In this document: positions 1 through 64,000 of the stretch, piece after piece
How positions within the stretch are numbered: the stretch's first letter is position 1
Layout: each line of letters starts with the position of its first letter
NCBI GenBank assembly: GCA_026023565.1
Contig: JAPETS010000002.1
Location: forward strand, 992,001-1,056,000
Source of the DNA: Cirrosporium novae-zelandiae
Taxonomy: Eukaryota
Direction of reading: 5' to 3'
Length of the DNA: 64,000 nt
The notes under the pieces: model-generated
What the model saw: only the letters and a program-made list of their open reading frames with translations
Told to the model about the DNA's origin: nothing
Databases searched by the model: none
Position numbers and translations under genes: made by a program

Positions 1-241
1 TGAAGGAATAAGCAGTAAATATATTAATTCCACGAGAAAAAGGTTAGATACTAGCATTTATATATATTCCCTCTCTCTCAACTATATATCCATGAACCCC
101 CCCACCCCCCCTCCCTAAAAAAAAACACTTCCCAAAATAACCAAAACAACCAAGAAAAAGAAAAAAAATTGTAAGTGAAGAAGTTTGAACTTGACAAAGA
201 AGAAGAAGAAATTGGAGTGAAGGTTAGGTTAGGTTAAGGAG

Positions 242-280
242 TTGAGTGAATGAGTGAGTGAGTGAGTGAGTGAGTGAGTG
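242..280. repeat. (GAGT)n microsatellite
   Basis: Tandem tetramer repeats read directly from the sequence. Confidence 0.9.
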
Positions 281-823
281 GTGAATTTTATATATATTTT
301 ATATATGGGGGAAGCGGATGCCCCTATCTCTCGGAGAGAAAGAGGAAGGGGGGGGGGGAGGTTGTATATATACAGTAGTGTAGCATTGAGGGGTGGGTAG
401 TAGTGTGATGGCATTTTCTGTATAGGTGGGTGAGGGAGGGGGAAGAACTCGAAGAGGCATTTGTATTTATATTCATCTTATTTATTTACAAAAGAGAGAG
501 AGCAAGATATCCAGATATATGTATATAATGTACCACGCCGACGTCTAGGATATGGGCTTCTTTATTTTTTTTATTTTCTTATTTTCTTATTTTCTTATAA
601 AAGGCATAAGACACAGATGTATCTAGGCAGGGGGGTATGATATATGCCTTAGCGTGGCATGGAATGATGGAGGGAGGGGTGTATTTATATTTATTTATTT
701 ACACTAGATATATATATCAACGCATCATCCCAGCGATTAATATTCCCACTTAAATCATCCCAATACCACCCCCCCCAAAAAAACTCCCCCCTTACAAACC
801 CAAGTTCCTTACCATCCATCACC

Positions 824-1906
824 TCATCCCAAAAGCACCCCTCCAATCCCAATCCCCGCCCCAAACATCGCCCCCACACTCACAAAGCTAGAAATACTCC
901 CCATCGCCATTCCCGTAATCCCATGTCCGCTCGTACAACCCCCCGCAACTCTAGCACCAAATGCCATGACTAAACCTCCCATGAATGCTCCCAATTCCGA
1001 TATCTCCTCCCCACCCGCACCCACACCCGATAATAAAATATCTAGTGTGGATGGGAAGATTTTAGAGGTGAGAAAGGTACCGCCTATCATGCCAAGGCAG
1101 AACGTCATTGCCCTTGTGGCTGGGCGTTTAGAAGGGATTCTCCGCTCGGGGGAAGATAGCAAAAACCAAAACCAAGCTCCGAATTGTTCAAAGGAGCCCG
1201 AGGTGCCGAGCGTGTTTCCGCTAATGAGCATGGAGAGGGCCTGGGAGGCTCCGATTAGGAGGCCGGAATAGGTTGGAGGGAGGAAGGGTTTGGGGGATGG
1301 GTTTGTGAGGGAGGATGGTGTGAGTTTGGAGGTTAGGGCTATGGCGAGGGTGCTGAGGGTGCAGAAGGTTAGGAGGGCGAGGGTGGGGGGGAGGTGGAGG
1401 AGGGCGTGGAGGGTGCGTTTTTGTAGGGCTGGGAGTTGCTTGTCTGGTTTAGGGGTTGTTGATGTTGTTGTTGGTGGTGGTTGGCCTTTAAGATCCGGTC
1501 CCATTTTCGCATAGATAATTCCTCCCACCAGCGCACCCGCGAGCGCAAAGTACCCAGACCTGATTCCCGCACCCACCTGTGCGAACACGGTCCCAGGACA
1601 CGCTCCCGCGAGAACCATTCCAAGCCCAATCATCAACCCCCCTATCATATTACCATCATAGACCGTACCGAATCGGTACAGGGGAGACGGTGAGCGGGGC
1701 GTGGTGTTGGAGAGATGGAGGCGGTTCAGCAGAGCAATGATGAGGGCGCTGCTGGCGCTCGCTCCTAGAAATACCTGGAGCATGTGGAAATTCTGGAGGC
1801 GGAATTGGGAGAGGATTATGGGGGGCGCGAAGACGCCGGAGGCGGTTAGGGCGGCGCCGAAGAGAGCGCCGGAGATTAGGTTGGGGATGAATTTTGTTGT
1901 TGCCAT
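824..1906 (-). CDS. YeeE/YedE family (TsuA-like) sulfur/thiosulfate transport membrane protein
   Basis: Intronless 360-aa, Gly-rich, hydrophobic ORF with two repeated halves carrying the family Cys motifs GACPGT and GGCTSGHG. Confidence 0.88.
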   Translation of the reverse strand: MATTKFIPNLISGALFGAALTASGVFAPPIILSQFRLQNFHMLQVFLGASASSALIIALLNRLHLSNTTPRSPSPLYRFGTVYDGNMIGGLMIGLGMVLAGACPGTVFAQVGAGIRSGYFALAGALVGGIIYAKMGPDLKGQPPPTTTSTTPKPDKQLPALQKRTLHALLHLPPTLALLTFCTLSTLAIALTSKLTPSSLTNPSPKPFLPPTYSGLLIGASQALSMLISGNTLGTSGSFEQFGAWFWFLLSSPERRIPSKRPATRAMTFCLGMIGGTFLTSKIFPSTLDILLSGVGAGGEEISELGAFMGGLVMAFGARVAGGCTSGHGITGMAMGSISSFVSVGAMFGAGIGIGGVLLG

Positions 1907-3360
1907 GGTCGTTGGTTGTTGAGGTGGTTCACTTTGGAGAGAGAGAAAGGGGGGGTGGTTCGAAATGTATAGGTATTGTAGAATGAGTATAAAGATGGGA
2001 TATGAGCGTCATAAGAGGACGCGCTAACAAAGCAAGCCGTAAGTATTCAAGTATGGAGGAGATGTCAATTTTTCAAGGTTGAGCAAAAAAAGAAAGAGAA
2101 AGAAAGAATGCATGAACATAATATAGGGACGACGGAATGGTTTCCTATATACTATACAAGCACATCAGAAGGTTGTTCAATGGCGAAAACCAATATTTAA
2201 AATTCCAGAGCAAAAAGAATAACAAGACCGTTTTATCATCATTCTCATTATTGCAAGTTCTAGACAATTTGTTTTTGTATTTCCAATCCATTAGTGCCAA
2301 CTTAATTTTTCTTTTCTTCTCGGGCAACATTATCTAGATCAACCAGTGGTCAACTTCGGCGAGGTTGGTTGCGGAGAGGTCTTTTTATTTGTAACGCAAG
2401 CGTCCGGACCTCTCTCTCTCACATCATTCGACATCTAAAGTGATTGTTGTAAGTTGGTTGGTGATTAAAGGAAGTCGATGCTAACTAGCACATGTACACG
2501 TTCATATTCCTGCCTTCAGAGAGCACACACGTACGCACTCGCGCAAACACATACCAAGGATACCACAGGCTGTCTCAGGTTCCTTCGGAGTTCTCCTCTC
2601 TAATTATGGTACATAGTCCACATATTAGTTCATCTGTCCTTGCTTCTTGTCGTCATAAATAAACCCCGAAGTTAGCAAGAAAGGTCGCCGAATTCTCCTT
2701 CATGTCACCAGCTTCTTCAATTCGGCGAAGTTGATGAAAGGAGACCGACCGACTAAGAGCGGAAGGACCTTATTAAAGATTCCTCAACATCTCAATGATA
2801 ATTATTAAGTTAACTCATCTATGATGAAGGAAATAATGCTTGATTACTGATCATGATCAGGGTTGCTCTGAAGTTGATGTTGAGTGAAACAGACTGGATG
2901 TTTTTCAGTCGCCCTTTTTTATTATTGTGGCCTTGTTATTCAGGCATCGAATATAATCTATTTACTTCATTTCAGGTTTGGTCTTCTTACTTTCATAATC
3001 CATCTTTAGCTATGCGCAGGCTCTACCAAATAATGCCCAAAGGACTGTTCTCTTTCAAAATGTTTACTGTACGTCTCTAAGTAGGAGCTAGGAAGACATG
3101 TTTGGAAGAACCCAACTGGGTGCATACTTGTGGCTCTGGCGTTGACAGCCAGACCTACCTCTTATATCAATGCCTCCAAGTCTTTTCTTCGAAGCAACCA
3201 CTATCATGCAAAACCGCCGCTTCTTCCTTGAATAGTGACCCCATGGGTATTTAAATGCTGGCCGTTCGTTCACGTTCATCCACAAACTAAACAAGGTAGC
3301 CAACTTCTTCTATTCAATTCCAACTAAATATATCTCTTTTGCTTTGATTGATACACAACC

Positions 3361-4335
3361 ATGAATTTTAATTGCGAGCCCATCGCAACCATTACTAAGT
3401 GTGAGCCCGGCACAGCCGTGAATATTAATCGCGAGGACAGCACAATCACGATACGCGTGTTCTTGGTATTTGGACTTTCACGCGTGTTAGTAATACCTGA
3501 AGTTCCACGCACACCAGATGTTGAATTGGTTTCAGAGATTACCGGAGCCTTGGAGCCTGAAGAAAAACAGAACTATTCTTACACCATCGCCTGCCCCGTG
3601 GGAACTTACCCTGTTCCAGACGCCGATTTCCCATTCCTCATCCTTCTCGATCAGGAGGTGCCGACGGTCGCAGCACTTAAAAGAATAATCGGCCTAGGAT
3701 CTGCTCCTGTACTCTTCTATGCACTCGTATATAAATATGGTAGAGCCGTCGGCATTACTAAATTATACCGCATCTCGAAGGGACAAATGATGGCCATCAA
3801 AAATTACCTCATGTTGACCTACGGGATGTACATCCCCAAGACAATAATCCGCATGCCTCAAGCTCCCAAGAATCTTTGCCCCTTGTCACCCGACCCATTT
3901 CTCGGTCTCCTCTCGGTCCAGGAAGTAAGCTGCATGCCCTTCCCAGCCCAAGATGAATACCCTGTCATATACTTCTTCCACGGACGGCTGGCAGACCCCT
4001 ATTACCTCCGCCGCGTTCTCAGCCTCGACGAAACCCCATTCCTCGAATACGTTATGGTTAACCGCGGTACCCTAAAACGGTGGAATAAGCACTGTGTGCT
4101 GACAAACGGATCGAAGAGGGACCAAGTACCCGGGTCGATGTATCTGGTTAAGTCGAAAAAGGAGGAGGATGTATTGAGGCTTTATGCAACGGAGCTGTAT
4201 AAGGTTGTGAGGTGTGAGATTTGCAGGCAAGATGGTAGTTATGTTTATGGGTTGACGTTTAGGTTTTCGGGGGATATGGGGAGTGATGATGGCCCAAAGA
4301 TTTATGATTGGTATGGGTGGGACGTATTGGGTTAA
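3361..4335 (+). CDS. Gamma-glutamylcyclotransferase (GGCT/AIG2)-like domain protein, divergent
   Basis: 324-aa ORF. The C-terminal half YPVIYFFHGRLADP..LRRVL...EEDVLRLYATELYKVVRCEI...GLTFRF resembles fungal GGCT-like proteins. Confidence 0.65.
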   Translation: MNFNCEPIATITKCEPGTAVNINREDSTITIRVFLVFGLSRVLVIPEVPRTPDVELVSEITGALEPEEKQNYSYTIACPVGTYPVPDADFPFLILLDQEVPTVAALKRIIGLGSAPVLFYALVYKYGRAVGITKLYRISKGQMMAIKNYLMLTYGMYIPKTIIRMPQAPKNLCPLSPDPFLGLLSVQEVSCMPFPAQDEYPVIYFFHGRLADPYYLRRVLSLDETPFLEYVMVNRGTLKRWNKHCVLTNGSKRDQVPGSMYLVKSKKEEDVLRLYATELYKVVRCEICRQDGSYVYGLTFRFSGDMGSDDGPKIYDWYGWDVLG

Positions 4336-4963
4336 TGGAGAAGGGAGGGATGGATTATAATGATAAGGTGAACCAGGCAGTCTGTGAAGAGGGGGGGAAA
4401 TACAAGAAGGGGGACAGGGTAGATTGTTTTATTCTGTGAGTATACGTAAGGTATATGAATCGGAAAGAAAACTAGTTAGCTAGAGAATGGATTAAAGTGA
4501 TGACTTGGGCTTCTTTCTTATCGAGTCACACACTAGATTTTTTTTGTTTCGGTGGGTAAGAGATGGTAAAATGGGGGATGATTAAACTCCCTGTTCTCCG
4601 TTCCCCGTTATTGTAGTTGCTGAACTCTCTGATTTAAGTCCTATTGTTGTGTTGTGTTTAAGGCGAAAGATTGAATCTGTAAATATTTGTGCTTGTTCAT
4701 TCATTTACTTACTCATCTTTTCTCCCATGTAAACCTAAAACCCCAAAACCCTAACCCATACGAAAACCCCAAAACCCAAACCCAAAAAGAATTTCAAACT
4801 CAAAAAAAAAAAAAAAAAAACCAAATGATTCCGTCCGGGCACGATCCGGAGACCTTCTGTGTACTAATGTTAGACAGATGTGATAACCAACTACACCACA
4901 GAACCACTTTATTTTTCATCTTGTTTTTGATTGGATGGATGGGTTGGTGGGTTATTGGGGTTT

Positions 4964-5050
4964 TGTGTGTGTGTTTGTGTGTTTGTGTGTTTGTGTGTTT
5001 GTGTGTTTGTGTGTTTGTGTGTTTGTGTGTTTGTGTGTTTGTGTGTGTGT
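4964..5050. repeat. (GTTTGTGT)n / (GT)n microsatellite
   Basis: Tandem octamer repeats read directly from the sequence. Confidence 0.95.
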
Positions 5051-5280
5051 ATAGGGTGAGGAGGGCAAGTGGGATGGATAGGGTTAAGCTTAGTTGAGTA
5101 ATTAGCCAACTAGTGAGGCTGTCTATTATGGGTTGGTTTGGTTTTGGCTGATGGAGGTCAGGAGGTTGGATAGAGGGGGGGAATTAGCTTCTTGGGATAG
5201 AGTAGATTGGAGTAGATAAAGTAATGTCTTTTTATCATTAATTACATGACAAGTTAATTAAGTTTATATGGTTACTATGG

Positions 5281-7112
5281 TCAATTATTCAAAACCCGAT
5301 TCAAAACCCTCCCAAACACCCCGCGGATCCGTCTGGGGTTTTCCCGCGCGCATGTCACAAGGATCGCTGCACTGAGCGAAAAGGCTGCCGCCTCGCGATA
5401 TTGATACTTGGAGTCGTATCTCCTTGGTAGCACTGCGGCCACAGCCCTAGGCGCAACGAAGAATGCAATTTCCTGTCTACGTCTCTCGGCTTCGACAAGG
5501 ATGCTCCAGCCGCACATCCAGCAGCCTGCTCCAACGCATAGGCCCGAGTCCCACATCTGTGGGGTTATGGTTTTGGAATTGACTAGTTTGGGGCCTAGAC
5601 GGGTGCGGGAGAGGCAGACCGAGTAATAGAATAGGGTTATGAAGACGCCGAGGAAGGCAGAAGAGCGGGAGGCATCAACAACGCCGCGGGTTAGGGATTT
5701 GAGGGAGGGGTGGCGGAGCTTGACGAAGAGTTGGAGAGGGATGTACATCGTCATTCCGAAGCGAAAGGCCTTGAAGAACCGCAAGAGAGCGTGTTTCTCA
5801 CAGCTTGGTCCCGCCCCCATGTGCACCATTTCGCAGGGAATCGGAATCGTCTTGGCTGGATCGCCCCACTCTTCTGGCCAGTTGAAATCCCGACACATGC
5901 CTTGCAGTAACTCTGCCTGGCCTGTGTCTTTACCGTATACAAATTCCCCCCATCGTGCACGGCGGAGTGCGATGATGAGGCGTTTGTCGACGGCCGCGGC
6001 TTGTGAGATCCAGGTGTTGTAGGCGGGGGGAAGTCGCTCGGGGAGGTAGAACCAAGACCACATTATTAGAGCAGATGAAGATGCAAACACAAAAGCATCG
6101 GTGTATTGAGAAAGGATGCGTGAGAGAAAAGAATGTGCGTGCGTATGGGGATATCGACGTTTGTGGGTGGTCCAGAGTGAACCGAGGAGGACATCAAGGG
6201 CGCGGACTAGGGCAAAGAGGGTGAGATCCATAGTTCGACCGGAAAGGGAAATGGAGGTGGTTTCTGGAAATCCCCTGGTCCCCAGCCTCTGGTCGAGTTT
6301 AGGCTCATGACTAATGGTGGTTGGTGAAACTTCTTGGTCTGAGATGGCAACGTTGGTATCGACCCTCAGGTCTACAGGAGCTTCATCTTTGCCATACAGG
6401 TTCTTATTTCTATCAACCATAGACAGCATCTCTACTGAACATGCTTTTCGTGCTGTCGATGCTGGATGCTGCTTGCTGTTTAGAAGTCGAAAGCTGACCC
6501 ATGCCGAAAACAAAGCTGCGATAAATCTAGCAAGTCTAATTTGGTTGAGTCTAGAGATAATCCATCCTTTTCGCTTTGCTAAAACGGCAAATCGTCTAAC
6601 GAGAAGCTGAATTGGTTCTTGTAGTAAAGTAGAACCACCAACTATAGTCCCACAAAAGGCTGGGAATCTGTGGAGGGATAATGCACTGATCAAGGTTCGG
6701 TAAATCTGTGAAATCTCAGTACACCGGCCATGGAGAAGCGAATGTTGCCGTGTGATCCTTTCTCGTTACCCTGGAGTTCCAATTCAAGTAGACTTGGTAA
6801 GACAAAAAATATAGAGATAGAAAAAGAAAATGTTATGGCGGATAAGAGGAGAAAAATTAGGGACCAACATACCGCATTTATTAAATCCAAAAACCTTGTT
6901 CTTCCCCTGGCAAAGCTTACAAGGAGAGCCAACAGTCGAGGGCCTATGGACGAGAGATATCCTAATGAATATGCACGCAATAGCCTGATAAGGTCAGATC
7001 AGTACCATGCATGCCATCACACTTGCCGGGGTAAATCGGGGGGAAGAGCTTACGGTTTGAGTGCATCAGGAACAGAGATTAGGATGTGTCGTACAAGTCG
7101 AATGCGAGTCAT
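5281..7112 (-). CDS. TMEM135/PXMP4 (Tim17-like) integral membrane protein, 3 exons
   Basis: Exons 7112-7054, 6984-6873 and 6705-5281 are joined by GT-AG introns in frame (MTRIRL..LKP|LLRAYSLGY..INA|IYRTLISALSLHRFPAFC). Motifs DLTLFALVRALD, MWSWFYLPERLP, IPCEMVH and RSSAFLG. Confidence 0.8.
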
Positions 7113-7874
7113 GACTGGAAAAGTTTGACGAACCACAGCTTTATCAAAGGCCAACGCAGGACCCGTAGGTCATCAGGAAAGGCAATGAATCATTGGTTGT
7201 TCCTAATTCTCTATCCTCTGTATGGCTGTAATTCTTTCGCTATCTTGAAGGATTTTTCCGAATTGATCCTCTTACCCTACCTAGCGTCTTATACTATACA
7301 AATTAGGGAACGGGTCAGCGATCCACGAAACATGATGGAGATGGAAAGAAAAAGTAGTTAGAGGAAGAATGGTTGTTTTTATGTGGAGCAATGTGGATTT
7401 AATCTCAATAAATGTCCCGTTATCCGATAGACGATGGTGCATTTAATGGCTCATTAATGGCTATTTTTTTTCAGGGGAAAAGAATATGGAATTGATTAAT
7501 TGCCGAGGCAAAGATGATGTCTATGGTTAGGATTTTAGACCACAAGGCTGAGAGAAAAAACAGAGCTAGAAAAGAAGAAAAAGACATGGAAATGGAGTCA
7601 TCAGGTCAAAGTCTGACCCCATGGGGAAATAAGGGCGTCGGGGATGAGGCCAAGGATGGTGAATTTGAGTGAGGGATGACTTTTGATGATTTTGGTTTGC
7701 CTCGGATGTAGGATTCCTTTCTCTTCTCGTTGGGTCAGACAAGAAAGGAAGATTGGACTTACTAATGAATTCAAGCTTCTGGGGGTTCCCTTTGGGGATT
7801 ATAGAATTTGTAGGATAAAAGATGATGTGAGAGAATTCATCAGCGATTTGTTAACAGTGGAAGAAGGTAAATGA

Positions 7875-7941
7875 TATTAGGTATTAGGTATTAGGTATTG
7901 GGTATTGGGTGTTGGGTGTTGGGTGTTGGGTGCTGGGTATT
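7875..7941. repeat. Degenerate heptamer tandem repeat (GGTATTA>GGTATTG>GGTGTTG>GGTGCTG)
   Basis: About 9 units read directly from the sequence. Confidence 0.9.
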
Positions 7942-8839
7942 ACTATAAGTATTTGTTACTGTAATCTGTAATAAATACTCGTAATAATTAACAACTTTTC
8001 CAAAATTACCGATCAATGGTAGGTATTGGTGTATACGGCATACGCAGATAAAATATTTGTTTTGCATGTGATTGTAGTCTATCTACGGGGTTTAACCTAT
8101 TTAGTGAAAGACAGGGATGATGGGATGGGACAAGGAACAAGTTCTGCGCTCTGTGTTCTGCTGGTTCTGCTGGTTCTTGAACTTTGCGACCTTTCCTGCG
8201 AACAAGCAAACCCGCCTGCAGCATTTCCGCAGATCATACCTTTTACTTAGCTTGCTTTACATCAAAATCTTTACCTATTCAAATACCCAAGTTTCTAGTA
8301 ATTCAACATTACATTCATTTCTCTACCTCTACCTCTACCTTTACCTCTACCTCCAATCTTCTTAAATTATTCTCCCCCCCCCCCTCCCTCCCCCACACAC
8401 ATAGAACGTACTGCTCTCGATCCTTTTCAATCTATCTGTACCTATGCGCGTCGGCCAGATTACGTCTTGATCCCCCTCATCCTATATTCTAGTCCAATAT
8501 AGAGCCATTACTTCCACCATCGGATCTCAAACTATATATCGTCTCAGCAAGCCATATCTGCAGGTTTCACTACCTCGACCTATGTACAACTATCTTTCGC
8601 TTCTTGAACTTTAGTACCTTTTCCTTTCGATTCACTTGGTTCAGCTTCCCCCGATTTTCCAACGAAAAGAAAATTAAAGAAGATATGCGTGGCTGGTGAA
8701 GCATTTGCGAAATATTTCTACAAACCCATCATGATCAGAACACCCTCAAACTCGACGTTACAGTCAAGTTCGAAAAAAAGGGCGATTCCAACATAGCAAT
8801 TGTTGGAAGAAGCATTGTCGCAGTTTCCGTGACCCAGGC

Positions 8840-10322
8840 ATGGATCCTTCGAAGATGCAAGATACAAGCACAACAACGTCGCCTACCGCAACGGCCATGT
8901 TTGGATGTATGTTCATACCTCTTCTCTAATACGCAAGCAAAAGTTATAACCTTCACCTTGATAGACACTTTTGACTTTCCCGAGGATGCTTCTCTTCCTC
9001 CTCCTCCACCGCCCGGGCCTTCGCTTCTCGACGATTCCGAATCGCACATGCTAAATAATTTCTTCGATGATCTGGGGCATGGTCAACCACCAACCGGTTA
9101 TTCTCCTTATAATTTCGGTGAAGCTGGAAATTCGGACCATAATCTTCCATTTGACTTTGATCTCCCTCCAACCTTTGAAGGATCTACGACCTCTCTTCCT
9201 CAACCCACCTACAATACACCAACCACATTTTCTCATTCACCACTGCCTATGTTGGATTATGATAATAGGAACCATGTAAATATTCCAAATCCAATACAAA
9301 TACCGGCAACCACAACCTCGGCCGAAGTCTTGGCTGCTGCTTCAACCTTAATGCGTAATGGTCAAACAAGTCATTTGAATGGAACTGCGGAGGGTTCGAT
9401 ATTTCCCACACAAATAATGGAGAATATTTTTCGAGAGCCAGGATTTACTAACAGACCCTCTGCCAGCAGTCGCTCCTTTAGCTACCACGGGCTCAGCAAC
9501 GGTACCATGTCCATTAACCCTGACCTTACACAATCCAGCCGTGACTTTTTCCCCTCTTCTTCCAGGACACTTTCACTTAATGATACAATGTACCCCTCAT
9601 CACCTCAGACTCTAACAACGCTGCCAAGCCAGAAGAAAGATGGTCTAGTATGGGGTTCCGATCCTTCGATTGGCAAGGGATACGATAATGTACAGGAAGA
9701 AGTGACGGGTATGATGATGAAGCAGCTGGAATGTCTTGAACGTCAGGAGACGGCTCCAAATACAGCAAATAATACAGCCCCTCCCAGTCCAAACATGACA
9801 AAACGGCATGTGGTAACGCAGGTTCCAACAGTCCAGTGCAAATCCATTCGATTAAATGAGCAAGTCGAGGTTGATGAGGGAGAAGAAAACATAGACGAAG
9901 CAAGGCCGAGGAAGCGGAGGAAAAGTAAATACAAGGAAGAAGACTCTAGCGATGAAGAAACATTCTCTCGTTACAACGCCAGGAAACCCAAATCAATCTC
10001 TAAATCGCGGCGAAAACCCTCAACCTCGGAAGGCCTGTCTTCCCGAAACCAGAAATCAACATCACCAAAGAACAAGCCTACAAGAGAAAATCTTACAGAG
10101 GAGCAGAAACGAAACAATCATATCATGTCGGAACAAAAGCGACGAAATCTGATCAAGAAAGGCTATGAAGAGGTATGTGAACTGGTTCCTGGATTAAAGG
10201 ACGGTGGTTTAAGTAAGAGTGCCGTGCTAGCACAGGCAGCAGAATGGTTGGAGGAATTATTGCATGGGAATCAACAACTGCACAAGCAACTGATGACCCT
10301 GAAGGAGTTCCGAGGTGCATAA
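8840..10322 (+). CDS. bHLH transcription factor (INO2/INO4-like fungal family), 2 exons
   Basis: ATG 8840; intron 8907-8964 (GTATGT..TAG) restores the frame. C-terminal bHLH RENLTEEQKRNNHIMSEQKRRNLIKKGYEEVCELVPGL..SKSAVL. Confidence 0.88.
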
Positions 10323-10728
10323 AAAAGATGGACATGGGGTTGGTACTGGGTTTCTCTTATGGGAGCCAATGGTGTTAACGATCATGGCCTAAAGCGGGAG
10401 GGACTGGCGTTCATAACTTGGTTTATGGTTGGTGTGTTTGTGGAACGGAGTTATGCAAAGCCCTGCTCTGATACCTGATACCTGACGGAGTATCTGGAAT
10501 GAAAATATGGGTTGATTTGGTACCTTGTGGATTCCAGGACACGATTTATTGTTTTTCTAGGCGTTCGATAGCTGTATGGTACAACAAGGACTATATGTAG
10601 TACTATGAGTAATATGAATGCTCAATCAATGAGTACCTAGGGCCCAGCCCTAATGGGTAAACCCTTGGTGGCTTTCCAATGAAAACTCAGCATCGGAGTG
10701 TCGGGGTCTAATTGAAAACTCCGCCCGC

Positions 10729-10754
10729 TTTCGGGGAACAGAAAGCTCTAGAAC
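10729..10754 (+). promoter_or_regulatory. Probable heat shock element upstream of AHA1
   Basis: TTC/GAA pentamer array (tTTCgg..GAAc aGAAa gCTCt aGAAc) about 120 nt upstream of the 5'-UTR intron of an Hsp90 co-chaperone gene. Imperfect match. Confidence 0.5.
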
Positions 10755-10911
10755 CGCAGCAAAAGTCTCATCAGCCTTGATTACTTCCCATTCTACAACA
10801 TCATAAATACTTCTACTATTCTCACCTTCACCTTCACCTTCACCTCTTCCACAAACATCAAATTAATCAGGTAAGCAGAAATCCTCTTCTTTTTGCTCTC
10901 ATATCTTCCAC

Positions 10912-11012
10912 CTCAAATGATGAAACATTCAGCTGGCACCAGTCCTAGAAGACTTGTACTCTTTTTATGCGGATCAGCTTTGTAGGAGCAACGTCTCCGT
11001 TCTTCTGACCTT
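10912..11012 (+). ncRNA. Probable intronic box C/D snoRNA (guide for 18S rRNA helix 18, yeast G562-equivalent region)
   Basis: Lies inside the 5'-UTR intron 10871-11085 (GTAAGC..TACTAAC..TAG). Box C ATGATGA 10917-10923; box D CTGA 11005-11008; 11-nt GCTGGCACCAG 10932-10942 is complementary to conserved 18S CUGGUGCCAGC. Confidence 0.75.
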
Positions 11013-11182
11013 TCCAAATATCATTCCATCTTCTTCTTAGCATAGAGGTTTATCAGAAGATACTAACGCTGGAGGATTGCAATAGTAATTGGCTAATATC
11101 TACCCTGCGCTCCAACCAACACCAAGTGACTCGCAAGAGCCATTTTAAATACATACCTTATTACGAATCCAATTATATCAAG

Positions 11183-12445
11183 ATGGTTCTACACAACCCG
11201 AATAACTGGCATTGGGTCAGCAAAGACGCCTCTGGTTGGGCCAAGAATTATCTGAAAGAGAAGCTTGTGGATATATCGGTGGAGGAGGGGGATGTCTCGG
11301 CAAAAATTACGGATGTCACAGACATGACTGGAGACGTGGATGTTAGCCAGAGGAAAGGGAAGGTTATTACGCTATTTGATCTCAAGCTTACTTTAGAATA
11401 TACAGGTAGGCATCTAATTACTATTATCGTTATCATTATTATTATTTTTAGTATTTTAGATTTGAGCCGTGGAGACAATCAATACTAATGAGGTAATGAC
11501 TATATAGGCAAGACAAAGGACAATGAAGATGTTTCAGGCTCAATCACCATCCCCGAAGTTGCCCATGACACCGAGGAAGACGAGTATGTCGTACGTTCCC
11601 TTTTAACCATGTTCCCTCCTACCACAACTTTCCATGCATTACCACTAACCTCGATCTTCTCCAGTTTAATGTAGACATTTTCTCCGACTCTTCCTCGAAA
11701 CAGCCGGTCAAAGATCTAATCCGCAAATCCCTCACCCCCAAACTCCGCATCGCCCTCGCGACCCTCACCCCAGCCCTCGTCGCGGAGCACGGCAAAGATC
11801 TCCAGCATCCCGTCGGCTCCAACCCCTCCTCGGGCTTCCATACTCCAACGTACTATTCCCAAGGCCAACAACAACCATCATCAGCCGCAAATTCCTCAAC
11901 CCACACCTTCAACACTGGAAAAGGTCCCCTCGTCAACACGACAACCCTAAACCTAACGGCCGAATTCCGCACCGACGCCGCCAGCATCTACGAAACCTTC
12001 ACAAACCCCCAACGCCTCGCAGCCTTCACACGCGCACCCCCCAAAACATTTACGGGCGCCACTCCCGGTGGTAAATTCGCCCTCTTCGATGGAAACGTCG
12101 AGGGTAGTTTCGTCTCTCTCAACCCGCCCACACAGCTCACCCAGACCTGGCGGCTGCGCCAATGGCCCGAAGGACACTTTTCTAAAATGGAAATCTCCTT
12201 TGATCAGAACGATGCCGATCATGTGACGGTGATGCGGGTTAAATGGGAGGGCGTACCGGTCGGGCAGGAGGAGGTAGCGGAGAGGAACTGGGAGGAGTAC
12301 TATGTCAGGAGTATCAAGACCACTTTTGGGTAAGTCATGCATCTCCACCTCTTTTGTCAGCTTTTTTTTTACCCGGCTGTGGGACTAAACGAACAAACGA
12401 CTAACCAAAAACCCCCCAACTCCTAGTTACGGAACCGTTCTATGA
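11183..12445 (+). CDS. AHA1: Hsp90 co-chaperone, activator of Hsp90 ATPase, 4 coding exons
   Basis: N-terminus MVLHNPNNWHWV and motif DVSQRKGKVITLFD. Exons 11183-11405, 11508-11590, 11665-12329 and 12427-12445, ending YYVRSIKTTFGYGTVL*. Confidence 0.96.
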
Positions 12446-13688
12446 TCAAAACCCATAGACACAAACACCACAAACCCAAAGCCAAAGAAAACAAGAAACA
12501 ATCATAAAAAAAAGAAACACGAAAAAAATAATGACACATAAACAAATGCCCCCCCTACCCCTGAACATTTCAAGGCACGAAACGAATTTAGAAACGAAAA
12601 CGAGAAACAAATATTGAGAGAAAACGGGAACCAAGAATCATGACCGGGGCTGGGGTTACTACTACTATAGATAGATTAGATCAAACAAGCAAGTAAAGCG
12701 AGTAGGTGGGTGGGTTAGGTGGTTGTAGCAAGGCAAGCATGCAAGCGAGCGAGTGATTGGGTGCATGCATGCATACATATACTCGAGTATGCATGATCAT
12801 GTTCATATCCATTTAGCAATTAGCCGTTAGCTTGAACGAAGAATGCAAAATAGAAATAAGGAATGGAGAATTCAACATGGAATATGATATTGATGTTGGT
12901 ATGGCATATGTAGAGTATAGAGTAGTTAGTATTGGTTAGTGGTTCTATACCCCCCAACGATGCTTTACTCCACTCTGTCATGAGCAAGAGGGATGTGGAT
13001 GTTGGATGTTGGATTAAACCCAATCAAACCAACCCCTCCCCCCCTCCAAAAAAATAAAATAAATATCAGATGAATAATCTTACATACTCTCACTCTACCC
13101 CTACTTTTGTCTTGAGTATTAAGCAAGAAGAAGAGAGGAGAGGGATGTGAAATAAAGTAAAATAAACATTAGATGAATAACCACACACCTACACAACCAT
13201 ACCCACAATCGCACAGCACAAAATATAGAAAAATTAATTAAGTGATATAAGATATAAGATATAAAAACCTATATAAAAAAGTTCTGTCTGTCCTTAAAAG
13301 AGAAGGGTTCCAATTTATCCATTCAATTCATCCATTCGTTCATTCATTTATTCTTGCGTGCTTGCTAGCTTGGTTTCCCATGGTTGGGCGTTTCGTGCGT
13401 AATCGGGTATAGAGTATATAGAGTATATAAAGTAGTGAGGTTGGGAAGTTTAGGAAGTAGGGAAAGTATCTGTACAAGAGAAGTTCAAGGAGGGGATATA
13501 AATATATGATACACGCACGGTGCGGTGTTGGGAGAGTAGATGAAGAAAAGAAAAAGGAAATGAAAAGAGAGATATAGGAAATATAAACAGTGGCTATCCA
13601 ATCTCATTCCATTCCATCCTTGTTAGTCTCGTTTTCGTTCTTCTTTCCATCCATTTCCTTTCCTTCACCCAGACCAAACCCAAACCCC

Positions 13689-15494
13689 TCACCACCCCTC
13701 CCCCCACATCTCGCCCTCCTCAGGAACCAAATCCTCCTTTCCCAACGCCCTCCTCCCACTCCCCAGCCCGCCATTAATCATCCGACTCTCCTTCTCTAGC
13801 ATCTTCCTCTCCTTCCTACCCACCAGCCTACCCGGCGTGATGGGGGTGATCGGCGTGCGCGGCATATACGGACTATACGGGGTGGCGGGAACACCACCCG
13901 TGCGGGGGGTTCTAGCCGACGGATGCAGACTGATTCTGCGTTCAAGGATTGTGGTTTGGATTGTGTGGTTGTGGGAGTGGTTGTAGGTTGTTTGGGAGGC
14001 GGGGGCTGAGGAGGGTGGTTGGAAGCGTGGGGAGCGGAGTGGGAGGGAGGTTCGTGTGTGAGTTGGGGCGATGGTGAAGGTGGGGGCCATTGGGGAACGT
14101 GCCGGGCGGTTTGGTGAGGGGAACGCTGGGGCCATGGGCGAGGGGTAGAAGGATGGCGTTTGTGGTGAGGTGGAGATGGCTGTTGGAGGTGGGTTTGTGG
14201 GTGAGCGTTGAGTGGTCGTTGTTGGGTAAGCACCTGGACGGAGGTCTTGGAGTGGGAGAGGCGGTGGTGGTGGAGCTTTCTGTTGGGATTTTTTGGTTGT
14301 GAGGGTTGGTAAGCGGAGGCGTGGAGATAGTGGAGATAGTGGTGATCTTGGAGATTTGGTCGTAGGTGATTTGGCTGTTGGTGATTTGGGTGATCGTGGA
14401 GAAGCTGGAAGGCCGTGAACTTGTGGTGGTTTTCGGTCTTCTGGTGGTATTGGTGGTGGGCCTGGGTTATAGGTTCGTGGGGAGAGTGGCTCCGTGTCCG
14501 AGTTACGATTTGGGAGTCCGAGATCGGGAGATCCAATCGGCTGAGAGATCGGTAGATTGCGGACGCTGCTGCTGCGGCGGCGCGTATGGTTGCGTGAGGA
14601 GTTTGTCGAGACCGAGTTGCGCGAGGGGTTGAGGAAGGAGAGAGGTGATGGTTTGGACATCCTACTGCGAGTAGATTCGCGAGATGGAGATGTCGGATAG
14701 ACCTCGCGAGTCGAGCTTGTGGCAGCTTTAGGCGAGGTTGGGGATACCGGAGATGAGTCCTTGGATGGTTGAGAACATAGATGAGCTAACTCTGGTGGTG
14801 GTGCGGTTTCTTTTGGTGATACAATTTCTTTGGGAGATTTTTGTGCTTCTTCTCCATTAACTATTCGAGCTTCTTGTTCATCTTCGTATTCGGCCACCGC
14901 CGCGTATAGACGATCCATTTCCCGTTGAGCTCGTACTCTGTCCTCCTCAATGACATTTTCGTCAAAGGTGCTTACACTCCCCATGGCTGATGAACCCTTT
15001 CTGTGGCCTTTCTTTAACGAGTCCCAGCTAAATGTGCTCTTTGCCTTATCTGGACTCGGGAAAAGAGGACTCCTATTGTTGGGGGTATATGCGCTGGTTG
15101 GAGTTCGCTCTGTTTCTGATCTAAGTGGTGATATTGGGCTTTGATCAAACGTCTTGGGTATAGGAGCTGCAGGAGGTTTCATCATTTCCATATCAAGACT
15201 TTGCAACGATGCTTCGGCTGCTCGACGCAAGCGACGACCAACGGTAAAGAGCAGTGCTAGGAGGAGAAAAACGCAGATGATATATGCACCAACAATGCAG
15301 CTTATCTGAATGGGAAGCAAGCCTTTATTCCTCGAAGCATTCGCAGAAAGCGGAGGACCGTCTTCTGGAGAGGGAGCAGGACCCCAATCAATGCCCAGTG
15401 GATTACTCGGTACAGCAGAGCAGAGAGGGACAATAGCAAGTAGGATTGCAATTGCGAAATGATGGAGCTTGGGTGGTAAGAAGGAAGTGGTCAT
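13689..15494 (-). CDS. Fungal single-pass membrane protein with Pro/Ser-rich cytoplasmic tail (unknown function)
   Basis: 601-aa intronless ORF: signal-like N-terminus, short ectodomain (PLGIDWGPAPSPEDGPP), one TM helix followed by GRRLRR, then a long SP/TP-rich tail. Confidence 0.8.
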   Translation of the reverse strand: MTTSFLPPKLHHFAIAILLAIVPLCSAVPSNPLGIDWGPAPSPEDGPPLSANASRNKGLLPIQISCIVGAYIICVFLLLALLFTVGRRLRRAAEASLQSLDMEMMKPPAAPIPKTFDQSPISPLRSETERTPTSAYTPNNRSPLFPSPDKAKSTFSWDSLKKGHRKGSSAMGSVSTFDENVIEEDRVRAQREMDRLYAAVAEYEDEQEARIVNGEEAQKSPKEIVSPKETAPPPELAHLCSQPSKDSSPVSPTSPKAATSSTREVYPTSPSRESTRSRMSKPSPLSFLNPSRNSVSTNSSRNHTRRRSSSVRNLPISQPIGSPDLGLPNRNSDTEPLSPRTYNPGPPPIPPEDRKPPQVHGLPASPRSPKSPTAKSPTTKSPRSPLSPLSPRLRLPTLTTKKSQQKAPPPPPLPLQDLRPGAYPTTTTQRSPTNPPPTAISTSPQTPSFYPSPMAPAFPSPNRPARSPMAPTFTIAPTHTRTSLPLRSPRFQPPSSAPASQTTYNHSHNHTIQTTILERRISLHPSARTPRTGGVPATPYSPYMPRTPITPITPGRLVGRKERKMLEKESRMINGGLGSGRRALGKEDLVPEEGEMWGEGW

Positions 15495-16522
15495 TATCAG
15501 TCATGGGATTTATATATATGAGTTACAACGAGGCATGAAGAAATGTAGATTATGTGGCCACACCCGAAACATGAATTGAGTGAATTGGGAGCTTCTCCTC
15601 CTCTTTCTGTTGCAGGAAGGGGTGCACAAGCAGTAATGATAAATGCCCGTTCCCGGCGGTAGTGGGCCTTTGAATGGCCATGGTGATAGGGATGTGATGG
15701 GATGATCCATTTGACAAAAACCAAGAAAAGTAAGTAATTACAGACAGGTGGTGGATGAGTGGTGGATGATTGGAGGAGAAGTGGAGGATAGACAATTAGA
15801 CTGGGGGGGGATTGTGGTGATGATTTGGGAGCATTGAAGAATGATTGGTTTATTTGGATGTGAACAAATCCAGGCACATACATCACCGGATCTTCGGGGC
15901 GCTACCAACCGCCCAGCAATTCTGCAAATCAACTTCCAAAGATAGACATGTCCATCTCCTCTAAGCGCCCAACTACCCATAATTATATCTCTACTTCAGG
16001 TCCTTCAACAAACTTCATTGCTCAATCCCATCATCTCAAAAACTATCACCTCTACTGCAAGCCAAATAATGTGATCCATCAACCTCTTCGACACCATCTT
16101 TCCTCCTGGATAGCCCAAAACGTTAACAAACTTCGTGATAGGAATCCAATCCTTTTTTTTTATCTGTTGATTAGTTCAACTCTGAGTTCATCTTTCGTCT
16201 CTTTATCTATCACCTTTTCCCCTTATTTTCCTTTGCTTTTTTACCTATATTTCTCTTATTGGCTGTTGCGCGGTAACATTTTACGAAAGAGTAAATCGAC
16301 TTATATTTCTCCTATCAAGTACCATTGAAAATAACCACCCTTAGATACTTAGGTACTCTCGCTACTGTCCTCCAACTCCTCTTCAGCATTCCCTTCCTCG
16401 CTGGTCGATTGTAGTGTTGGCCCCAAATACCGTAAATTTTGTATGAATTGTCTCGTAATTATACGTATTCATTCGTGTATCTATTACAATCGGGTACGCC
16501 AAACATACGCGGAACTTCAGAA

Positions 16523-16586
16523 CTCCAATAAACCGACCAATATAAATATCCACGTGATAAAAGTCACCTGATCATATATCACGTGG
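16523..16586. promoter_or_regulatory. Cluster of two CCAAT boxes and two inverted CACGTG E-boxes flanking a CACCTG
   Basis: CCACGTGATA 16550-16559 and TATCACGTGG 16577-16586 are exact reverse complements. CCAAT at about 16525 and 16537. Confidence 0.45.
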
Positions 16587-16729
16587 TATCCTGCCTAAAG
16601 CGAAACATTTCATATATTAGACTAGATTATAATTGGTTCAGAGATATGATATAATTATATATTAAAAATATCAAAATATATATACCCGTATCTATTATTT
16701 TTCCGTATATACGGGCATACACGTATGTA

Positions 16730-17404
16730 TTAAAAATATACCATATTGTACACACTAGGATATCGCATCCTCTCCCAAGTGGCTTTACACCAAAACACCC
16801 ACTTCCCAATAATCCTATACCCCTCAACCCAAACCCACCCAACAACCCCTAGAACCGCCAAGACTCCCGCCAGACTTACTAACACCGCTTCCCCTAGCAT
16901 CCACCCCATCATCCTCATACCATCATTCCTCACAACTTCTTCCCTAAGCCCCCATGTATAATTTGCAAGCTGCAATGCCGCAAGACTAATCGGTTGGACC
17001 GTTACCACCCCAAATGAAACCCACAAGCATATCACGTATTCAGATATGAGCAAGCCCCCCTGCGATTGCGTTTCCTGTTCGTTGTCGTTATTGTGGCAGT
17101 ATGTGATATTCTCGATTGCTAGCACCTGAATCATAGCAACCACCAGAGCTATAATTAACCAGGTCAGCGTCAGGGCTAGTCTTCTGATGGAGAAAAAGCG
17201 AAGACTGTGGGGGAAAATATATTCCTGTATGTATCCGAATGTCGCATGTTCCTCGAGTGGGGTGTGGAGAACCCAGATGATACCAAGGTAGAGGGGGAGG
17301 ATCAGAAAGAACGCTAGGGTGTAGAAGAGGCTGATGGTATGTTTCCAACTTAAGGTGTGGAGGAAGAGCGAGAACGTTTGGCACTGGCTAGAGGGTGTAG
17401 ACAT
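16730..17404 (-). CDS. Hypothetical multi-pass membrane protein
   Basis: ORF with about 4 hydrophobic segments; first ATG at 17404 (MSTPSSQ). No family recognised. Confidence 0.5.
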   Translation of the reverse strand: MSTPSSQCQTFSLFLHTLSWKHTISLFYTLAFFLILPLYLGIIWVLHTPLEEHATFGYIQEYIFPHSLRFFSIRRLALTLTWLIIALVVAMIQVLAIENITYCHNNDNEQETQSQGGLLISEYVICLWVSFGVVTVQPISLAALQLANYTWGLREEVVRNDGMRMMGWMLGEAVLVSLAGVLAVLGVVGWVWVEGYRIIGKWVFWCKATWERMRYPSVYNMVYF

Positions 17405-18105
17405 CTTGGTGGCAGTGGAGTAGTGTAGTGGCAATGGTATAAAAACCTCGCAAGGGACGGTAAGAGCAATAAAGATTTAGAGTCTGAGAGCGTGATGGGA
17501 TGAACCTTGAAAGACAGATGTTTCGTTATTCTATCCTTGATGGGTGTAAACTAACGTAAACAACAGCCTCCACGATTCTTAATCGGTTCACGTTCAATAG
17601 TGTTTCGCGTGTTCGTTGCGTCCTGGAAACCATGGTGTCTCGGTGGAAACATCTCTGCTGCTACCTACGACTTTACTCCGAGACATAAACAACTCCCAAA
17701 CCATCGGAAATGTTCTCCCCGTGTACGGCGTAAGTATTTGGGTAAGCAGATGCGGAAATTAAAATAGAAGCAGTTTTATGGTATGATATCAATTGCTTTG
17801 GATATATATATGTATGTATATATTAGTATCGATAAAAAGAATCATACATATACTACTCTGCCAGCAAACAAGAATACTTCAGATTCAGCACCCCAACGAT
17901 CTTTTCAGACACCCAAACCAAATCCGAAGACACTAGCTGCGGCTTAATAGCAGATTAATTATTCGAATTAATCGTATATATCCATAACAACACGGATTAT
18001 GCCACAGCACCATTGATCGTCGATCCACCCACTATGCGTTCACTGTTTCTCGGTTACGGGAAACTACGGCACGCAAGCAATGGCTCGCCCACTCAGTACA
18101 TCCAT

Positions 18106-18454
18106 CTAAACAGAAACGCCAAAGAGGTCTGCAATGGCAGGGAGGAGCTGTTGGAGGGGTTAATCAAGTTGTATCCCAATTAGGATGGTAAAAGCTTACG
18201 GCGTTTGCAGTGGTAATGAGAGTCTGGGTCTCGTTGACAAAGGTTGGGGTCAATAGGGCATTGGCCTCGGTGATGATGCTCTGGATCTCTGTGAGGGTGG
18301 TGCCAGAGAGAAGGTCCTGGAGAGCTTCGAGGGTCTCGGTGAAGCTGCTGAGACTGCTGAGCGTGATGGTTGTTGCGGGGACTGGTGCTGGGGATGCAGC
18401 AGCTAAGGCTGGCAGAGCCAGAAGAAGGGAGGTGGCAACGGTTGAGAAACGCAT
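18106..18454 (-). CDS. Small secreted Thr/Leu-rich protein (98 aa), 2 exons
   Basis: Signal peptide MRFSTVATSLLLALPALAAA. Intron 18199-18148 (GTAAGC..CAG); exon 2 encodes LLPAIADLFGVSV*. TATA-like element (ATATAAATA on the - strand) near 18570-18580. Confidence 0.8.
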
Positions 18455-19688
18455 GTTGGTGGTTTTGGGTTGGTGGGTTGGGGTTTCAAATGCCTGGGTG
18501 TGTAATTGAATCGACTTGATCTGCGTGCTGTGCTGTGCTGTGACGGAGAGCAGTCACGGTCTTTGGAGGATATTTATATTCATGAAGATTATGGATGAAA
18601 GATGCTCATCGCTGATATTGATGGGGTCGGAAGTCTTTGTGCTCTGATCATCCCATTTCTTCCTTTATTGAGACCTAGATAGGCCTAGGTTTTCGGGCCA
18701 CCAAAGATTCATTGCTACCATCCATCAATATTTGAAGACTATAAACTATAAGATGAGAAGGTAATATGATAGAAAAGACGAAAATGGATGGACACATCAG
18801 GTGAAGGGTGGTGGGGTTATCCATCCTGCTCTAATCGATTCCGGAGTGAGACCCAGATTGGAAGTCCTTGGACAAGGTTAATGAGAGAATCCAAGTACAA
18901 TCACGCATTTGAAGTCTTGCAAACAGTTTTAATTATTATTTTGTTCAGTCTTCCCTGGATACAATATAGGGAAGCATTGCGAAGGGTTGATGATTTTAAA
19001 TAATCCAAATCAAAGCTCGGTCAAGGGTCAAGCTCTCAAACACATTGTAGGTTGTTAGTATGCTTGTTATATATGCAAGTCAAACTTCCAGCGGACACAA
19101 TGATCTAATGCCGTTGGTAAGGTACAGAAGCACAGAGGATGCTAGATTGAAGAGGGAAAAGCTCAAGGGGTAAGTAGAAGACGATGATTCTGACCTGAAC
19201 CAACAAAGAGGTCATGCACTCTGTCCCCACAAAACCTTCTCAAAATTTACCGCGGGATATAACCTTGAATAATGGGACCACCAACGTTAAAGTAAATCAT
19301 CCCATCAGTGGTCAATCCCCTCCGATGTCACATAATAATTTACCCGTGAGGATTCAAAGTAAAAGCTCGGTTCCTTTGTTGATTTACTAGGCCTGGGACT
19401 GAAAGATATTACAATCCTGTTCTTCCCTAGCAATCTAAATATCGATCGAGTTGGTAGGCCGCGGTTAGGAAAATATATTCTTGGGATACCTTAGCCAAGG
19501 TCCTTGGAATTGTAAATCATGGTAATCTAGCAATTGGGGTATCTAAACGTACGGATCATATGAAGCAAGCCCTTCGTCATCTTAATGATTTCCCAAACTC
19601 CAAAGGACTCAGGAACACCAGAATATCTGAATGTATTAAAACCAATACCAACCAACCAATCCAGCTGATTTATGCCCGCTTGACCTAT

Positions 19689-21861
19689 TCACTTCTTCCT
19701 ACCTTTTCCTTTTCTCTTCCCATGTGTAGGCGGATCTGGTACGGAGACGGTGCCTTCAACTACATCCTCTCCTTGATCCATTAGTTTATCCATTCCGCTG
19801 ATGAAGAAACTCAAGTCTCTGTTTTGTTCCTTGAGATCTTCTCTTTCAGTTTCGGCCGCTGCCTTCTCCTCCTCTATGCTTTTCACCTTGTCGTCTAGAA
19901 ATTTAATTCGTTCCATCAAATTTTCGTTCATGACGTTCTCCTCCCGCCATTTCTTCTCCATATTTCGGGCCATAACCTCGAACTTTTCAGCCCGTTTCTC
20001 GAAGCGAGTCCTATCCTTCTCGAGGGACGGTATGATTTCATTGGCTAGTTTATCGTACTGTTTTGTAAGATCGGCTAATCTGCTAGAAGACACTTCGGCA
20101 GCCTCGGAGGCCTTGGAGGCAGAAGCAGAGGCTTGCGATGCTTTGTCGGCCGCTCTCTCGAGAATTTCCTCAAAGTAGGCTCTCTGAGATTCAAGCTGCG
20201 AAGTTAAGAGATGCGTGTACTCGAGCCCTATGTTATCAAGTTTTTCACGAGGAACAAAATCATAGTCATCGGGCACTTCACGTTGATGGGGATCGTTGGC
20301 TGTAGCTGCTGGGAGTTCCATCATGTTGCCATCTGACTGATTCTGGAGGATTCGATGTACATAACCATCACTTGCATAGTCCCACACGCGCTGCGTCGAC
20401 ATGTCCATGGCAAAACAGTGTGATGTTTCACGATAATGCGCAAGGGCATGTGCAAGGTCATAACGCCCGCAGCCAACGTTTCCACAAATGAGACAGATCC
20501 AAAGACCGGAATCGGCATGGCAAATACTACACTCATTATCGATAAATGCATCTTTGTACTTGTATGAACGTTTGCTAAGACCATCTTGACCATACCGGCA
20601 GACAGGACAGCCGCTCCCTTTCCACTTCTGGAGACAAGTGCAATGGAATACATGTTGGCAGAGAATAGTTAGCAAGCCAGTAGTCTCGTCCATTCGTTCC
20701 AAGCAAACCGGGCATGTAGGAAGCTCAACGAGTGACGGTGTTGGAGGAGCAAGGGGTTTCGAGGACAGAGACGGTACGAGGGATGATGGTTGGCCTGTGC
20801 TGGGTTCGGTTGTAGCAACGGACGGCGTGAAAGGATCGTTTGTCATATCTGGAAAAGATGTGGAAGGGTTGGAGATGTCTGGTATCTGAAGCTCGATCGA
20901 TTTGACTAGAACAACATGACAAGTCTCTGGCTAATGAAGGTCAGAAATCGCAATCATTGGCATAAAATAGAAGGAAAAGACTCACCTCCATGCTATTGAA
21001 TACTTTCCCATTCCACTCTTTCCTCCATTCTCTTGCCTTTTTGGGACTGCGAAACTTCATGAGTACCATGTATCTATTTGTTCGAGCTGTTCTAATCATC
21101 CGGAAATGGCTGACTTCATCCCGGGTCTTCTCGCCGACAAACCCAAGAAAATCCGAAGGAGTCAAGTAGGATGGCACAGCAAGTATACATAATGTAGTGC
21201 AATCATCTTCTCTAAACGCAATCTCGTGGCTGGAGTCGCTCGACTGTAAACCGGGTTTATTGTAGTATGCATCCTTGCGATGGTGATCGTCGTAAAGCCC
21301 AGGAGTCTCCTCAGCGTCACGATACAGATGTATTATTCCCCAACCCCCGTCAACATCTTTCGATTCGAAAGGAACATATTTTCCCTTGGTGGCCGGACCA
21401 CCAGCAGCTACTCCAATATCTCTTGATACCTGGCCATGAGGATCCGCAGTATGATGACCGGGATTTTCTTTTGCGGGTACCATATCTATGTTATTAACAA
21501 TAATATTGTCAAGTCGTATGTCGCTAGGTTTAGATCTGCTATATGTTTCGTAGCGATTGCTTGATTGATCATGGTCTTGTCGAATTTCGTCATTCGCCCC
21601 GCTAGTTACTGCTTGGGATTTTGGCCGATATTGCAGAGGGATACCGGTAGCAGAGCTAGAACCAGCAGCGGAATGGGTAGATGGATGTGAAGTGACTCGA
21701 TGACTTCCAGTCTTTCGTGGTTTTCGAAATGGGGAAAGGGCTGCGATAAGATCTGAACTGGTATTGGAGGACAAGATGCCGCTATTCTCTGCGGGGCATC
21801 CGTCTGCCTGGTTGCGATTTGGAAATAGCTCAAATGCTAGATGATAGAAGTAGGAAGGCAT
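19689..21861 (-). CDS. ETP1: BRAP2/ETP1-type RING + UBP zinc-finger E3 ubiquitin ligase, 2 exons
   Basis: BRAP2 domain (TTLCILAVPSYLTPSDFLGFVG..NRYMVLMKF..FNSME|PETCHVV); intron 20985-20931; RING ELPTCPVCLERMD..CQHVFH..CPVCR; zf-UBP CLICGNVGCGRY; C-terminal coiled coil. Confidence 0.93.
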
Positions 21862-22299
21862 TGAGACAGCATATTTCAAGGCGAATTTGCGGATGGATAG
21901 CTTTGCAACCGTCGAGGTGATGCCTTTAAAGTTTGTTCATTGCGTACAGATGAGGAGAATGTACCAGGTTCATCTATGCAGGTACTCGGTTCTTCTGGAA
22001 GTGGCAATTCGCCGCCTCAAAATTCTCCAATATTAACACTCCTTACCTGGAGGCACCTCGATGCTTCTGCTGTCTAAGTTATTATGTGGTTAATAGTCTA
22101 CAATTACTCGGAAATCGACGGAAGCGGAAAATATGACAGATGCCAAAATGTCTTTATGCCTCCTTTATAGGCACATAAATTCATCAACTATTCATAATCT
22201 CCCCGTATGCTAGCTACATGTAGCGTTGTAATCCATAATCCATTTCCTTTGCGAGAACCCCAAGACGCCTGCTCAAAAATAACAAAGCAAGAACCCGCT

Positions 22300-23332
<1,033 letters not shown>

Positions 23333-24584
23333 GATTGCGGAGATATTTGTTTAATAGAGGAGGTATTTGAAGTTGGAATGAAGGATTGCTTAGACAGAGG
23401 TGAGGGAAGCTGATGCTCAAGGAGTTGGTGTGGAAGAATAGTTGAAAGAAGTAGGAGAAAGAGAGGTGAGAGGTTTAAGTAGATACCAGGAAGGCAGCAA
23501 TTAGTGGCGGGAGTGAACAGGCAAACAGGTAGGCATGACACAGCTGGCCAGGATTGATGCACTAAGAAGCAAAAGAAGCAACCGGAACATTCGGGCATTC
23601 AGCGAACCATCAACTTTGCCCCCCCCCAAAGGCCAAGGCTGAGCCACTTCTCGAACATGTCGGAAAATATAATGTTACCTTTTGTCATCTTCGTGATTAG
23701 TTTTTTATTAGAGGTTTACCAAGAGAAATTTCAAATTTTTCCTCCTGTGAATCGTGTCCTGTTGCCACAGTCCTGGCTAAGTAAGCGATACCTACACTTG
23801 GACATGGCAGTCGATGCCATGGTGGCTATCTTGCGGTCTACGGAGTATCTTTCATCACCGTCAAAAAGTCAATTCCTGGACCGGCATGGCGAGAGTTCTT
23901 GCGAAAGCGCAGCGTGATTACTTCTCCAACATCAGGTTAGCTGGGATAACGCGGTTAAGATATCTGATTGGAGACGGGACCCAGAGAGCCAACGCATGAC
24001 CTTCTACTATCTGATAAGAATGGCGTTTTATGGTCAACACTACGATAGGAAAATGGACGAAGAGGGGCAATCTAAAAAAAGATTGGAGAGGGATACCCAG
24101 AGGTTTTACGGCTAATTAATTGAATTCCATCGTTGCCTGTCCATTGCCTTTGATTTCGTTGCTAAATACCTAGGGAGGAGTTCCAACCTTCGGGAAATTC
24201 ACACTCTAGATGTACTATGTACAAGGAAGCAAAAGAGAAGGTATCAAACGTCGGTCAGCTGTAATCAAGACTTCAAACGCCAAAAGGCGCCGCCCAAGTG
24301 CTACCGTGATCTCATGATCGTCGACCGTTCAACATACATCAACATCATCGTTATAAATCATGTTATAAATCATGATCGGTTTTCTTCGTGCAACCGCTGC
24401 AATGCTTCAAAAGTCAAACTGTCGTAACTCATCGTGGGTCCGCATTCTGGATACCCGAGTCGGAGAAGGAGATAGACCCAAAGGAAATGAAAAATTCTGT
24501 ACAGATCTTATGCCAGATAAAGAAAGATCCAGTTGCAATATTTGAGGAAATTAAACAAAGGAAATTTTTCAAACGAAAAGTATG

Positions 24585-27063
24585 CTAATTCGCACGTATG
24601 ACAAGTTTAGATAAGAATTTGTTAGACAAGCTGTCAAAGTCCCTGCGATCGAATTTGGCATGCGAACGGGTTCGGAGATAAGTTTCTACATTCATGTTAG
24701 CAAGACCGTTGATGGATGAAAATATATTTTATATCGTACCATATCTAGTAACGTGCTCGCGAACTTCTGTCATGGCGTCACATACTGCAGGATCGGAATT
24801 AAGGATTTGGTGATGTTTGCGCGAATCCCATTCGAGGAATGATGGTAGCTTCTGAGAAATGGCAGAGAACAGTCCAACGATGACACCAACAGGTATGGTC
24901 TCCATATCGCTGCAGAATTTCTCAACTGTTTGTTCATCCTACTCAACGTCAGAAAACGCTATCACCAAGATGCTAGGTATAACTTACGGGAATCCGATAC
25001 TTGCAGTCGAATTGCATATTCTCCCAAACAGCCAGCAAAAGGCATGCAAGCATGAAAATCGTAGGCCAATGCTTGAGCTTATCACCACTGTATACGCTAG
25101 AGTAGAGGGCCGAAAGTTCCTCCAGAACGTCCTTCTGGAGTTCTCGCCACATATTGGCCATAGCCATCTTGACCTGGAAGTTAATCATGACTGGCGCCAT
25201 GGTCTTTCCCTTGAATTTAGAGGAATCATCCATGATCTTGCCAGGTAGACTTTCCTCGTCTGGTATTCCTTCGATCATTGTAACGTGAACCGTAAGATTG
25301 TAAGCAAGGACAAGTTTAAGGGCCTTCTTAACAATTGGCAACTGTGTGCGAACATAGAAATGATAGGCCGTCTTGAGCATCTGGGTGAGGAACGGAGTGC
25401 CTTCGAAGTAATCGTCGACAAAGTGTTCAAATCCACCATCAATGTGGCGATCAAGGTATTCAGAAAGCAAAGTCGTAGAAATTCCCTCCACACCTGCAGA
25501 TAATCTGGCTGTAGGCACCTCGAAATCTCGGGGTTCATGGTGCGCACTCTCAGTCCAGGTCACATCGAAGCAGCTATCATCGCGAACAAAGACCTCCCGA
25601 GCTTTTACAGGTAGTATTTGCCCATACCCATGAGTGATGAATAGAGTTTGTTCAGTATCTGAAAACCCCTTGATGTTGCTAACCGAAAACCCAAGACTGA
25701 CATGCCTCTCATAATCTGCCTTCCAGTCCTTGACGAAAAAGCCAATCTCCTTTATATCAATTCTCGTGCAAGGAACCTGCCAGAGACGAGCATGCGATGG
25801 TTGACATCCTGCGCAGGGCTCTCCCTTATCGCATGTCTTCTTTAAGAATTTGCATCGAAGGCATGCTCGTAACTTGCGGATTTCACTAGCCTGTTTACGC
25901 TGGTCTGGACGTAGTGGACCCTTTCTTCTACCAATCTTCTTCTCCCCATCCTTGCCAGCAGGTTTCTTGATGGATGCCTTTGTAGTTTTGGCGATAGGGC
26001 TCTTGCGAGATGCCCGCCGACCAGTGGGTGAACCCGAACCATTTGCTCCAGGAGATCTTTGAGGCGAGGTTGTCTGTTTATGTGGCATCGGGCGTACCAT
26101 GAGAGCAGGTGGACTGCTTCGAAGTGCTTGAGGCGACGACGAGCCTCGGCTACTCGGAACCGGTCTAACGGCAACCGCCGGCGGACTGCTGGCAGTTGAG
26201 GAAATTGACGAGAAAGTTGCTGGGTACAGCTCGGCATCACCATAGGTATGGTTCAGCAGCTCACGGTGATAGTCGAGCTCCGGGTTCGAATCGGATCCAG
26301 GGGAATTAAGACCAAATGGAGGTACTTCTACAAAACTGCTGAAGGAACGTCTCGACTGTTGCCCGAGGTCCGAATATGAGGAATCCGAAAAGGTGCGATT
26401 ATGGAGAGTTTGACTTGGGTTGAAAATGGCGCCGGGGGCCTGACGAGTGGTATAGTCGACGGTCGCCCATCCATTATCGCTGCTCGAGCTGGTGAGCGAT
26501 CGTACTTCGAGAAAAGTATCGGTAGGTGAACCTTCAGAAAAGGGCTGCGGGGCCAACGACATTTCAGGCAGGCCGTTGGCTCCAAAACCGATCATCTCAT
26601 CTGGGAAGTTTGGCCAATTGAAAGCCATGGGATCGAGCTGATCGGGCAGAGGCATGTAGGAGTTATCAAGACGAAGGGTAGGATCCATTTGTGCTTGAGT
26701 ATAGGCGATGGGTGAAGTTTGAAGTGGTACACCGTAAGTTCCTGAATAGTCTGCCGCCATAGACACCCCATCTTGGGGGTATGAAAGCTGTCCCGTAGGT
26801 TGTTGGAATTGCCAGTCTGACATCAGATTCGCCGAATGAGCCGCTGCTGCGGCTGTAGGAATAGTCATACTGAGGCTCGTCGTCTGTACAGGTGAAATCT
26901 CTCGCTTCATATCTCGTCTCTGGGTGATATCATGAGAATGAGGGCCATTTTGGTCGAGCATGGGCCATGGGGCGCCGTAAACATATTGAATGCGTGAAGC
27001 TCTCAAATCATAGTCGAGAGCATTGTTGGGGAGATGGTCGTTATTCATATCGAGGTTATCCAT
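24585..27063 (-). CDS. Zn(II)2Cys6 transcription factor, 3 exons
   Basis: Zinc cluster RACLRCKFLKKTCDKGEPCAGC..WQVPC. Introns 24987-24939 and 24739-24686 give an in-frame end ..LSNKFLSKLVIRAN*. Confidence 0.9.
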
Positions 27064-29414
27064 TGTGAGGAATATTTCCTCTTCAATGCTATTGTGATGG
27101 ATGAAGCATGCTTCGAAAGCTGATGAAAGAACAGTAAGAAGCTCGATATCGGTGGAAGATGAATAACGGCAAAGGCTGGGAGCGGGGAGTCACTGGACTT
27201 ACAAAGATGCGGTGAGGAACTGAGAGGGACTGGGAGGGACTGGGAGGGACTGGGAGGATTACTGAACAGGGTTTAGTTGAAGTCGGGGCCCACTTGAAAT
27301 TAAAAGCCGGACGAGGCAGCCAGCCAGCAATAAGCCAGCAATAAGCCAGCAATAAGCCAGCAATGGCCAACAACTAACAGTAACCAAGCAATTGTTTAGA
27401 GGGAATCCCCGTCAAGCCTGTGAAGCCTGTGAAGCCCTTCAATCCCTCAAGCCATGGGGAGAATAACCACATGCTAAACCTAATCCAGTATCACCCAGCA
27501 TTTAAGACGACGACACTACGACTCCGAACAAGGGATAATCACGAGTCAAACGTGGACCTCGCATACACTGCACTTTCTCAGTCTTTCACGTATGCAGCCA
27601 ATATGCGGGCAATGTTGTCTTGAATTCACATCATATTACAAGAACATCACAAGAATGAGGGCCTTCAATACCACTCACATGCTCACACCATTGCCCATTT
27701 AGGCAAGTTTGCGCGCTCTTTGCTCTATCTTTTGACTCTGGTAACATACAACGGGTATTTTTGGTATGAGTGGTATTTGGTATTTTTCCACCATTTTACC
27801 ATTTGACCATTTTTTACCACAACTTCGAATATCTTCTCGTCTGTTTCACTCTTCTGCTGCTGCAGTGCTACCTTTCCTCGAACATCATCTTGATGCGGTG
27901 CGGAGAAAGAGGCGTCTCAAGGGGCAAATTGGTGTACATTCTAAACACATCTTGAATCTGCCTTCCAGTAAAACTGCGCAAGTCCAGTCTGGGCCCTTCC
28001 GCAGTGGATACAAGAATATATCTTTGTGGACCATGTTTGTAGATCATCAGAACTCATTGCCAACTACTCACTATCAACAAACCATCTCGGCACAACTTTG
28101 GAAACTATACAGTATGGGAGCTAATCCTGCTCAGCAAAAGTAACAACTCGTTCTGACCAAGAAGGTGGACCATAAACCTTTGAGGTGGAGCTTCTCACGA
28201 TATCATTGCCATGTTAGGCAGTTTATCAATAGTACTCTTAGCCTCTGATCCATCCTGAATGCGACGGCGGTACATGGTAGGAGCTCATCGTTTTTCCGAA
28301 AAAGAAACATGGGAAATGCTTGCGGCGACAAGTGGGTTCGGTGATCCCCAGCCTCTCTCCATTAACACCGTTGTTATTATTGCTAGTCACTCCACGTTAA
28401 TTGATATGTATACTAAAGTATTATCCCCGAGTACCATGTACAGGAGGATACATGGCTGAGAAACCTAGGCTATTCCATTTTATCCATAGTTGACAGATAG
28501 TATTACTTAATCGCTTATGGTAGTCTGAAGAACCAAAAGGTTAATAAACAAGAGGTGGCTTTATAGCCTCTAATCTGATAAATAGTAGCAAGAGACTTGA
28601 TCACGAGAGAACTCTAACACAATAAAGAGCAATAATAGAATGTAGTTAATAGTTGATTTGATTTCCACCTTGCCGCCTCTCACCCGAAGGACCATGAGGA
28701 GCTGGCACCTGCCTCTCTTGCCTCCATGTTCAATCCTGAGGAATGAAACCTAGATGACCACGAGCTGACGTATCTGACGTATCTCATATCTGGATGATTT
28801 GACTTTGTCGTCGTGATCTAGGTGTCTAGGTGTCTAGATGCCTGAGGTATCCGTCTAGTGTTCGTCCAGATGCAGGTGGCATGTATGATGTGCATTTGAA
28901 CAACGTTTTAAAACGCGAGACAGGCTCAAACATACTTCGGCGAAACCGAGGTTGTTAACAATTGTCAAGCCTCATGTAAGGTAGCGTGCACAAGGAAAGG
29001 AGTAGCTATAACTCAGTCTGGGCTTTAGGAATGCTCTTAGGTTCCTTGGAATCTAGGTTTTTTTTTTCGGGAGCGGGGGAGATAACAATTGCAAGCATCT
29101 GCATCTTTGCATCTCTTCAGGGCTCCAGGGACCATGATTGTGTAGCTAACCCGTAGTTTATAACACAATCTATGTTTCTCATTTCATATTTTCATGTCTT
29201 TCGTTATTCTTCTAGAAGAAAAGTGGACGAAGAATTGTTCATAAGAAATTGATGACTCAGCCTTTGAAACCACAAAATCCATCGATGAGATGGAATTGTC
29301 TTCATCAGATGCTAGAGTCCAAGGAGTCTTCCGGATAATGAATCGTGACTGCCACAAAGAAATTCCCCCAACAATACTAACACAACAACCCACAAACGGG
29401 AATGCATCAATGCA

Positions 29415-31409
29415 ATGCAGTCAGGAAGAAGTCCTCGCGTTCATTATCCTTGGCCTCGAAGTAGACGTTCAAAAGTTGCTTCCAGAACAAACGCCTCTAA
29501 TTCACAGCGGGGAAAACCAAATCTCAACAACTCTATCTCAAGGGCTCCAACTAACGCACAGCGACTGACTATGGCTGAAATAACAAACCAAGATCAGCCT
29601 GGAGAGGTCATACCTGATCAAGACCTGCCAGAACTTGATAGGCTTCATATCACCACTCACCTGTTCACCTCTTTGCCGCTGCTTCGTGACCTGCTCATTA
29701 CTGAGACATCCCAAGTCCAAGATCATACTGTGGAAGATTGTCTTCCTCTTCTATCTGGTGAAAATGATCAAGCCAAATTTTCGTTTAATCAGCATGGCAT
29801 ACCCTGGCTTAATCGTGATGGGCATATTTCTTTTTCGCACAAATGCTTAAGGAATTTACCATCGGGCTACGTTGCAGCCGACGCCTCTCGTCCGTGGATG
29901 TTGTACTGGGCTTTGACCGGCCTTTATATACTAGGGGAGGATGTCTCACAATATCGCGACCGGTAAACCTCCCAGCACCGTGAATTTATAATCAAGTTTA
30001 CCATCCACTTGAATGGTCTAAAGATATACTTGATGTTTTCTCGGTCCACCATGTTAACCATAAAAAGACTTTACAAGAGCTAACATGTTCTGTTCAGGGT
30101 TGTCAATACACTGGCACCGATGCAGAACCCCGGCGGTGGCTTTGGTGGGGGACATGGACACATGTCTCATGCGGCGTCTTCATATGCTGCGGTTTTGAGC
30201 CTAATCTTGGTTGGAGGCGAAAACGCATTGAACCTCATTGATCGGAAAAAACTGTATGTTTTGCTGTTCCTCTTATTCAAGGTGCTTTATCTAACCTATC
30301 CACCCTCCAGTTGGCATTGGTTGGGAGAATTGAAACAGCCTAATGGAGGCTTCCAGGTTTGTATTGGGGGTGAGGAAGATGTCAGGTAAACATTACATCC
30401 TCCAAATCAATATCTCTCCGCTGAACTGTCTATAAGGGGCGCATATTGCTCTATGGTTATGATATCTCTCCTTAACCTTCCATTGGAACTACCTCCTACA
30501 TCCAAGGCACGAACAAGCAAAGACGACACATTTTTAACAGGGTTGCCTGAATATCTTTCCAGATGTAAGTTGACGGTCGTCTCAATGTTGTGAGCAGGCT
30601 ATAACACCAACAATTATTAGGTCAGACTTTCGAAGGCGGACTTTCTGAATCGCCTGGAACCGAAGCCCATGGGGCTTATGCTTTTTGTGTCTTGGCTTGT
30701 CTCTGCGTGATCGGGAAGCCTCACGAGATTCTCAAAGAGTTGGTATGCCAACCTGATGCAGCATCCAGAGTACTGACAATTGAATTTCCGTCAGATACCT
30801 AGATTTACCACTTCTCATCTCTTGGCTATCAGCAAGGCAATACGCACCGGAAGGTGGATTTTCTGGTCGAACCAATAAACTGGTTGATGGCTGCTATAGC
30901 CACTGGGTTGGAGGGTGCTGGCCTCTGATAGAGGCTGCACTGAATGGCCCTCAACCAACGGACGGGCCATTCAATCTCAAAATTCCAAGTCTGTTTAGTC
31001 GCGAGGGCCTAATTCGATATATCATGTGCTGCTGTCAAAATGAAGAAGGTGGAGGACTACGGGATAAACCCAGCAAGTGAGTAGATTAGATTTACATTCT
31101 TGCATTCTGTTGTATTAATTTGTTATTAGATATCCAGACTCTTATCATTCCTGCTATGTTCTGGCTGGACTAAGTGGAGCACAGCACTTCCATTACTTCA
31201 CCGAGGATGGTTTCAAGGATTTCGATGGGCCGTTGTCCTTTGCGTTTGGGTGGGAGTCTGTGTCAGCAAGCAAAGGATTTCCTCATCCCAATGAGAACCC
31301 TGTTTATGATGAAGATGACACTGTGAATGTCGTACATCCAATATTTGTAATTCCAGCCGGCCTTGCGGAGAAGACGCATCGTTGGTTTGAGGAACGGGCT
31401 AGTTTTTAA
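29415..31409 (+). CDS. RAM1: Protein farnesyltransferase beta subunit, 7 exons
   Basis: Motifs DASRPWMLYW, GGFGGGHG, EEDVRGAYC, EAHGAYAFC, GRTNKLVDGCYSHW, GLRDKPS and DSYHSCY. Six introns; start is ATG 29415 or 29571. Confidence 0.95.
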
Positions 31410-33695
31410 GGAACATTAACGATTGGACCCATCTGATCTTGCATGGTGATATTCAATTCGGCAAAAGATGTCGGCCATGAAAAGCTTGCAGGGAATTCAT
31501 ATATTGATTGGGTTGGTGTTGACGTCAGGAAGCCACAGGTCTGCGGGTGAAAGGTTTAGATGTCTTGGATAAAGAACTAGCCAAAGTCTCATCCAAGGGT
31601 CATTAGGACGCGATCTGGCAAGGACAGAGTATTATCGTTATTCTGTTTATATACCCTGGACAATATTCGAGGGTTCTAAGATGCTAGGATTGTTGTAGAA
31701 TAATATTAAGAAGCAGATGCTGATGACCTCAGACCTTGACTTTGCATTTTAAGCTTAGTGTAGTTGGAAGTTTACGGGAAAATGTCGATAATGTCTGGAG
31801 TAACTCATATGCGCTCAGTATGTTAGGGTAGCATCTTTCTCGAATCCACGATACGAGCCAACCCTTTAACTAACTGGATTCACTTACAAAACAGTCCAAC
31901 AGTGTCTGCATGGCATGATGGCCGTCCTGAGTTGCATCCCACAAGTGCCCGGGAACCAGTATCAAACCCAAGCTTGGTCCGGTCACTCCCTCCAAGTCCA
32001 CTAAACTTTTCGGCTACAGCACCTACAGCAGCTGCAGCGCACTTCTGCGGGTTTTATTAGCTGCATCTACGCATAAAATAAAATAAAATAAAACCTACGA
32101 ATAGCGGTCAAGAATTTCTCTACCTCCCGAACAACAGTCAAGATCTCAAATTCCGGAATGGCGTCAAATCTCAAAATACCAAAAACTTCCTCGGTGCCAA
32201 AGCTATCCATCCCAGCAATACTTCATCACTCGAGTCCGCAGAGACGACCTGGCATCTTTTCGGTACTCATGGCTGGGAAAATAAACACCGGAATACAATG
32301 ATTCAAATCTAAGGATGGACTCGATACTTAAAGGCTCTGATTTGGAACAAGAGCTATTTATGGAATTCTGGCATACCCTTGTTGAAGTCTGAGGCATCTG
32401 GACGCCTGGTCTGCCTGGTCTGCTTGATCGAGCTTAAGTACAACGATGATGTCTTTTAGGTCTCTCTTCGTGGCTTCTAGTGCATATGGTTTCACGGCTT
32501 GGTTGCCAACTCACACTTGCATCTTATGCCTGTCATGTCAAGGACGCCAGTGTCCTGGCTACCCACAGGAACCATTCCTTTCACAAAATATCGAGAGAAG
32601 AAGGAGGATTGGCTTTGCTCTTTAATTATCCAATATCAAAGCATCTCGATCCTTTCCCGCTCTCTTCGTGGCACGACAGGGCGTTGGTACCGGTTAAGTC
32701 TAACCCTCACCCATTGAGGCTCTCCAACTTCTCCCTCGCGAGATGACCATGGAGCTCAAGGCCGAGCAATTGTTATCTTTACCGATGTCTTTTGCAAAGC
32801 GACCGTTTCTCCCTCAGTTGCTACCACTCCACGAATTGGCACGGTTCCCGATATGTTTTTTGTGTAAAGGTTCCCTTCGACCACGTGCTAATGCCTTCCA
32901 TTCCATTCTTGTAGCTGCTTATCCACACTGAATCCGCTTGCTCACAAAAAGGATTCAAAGATTATGCTCTTCGTGGATCCTGAAGCTATGATATTACCTT
33001 TGTGGCCCTGGGAACAGACTCCCATTAGCTACATTTCGTTGGCATGTTCATGCAGCACTAAGACCCTCCCGAAATCATCGTCTACACGTCAGGGCATATT
33101 CTCCATGTCCCCATGTTCCGATCGGCACGGGCAAGACTAGTGATAGGTTTTTGCTCATTAATCTTGAGTCTCTCATTTCATCACTGGTGAATCTGAGCGC
33201 CAACACATCGTGGTGGCCTTGCTTTGGAATCGCATTCAATGTCTTCTCTGCCAGCGGCTCGGTCCGCTAAGGGTTTCCGGCCATGACTTTTGAGTTGTTT
33301 TTGATCACTTACTCAGATTGCCCCACATTCTGTTTTTTTTATCTTGTCTGCCATTTAATTCCGTTGCCTTCCCTGCTCATGGCTAGCCATTCACCGTCGA
33401 AGGTACAGGTCGTTCGCCTTGTATTTGACAGGAAATTCCGGCTCTCTACACGTCACTCCATCTCCAGCTTTGTTGCTCTCGTTATCTGCAAGAAGCCTCG
33501 TCTCCACGATTCCTGCCCCTTACCGTCGCCAACCTCGACTTAGGCTGAGACATTGGGCATCAAATACCCAGATCTGGGCGATATCGCTGCTTTTCCGGGA
33601 CGCAGAAAATCTTAATACGACTTCAGTCGAGTAGCCTTCGGTGGCTTCGGTCAGATTGTGGTCAGAGACCAGCTTGGATTTTACTCAGGAGGAGA

Positions 33696-34435
33696 ATGTA
33701 CTATATGCAATACCTCGCGAGTATGCTAGACCCTTTCAATACTCAATTTCAGCCTTACTCTTGAGGAATGCCCCTCCGTTCTTGGTTTCTTGTAGTGACT
33801 TTCGGAGCGTGTGGAATAACCACGTCAAGACCGAAGGCTTATAGGGTGTTTCCTTGCTTGTAACATGGTTCAGATCCTAAATCGAGTGTTTTGAAGAATT
33901 CGCATTGTCTCCTGGTCTCGAGTCTTATATTGTTGTCGGATGGGAACATGGAAGTTTCGTTTAGTATAGGGACAAATAATCGTGCAGTCAATAATAACCC
34001 CTGATTGCAGATCTCTGCCATCGCCGTCGCTGGCCGGACCCTCTCTATGAACCTTGCCTCATGGGTACCGGTTATACATGCATTGTGCGTGTCAATAATC
34101 GAGAATATCAGACGGACGCGATTTACGATTCCCCATCGTTAGCCCAAGAGAATGCTGCGATGCGAGCTTATCTGATCTGCCGAAACTTTTCTGTTAATGA
34201 TGGCATGTACCCTATTGGTCACGATCATGGAGGGATCATCCAGGGCCTCCCGGTGGCGATTGGTACGGGCAGACGAAGTAGGAAATCCTACGATGCAGAC
34301 GGTTCCATAAGTACCAGTAGCCAGAGTGGCGGGAGCAGTCCCGAAAGCCATGAGGCTGATCGAACCAGGCTCAAGAATGAGCGTATCACAGGTCAAATGA
34401 AGATCTTAGCATACGGGGACAAGCGACCTTTCTGA
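33696..34435 (+). CDS. Small fungal protein with dsRNA-binding-domain-like fold, 2 exons
   Basis: Exon 1 33696-33720 (MYYMQYLA) and intron 33721-34010, then NLCHRRRWPDPLYE..YTCIVRVNNREYQTD..AQENAAMRAY, a dsRBD-like alpha-beta-beta-beta-alpha pattern. Confidence 0.78.
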
Positions 34436-35595
34436 GATAGCGTGGTAGTACGCACTATCATCATGTGTCAACAGTTGGTCCTTTTACACGCCTGTACTAC
34501 TTGGAGTGGCAACGCTTCATCATTTGCATATTACGACTATAACGAGTTTTCTTTTAGCAAAACAGGATCTTTTTTTTATTGGGGAATGGTTTCTCATTGG
34601 GTATATTTGATATTCTTCGGGCAACTTATCATGTTACTTCATTGGTGGAGAGCGTTCTTGTACCTCAGCGGCTTTTCTTTCCAATTGGGCGTCAATGTCT
34701 CAGAAAGTCACTGGTGTGTGGCTACGAATTTTATGAATGACACGCCATGAAGACGGGCATTAAATCTTTGGGTTTTCATGATGAATGATCATTTGGCTGA
34801 GTTATTTGACCGTTAGCATTATTCTCCTAGATTGCTATCTTGCAGGTACCTTAAATGCGAAAAGCAGGTACTCAGCTAATATGAAATAAAAAAGGAGAGC
34901 AAGTACTGTACAAAGGGGTAAAATAATCTCTGATCAAGTTAGGGTTTCCCAAGCTTCGGCAATGGGAAATATTGTATGTACATGTACCTACCTAAGCCAT
35001 ATGGCTTGCATCATCTCTAGAGAGGTGAAGTTTCACTTTTCTTTTTTCCTACTTCTTCTTCTTCTTCTTATATATTTTTTTGGCTTGTATACTTGTAGAG
35101 AGTGACGGAACATAAAAAAGTATAGAATGGAAGGAAGGCAGAGAGTTTTAATGATAATCAGAAACAAAAAAAGAATTTCCATAAATTTCCCCAACCAAGA
35201 CACCAAAAAGTGTGTGTGTTGTGTTCCTGACTGCATGAATCTGCCGAAAAGTTTACATTGTTTGTAAATGATGTCACTCTCATCAATCCATACCTTGGTT
35301 GGAGGACCTTGGCCAACAATTCAAATCAATATAACTTGTTTGTCTACCACCTTCCCTCGCTCCTTTGACCTTTTCCTTTTTCCTTTCTCTAAATTACACC
35401 CTTCTTAAAGTGGCTCTCAAACATCTCACTGTTCTTATTAATTTATATTTTTTCATTTTTCATTTTTCTCTGCTAGCCATACATATTTTCAACTGATCAT
35501 ATAGTTGAATACTCCTTTTTTAATCCTCCCTTCCTTCACTACCAATTTCCTAAGATCCATATCTAGGTCTTTAGCTACAGGGGAAGCACCTACAA

Positions 35596-37260
35596 ATGAC
35601 GAAAGTACTTTCACAATGTGCACAAAGACCACTCGCTCTCTGTCAAAGAAATCTATATAACTTGACCTTACGTTGTCAGGTAAAAAAAAAATCATTTAAG
35701 AAGCCCCGAACGCTGTTGTTTACTGAAACGCTTACATTACAGTCATAAACTGTTCATAGGCAAAGCCAATTTCGACACTTGCATTATCCCTTCACGATGC
35801 TTCATACCATCCTCCTTTCCAAGCTATAAACTTGAAAAACAATAGATCCTCAGTCTCAATTAGAACATTCAGTCTCACAAGCATACCACGATCGGGGGAG
35901 AGTTCCCAAGCACAAACGGCTACTGATCTCAACCAGCAAGGCCAAGAGGAGCAGGAATCGCAATTAGATACTGCAATAGACCAACAGAAGGAAAGGCAAA
36001 TACGGAGACCATGGCAGCGGGAAGGCTCCAACATTCCCCCTGTCGCACGACAGCGCTCGGCTGGAGCTATGACGAAAGGTATATCCCAGTTGTCGCCTTG
36101 AATATTTATATGCTGACGAGGAAGGGAAACTACTTACCACCCCTTCACGACTGCTCAAACTCATTATCCCCCTAACCACCCTCGATAAAAACTCCGATAG
36201 AAAAGATGTCGAACCCCTAGCCCTAGTAGTACATCCCCAGCAGCCCTTATCCTACCTCGAGCGGCTCATCCAAGCCGAACTCCCCACCATCAAGAACGAC
36301 AAGGGCGAAGATAAGATCCCCAGCGTACATTTTCAAGCCGAAGATTCACAGCAGGATGAACTAAGACCCAAGAAACGAATACCAGAGGAGGACAAGGACT
36401 CTCAAGATACAACCGAAATAGAGGGTAAATCCGAACCGACTGGAAGACTCAACCGGAGAACACCACAAGAAGCAGCGAATCTGCGAGGCGGGCCAGGAGA
36501 AGGGGGTGTGGAATCCTACAGCGGTCTCGGCCACGAGAGAACAAAAAATAACAAAAAACCCTTCGTTCGGTGGTCCTCCTCCACCGAAATTGGTGATTTC
36601 ATTCGCGATGCCGCCCGAGGCAAAGAATTCGCCGTCAAGATTGAAGGAGCAAGGAACGAAATCCGCATCGGCGTTCCATCCTTCAACGACCGAACATACT
36701 ACCTCCGAATGCGTCTGCGGAAACTTTCCCAAAAAATCTCGAGCATGGCAGCCTTGAAGCGAGAGTGCGATGATGCGGCACATCGACGAGCACAGCGCTT
36801 CGCCATGGGCGGATTTGGCGGCCTTATCTCTTGGTGGTTCGTCGTGTGGGCCTTAACATTTCAAACCGATCTGGGTTGGGACACGATGGAACCGGTGACA
36901 TATTTAGTCGGCTTGTCAGCTATCATAGGCGGCTATATGTGGTTTCTTGCCCACAACCGGGAGATCTCGTACCGATCGGCTATGAACTATACGGTGAGCC
37001 GAACGCAGAACAAACTGTACGAGGCAAAGGGGCTCAGCATTGCCAAATGGGAGTCCCTCATTGAAGAAGGCAACGCTCTGCGCCGGGAGATTAAGGCAGT
37101 AGCCAACGAGTACGATGTCGACTGGGACGAGCAAGCTGACGAGAAGGATGAGACGGTCAAAGAGGCGTTGAAGAACGAAAGGGATAAGAATAAGAACTCA
37201 GGAGAAGAAGAGGATAACGACGGCAAGGGGAAATCTGGTAACAAACAGAATGAGGAGTAG
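35596..37260 (+). CDS. MCU: Mitochondrial calcium uniporter pore subunit, 3 exons
   Basis: Selectivity filter WDTMEPVTY between two TM helices; fungal N-domain GKLLTTPSRLLKL..HPQQPLSYLERLIQ. Introns 35680-35759 and 36079-36124; basic presequence-like N-terminus. Confidence 0.93.
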
Positions 37261-37645
37261 TTGAAAAGATACCATTGATACCATTTCACATATTATAAGC
37301 AGGGCCCTCCCTCCCTCTCTGCTTTGTGTGTGTGTGTGTATGTGAAAAAAAAATATAGAAGCCAAAACCCCATTTTGCGGTTGTGTTAGCGCCGTTGCTT
37401 TCTTAACGCACATATTAATAACAAACAATATTCTCGTTATTTTTTTCCTTTCCTTCGAGTCCTTCCTTTCCCTTTCCCCAAGTTTTTCCAATTGCCAATC
37501 AGATTCAAACCCATCTACAAATCTCAAGCGTGTGCTTTTTACCCCATTTCTCTATGAGCAATCCCATTCCATTTCCATTAGTTTGAAACCTAAGATTTCT
37601 TTTTTTTTCTCTTGGTGCTTTCCTTCCCTTGTCTTTTTTTTTCAA

Positions 37646-38333
37646 TCAGTGCACCGAATATCCATTCCGAGCGGGATCGTAATAAGTACTTGATTTTGGA
37701 GGATTCGGCTTTGATTTTGTGCTTTTTCGTGCTCTCGACCCTAAAGAAATAACTTAAATTAGCCAAACGAGCTCCGACAGTCTCCTTTTCCCCTTTCTCT
37801 CTCCCATACATCCATCTATTCCAACAAAGAGAAAAAAAAAAACACACACACCATTGTCATCATCATGTCTCCGATTATTTCTCCCATCCCGATACCGAAA
37901 AACATGCCATAGCACCCATCGAATAATAGAGTTTGGACCATATTGGCCCGCCGTGTTTCCTAAATCGTACCACGGGGCTGTCATCTGACTTCGCTCGTTG
38001 TAGATCTGCACGATGGCCCAGCGGAAAGAGTAGTCCGAGATTTGTGCGGCGGTGTAGGGGGGTTGGATTGACATATCATTTTTGTAGGTGGGGGCCAGGT
38101 GGTCGCGGCCTTGGATTAGGATCAGGTAGTAGTGTTCTGCCTCCCTCTGGGGGGTTTGAGGGGAAAAAGTTAGTTTATGGGTGGGTGGGTTTTGATGGCG
38201 TGGTTGGGAGGTTGAGGGCGGGAGGATCAATTACCTTCATTTGATCGTAGATGTGGTTTTGGGCACTTGTTAGGCCTAGTTCTCTGAAAAAAGCATCTTT
38301 GGAGATGCTTGGTGTTATATTAGGTAGCGTCAT
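37646..38333 (-). CDS. Hypothetical fungal protein, 3 exons
   Basis: Exons 38333-38235, 38146-37852 and 37740-37646 splice in frame. Motifs NSIIRWVLWHVFRYRDGRN and C-terminal YYDPAR resemble a fungal family of unknown function. Confidence 0.72.
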
Positions 38334-41300
38334 GATGTGTGGAACTTTGTAAAAGAAAAATGCTAGGAGCGAATGAAGAGGAGCGAACGTCGTAGCCTTG
38401 CCTTACGGCGGCAGGGAGTAAGGAAGTTTTATCAACAACTCGACACAGATAAAAAGACTCAGCTACGAGCCAAAATAGAACAGCAAATCACCGCCAGCAG
38501 AGAGAGGTTCAACTTTGGAATACAATACGTGAGAACTTTGGTTCCCCGAGATTGATCTTATAGCAGTCTAGTTAGCTGCAGCCAGGAGGTAATAACAACC
38601 CTCGAGGTCAATGAGCGAGCATTTCGCAAGCAAACAAATATATCGGATGACTCCTTTGTCTAGGGTGATAGCGCTCGAGTCTCTTTCTTCGAGGGAATCA
38701 TCATGCATTTTCCACTCTGTTGGGACGACATCGATACACCCTTGAAGGAGGTCCTTGGTTGCTAGGTTTTTTTGAGGCTCTCACATCCTGAAATCGTAAG
38801 CATTCCTGTGCGATAATCACTCCTTCCAGCGAAGGATGCCCTTCCACCCTTTCACATTTGCTAACCTATTGAGCACGAGACCGATTAATCTGCAGGTTTA
38901 CCTTTGCCCTTCCCACGTGGGATACATATGTCAAACGGCCGGTTTCTTTGAATCCGTGACCCTTTTTGCGTACTGGGTATGAATTGAGATACCCTTTGAT
39001 TCACCCTTTTTCTCAATACGTCACGGCCAACTGCGACCATTACCCTTGATAGAAGGCGCTGTGTCACACTTCGCGGCTGTTTGCTACCTTTGCTTCCGCC
39101 TTTCCGCCATAGGCTGTCTTGGTCCGTGAACGTTTTTGGTGCAGCAAAGGTCAATGATCCCTGTCTCCGATCAATCGAACCATCCAATATTAAGACGAGA
39201 AGACCATATATAGACGTTCCAAAACGCTGGGGAAGTTTCTTGGCTACTAGGATTCGTTGATTTTAATTTGCCCGTACGACCTGTCAGATACAAAGTCGCA
39301 GGGTTGTAGGGTCGAGAGCAGCCGGTTGTCCATTTGTTTGCTACAGCCATGTCAAAATAATTTGACTCGGGGAATGAATTTCGAAGTTAACTAGCGAATT
39401 GTCCCTCCTTGCTTCGGCTATGTGCACAACCCGCAGAGGTCAGGGGTTAAAAGCCGTTGACAAACTAGTACATGCCAGAAGGCAGGGTTGATGACCGTGA
39501 GATGTTAATTGCATGCTATATATTGCTGAGATTAGGGGACCCCTCGAGCTCTCCCCCCTCTGGTAGGAAAGAGGAATGAGAGAAATAAATGATAAGGAAA
39601 GTGCAAGGTCTCAGATCTTAAGTTTAGTGTATGGTTGTTCGCATCTTACCAATCTCACTTAGAGTAGTTGAAATGATCGAATGATGGATCATGGGTAGAC
39701 GGGTTGTTTGTTTGTCCTACACAACGGATGATTAAAGGATTGGTGGATAGATGGGAACAGGATCCGGAATCAGCAAGGATAGGTTAGAGGCCTTGGCCAG
39801 GCGTTTTTTGCAAGACGGCGGTGAGCTCAATAGGGCAGAGACGGTTCAATTGTAAAATCCTTGTTTTCTAAAGGCTTCTTGCTGCTGTCAATGCTGAAAG
39901 TCTCCTAAAATCGGCCTCCTGCTTTTTATCTGCCAAAATTGGACCTGTCATGGGAATGTACAGTATCGTATTTGCTTCCTTTCTCCGGAGCCGTCCGTTG
40001 CAATACTCGTATGCCCAACTCGTATGCCCAACGTCACATGTGACTCAAATCTCTGTATGCAGTTGTCCTGGTGTTGAAAAGGCAATGATGGGGCTGTAGG
40101 GTAGTAGGGTGGTAGGGTAGCAGAGTGATCTGATGAAGAAGATGTGACTGCTTATTCTGTTTTAGGTAGTCGACCCACCTTTTGTGATTCTTGCGAATAC
40201 TCTGTAGTTATTCTGTTTGAAACCATGGTCGATCATCTGCAGATCGCCCCTAAAATTTCTTATCCATCTTTCACAGATTTAGATCGAGATGTGAGAAAAT
40301 CCCCCAAGCTTCTCCATCCCCCAATGACATGTCATGAATCATGATTATCTTTATCTCCTTGTTGATCTTCTGACATTTATTTGCGCCCTGGTTTTCTTTT
40401 GATATCCAGTCCTGAAACTCATCATGACATCTAGTTGATGGATCTAGTTGAGCTATCAGTCTGTGATTGCGAGGGCTCTGCGGATCTCCTGATGAAACGT
40501 CTAATTTGACCACATCGAATATTGTAAAAAGGGATAATGAGGATGTACACCAGGTTCCATTGCCTTTGATCTAATACGTTGGACAAGCAAAACGAATGGG
40601 TGGCCAAATCTCAGAGAAATGAAGGACTTTATCAGCAGTTTGGATAAGGAATCGGAGGGGTGTTTCGAAGCCGACAGAGCAGAGCAGATAGCCCAGAAAG
40701 AGGTGGGTAGCTAGCTACCTTATGAGATTAGAATTCACTTTCTATCCTGAAACAGTGTCTATTGGCTTGTAAAATTGTACAATCTGCAGTTTCCTATAGT
40801 TTAATGAATTTATTTGCAAGCCTTAACCTTTAAACATGCGATGTTGGATATTATATTCTTTGGATGTGTTTTGGTGCCGAAATATTTTGGTCTTGTATGA
40901 TAATTGTTTTTAAACCTTACAACACAACAAGCAGGTATAGAATGTAAGTAAGGCGAATTTTCATAATAAAAATTTATAAAAGCCAGCTATAGCCAAAGGA
41001 CCTTTATTCAGTCCTTGTCAGCATTGCAGGGTATAGAGGAGTAGTCTTAGAGATCAAAGTTAATGCCTAAGGCATACATTTTGCATTCTTTGCATTCTTT
41101 GCACTCTTTGCACAATGTCCTTTCTAGACGGTAATTGACTCGGATATCACCCTTTTTTTTATATTCCTCGACACCCCCCTACTGCCTATGCGTTTAGTAT
41201 TACTTTATATCGTAAGCTCGATATTTAGATCGTCGCTGTTTGCAAAATAGATATTATTGGCTACTTACTGTAGATATTTAGCTTCAATAACTTTATTTAT

Positions 41301-42577
41301 TTGCTTAGGCTGTGTTCTACACGGGCACGTGACCGGTAAGGTGGGGGCGTATTGTGTTTTGTGGAATTATATTTAAAGTTGTAATTATTTGGCATAGCCA
41401 TGTCTAACCAAGTTCCGGATTCGGAGGCATCTTTTGGCGAATTCGACTTCGGAGGGTACCTAGGTATTTAGGTGCTTTGCTTAGATGTTTGGGGGCTTGC
41501 TTAGGGGTTTACATGCTTGAACACTGCCGTGGCTTTAATGGAGAGAAGGGCTGATTTAAGGGGCTTCAAAGCAGCATGCAGCTAAAACGGTGCCCGGACA
41601 CACAAGTAGTGGGGGTGGTAGCCGGGGAATAAAAGAGTGGTAGCCTATCCGAGATCAAGTGAAAATGCAAACCAATCTCATCCACATCAGACCTTCCTTT
41701 GACGATGCCTTTCTACCCCTATTCACGAATTAACATGCAACAATTACTGACTCTAGGATTATCTATGCTTCGCCGCCGTCGAGATACTCAAACCTCTGTT
41801 TTAGAAATCTTTAAAAGCTATTATGACGCCAATTTCGGGATAAACGCCTAATGATGAGGATTAATTACTCAAGAACCCAAACCCCTGTGACAATCTTCCA
41901 TCAACTGCTACTCTATTTTATATATATGGGACTTAGTAAGGACACTCGTATTACACTTTCACTTCACAGCAGCACTATAGAGTTTTCCTTCAAGGTCTCA
42001 GTCGACATTAAAACAATCCAGAATACCTGATATGTGTCAATCTCCCAGTTGGTGGAGATTTGAAAAAGTCAATACCATTATATCCCAAGGTCTCAAACAA
42101 ATCTGCCCAATATTGAACCTCTTGTATTTTTCTTCTTCCCATCCAGTCTTCCCTAGCTACACCCCTAGTCATCTTTTTTGTATTTCTTCGGGTCTTACAA
42201 GAATGCCATTGGGGAAAAGTCGTTATATGTGCCTGAGTATTTTTCGTCTACCCGATAAATTTTTTGAATGGTAGAGGGATATGGATAAATTTTTCTTTTC
42301 AATAAAAAGACATGCATATCATTTCTTGGTGCATTTTGAAGGCGTGAAGAGGAATGAAAAACTCAACTTCTGTACTCTTATTTTCAAGGTCTACTAACAT
42401 TAAATATGTTCCTGTTGTGGAGACTCCATCGTCATTCCCTTGTTGGTGACTGTCATTGCCTCATTGATGATTATAACAATAACTATGATTTCTCGCCTTG
42501 ATTCAAACGCTAATATGTTAAATTCCAAGCTCGGTATCTAGTGCAGAGTCTCATAGTCCATTGCTTAGAAAATAGAA

Positions 42578-43988
42578 GTGATTAACCTTTTTTTGTTTTA
42601 TGCAATTGTGATCAGAATATTCGAGTCCTTGAAAGACCAGCACCCCGATTTTCCCCAAGAATTAGTAGAGGACATGCAATCAAAATCTCCAACCATCTTA
42701 AATCCCAATTCTGACCCTCCTCAAAACTTCATTTCCCATGACCCAATGAACCGTGACCGTCACACTATCCATGAGGACCAAGTCCCGAGTATCGATGAAC
42801 ATGAGGCCGGTGAAATCATTGATCGTGATCCTCATCTAACTTACAACCCTCCAAGGACTCCCAAGTCACCCCACGTTATCAGCAGAAATCTTGCAGGGCT
42901 AGGGTCAGGATTACCTCTGAGGCCTAATCCAATAGATGACTACGCCGAGATGGGACCCCCCAAAAAGTTTGAATACGACTTCCAGGACTTCAGTAGCAGC
43001 CTACGCATGCTCTATCAATACATTTTGACATACTCTTCCAAAGATTCTCCTACTCCCCTCAGCCACGATGAGAAAAAGTTTCTCTCCGAGCTTTTAATGT
43101 CATCCTCTCATACGCTTTCAAAAATTTTCCATTGGGTGAAGACCTACAGTGATAGAATCTCTAGATTCTACCTGTACTATATGCCTGCCGTTTGTAAGTC
43201 TAAACAAAGAACTCTCAATTCTGCTTTTTAGTGTAGCTGCTAATGCTTTCATTCCTTAGATGATGCGAGGTGTATGAAAGATTGGCGCGAAGTTGAGAGA
43301 TTGCAGGCCGGTGCGATTGAAGAGTTACCAGCTATAGATGAGGACAGCCTCAACTTGTTTCGTCCCATAAGGTCTCAAGTCCAAGCTATACAGCCAGAGC
43401 TTAGGAGAGTGCTTTACCTTGTCGACGGTATAATCCACGAGGGCAACGAAGTTCAACCACAAACGTCATCCTCTAATACGACTAATGCTATTCGTAAGTT
43501 TATCGAATTTATTGACTCATCTATTGCACTTTGCTATCTGGAGATCCCCTAAGCTAATTAACTCTTGAGGCCCCGAGCAAGATGACACTCTCGAGGCGAG
43601 TTACCACGAAATCCGGAAACGCGCCTTGGAATACTATGGCCTGGGTGAGCATTATAAACCTCTTCGGAATCCTCCACCCCCTAAGTCGACATCTCTATGT
43701 CTTGATCTTGGAATCGGATTCATCCCCAAGGCCCATGCTGCCAATCAGCAACCCCCTATTCCCCCAACAGTTCCAAGATGGAAGCTCTGCCTCGACGGTG
43801 GATTTGATCCTATGCGCATAAACATTGATCGGGGAGATATAAATGGTATCTATCCTGGGATGCTAGTAGAGCTGGAATTGATGAAGAGAGACATCGATGA
43901 CATCATCGCAAACTGCGAAAACGCACTCAGGTTGGGAAGTGGGCGGGAAAATCTTTGGAGGCTGTGGTATAAGGAGCTTACAACATAG
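42578..43988 (+). CDS. Hypothetical protein, at least 3 exons, 5' end unresolved
   Basis: Three ORFs are joined in frame by introns at about 43194-43259 and 43494-43569/43581, both with GTAAGT donors and GCTAAT branch points. No family recognised. Confidence 0.55.
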
Positions 43989-45325
43989 CGGGCGTAAAAT
44001 AGCTTTCGATGAAGTCACACTTTGCTTGAAACCTTTTAGGTATTTTCAAACGTTGACCGCTTTTATCCCAGGGAAGCCGTCGTTTTAGTAGAGGGCATCT
44101 ACAAATATCGGGTTGTGAATGCTATTATTTTTGATGTCATTAATAACCCTATGTTTAGGGAAGTAGCTCAACCCCATGTAGTCTATACCTTAAGAACATC
44201 TCTCTCTCTCTCGTCACCATACTTTCCCCCAATCGATTCCAGAGTTAGAATAGATAGCTGCATATATATCTATACTATGCTGCTCTCATGCCATGAACAG
44301 CTATGCTAATTAAGTACTTAAGTAGGCGTAGGCCGTAGAAAGGGAGATCTAGATGTCCTGATGTCACACATACCCCAAGGTAGTCTATATCTATATCTAT
44401 AGTAAGAGAGAGATATATATAGACTATAGCCTTGGAGATATAGGTATAGTATATAGTATTGCAAAAGTAGAGAACACCGTACACGATATATATACGACTG
44501 GATATCGAATAGAACTACTAAAGTTGGAAGTTGGAAGCTGGAAGTCTCTATCTACACTTCTACATTTTATCTAATAAAAGGATATAGGTCTCAATAACAA
44601 AACAAAACAAAACAAACAAAACAAATAGAGAGACATCTCCTCAGCTCTCTCTCTCTATCGTTGACACGCAAAAAAAAAAAAAATTAGAGTTGGGGGGTAA
44701 CTTAGTTTCTACGGCTTTTAGGGACTGAAATATGCTTGTATTGTAGTATGCTAATTAGGCATGGGTTGTTATTGTTGGGGAGTTGTTCGATCGTTCGATC
44801 CTATGGGTGATGATGATGAGGAGGAGGAGGAGGAGGAGGAGGAGGGGTTAGGTGATGGACATGTACATGTACGAAGTTGTGTGATGGATAGTATGCCACT
44901 ACTCTAGTAACAGTATAGAGGAGCTATTGAGTCGAGAGAGGGAAGAATGCAGGTACACATGTGCAAGAAGGCGGTAGAGGAGTTTTTTTTTTGCCGAGCA
45001 GATATGTCTGTCTACTGTGAATGAGAAAGAGTTTAAAAAATTGCTGCGGGTTTTGATATAGCTCATGTATTTGCTAAGTACCAAAGTATTTATAACTCTG
45101 TATGTAGGTTGGAGCTTGATACTCCCAATGCCGTGTGTCCATAACACATATAATTATAATATTTGAGCCTGAATCAGAAAACCTCCACATAATGGTACAT
45201 CCGTAGTCAAAATTCCAAATAAACCAAGTCATAGTGGTTGCCGCCCCTCCCCCTTCCATAAACGCCAAACATGAACCGAACCTAGGGAAACAGATATGAA
45301 GTAGATCCCCCTGTCAAGGTCTATT

Positions 45326-46216
45326 CTATTCCTCGTGGCCTTGCTCCTTTTCATCTCCGCTTCCTCCCTCGCTGTCTTCTTCGCTGTCATAGTCGTTGAA
45401 TTCATCCCAGTGGAATTTTTTGATTGCGGAGCTCTCGTCAGGACTTGTGGCTGGGCTTTCAGATCTTTCAGCTTCTTCTGAGGATTCGCCCGTAGCAGTA
45501 GCGTCGGCATCGGCATCGTCACTTGTCTCATCGATTTCGCTGTCATTCTCCTCTTCGGAATCCATCAGATTTTTCAGGTTGTCGGTCCAGACTCCCCTCC
45601 TCAAAGCACTTCTAACTGCTTCTCTCACTTTCGCGACTCCCTCGTCTCTGCTCTCGACCCACTTCCCCTCCACTCTGCCTTTTCCGGCTCTAATATCTTC
45701 CTCCTTCTTCTCGTAGGATTCAACCACAGCTTCTAATCTCTTTTTCCTCTCTTCTCTCGCCTTTTTCTCCATCCCCGGTTTCGTGACCATGTATTCCGCC
45801 AGCGCCTTAGCCTCCGCAATAGTGCGAATACGTCTTCCGTCTAAGTTACGGTTGGATCCGTTGTTCTCGCCTGCGCGCCCTTTACGACGCGAGGACATGC
45901 GACCACCTGCTGCTCGAAGTTGAGAGCCGAAGCCTCCTTTGCCACCACAGCATGGCACTGATAATCGAAGTGGGATGAAGCCATCGTTTGAATTTGAGAG
46001 GAGTGATTTGAGAGGGGTGGATGAAGAAGAGAGGAGTTGTTTGTTGTTTGTGGTTGTGAGAATTAGGCGATGGCATAAATTTGGAGGAAGGTGGTCGCTG
46101 AGGGTTGATGTGAGATCGGAGACGTTCGAGGAGGCAGGAAGTTGGAGGGAGAGTGTCTTTGGGAGAGAGAGGCCAGGGAAGGAAGTTAGGAGGATGTTGA
46201 TGACTGAAGACTCCAT
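45326..46216 (-). CDS. SDE2: Sde2 ubiquitin-fold splicing/genome-stability factor
   Basis: Ubiquitin-like N-domain ending LRLSVPCCGG|KGGFGSQLRAAGGRMS, then NRNLDGRRIRT; acidic tail. Confidence 0.93.
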   Translation of the reverse strand: MESSVINILLTSFPGLSLPKTLSLQLPASSNVSDLTSTLSDHLPPNLCHRLILTTTNNKQLLSSSSTPLKSLLSNSNDGFIPLRLSVPCCGGKGGFGSQLRAAGGRMSSRRKGRAGENNGSNRNLDGRRIRTIAEAKALAEYMVTKPGMEKKAREERKKRLEAVVESYEKKEEDIRAGKGRVEGKWVESRDEGVAKVREAVRSALRRGVWTDNLKNLMDSEEENDSEIDETSDDADADATATGESSEEAERSESPATSPDESSAIKKFHWDEFNDYDSEEDSEGGSGDEKEQGHEE

Positions 46217-46610
46217 GATGGTGGATGTAATGCACGTTGAGTAGAAGTTCAGAGTAGACAAATCTGCGATTCAGGAGAGACGAGTAGATTTATGTCCTTT
46301 GATTTTGGAGTTCTTTTTAAAAAATTGATTCGCTGGTAATGAAGTTGTCTATGAGAATGATGTGATGATGGAACTTTGCCTAATAAGATGAGGGTGGCCG
46401 GGTCTGTGCTTCGCTGACCGAGAACATCGGCTAAACTTTGAGCTAAACCTAGTTTGTCCACTTGCCATTATCTTACATAAGCTAGGGCTACTCTCCACAC
46501 ACAATGAATTCAAGCAAGCTTCTAATTGAACCTCACCACCAAGAGTCGGATCACCGTCAACAATCCATTTCATCCTGACATCCCAAAGGTTCCGTTAGGA
46601 AGTCGCCAAG

Positions 46611-47433
46611 ATGTGAGTACCCATGACTCTATTTCATCAGTTATTCAGAAATTATAGAAGACTTTGAACCCTAAGCCAACAAACGGCAATATTGAAGATA
46701 TATCAAGGACACTGATAAATATGAATTTACAGGCTTATTCCCAAGGCGGATCGCAAGAAGATCCATGAGTACCTCTTCCGCGGTATGCATTCTCTTTCAC
46801 AACTACAAAACTAGCAATCTAAATTCCATATCCATGGTATATATAATATATACTATGGAACACATCTCAAATTAAGCTCTTCATACTGATAATCCACGCA
46901 GAGGGTGTCCTCGTCGCAAAGAAGGACTACAATCTCCCCAAACACCAAGACATTGACACCAAAAACCTATTTGTGAGCTTTCCCCTTCAGGAAGCCTTTC
47001 CAATTTCTTCTCTCACGCTATCAACTCTCGAGCTAACACAACCACAAAGGTCATCAAAGCTTGCCAATCCCTTACCTCCCGCCAATATGTAAAGACACAA
47101 TTCTCCTGGCAATACTACTACTACACCCTTACCCCGGAAGGCCTCGACTACCTCCGTGAATGGCTTCATCTCCCGGCGGAAGTCGTCCCCGCCACGCACA
47201 TTAAGCAGCAACGCTCGCACGCCCCCCCTCGTGGGATGTTGGGTGGTGATAGTGAGAGACGCGGTGGCCGTGGTGGTCCCCGTGGTGAGAGAGGCGAAGG
47301 CGGATACAGGAGACGGGAATTCAACCGGGAAGGAGGAGAAGGCAAGGAGGGCGGTGCACCTGGAGAATTTGCGCCTAGCTTCAGGGGTGGCTTTGGAAGG
47401 GGACGTGGTGCTCCTCCCCCACCTTCTTCGTAG
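46611..47433 (+). CDS. RPS10: 40S ribosomal protein eS10, 4 exons (start codon split AT|G)
   Basis: [55 protein letters not shown] with an RGG tail. Introns 46613-46732, 46783-46901 and 46973-47049. Confidence 0.97.
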
Positions 47434-48603
47434 AGAGGATTTTGTTCTATCTGATTATCGCCCCTTCTCCTACTACTATTTCATCCTATGAGACGAACGA
47501 CCATGTTGTGATGGGATAGATCGGAGAGAAGAATTTCATGAATCTTTCATGAACGAATGGATTTGAGGAAATAAATGGGTTACGGAAACTATCAACTAAC
47601 TACTATGTGTGTAAGTTAGTTTCTAGTTTCGATCTGTGACAAACAAGGGAGAAGGTTCATGTTCTATAAAAATTCAATCACGAGACTTGCAGCACACAAG
47701 AAAACCTGAATGAAGAATTCAATCAACTCGCGGGTTCCTTTCTACATTCATTCTATTACTTGTTTTCTCTATGCCCATCCAAATCCCCTTCGAAACCCCT
47801 TTCCTCCCTGCTATCCAAGGTTCCCATTTCCATCACTTTCCTAATAGTCCCAGGCCCATCATCCACTGGGGATCTAAGAGGTAAAAGATATATACAAGAT
47901 TTCCCAAACCCTTAATCCTCTCCTTAATTCCTTTCCCTTCCTCTTCCTTCTGACTCACCTCAAACCCTAAATTCATTCCTCTCCAACCCAACAGCGAACA
48001 CCCGACCATAGTCTAGCACAAACCAACTTGGACCAACTCCGTAAAAAGGATGCCCCATATCTATTAACATATCTGTCTCATATATTCCTTTCATATTCAT
48101 ATATATTTCCTCCAAAAGAAGAGATAAAAAGAAAGAAGTCCTTTAACTTCCGAATGGGTCATTTGTCTTTGAAAGAATATATAAACCTAAGATCTATTCC
48201 ACTTGAGAAACCAATATATCAAACCCAGATTATCCGAATGAAACTTCACAATGATCGCATTATGTAGTGCTTCGGAAGAGTTATTACGAGCATTAGAAAT
48301 CAAGGACTTTTTCGGTTGGTGCCTCTGAACGGCAAGGGATAATCAGATCGACTTGAGAATGAACTATCAAAACGTCCGGACCTTCTACGGTCAGGGAGAC
48401 CAAGGTTAAAATTGAAACTTTCAGTTGAAGATATCTGGAGAAAATAATAGTATATTTCGATGGTTGAGCTTCGAGACTTGTATTCTGGTCACATGTCAAA
48501 ATTTAAGGATCCCAACAACTATCCTTAGATAATTTCGCCATCTTGAAAAGAGTCATCCTTCACAATTTCCACTCCTTACGCATTCAATTTGACCCGTTCG
48601 AAA

Positions 48604-49599
48604 ATGGCTAGACGGAAGAGAAATGCTCCCAACGCAGGTGGTGATCTCTACCCCAGCGCTATACTCAATTCTAGCTGACAAGAAGCATTTATAGATGATC
48701 TAGTTCCGAAGAGATCAAAGAAGAAGGCGAATCACAAAGATTCTGACTCCGAATATGAATCGCAAGCCATTACACCATTCAGCGATGATGATAATAATGA
48801 TCCAGGAAGGAAGAGCAGCCAGTTCGTTATCTTTCAATAGATTGACCCAATTCTGACAGTTCTAGCAGGAGAGTTCTAGCCTCTGCAAAAGCAGAGAAGA
48901 AGAACAAGGAGCAACGAGATGCACAGTTTCTAATAGATTTCGAGAAGACTCTTGAGGATGATGAATCGGAATTGCTCAGTGCGATAGAGTCTGGACATGA
49001 AAAAAGGTATTTACCTATCAAGTGATAAGATGGTACACAGCTAACAGTAGTTTAGGATTCAAGAGGAAAATATCTCCCGGGGGGAGTTTGAAAGCATAGT
49101 GAGGGCAGCGCTTCTTGATCATCTACCAGATGCAAAGGAACCAACAACAGCTACAATGTTGCTGCCAGAACGTCCTGATGTCAAAATACATCCCTTATTT
49201 TCTATATCCACCACACTTTTGAGAAGTTCGAAACAGCTACTGAGTGATTTTGCAACACTAGAAGATAGAATACTGGAAGAAAGCTCAGACACTTCTGTTG
49301 GTACACTCAGGAAATTATGGGAAGAGGATTTCACACATGCTAGAACTCTACTACAGACAGGGAAGGAATTTGCTGAAAGGCAGGTAAAAGAAATGGTGGA
49401 CTATAAAGATGAGTCTACAGAAGAGAAAGAACAAGATAATAAGACGAAGGAATTGAATAAAGAGTGGGAAGCTGTAGCAAATTTGGAAGGTGTTAAGAAA
49501 CCTGATTCGCAGCTCAAGGGTAATTGGGCACAAACCGCACATAAAATTGAAAAGGGCATCATGAGGTTGACAAGAATGATCCCAAAGGAGGAAAATTAG
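48604..49599 (+). CDS. Hypothetical charged/coiled-coil protein, about 4 exons
   Basis: MARRKRNAPNA|DDLVPKRSKKK (NLS-like). Three short GT-AG introns join in frame to the 49099-49599 ORF. Confidence 0.6.
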
Positions 49600-50006
49600 G
49601 AGCTTGTTAAATTGCTAGTCCTAGACTGAGAATTTACCACCCGACCTAGGTATAATTATGAGAAAGGTTAAGTAAAATGAATGAGTAGCCCTTGGTATTT
49701 TAATAATTGAACGCAAAACGTAATTTACGGTTAAATGGGTGAACGCTTAGGCTATCAAATGTCGACAAAAAATTAGGGCTTTGAATTTCCTGTTTGGGTC
49801 TAGTAGCCGCACTCCATAGACAAATCTTCAAATCTCTCTTCAACAACTTTTAGAGCTTCAACGCCGAATTAAGCACCAGTCGTCAACCAGCGACCAGCCA
49901 ACAAGGTAAGTAAAGTATGTGACTCTGATTTCATTCTATATTCTACTCAAGTTTTTTGTGACTATATCTTTCTCCTTGAACTATCGACTAATATATCTAT
50001 CCTCAG

Positions 50007-50793
50007 ATGGGTGCCCTCAAATACGTCGAAGAACTGCAGAAGAAGAAGCAGAGCGATGTGCTCCGCTTCTTGCTACGAGTCCGCTGCTGGGAGGTGAGAA
50101 CGACTTTCAATTAGCTATGTGCTCGTTGAACTTGCTGAGAGACTAGCTAGTTGCGTCAATTGAACGTGATTCACCGTGCATCTCGTCCCTCCCGCCCAGA
50201 CAAGGCCCGCCGCCTCGGATACAAGGCCAAGCAAGGATATGTTATCTACCGTGTCCGTGTGAGGAGAGGAGGTCGCAAGAAGCCAGTGTCCAAGGGTGCC
50301 ACATACGGTGCGTTTAATACTCAAAGATTTATTTACTTGGTCTAATAAATCATTTATATAGGAAAACCCACCAACCAGGGTGTCAACCAACTCAAGTACC
50401 AGCGATCCCTTAAATCTACTGCGGAGGAGCGTGTTGGTCGTCGCTGCGCCAACTTGCGTGTTTTGAATTCATACTGGATCAACCAAGACTCTACTTTCAA
50501 GTACTACGAAGTCATCCTTGTTGATCCTCAACACAAGGCCATCCGTCGTGATGCTAGGATCAACTGGATCTGCAACCCAGTCCACAAGGTACGAGAAATA
50601 CCAGAAAATAGGCTCGTCATACTGGACAGTTTAATACTAACTTTCCTTATAGCATCGCGAAGCTCGTGGCCTTACTGCTACTGGCAAGAAATCCCGTGGT
50701 CTTGGAAAGGGTCACAGATACAACCACACGACTGCTGGAAGAAGAAAGACCTGGAAAAAGCACAACACTCTCAGTTTGTGGAGATACCGCTGA
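50007..50793 (+). CDS. RPL15: 60S ribosomal protein eL15, 4 coding exons plus a 5'-UTR intron
   Basis: [43 protein letters not shown]. Introns 50094-50150, 50308-50361 and 50589-50652; the UTR intron ends at 50006. Confidence 0.98.
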
Positions 50794-52111
50794 TCGCATT
50801 GATGATTATTGGGGTCTGCTGGGAATGGTTACGAGATATCTGTTGTTCTGCAAAAATGCAATAAAAAAGCTCTTAGCGAATGCGCTCGATACCATTCGAA
50901 GACTAGGCTTTCGTTTTTATCCTAGGACGTTTCGGATGCAGTCAATGAACCAATCAATTGAGTCGGACAAGCTTTCAGTCCATTTAGACAACCTCGTCTA
51001 TGATTTTGTATCGCACATGCCCTTGCTCGATAAGAATTGATCGTCACGAGTCATTCAATGATACGAAATGAAATTAGTTAATGCTCTCCTTGATAACCGC
51101 ACCTCGTGTTATAGTATAGCGGCTTAGCTAGGTCAATCATGATGGTAAGAGGATTCTTTGCAGTAGGCGCAGTGTTGGATGATTAAATGCACTAGCATGA
51201 TTATTATCACGCTTTACCAGATCACATTACACTCACGGTGGGGTAACTATATCGTAAAGGACTGTCTAATTCTTTGAAAATAGAAGGTTCCTAGATTTAG
51301 TAGCAGAGTCAGAATAGTGCTGAGCTTGGCTTCGTATCCGTAATATTTGCTGCCAGGTCAATAAGATTACAGCATCACTGTCTAGATAAGAACCACAGCC
51401 GAGTTAAAAAAAAACCAGCGACATGCAGGGCTGACGAAGCAAGTCTATTGACAGAATATCCCATCCAGGATGCCGGGGAAGTATCAAAGGGACTTTGACT
51501 GGGGTAAGGGATTGGGGGTTGTTATATGGCATCATTGCGCAACCGTCGACAGGGTCAGATAGGGATTTGATTGGTGTTAAAAAAAAGTAGCTCACCTTTC
51601 ACTCACCCTGGACAGCTGGACCAGGAAATTGTAAAGGATGGACCCTGATGATCTGCAAATTCTCTCGGTAAGGGCGGCTATGGTATGGGCGTATGGGCCT
51701 GGTGCTACTTCGACATCAAGACAAGCTCAAAGGTTACTTTTTACCATGTTTATTGTTCAACTTCCAAACCCTCAAATAGAGGCAGAAGGAATCTCCATCC
51801 CCTCGCCGGTTATCTGGGAGAGTCATCGTACGTCTTTGACATTTTCCGAGTCCTTGTTTCTACATATATTTTGTTCACTATTACACATACAATTTACAAC
51901 ATTTACAATCATACAGGCCCCAAACCGGATACGAACAACCTAGTTGCCAATCACCCAACCCCATCTTCAATTCGGCAAGTGCTGTCCACCGGCGACTTCC
52001 TCCCTATTCAAGTACTGTATATAAGGCCAAACTTGATGCAAATCCATGGCAGGCGTATGTCTGCCTTTGCCCAAGCATCAGTCCTCGACTTAATTAACAT
52101 CAATTCGCCAA

Positions 52112-55100
52112 ATGCCGTCCTGGCCTCCACGATTGCCCCCCAACGCCTCAATCTCCGAGAGGTCACTATCCAAGAGACCAGGAAACAATCAAATACCAGG
52201 ACACGAACCCGATAATTTGTATGCCGGACCATCTCAACGTCAAACAAATGCTCTACTGGACCGTTTGCCCGCGTTAAATGGTGCACATCATGGTCGATCT
52301 ATCAGTCATCCTTCTCCTTTAGTTTTCAACAATAATCGACGATTAGAACATAGACGCGGTGAAGGATCGCAGGATGCTACAGGGTTGGAAGTACCTGGGC
52401 ATGAAATATTTGATGCTGTTGATTCTCATCGATCAAAAAGTCCAATGAGAGGTGGAAGACCGTCGCAGGCCCCTGCGGCTCAAGAATTAATAACAGGAAA
52501 ATGCAAAACCTGTGACTCGTTGGTGCGATGGCCCAACAATATCAAGGTTTTCCGTTGTACTATATGCCTTATGATCAATGATTTGGAACCTTTTGTCGAA
52601 AGCGGGGCGGGAAAAGGTCAAGCAACAACCACCGGAGATTTGAATGTGCCTAGACCAGGTAATTTTTCCCCAATTGAACATGGGCGATTCACCATTAATA
52701 AATATTAGCACCACCCATCTCTCTGGAAAAGACGAGAGCCATCGTCGACCGCTGTATTTCCTCATACCTTGAATTCCGTCGCGAACATCCTTTGAAGCAC
52801 GATGGTACTTCAGATGGGGCTCCTTATTCACCCAGAGAATTTCAACCGACACATAACGCTTTGAATGATGAATTACGAAACATATCTCAACCAATTTCCC
52901 ATGCTCGTAACCCTTCCGCCACTGGGGCAGGTGAAGCCATTGAACCTGCTGCCGAGTGGCCACCTAGACAAGACCAATCACGCCTACCAGCTCCAATTCC
53001 TAATTTCTCTATGAACTTTTCCTCGACTTCTTTAGCACCTCCTGCGCCTCCGATGCGAAGAGGGTCGGAGGGATCACCGATTACTCCAGCTCTGTCTACA
53101 AAACCCCTTCCAGACATACCCCTTCCAGACATACCCCCTCCAACAAGGCCCGCCCCAACCATAGAGCCTCCAACAAGACCAGCTCCAACCATAGAGGATG
53201 CGACTCAGAAGTCAAGGTCAGAATTACGGGCTCCGATATTCCGACCCCTTGAGAATTATATCGCGTCTTGTTTTCAATCCTGTGACAGTTTGAATATCTC
53301 CTTTGCGACTCGCAAACCAACACAGCCTCGAGCTGCCAACGACGGAGCGCCCCTAGACCCTCGTTTAAAATCGTATGAACCTATTGGACAAAATGAAAAT
53401 AATGATATATCAGAACTAGATGCGAAGCTTCTTTTAGTAGGGGATTTTGCCGAAAATGGAACTTGGTGGCTTGGTGGTCGTCCTGAAGCCAATCGATACA
53501 AGAAGGAGCAACCGTCGCAAGGGGCTTCAACAGAGTCGCCTCCGCGTTCTAATCTTGTTAGCATAAAAACTCCTCGGATTCAATGGGCCGAGTTGGCTGA
53601 ATGGTATCATACTGTTATCCATGCAGGCGATTCATGGAGAAGCAAATGGGATGACATGAATTCATCCAAAACGGGAAAGGCACCGGCTTCCGAGGCAGCG
53701 AGTGGCTACTCAAACAATCTACATGACCTCGAGAAGGAAATAATGGAATCCCAAGTCCATCTTCAAAGGGCCTTGCTAAAAGCGACCGAAAACTTGTTGA
53801 AGCGCCCAAAGCGGCCGCTTCAGCAACCACAAGATAGTCGATTTTTGCTTATTATTTTAGCTAATCCCCTCATTTATCCGCCGCCTGTGCCAAAAGGAAC
53901 CCAAACAGTGAGGAGGGCCCATTCGGAAACCAAAAAACTGCCCGAGGCCCCTGGTCATAGGAGTCGAATACCTGATCGACAGAATTCAGCTCCAAGCCGA
54001 AGGCCTCCAAATGAAGCTATGTCGGGCCAACACTCTGGAATCATCAAAAGAATTGTTGGTTTGCTCTCCAACCTTCCCACCGAGTGTCACCAATTCTTGG
54101 TGTCCTGGTTCTCACGGTTATCTCAAAGCCATTTTCAGAGGATTGTGGACCTCCTGGGTAAATTTGTCAGTTATCGCCTGAGCAGGCAGCATGGACGTAG
54201 ACATAATGATAGTCAGGACATTACAGCTGATCTAATTCCGAACCTTTCAGACACTTCAGCCCAGCTTCATGCCACCATAGGACAAAGTGCACCCTCCAAG
54301 AAACAAGATACAAAGCCCAAGTCTATCAGGTACGAAGAAGATTGGCAGATTAAAGCTGCGGCCAAAGTAATATCTCTGCTATTTTTAGCAAATAATAGTG
54401 CTTCGGCACGCAAACGTGATCTGCTGAGGGGAACCTCAGATGCTCCGGTGAGACCCTCAAACGATCCATCCTCGCGGTCTTTTAGTGGTCAGTTGGTTCC
54501 AGTTAGCGCTTTCTACAACACTATGCTCGATTTCTCTGATCTCGTCGCGGATTTCGAAACCTGGGAGTCACGACCATCAAAATTTTCTTTCTGTAAATAT
54601 CCATTTTTCCTCAGCATATGGGCGAAAACACGTATCATGGAACATGATGCAAAAAGACAAATGGCAGATAGGGCGCGAGAAGCCTTCTTTAACAGTCTAA
54701 TGGGCCGCCACGAAGACCCAAATCGATATCTTGAACTAAAGGTTCGAAGGGAATGCTTAGTTGAGGACAGCTTGAGAACCGTGAGCGAGGTGGTCGGTGC
54801 TGGTCAGGAAGAAATAAAAAAGGGGCTTAAAATTGAGTTTGTAGGCGAAGAAGGCATTGATGCTGGTGGCCTCCGAAAAGAATGGTTCCTGTTACTCGTC
54901 AGAGAGGTTTTTGATCCTAATCACGGTATGATCCCCATCCATTACGTAACTAAGGCCTCGAAATGTCTTGTCAACTTCTTTTTATTGAAGATTAGGACCA
55001 TTTCTTTTGGATGTGTTGAATCATTTTAAATATCTCATTTACAGTTTCGGTGATGTTTGCAAAGCATGAGCTAATATTATGATTAGGTCTTTTCATTTAT

Positions 55101-56006
55101 GACGATGACTCCCAATTTTGCTATTTCAATCCACACTGCTTTGAAACATCAGACCAGTTCTTCTTGGTTGGAGTACTTCTTGGGCTGGCCATATACAACT
55201 CTACGATCCTCGATGTTGCATTACCACCATTTGCTTTTAGGAAGTTGCTCGCCGCAGCTCCAGCCAATAGCGCATGTAACAACCCACTGACAAGACCGTC
55301 GCAAGGTTATTCCTTGGATGACCTCGAACAGCTACACCCGTTGCTCGCGCGAGGATTAAGGCAGCTTCTTGAGTATGACGGCGATGTGGAAGAGACATTT
55401 TGTCGAGATTTTGTTGCCGAAGTTGACCGATATGGTCAAATTGTCCAAGTACCTCTATGCCCGGAGGGGGAGAAGCGACCAGTTACCAATGCTAATCGCC
55501 GAGAGTTTGTTGAGCTTTATATAAAGTATCTGCTGGAAACTGCAGTTTCACGCCAGTTTGAACCATTTAAGCGTGGCTTCTTCACGGTTTGTGGAGGAAA
55601 TGCTCTTTCACTCTTCAGACCGGAAGAAATAGAACTGTTGGTTCGGGGTTCCGATGAGCCACTAGACGTAAGCTGTCTAAGAAATGCAGCGAAATATGAG
55701 AATTGGGGTAAATCACCACCTGATAGGATGCCTGCTGTTTGCTGGTTCTGGGATTTTGTGGCTCGCATAACGCCCGGGGATCAACGGAAAATATTGACCT
55801 TTATCACGGGTAGCGACCGGATTCCGGCAATGGGGGCAGGATTCTTGGTGATTAAAGTCATGTGCATTGGCGAGGACTGCGAGAGATTTCCTACTGCGAG
55901 GACGTGCTTCAACACGATTGGACTGTACAAATATGGTTCGAGAGAGAAGCTTGAATCGAAACTGTGGCGGGCAGTATCAGAAAGCGAAGGATTTGGACTG
56001 AAGTAA
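52112..56006 (+). CDS. HUL4: HECT-type E3 ubiquitin ligase (HUL4-like), 3 exons
   Basis: N-terminal CKTC..CTIC zinc ribbon; HECT motifs EEGIDAGGLRKEWF, FITGSDRIP, FPTARTCFN (catalytic Cys) and SEGFGLK*. Introns 52659-52708 and 54926-55086. Confidence 0.9.
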
Positions 56007-56539
56007 TATGATTAATGACCCCGAGGAGGTATTTGATTATATGGGAGGTGGTTTTACGGGGGGGTGGTGTTTAAAGTAAATGCATGAATAGCAAAAAAGG
56101 CGCCTGGAATATGAAACCGGCTGACTTTGGCTGGCTGGCTGGCTGGCTGGCTTGTAAGAAGCCGTAAACTGGGTGCTGGGTGCTAGGTGCCGGGTTAGGG
56201 TGGACAGGACTTCTACGATAAAGATACCTATATCATATAAGAAGAAATTATCCAATATGCTATGGAAAGCAGAAACATGGACTGCGGAACTATGGAACTA
56301 TGGAACTAAGTAACTAACTAATAACGACTGAAGTGGTTTTTTTTTTCTTTTTCTGACATTCTTTGTAGTTGGTTGATTGATTATATGGTGGTAGACTATC
56401 CTTTTCTCCAAGTTTGAATGAAATGAACGGTGACACCCGACCTAATCCACTTTGGGGGTTGTTGTTTTTGTTATAAGTACTGTATAAGTTGTTGAGAAGG
56501 TAAGTTCAACAACACACTCTTCTTTACCCTAGCTACCTA

Positions 56540-56570
56540 GGTAGGTAGGTAGGTAGGTAGGTAGGTAGGT
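56540..56570. repeat. (GTAG)n microsatellite
   Basis: About 8 tandem units read directly from the sequence. Confidence 0.95.
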
Positions 56571-57932
56571 AAAGAGCGGATGGATATATATACATATATA
56601 TATATTATGGTGGTTCTTTCATTCCTACTACTAATACTTTCATAAAATAGAAATAGACATCTAGATTCGGATCTAGAGTAGAGATTGGGTACACCCTTCC
56701 TTCTACATGCCTACCTACATATATAGCTACACCATCTACATATCTATAACATAACATCAATATTAAAAGTTTTTTTTTTTTGTTTGTTTGGAAATGTAAT
56801 AATGTAGTGGATTGTGTTGATTGTGCTGGAAAGTGAGTAAGTGTGTGATTTGGTTGGGTAGGTAGTGGGATGGGAGGGGTGGGGGAGATGGTTGTTTCGT
56901 GATATATTCATTCATTCATTATTTGCATATTGCTGTGCGTCTCTATCTATGTCCATACTATATATACAGTACCCATACAGTATGTGTACGGATTTAATAA
57001 AAAGGAAGATACGAGTGGAGAACCCAATTAACGGATCTTGCGGATACGTGAGTAGTAAAGAACAGAACAGAAGGCAGAAGGGGAGGGGAGTAAGATGTTA
57101 GATACCATAAATACGAGGTTTGGGTTCCGATTCCCAAGAGCGCTAATTAGCTGATTGGTCACACCTGGTATCAGTGATGGGATGAGATGAGTGGAGAATC
57201 CAATTAACCAATTAGCCAATTAATAATGGATCTTGTGGATGTGGATGTGGGTGGTGAGGAAAGAACAGAGACACAGAGAGAGAGAGAGAGTCGTTGGATT
57301 AGGCTTATTTTTTGTTTCCTCTTTTTGCCTTTCTGCTTTTCTTTTTATTGGAGAGATAGTAATGGGGGGGAAGATGGGAGGGGAGAGTTTGTGGGTTTAT
57401 GTATGTACCTAAGGTAGGTATTTGTATAGTACATGCACATGTACTGTACAAGGAAGGCGAGGATATTGATGGGACTTGGGGGAGTTTTTTTGATTCGTTA
57501 TTGAGGGAAGAGTAGGAGGAAGAGGAACAGGATGGAGAAGAAGAGGAGGAAGGAGAAGAGGTTATTGTGGATTGAGAAGTGCGCTCACTCGCTTACTCGC
57601 TCGTTCATCCATTCATTCATCCATCTCCTCTTTTCTTTTCTCTTGGACAGCTAGGTACTTGCCTGGAGGTTGGTTCATGGGAGGATTTGGTTCTATTTGA
57701 CTTGGTTTCGGGAGCTGGCGGATAGATAGGATTTAACATCTCGCATTCCCATTGACTTGCTGTGGATGTACTGTACATGTACCTACTTAAGTAGGTGTAG
57801 CTAGGCTAGCTAGGAGTTTACTCTCCCCCTGGAAGCTGTGGGAGCTTTATTTCCTTTCTTTTCTCTTTTTTGACTTTTGAAGAGGTTGGTTTTCCTTCCT
57901 TCCTCTCTCAGATAATGACGATAACGATGAGA

Positions 57933-57976
57933 TGGTACTGAAAAGTACATCTAGCCAGGGGTACTTTTCAGTACCA
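57933..57976. repeat. Perfect 16-bp inverted repeat with 12-nt spacer
   Basis: TGGTACTGAAAAGTAC 57933-57948 / GTACTTTTCAGTACCA 57961-57976. Confidence 0.95.
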
Positions 57977-59653
57977 CGGCGCTTACAATACCTTATTTTC
58001 CAGGCAGTTTTGGCGGTCAGCGAAACAAGTGCTACCCTTGGTTCTCCCTTTGGTGCAGTACAAGTAGCTAGCAGTAGCTATCCCACACTACGTAGCCAGG
58101 CAAAAGCCAGGCAGCGAACGAGTAGGGTAAGGGAAAAACGGCATCAACAAGTTCCGAGTGGATCCAGAATTTGGTTTTTGGTTTTTTTTTTCGAGAAGGG
58201 GTGTGGAAGGTTAGGTTTGCTTTTTGGGTTGGTTTGGGTTGGGGTTCCAGCATGCATCTTGACTGGAGTCCAGGACTTGGAATCAAGTAGTCAGGTAATA
58301 GTAGAAGTATCTATACCTACCTCTTCTCATAGATTTTTTTTATTTTTTGCTTTGTTTCTTCTTCCCCTAGCTCTTATTTTTTTTGAATCTATTTGGTCAA
58401 TTGTTTCTTCTCTTTCTTAGCCCAAGGTACAGTACGGTGTACCTATTTGCGTGATTAGATTAGATGATGGATATATGCGTTTCGAAACGGATTTGACCTT
58501 TTTAGGCTCCCAAGTAAGAGCGTAAGAGCATAAGAGGGGAAGTGGAAAGGTTGGAACGAGGGGGGCTGGCGAAACCCTAAATTGTCATCCTGAGGGGCCA
58601 CTTTCTTTCCCTCCCATGTCTTCCACGTCTTCCATGTCGTCCTCCTCTTGTTCCTTGGCCCTTCTTTTCCCGATTAACTAAGGCCCTAGATAGATGGTGC
58701 CATGTCGATAATTCTACGTAATTACTGAGATTGGCTTAAAGGCTGAATGACTTAATATGGGTGGGCGGATGATAGATGGCGGATGAGCTGATTCAGCCCT
58801 ATGTTGGAGAGATTCCTAAAGGGGAGCCGTGGGAGTTTAGGGTGAGGCTTTTGGCGTGGCTCCTTTAGTGGTTGACCGGGGGGTGACGGCAATGGCAGCA
58901 GTGGCACCAGGTGGGTAGAAGGGTAGAAGGGTAGAAGAGGCATAGAATATATTTGTCGGCTTCGGAACCTCGCAAACTGCTGTGGCTTCCAAGGTTCGTT
59001 TTAAATTGAGACTCAGATAGTGTACAGTGTATCAGGTTGTGGCGCATTGATATATTCTGTGAGATTGTCGCAAGAAATACAGTGAGCAGACTATTTCCGG
59101 TGGAGAGATGAGAGTAGACCGGAAAACCAATGATCCGATTCCGACTTTGCGATGAATTTGATGAATTTGATGAGTTTGATGAATTTGCAGTGTTTGGATT
59201 GGCTATGAAGGATGGATCATTGGATCATTGGCTCATTATTCATTGGCTCATTATTCATTGGTGTGCTGAGTTTTCTTTCAGATGCTCCGCTTCCGTCGCA
59301 CAAGAAAACTACCCAGGTACTCTACTCTACACACACAACCCAACTGTCAGACTATCAGACTATCAGACTATCAAACTAATGATTCAATTATGACTTTTCT
59401 AATTCCAAAAAAAAATAAGCCCATGATTACTAGGGAAAAGTAAAGGAGGTCTTTCATCAAAGAACAAAAACAAAACACATTGACAAAAAACTTTCCCCTC
59501 AATTGATCAAAGTATATAATTATTAATGCATCGTACCCTCTTATTTTTTTAGATTTTTTCTTTTTTATCATCCACTACGACGCTGCTGCCCAACATACAT
59601 ATAGTCACAGAATAGAATAAAAGTCCGTCTTGTTCGGCGCATTCCCTAATAAA

Positions 59654-59654
<1 letters not shown>

Positions 59655-59686
<32 letters not shown>

Positions 59687-59717
59687 ACCCCCCCCCCACC
59701 CCCCCCCCCCCCCCCCC
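59655..59717. repeat. Poly-C tract (63 nt, two A interruptions)
   Basis: Read directly from the sequence. Confidence 0.95.
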
Positions 59718-60148
59718 TACCACGCCACTACACCGCAGACCCATCCGGACTTCCACGAATCCCTCTGACGACTCCGACCCTTCCCAATTGCTGCCAATTA
59801 CTTGCTTTAAACTCTCAGTCCGCCATTCTTCACTATCCATCGTGGTTGGTCCGCCCTCATCTTTTCTTCACCTCCTCTTCCAACCTCCTCATTATTGGAG
59901 GCCCTGTAGAGGGGGATCTGTTGGGGGACTGTAAGAGCGCGTTTCTGATGTTGTACACGCTGGCAGATCCCAGGAATATGCATCCTATCTTTCGATGATT
60001 TACTTACTGTGAGATTTCTGATAGATTAATATTAAGCCCGCTCTCTCCACCCCCCCTCCATTGATGATAGCTGCCCACCACCAATTCTGTCCAAGTCGAA
60101 TTCCGGACAAAAGACAGTAATTAGAAGAAGAATAAATTATTGGTACCA

Positions 60149-62884
60149 ATGACGACTTTCAGTTTGCTCCTCCCTGCTGATTTTCAGAAGTGCATTGGCA
60201 CTGCTCTTCGTGGGGAACAAGAGATGCCGCTCTCATTGGGCATGCCCGCCAATTTCGCTGCCGCGCACGGATATGAGATACCCTATCTGAAAAAGATTCC
60301 ATACCTGGGTCCATCCACCTCCTCCTCAGCCACCCCAAAACCTATTTCTCCCGCTCCAAATGCAGACCAATTCGCTATATTGTCCAACTTGCCATCCGAC
60401 AGCAGACCCTCGACCTCCAATCGACAGAGCATGGATTTGACCACCATGGTTGACGACTTTGATCCCGAAACACCAAACCAGGGAAGCATTTCAAGATCCA
60501 GCTCGAGGTCTCGAAACAGCACCCAAAGCCAGCGGCAGTCTTATTTCATGGTACAAAGGTCCAAGACTTCTTTCCAGCTTGCCCATCCTCCCCCCACCGT
60601 ACGACACAAGCAGGCCTTTGGAATCAAACCCCGCATTCTGTTGCAGCTACAGCAATTGTCCGATATCACACGGCCTACCCCCGCATTGGATGTAGTGTCC
60701 TCGACCTATTTTGCCCCAGCCTTGAAGCGCAACTTTCCTCGGATTTTTAGAGGCAAGGATGCGCTTGGTTCCAGCGATTTGGTGATTGTGACAAGCGACC
60801 GTTATAATCCGGGAAACACATCACCCACCGATCGTTACATGTCCGCCATCAGCTCCCCGTTTCCCGTTGACGATGATTTGACCGAACACAAATGGGATAA
60901 ACAGATTATTGGAACCATATGCAAGCTCTCTTCAGATCAAGGTGGGTCCCGTGGAAAGGCCGAAATCTGTTTGAACCATGGGGATTGCTGGGAGGCAACT
61001 CCACTTCTCAACGGGAGCTATGAATTCATCAGCGTCGATGAACATGGAATTAGGACTATTGCCAGATGGGTGCTCCGCAAAAATCATAGCACGCCTGGCC
61101 GACGACGGTCCAATACATTCGATCAAAATGGGATGCCAAATTCTCCAGCAGACGAGAAGAAGTTCAACTTCAGCATTGTGAATCCAGAATGTCGACGTCA
61201 TCCAATCATAGCCTCGATGGGTCGGCAAACCATTGATGTCTTGGATCGCTACCCGAGCCAGTCATCGTCAATGGGAAAGCATCCGCCCTGTGCACCGGTA
61301 CTGTCACCGGCCTCTGAAGCCTCGGCTGATTATTTCGATGCGCCGTCCTCCCCGGACCGGGTCATGATTGAAACCGATGACCACCTCCGGACGCTTATTG
61401 TGATTACAGGAATATGGGTTGCATTTCGGGAGAATTGGTCCCAGAACTTTAGCTACAGCGATGCCATGTCGGCTTTAGGTCCCTCCTCATCCACGAACTC
61501 GTCAACCTCTTTCCGTAGTCTTACCATGACTCCCGAGCCCGCTGGCAGAAGTCGAAGCTCCACACCTGATCGCCAGAATATCCGGACATCGAGTCTCACC
61601 GGTAATGTTCGACAGCGTATTGCGTCAGCCGTCCTACATCGCCGCTCCTCCACCACACCAAGTCCTGCTCAAACCCCTGCCAACAGCCGCCCAGCTTCAT
61701 CGGCCGGGCCGCTTCCTCCTCAGCGAACAAATTCCAATGGAAAGGCCTTTATGGAGAAGCTGAACCATCGTCACTTGATAGCTGCTGCAAGGCGAGCGAG
61801 CCAAAGAAAATCCACATCTGCAATTCCAACACCGACTCCAGCGCAGCGTGAAGCCCGCCGAGTGGCAACTCCAGTAGAAATCATCAAATCCCCCCCACCA
61901 GAGAAGATCAAGGTCAACAAGCGTCACACCATGCACGGAGGAGATTTTGGAGCTTTCCATGCTGCTCCTTCGACCCCCATCGACGGAAATGCAAACTTCC
62001 CGGACCCTGTCAATCAGATTGCAAAATCCACCGAAGATCGTCGATCTCTTGATGTAGCTGCATACATTAATGCAAACAACAACGCGAATAGCAATACGGG
62101 CAGCCCTAACGGATATGCGGACTACTCTGTTGCCAATGTGCGTCTCAGATCACGAACAAACAGTGTAAATAGAAATTCGGAATATTTCGGGGCAAACGGA
62201 GAGGTGCACACCCCTGGCAGCAGCAGCAGCAATAGACACTCGGAATACTTTGGTCACTCTCCAACCGTTGATACGGGAGTACATGTCTTGAAAAGACGTG
62301 GAGTTCTCATCCCAGATTCCCATGAAAACTCGGACATGACCCTTCACCATAACAACATTCAAAGATACTCTGAACTCATCAACGGTGACCTGGACAAGCA
62401 TGACTTTGGTGGAATGAATAGGCGCTCAGAGGTTCTCTACTATGCCAATGGTAATCCGATCCCGAGTCGCAGCGATTCCGGCTACAAGCGACACTCGATG
62501 GCTCCCGGACCTCTATCCTTGAACCCTAACCCCAACCGCAACAGCTTCTATCAACATCCCGAAGCTACCCGCTATCCCGAAGCATTAGCTACTGCTCCAT
62601 CCCCCCCCCCTTCTCGGCCGCAATCCCGACAAGCATCTGGAGCTCGTCTTCACAAGCCACGTGTCGGATTTGCTTTAGGTCCAGAGGATGCCGATGAGGA
62701 ATACGGGTATTCCACCACATTGCGAAGCAGCCTCAAGAAGACGCCTAGACGAGAGCGACCCCAGACCATGTACGAAACCAGGCCATCGACCAGCCAGGGT
62801 GTCAAGTGGGAAGACGAGAGCCCAAGAAAAACAAGTGGATTCAAGAGATTCGTGAAGGGTATACTGCGCAAGACAGAAGCATAA
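60149..62884 (+). CDS. Large fungal protein of unknown function, Ser/Pro-rich; start uncertain (60149, 60223 or later)
   Basis: Open frame of about 900 codons. Conserved-looking core SKTSFQLAHPPP..PRILLQLQQL..RPTPALDV..WEATPL.NGSYEF..RRHPIIA..LRTLIVITGIWV. Confidence 0.82.
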   Translation: MTTFSLLLPADFQKCIGTALRGEQEMPLSLGMPANFAAAHGYEIPYLKKIPYLGPSTSSSATPKPISPAPNADQFAILSNLPSDSRPSTSNRQSMDLTTMVDDFDPETPNQGSISRSSSRSRNSTQSQRQSYFMVQRSKTSFQLAHPPPTVRHKQAFGIKPRILLQLQQLSDITRPTPALDVVSSTYFAPALKRNFPRIFRGKDALGSSDLVIVTSDRYNPGNTSPTDRYMSAISSPFPVDDDLTEHKWDKQIIGTICKLSSDQGGSRGKAEICLNHGDCWEATPLLNGSYEFISVDEHGIRTIARWVLRKNHSTPGRRRSNTFDQNGMPNSPADEKKFNFSIVNPECRRHPIIASMGRQTIDVLDRYPSQSSSMGKHPPCAPVLSPASEASADYFDAPSSPDRVMIETDDHLRTLIVITGIWVAFRENWSQNFSYSDAMSALGPSSSTNSSTSFRSLTMTPEPAGRSRSSTPDRQNIRTSSLTGNVRQRIASAVLHRRSSTTPSPAQTPANSRPASSAGPLPPQRTNSNGKAFMEKLNHRHLIAAARRASQRKSTSAIPTPTPAQREARRVATPVEIIKSPPPEKIKVNKRHTMHGGDFGAFHAAPSTPIDGNANFPDPVNQIAKSTEDRRSLDVAAYINANNNANSNTGSPNGYADYSVANVRLRSRTNSVNRNSEYFGANGEVHTPGSSSSNRHSEYFGHSPTVDTGVHVLKRRGVLIPDSHENSDMTLHHNNIQRYSELINGDLDKHDFGGMNRRSEVLYYANGNPIPSRSDSGYKRHSMAPGPLSLNPNPNRNSFYQHPEATRYPEALATAPSPPPSRPQSRQASGARLHKPRVGFALGPEDADEEYGYSTTLRSSLKKTPRRERPQTMYETRPSTSQGVKWEDESPRKTSGFKRFVKGILRKTEA

Positions 62885-64000
62885 ATAAGCTAGACTTTGA
62901 TGCTTCATTCATTTGGTTTCTCTGATTGTGTTAAGAGAAAGATATAAATAATAATACCTCTTGAGCGGTTACTTTGGGAGGAGGAGGCACCTGATTAGGT
63001 CGCTTCCATTCTCATTCGTGTTTATTTTAATGCTCTTTTTTTTGAAATTCTCTTCTCTCTTTTTGATACTATACTCCCTATTATTACAAGCAAGCGAGGT
63101 GTTGGAGGCAATTTTGTTTCTGTTTCTGTTTCTGAATGTTTTGAATTATTGATGGATTCTTTCTTACGCCGCCCAACCAACCAACCACACCAAACAAACC
63201 ACACTTGAACGAACCCGTCCGCTACAAACGCGGCACACACAAGAGAAAAATACCCTACGAACACAAACACGAAGGATATATATTTTTATTTCATGAGTCA
63301 TTCCTTTTATGTATTACATTACCAAAACCCACTTACGTTGACGTATTGATGAACGGGGTACACATTCCTTTGATGCATTTTTCCTTTGTTTTTGTTTTTG
63401 AATGATGATGCAGAAAGTACATAAAGACATACTTGCATATCTATCTATATCTATATATACATAACATACGCATTGGATTTGGAATTTGGGATCGGTATAT
63501 ATAACGCACGGGGCTGGTTACATATGTTACAGTTAACGGTACGGAAAGGAAAGGAAAAGAAAATCTCCCCCATGAATCTAGGTTTTTTTGTTTTTTGGGG
63601 TGTTGGATGAAATAGCATGGGATGGAATTTTGGGAGTATTTTTACTGGGATTGGGTTTCGGATTGAGATGTGCCATGTTATGTGGATACTTTGTCATACA
63701 ACACATACACACACACACACACACACATAATGCACACACACGCACATAAGCATATTTGTACATACAAGAGGAAGTTTGCTTGTCTACTGGCGAAGCTAGT
63801 GCTTCCTCCTCCTTTCCCTTCCCTTCCCTACTAAAATGTAGGGGTGGGGTAGGAAGTAAAAGAAAGATTGACAAAAACTACAAAAATACAAGAAAAAAAA
63901 ATTATTATTTTCAAACACGCTCACATACACACACACTATACTTATTTATATGAACGTGTCTAAAAAAGTAAAAAGGTAAAAAGGGTAAAAGAATGGATTC

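What the first reader, a model, noticed from the sequence alone, without database searches (positions are those of the whole stretch)
10871..11085. Hidden box C/D snoRNA in the 5'-UTR intron of the heat-shock co-chaperone gene AHA1, aimed at 18S rRNA helix 18
Seen: a 215-nt non-coding intron (GTAAGC..TACTAAC..TAG), long for this window. It holds a perfect box C (ATGATGA 10917-10923) and box D (CTGA 11005-11008) spanning 92 nt, with degenerate D' (CCTA 10944-10947) and C' (ATGCGGA 10967-10973). Upstream of D', GCTGGCACCAG is the exact complement of the conserved 18S segment CUGGUGCCAGC. A second patch in the D'-C' loop (AGACTTG 10950-10956) complements the overlapping upstream 18S segment CAAGUCU, like the extra base-pairing elements of yeast C/D RNAs. 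Established: the D+5 rule. From my recollection of yeast numbering it points to G562, a site assigned to snR40 in S. cerevisiae. Inference: because the host has an HSE-like element, methylation near the decoding region could be coupled to heat-shock transcription, reminiscent of U14 in vertebrate hsc70 introns.
Basis: partly seen in the sequence, partly recalled or inferred. Interest (0 to 1): 0.8.

Follow-up and report, generated by a model that had tools for sequence, protein, structure and literature searches.

The report
Known snoRNA inside AHA1 leader intron
The intron in front of a fungal heat-shock co-chaperone gene holds a real small nucleolar RNA that guides methylation of one ribosomal RNA base; the RNA family is already known, but its home in this gene is widely conserved.

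Summary
Window 10915-11009 (+) is the only Rfam hit in the 64 kb: box C/D snoRNA family Afu_190 (RF01498), 58.3 bits against a cut-off of 35, E 9e-9. This RNA was cloned in Aspergillus fumigatus (target 18S Gm557), in Neurospora crassa (CD43, Gm559, intronic) and in S. pombe (snR80, Gm565). It shares its D' guide with yeast snR40, which makes Gm562. The RNA is therefore not hidden or new.

The host is an Aha1 gene, and the snoRNA lies in a 215-nt intron of its 5' leader. In 32 of 38 metagenomic copies of the snoRNA, Aha1 exon 1 follows on the same strand, with splice signals at fixed distances. A heat-shock element lies upstream in 27 of 31 copies; it was found in none of 19 control stretches.

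The second patch exists. The invariant core of that loop (UUGUACUC) is, however, a perfect complement of 18S 41-48 nt upstream of the target, in 32 of 35 sequences.

Expression, splicing, methylation and heat-shock coupling could not be tested here. Two things may be new: the conserved Aha1/heat-shock-element/snoRNA module and the distal pairing. Interest is low to moderate.

The parts
10741..10753 (.). Heat-shock-element-like site GAAAGCTCTAGAA: three alternating GAA/TTC units with one mismatch, in the Aha1 promoter
   Evidence: A site with at most one mismatch lies within 299 nt upstream of box C in 27 of 31 related loci that have at least 250 nt upstream. Controls: 0 of 19 downstream stretches and 18 of 213 300-nt tiles of the window.
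10802..10809 (+). TATA-like CATAAATA, followed by a pyrimidine-rich CACCTT repeat. The transcription start is presumed to lie between here and 10870.
   Evidence: Read from the sequence. This is inference: no transcript data were available.
10871..11085 (+). 5'-leader intron of Aha1, 215 nt: GTAAGC donor, TACTAAC branch site at 11061-11067, TAG acceptor
   Evidence: By my patterns, equivalent signals are present in related loci: donor in 32 of 35 (median 45.5 nt before box C), branch site in 34 of 35 (median 57 nt after box D). The acceptor precedes the ATG in 29 of 29.
10915..11009 (+). Box C/D snoRNA, Rfam RF01498 (Afu_190)
   Evidence: 58.3 bits, gathering score 35, E 9.4e-9, model positions 1-100 of 100.
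10917..10923 (+). Box C, ATGATGA
   Evidence: TGATGA was part of my search pattern, so its invariance carries no weight.
10932..10942 (+). D' guide GCTGGCACCAG. C10939 (fifth base before D') faces the target G of 18S helix 18.
   Evidence: exact complement of 18S -3..+7, and the best duplex in the whole stand-in 18S (-24.2 against -17.6 kcal/mol).
10944..10947 (+). Degenerate box D', CCTA
   Evidence: The same columns hold CTGA, CATA, CCGA or CCTA in related sequences. The last base is A in 35 of 35.
10950..10961 (+). Accessory pairing element AGACTTGTACTC. AGACTTG complements 18S -8..-2 and TTGTACTC complements 18S -48..-41. It may sit as the loop of a short stem, 10947-10952 with 10960-10965.
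   Evidence: The stem has only weak covariation support.
10967..10973 (+). Degenerate box C', ATGCGGA
   Evidence: aligned with TGATGA in 11 of 35 rows. The final GA is invariant.
10985..10998 (+). Short hairpin GGAG/CTCC in the place where a D guide would be. No conserved second guide is present.
   Evidence: a hairpin at this place in single folds, with 21 different 5' arms. Not established statistically.
11005..11008 (+). Box D, CTGA
   Evidence: It was not part of the search pattern; every row has a CTGA 75-97 nt after box C (L089, with its insertion, later). I cut the rows at that CTGA, so its invariance in the alignment carries little weight.
11086..11182 (+). Second 5'-leader exon, without ATG
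11183..12445 (+). Aha1 coding region. Exons 11183-11405, 11508-11590, 11665-12329 and 12427-12445, giving 329 aa.
   Evidence: Exon 1 matches Aha1_N at 2.1e-22 and exon 3 matches AHSA1 at 7.5e-21. The model is inferred from splice signals and reading frame.

Best explanation
Window 10915-11009 encodes the filamentous-ascomycete form of the snR40 / snR80 / CD43 / Afu_190 box C/D snoRNA.

Inferred route of production:
- It is made from the Aha1 pre-mRNA.
- The first intron, which lies in the 5' leader, is spliced out, debranched and trimmed to the snoRNP-protected core of about 95-105 nt.

Inferred action:
- The C'/D' half of the particle places the methyltransferase Nop1/fibrillarin on 18S rRNA.
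- The 11-nt guide pairs with CUGGUGCCAGC in helix 18.
- The G opposite C10939 (yeast G562, about G558 here) receives a 2'-O-methyl group.
- The loop between D' and C' adds a second contact with 18S. This is mainly UUGUACUC with GAGUACAA 41-48 nt upstream. In most species AGACUUG also pairs with the stretch directly beside the target.
- The part before box D holds a small hairpin instead of a second guide.

Shown here: family membership, complementarity, host gene, conserved linkage to Aha1, splice signals and the heat-shock element.

Inferred only: expression, processing from the intron, and the methylation itself.
For: **Family**
- Rfam Afu_190 scores 58.3 bits against a gathering score of 35.
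- 16 of 20 sampled related loci also pass that score.

**Experiments on relatives, as read in papers**
- A. fumigatus Afu-190: 8 cDNA clones, 107 nt, northern band of 110 nt, predicted target Gm557 (PMC2377427, Table 1).
- N. crassa CD43: 96 nt, Gm559, D' guide with 11 pairs and no mismatch, location 'Intron' (PMC2780460, Table 1).
- S. pombe snR80: Gm565 listed among the methylation sites that paper identified (PMC4138321, passage).
- Yeast snR40 is required for Gm562 (PMC4344503).

**Target**
- The guide is an exact 11-nt complement, and this is the best duplex in the stand-in 18S.

**Host**
- Aha1 domains.
- A. fumigatus Afu-190 lies between Afu4g11320 and Afu4g11330, and AFUA_4G11330 is listed as 'Aha1 domain family' (PMC4159865, table).
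- 32 of 38 metagenomic snoRNA loci carry Aha1 exon 1 on the same strand. The ATG lies 91-265 nt after box D in all but one, where it is 1000 nt away.
- Five of the six loci without Aha1 have at most 233 nt of downstream DNA.

**Intron**
- Donor, branch site and acceptor are conserved at narrow distances.

**Accessory pairing**
- TTGTAC is unchanged in 34 of 35 aligned rows.
- At least 8 Watson-Crick pairs with 18S -48..-41 are present in 32 of 35.
- The pairing lengthens to 9-11 pairs in L043, L045, L047, L070, L098 and L105; four of these (L045, L070, L098, L105) lack the AGACUUG-type patch even with G-U pairs allowed.
Against: - No transcript evidence for this organism: no RNA run was listed and no whole genome is held, so neither the RNA nor the splice junction was seen.
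- The 18S used is a stand-in from contaminant contigs, not this species' own rRNA.
- The related loci come from unnamed metagenome contigs. Counts are therefore not independent and not complete.
- Two related loci depart from the pattern. L070 has no Aha1 within 1431 nt. L089 has another snoRNA (Afu_304) upstream and no heat-shock element.
- Structure support is weak for the D'-C' stem and absent for the C'-D hairpin.
Confidence: 0.87

Rival explanations
1. Regulatory coupling. Because the snoRNA is cut from an Hsf1-driven Aha1 transcript, its supply rises or falls with heat shock, and so does the methylation level of the helix-18 G. Ribosomes would then be tuned under stress.
For: - A heat-shock-element-like site lies upstream of the snoRNA intron in the window and in 27 of 31 related loci, against 0 of 19 control stretches.
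- The linkage to Aha1 is conserved.
- From recollection, not from any call: AHA1 is an Hsf1 target in yeast.
Against: - Nothing here measures RNA or methylation.
- Hsf1 target promoters also give strong basal expression, which alone could explain why one hosts a snoRNA (general knowledge, recalled).
- snoRNPs are long-lived and rRNA synthesis falls in heat shock (recalled).
- Deletion of yeast snR40 gave no growth, processing or translation defect at 19, 30 or 37 C (PMC4344503).
Confidence: 0.13
2. Independent gene. The snoRNA has its own promoter and is not processed from the Aha1 pre-mRNA; it merely sits in the intergenic space upstream of Aha1, as the 2008 A. fumigatus table labels it.
For: - Afu-190 is listed as 'intergenic' (PMC2377427).
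- From recollection: yeast snR40 is an independent gene.
- L070 and L089 show the snoRNA without a visible Aha1.
Against: - Canonical donor, branch site and acceptor flank the snoRNA in nearly all related loci. Box D lies a median 57 nt before the branch site, and the acceptor always precedes the ATG.
- The N. crassa homologue is listed as intronic.
- No separate promoter signal is evident between the snoRNA and the ATG (read).
Confidence: 0.07
3. The snoRNA acts mainly as a folding chaperone. By holding 18S at two places (helix 17 side and helix 18) it helps assembly of the 5' domain, and methylation is secondary.
For: - Two or three separate complementarities to one 60-nt stretch of 18S; the distal one is more conserved than needed for a methylation guide alone.
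- Extra base-pairing is known to aid box C/D function (PMC3116282, passages).
Against: - In the tested cases, extra pairing stimulates methylation rather than replacing it.
- Loss of snR40 in yeast gives no processing defect.
Confidence: 0.08
4. Chance resemblance or a decayed copy without function.
For: The D' and C' boxes are degenerate, and there is no clear terminal stem next to boxes C and D.
Against: - E 9.4e-9 against a curated model.
- Guide, boxes and loop are conserved across 34 distinct related sequences.
- Divergent C'/D' motifs are known to be active (PMC3116282, abstract).
Confidence: 0.01

Closest known systems
Afu_190 (Rfam RF01498; A. fumigatus Afu-190, accession AM921921 in PMC2377427)
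   Same: Same family by covariance model (58.3 bits). Same box order, same D' guide and predicted target (Gm557), and the same place upstream of the Aha1 gene (Afu4g11330).
   Different: The 2008 table calls the location intergenic, not an Aha1 leader intron. The sequence between C' and D differs.
N. crassa CD43 and S. pombe snR80
   Same: D' guide of 11 pairs to the equivalent G (Gm559, Gm565). CD43 is intron-encoded. The S. pombe paper lists Gm565 among the methylation sites it identified.
   Different: The main texts I could read do not name the host genes, and the supplements were closed. I did not see these sequences.
S. cerevisiae snR40 (Rfam RF01201)
   Same: Same D' guide core and the same Gm562 target. 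It shares the GUACUC motif in the D'-C' loop (consensus shown).
   Different: - Only 18.5 bits against a cut-off of 50.
- The yeast guide carries an extra U and also serves Gm1271; the window's guide binds that site weakly (-14.0 kcal/mol).
- Yeast has a D guide for 25S Um898; here a hairpin stands in that place.
- From recollection, the yeast gene is independent, not intronic.
U14 snoRNA in vertebrate hsc70 introns (recalled, not read here)
   Same: A box C/D snoRNA hosted in an intron of a chaperone-system gene.
   Different: Different snoRNA, target and host. hsc70 is the constitutive cognate, and there the introns lie within the coding region.
Extra base-pairing elements of yeast box C/D snoRNAs (van Nues et al. 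2011, PMC3116282), e.g. the snR70 loop
   Same: A conserved sequence between D' and C', complementary to rRNA near the methylation site. An overlap of 1-2 nt with the guide's target is described there as well.
   Different: The best-conserved contact here is 41-48 nt away rather than immediately adjacent. In 2011 snR40 was listed for its then-known sites, before Gm562 was found.

Membership tests
Rfam RF01498 Afu_190 | Covariance-model score at or above the curated gathering score (35 bits) | tested here: met
   58.3 bits over the full model, positions 1-100.
Rfam RF01498 Afu_190 | D' guide complementary to 18S helix 18, with the target G at D'+5 | tested here: met
   Exact 11-nt complement, and the best site in the stand-in 18S. 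The stand-in is not this species' own rRNA.
Rfam RF01498 Afu_190 | Stable RNA of about 100-110 nt | not testable with these tools
   No RNA run was listed. It was shown only for A. fumigatus in the literature.
Box C/D methylation guide snoRNA (general) | Box C RUGAUGA near the 5' end and box D CUGA near the 3' end, with internal D' and C' | tested here: met
   D' and C' are degenerate but align with canonical boxes in related sequences.
Box C/D methylation guide snoRNA (general) | The target nucleotide is 2'-O-methylated, and this depends on the snoRNA | not testable with these tools
   Known for yeast snR40/Gm562. The S. pombe paper lists Gm565 among the methylation sites it identified.
S. 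cerevisiae snR40 (Rfam RF01201) | Covariance-model score at or above 50 bits | tested here: not met
   18.5 bits, E 0.4 on a 601-nt search.
S. cerevisiae snR40 (Rfam RF01201) | The same D' guide also serves 18S Gm1271 | tested here: not met
   The duplex with the GGUGCAUGGCC site is -14.0 kcal/mol, weaker than five unrelated sites.
S. cerevisiae snR40 (Rfam RF01201) | D guide to 25S Um898 | tested here: inconclusive
   The region before box D is not conserved and folds as a small hairpin. No 25S sequence was at hand to scan.
Intron-encoded snoRNA | Lies in the sense direction within an intron that has canonical splice signals, at the usual distance from the branch site | tested here: met
   GTAAGC, TACTAAC and TAG are present, with box D 58 nt before the branch A. 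The same layout is seen in related loci.
Intron-encoded snoRNA | A spliced host transcript exists and the snoRNA depends on it | not testable with these tools
   No RNA data were available.
Hsf1-regulated (heat-shock element) promoter | Three or more alternating nGAAn/nTTCn units upstream of the start site | tested here: met
   GAAAGCTCTAGAA at 10741-10753, with one mismatch. Conserved in 27 of 31 related loci against 0 of 19 controls.
Hsf1-regulated (heat-shock element) promoter | Induction by heat or binding by Hsf1 | not testable with these tools
   None.

The most novel reading that the evidence does not exclude
The heat-shock element, the Aha1 gene and the snoRNA form one conserved unit in filamentous ascomycetes. 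Hsf1 activity would then set the supply of the guide for the helix-18 Gm next to the decoding centre. The snoRNA would clamp 18S at two places (helix 17 side and helix 18) during small-subunit assembly. Proteostasis signalling would be wired directly to a ribosomal RNA modification or folding step.
Probability: 0.12. Interest if true: 0.65.

Novelty: already known. Interest (0 to 1): 0.3.

Why it matters
For annotation, this places a known snoRNA and a leader intron on an Aha1 gene whose A. fumigatus counterpart was listed as intergenic.

Two side results may be worth a note from a specialist.

1. The snoRNA has stayed in the leader intron of Aha1, behind a conserved heat-shock element, in many divergent fungi. 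Two full-text searches found no paper that states this.
2. The invariant loop motif, shared with yeast snR40, is a perfect complement of 18S 41-48 nt upstream of Gm562. This gives a testable reason for its conservation.

Neither result changes what is known about how box C/D snoRNAs work.

Tried and rejected
- **RNA evidence.** No RNA holder was listed for window 10600-12600, so no reads could be laid.
- **Own genome.** None is held, so this species' rRNA and any second copies could not be searched.
- **Supplementary files.** These were closed. The host genes of N. crassa CD43 and S. pombe snR80, and the snR40 panel of van Nues et al., may be named there.
- **Earlier findings.** Nothing was found for this sequence or genome.
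- **C'-D hairpin.**
  - Single-sequence folds show one in every row; the innermost helix has at least 4 pairs in 24 of 35.
  - Energies are not better than shuffles: median z -1.1, and only 5 of 35 at or below 0.05.
  - RNAalifold on a MAFFT alignment of 26 of the 35 sequences gave 0 pairs.
  - I keep it only as a tentative feature.
- **D'-C' stem.** 76% of cells are paired against 66% in shuffles, and 12 cells changed on both sides against 4.3. The covariation score is no better than with partners slid by +2. Support is weak.
- **Nine-nt complement GTCCTAGAA to 18S +279..+287.** Rejected as chance: it includes the D' box and is lost in related sequences with CTGA, CATA or CCGA.
- **A D-guide target.** The best 18S duplex for 10986-11004 is -18.0 kcal/mol at position 354. 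That region is not conserved among related sequences, so it was rejected. 25S was not available.
- **Other pattern hits.** The remaining hits of the 114 loci were set aside.
  - L081 matched my TTGTAC filter but I judged it not to be a snoRNA by eye; it was not tested further.
  - L017 is plastid DNA.
  - The rest lack the snoRNA body; I judged them by eye and did not test them further.
- **Divergent relatives.** L045, L070 and L073 gave no Afu_190 match at E 0.01, and L105 gave 34.2 bits. I kept them as divergent relatives. The grounds were the shared layout for all four, and Aha1 downstream of L045 and L073.

Full report
**1. The observation**

- The stretch 10871-11085 runs from GTAAGC through TACTAAC (11061-11067) to TAG and is 215 nt long.
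- The three introns inside the coding region of the same gene are 102, 74 and 97 nt.
- Box C is at 10917-10923, D' at 10944-10947, C' at 10967-10973 and box D at 11005-11008.
- A scan of the whole window against Rfam gives one match only: 10915-11009 (+) to RF01498 (Afu_190, box C/D snoRNA). It scores 58.3 bits against a gathering score of 35, E 9.4e-9, over the full model.
- It is still the only match when the threshold is relaxed to E 0.5.

The feature is real and far beyond chance.

**2. What the RNA is**

Afu_190 comes from a cDNA screen of Aspergillus fumigatus. Table 1 of PMC2377427 lists 8 clones, a 107-nt cDNA, a 110-nt northern band and a predicted target of Gm557 in 18S. The location is given as 'intergenic; Afu4g11320/Afu4g11330'.

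Relatives in other fungi:
- N. crassa CD43 is 96 nt, targets 18S-Gm559 with a D' guide of 11 pairs and no mismatch, and is listed as 'Intron'. Its fission-yeast counterpart is snR80 (PMC2780460, Table 1).
- For S. pombe, 18S Gm565 guided by snR80 is listed among the methylation sites that paper identified (PMC4138321, passage).
- In budding yeast the same helix-18 G is Gm562. It depends on snR40, which uses one D' guide for both Gm562 and Gm1271 and a D guide for 25S Um898 (PMC4344503, abstract and passages).
- The fungal snoRNAome survey predicts the 18S-562 interaction for the snR40 family (CD_43) in 71 organisms (PMC5824354, section 29).

The window's RNA scores only 18.5 bits on the snR40 model, whose cut-off is 50. 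I file it under Afu_190 and treat snR40 as the functional counterpart.

**3. The target**

No genome is held for this window.
- 47 contigs in assemblies labelled bacterial or archaeal hold eukaryotic 18S.
- I used seven with the sequence type that I recall as fungal. L129 was the nearly full-length stand-in. No taxonomic check was made.
- The guide 10932-10942 is an exact complement of 18S -3..+7 around the target.
- With D' at 10944-10947, the fifth base upstream is C10939. It faces the second G of CUGG, about position 558 in L129, counted from the NS1 primer site whose position I recall.
- Over the whole stand-in 18S this is the best duplex for the guide: -24.2 kcal/mol against -17.6 for the next best.
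- The site equivalent to yeast G1271 reaches only -14.0 kcal/mol.

This form of the guide therefore looks specialised for the helix-18 site.

**4. The host gene**

- Exon 1 (11183-11405) matches Aha1_N at 2.1e-22, and exon 3 (11665-12329) matches AHSA1 at 7.5e-21.
- The protein atlas places exon 3 with ascomycete Aha1 clusters.
- Splice signals and reading frame give a 329-aa product.
- There is no ATG in 10760-10870 or in 11086-11182, so the snoRNA intron lies in the 5' leader.
- AFUA_4G11330, one of the two genes that flank Afu-190, is listed as 'Aha1 domain family' (PMC4159865, table). The same neighbourhood therefore holds in A. fumigatus.

**5. Related loci**

- I took 38 of the 114 as copies of the snoRNA. 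37 have the snoRNA body, not counting L081, which matched the filter but which I judged by eye not to be a snoRNA.
- The 38th, L024, was recognised by its Aha1 neighbour.
- 34 of the 38 are distinct sequences, with some near-duplicates among them.
- Of 20 sampled, 16 pass the Afu_190 gathering score.

Linkage to Aha1:
- Aha1 exon 1 lies downstream on the same strand in 32 of the 38.
- The ATG comes 91-265 nt after box D, except in L076 where it is 1000 nt away.
- Five of the six loci without Aha1 have at most 233 nt of DNA after box D.
- Only L070 has room (1431 nt) and no Aha1.
- L089 carries another snoRNA, Afu_304, about 185 nt upstream.

Splice signals, found with simple patterns over the 35 distinct sequences (window included):

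| Signal | Found in | Median distance | Range |
|---|---|---|---|
| Donor, before box C | 32 of 35 | 45.5 nt | 32-113 nt |
| Branch site, after box D | 34 of 35 | 57 nt | 50-79 nt |
| Acceptor, after box D | 34 of 35 | 70 nt | 61-94 nt |

In all 29 sequences where the ATG is known, the acceptor precedes it. The window's own values are 46, 58 and 77 nt.

This is comparative evidence for a conserved leader intron that carries the snoRNA. It is not transcript evidence, because no RNA run was listed.

**6. The heat-shock element**

- GAAAGCTCTAGAA at 10741-10753 is a three-unit element with one mismatch.
- The same kind of site, often TTCTAGAGCTTTC, lies within 299 nt upstream of box C in 27 of 31 distinct related loci that have at least 250 nt upstream.
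- Controls: 0 of 19 stretches taken 600 nt downstream, and 18 of 213 tiles of 300 nt across the window. About 10% of shuffled 500-nt upstream regions hold such a site.

The promoter that should drive both Aha1 and the snoRNA therefore carries a conserved Hsf1-type site. Whether methylation follows heat shock is untested. Deletion of yeast snR40 has no growth or translation phenotype at 19-37 C. A strong basal promoter is a sufficient reason for the arrangement.

**7. The loop between D' and C'**

- It overlaps the guide's target by 2 nt, a kind of overlap described for yeast snoRNAs (PMC3116282).
- The 12-mer AGACUUGUACUC has its best 18S duplex at that adjacent site: -13.7 kcal/mol, with one wobble pair and one mismatch.

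The positions that never change, however, are TTGTAC(TC).
- TT is unchanged in 35 of 35 aligned rows, G, T, A and C each in 34 of 35, and the final TC in 32 of 35.
- The AGAC part varies.
- None of these columns was in the search pattern.

TTGTACTC is an exact complement of GAGTACAA at 18S -48..-41, and that is its best site in the whole stand-in 18S. Across the 35 sequences:
- The distal site has at least 8 Watson-Crick pairs in 32, and at least 6 in all 35.
- The adjacent site has at least 6 in 24.
- Where the adjacent patch is lost even with G-U pairs allowed (L045, L070, L098, L105), the distal pairing lengthens to 9-11 pairs. L043 and L047 also reach 9.
- L024 has a different loop, and that loop is complementary to the neighbouring GGAAUGA.
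- The U and A in the middle of UUGUAC would be a wobble pair and a mismatch in the adjacent register. Their invariance is better explained by the distal pairing.

The yeast snR40 consensus also holds GUACUC. Both contacts may be used, perhaps in turn. The 18S used is a stand-in, so this part is inference from complementarity and conservation.

**8. Other anatomy**

- A stem between 10947-10952 and 10960-10965 would present CUUGUAC as a loop, but its covariation support is weak.
- Between C' and box D each sequence can form a small hairpin, with 21 different 5' arms.
- Neither shuffle tests nor RNAalifold establish that hairpin.
- The region is not conserved in sequence, so I see no second guide. 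25S could not be scanned.

**9. Comparison and novelty**

The RNA, its target and its intronic nature in filamentous fungi are already known.

What I did not find in print:
- The statement that the host is Aha1 and that this linkage, with its heat-shock element, is widely conserved. The searches were AHA1 + snoRNA + intron + host gene (one irrelevant paper) and 'activator of Hsp90 ATPase' + snoRNA + intron (none).
- The distal pairing of the loop, for which I made no dedicated search; the passages I read do not mention it.

**10. Verdict**

- The core interpretation is supported.
- The claim of a hidden RNA is not supported.
- Heat-shock coupling is open.
- Interest is 0.3.

Noticed in passing
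window 8700-10322 (+): A long open frame directly upstream of the Aha1 promoter ends in a helix-loop-helix domain (HLH 9e-6; INO4-type bHLH 1e-5, which is below that model's cut-off).
   Followed up: partly
window 10824-10847: CACCTT is repeated three to four times just before the leader intron, in the presumed first exon or start-site region.
   Followed up: no
L089:2-113 and L089:298-410: One related contig has snoRNA Afu_304 (63.1 bits) about 185 nt upstream of its Afu_190 copy. That copy carries a long extra hairpin, and no heat-shock element lies upstream. This is a tandem arrangement unlike the Aha1 leader intron.
   Followed up: partly
L070 (snoRNA at 1426-1525, minus strand): This snoRNA copy has splice signals but no Aha1 within 1431 nt downstream. 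It is the only clear exception to the linkage.
   Followed up: partly
L115-L161: At least 47 contigs in assemblies labelled as bacteria or archaea hold eukaryotic 18S rDNA. From recollection they are mostly of plant and fungal types. They are contamination of those assemblies.
   Followed up: no
L039, L041, L111; L026, L064: These contigs have box C and the same helix-18 guide but a different body, and no Aha1 nearby. L041 has a terminal stem and scores 32.3 bits to Afu_190. They are probably the same guide family in other eukaryote lineages.
   Followed up: partly
L073, L102, L110: This variant has the loop UUGUACCA instead of UUGUACUC. One 18S-like contig (L139) has GGGTACAA at the matching place. 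That would be a compensating change if the two came from the same kind of organism, which cannot be told.
   Followed up: no
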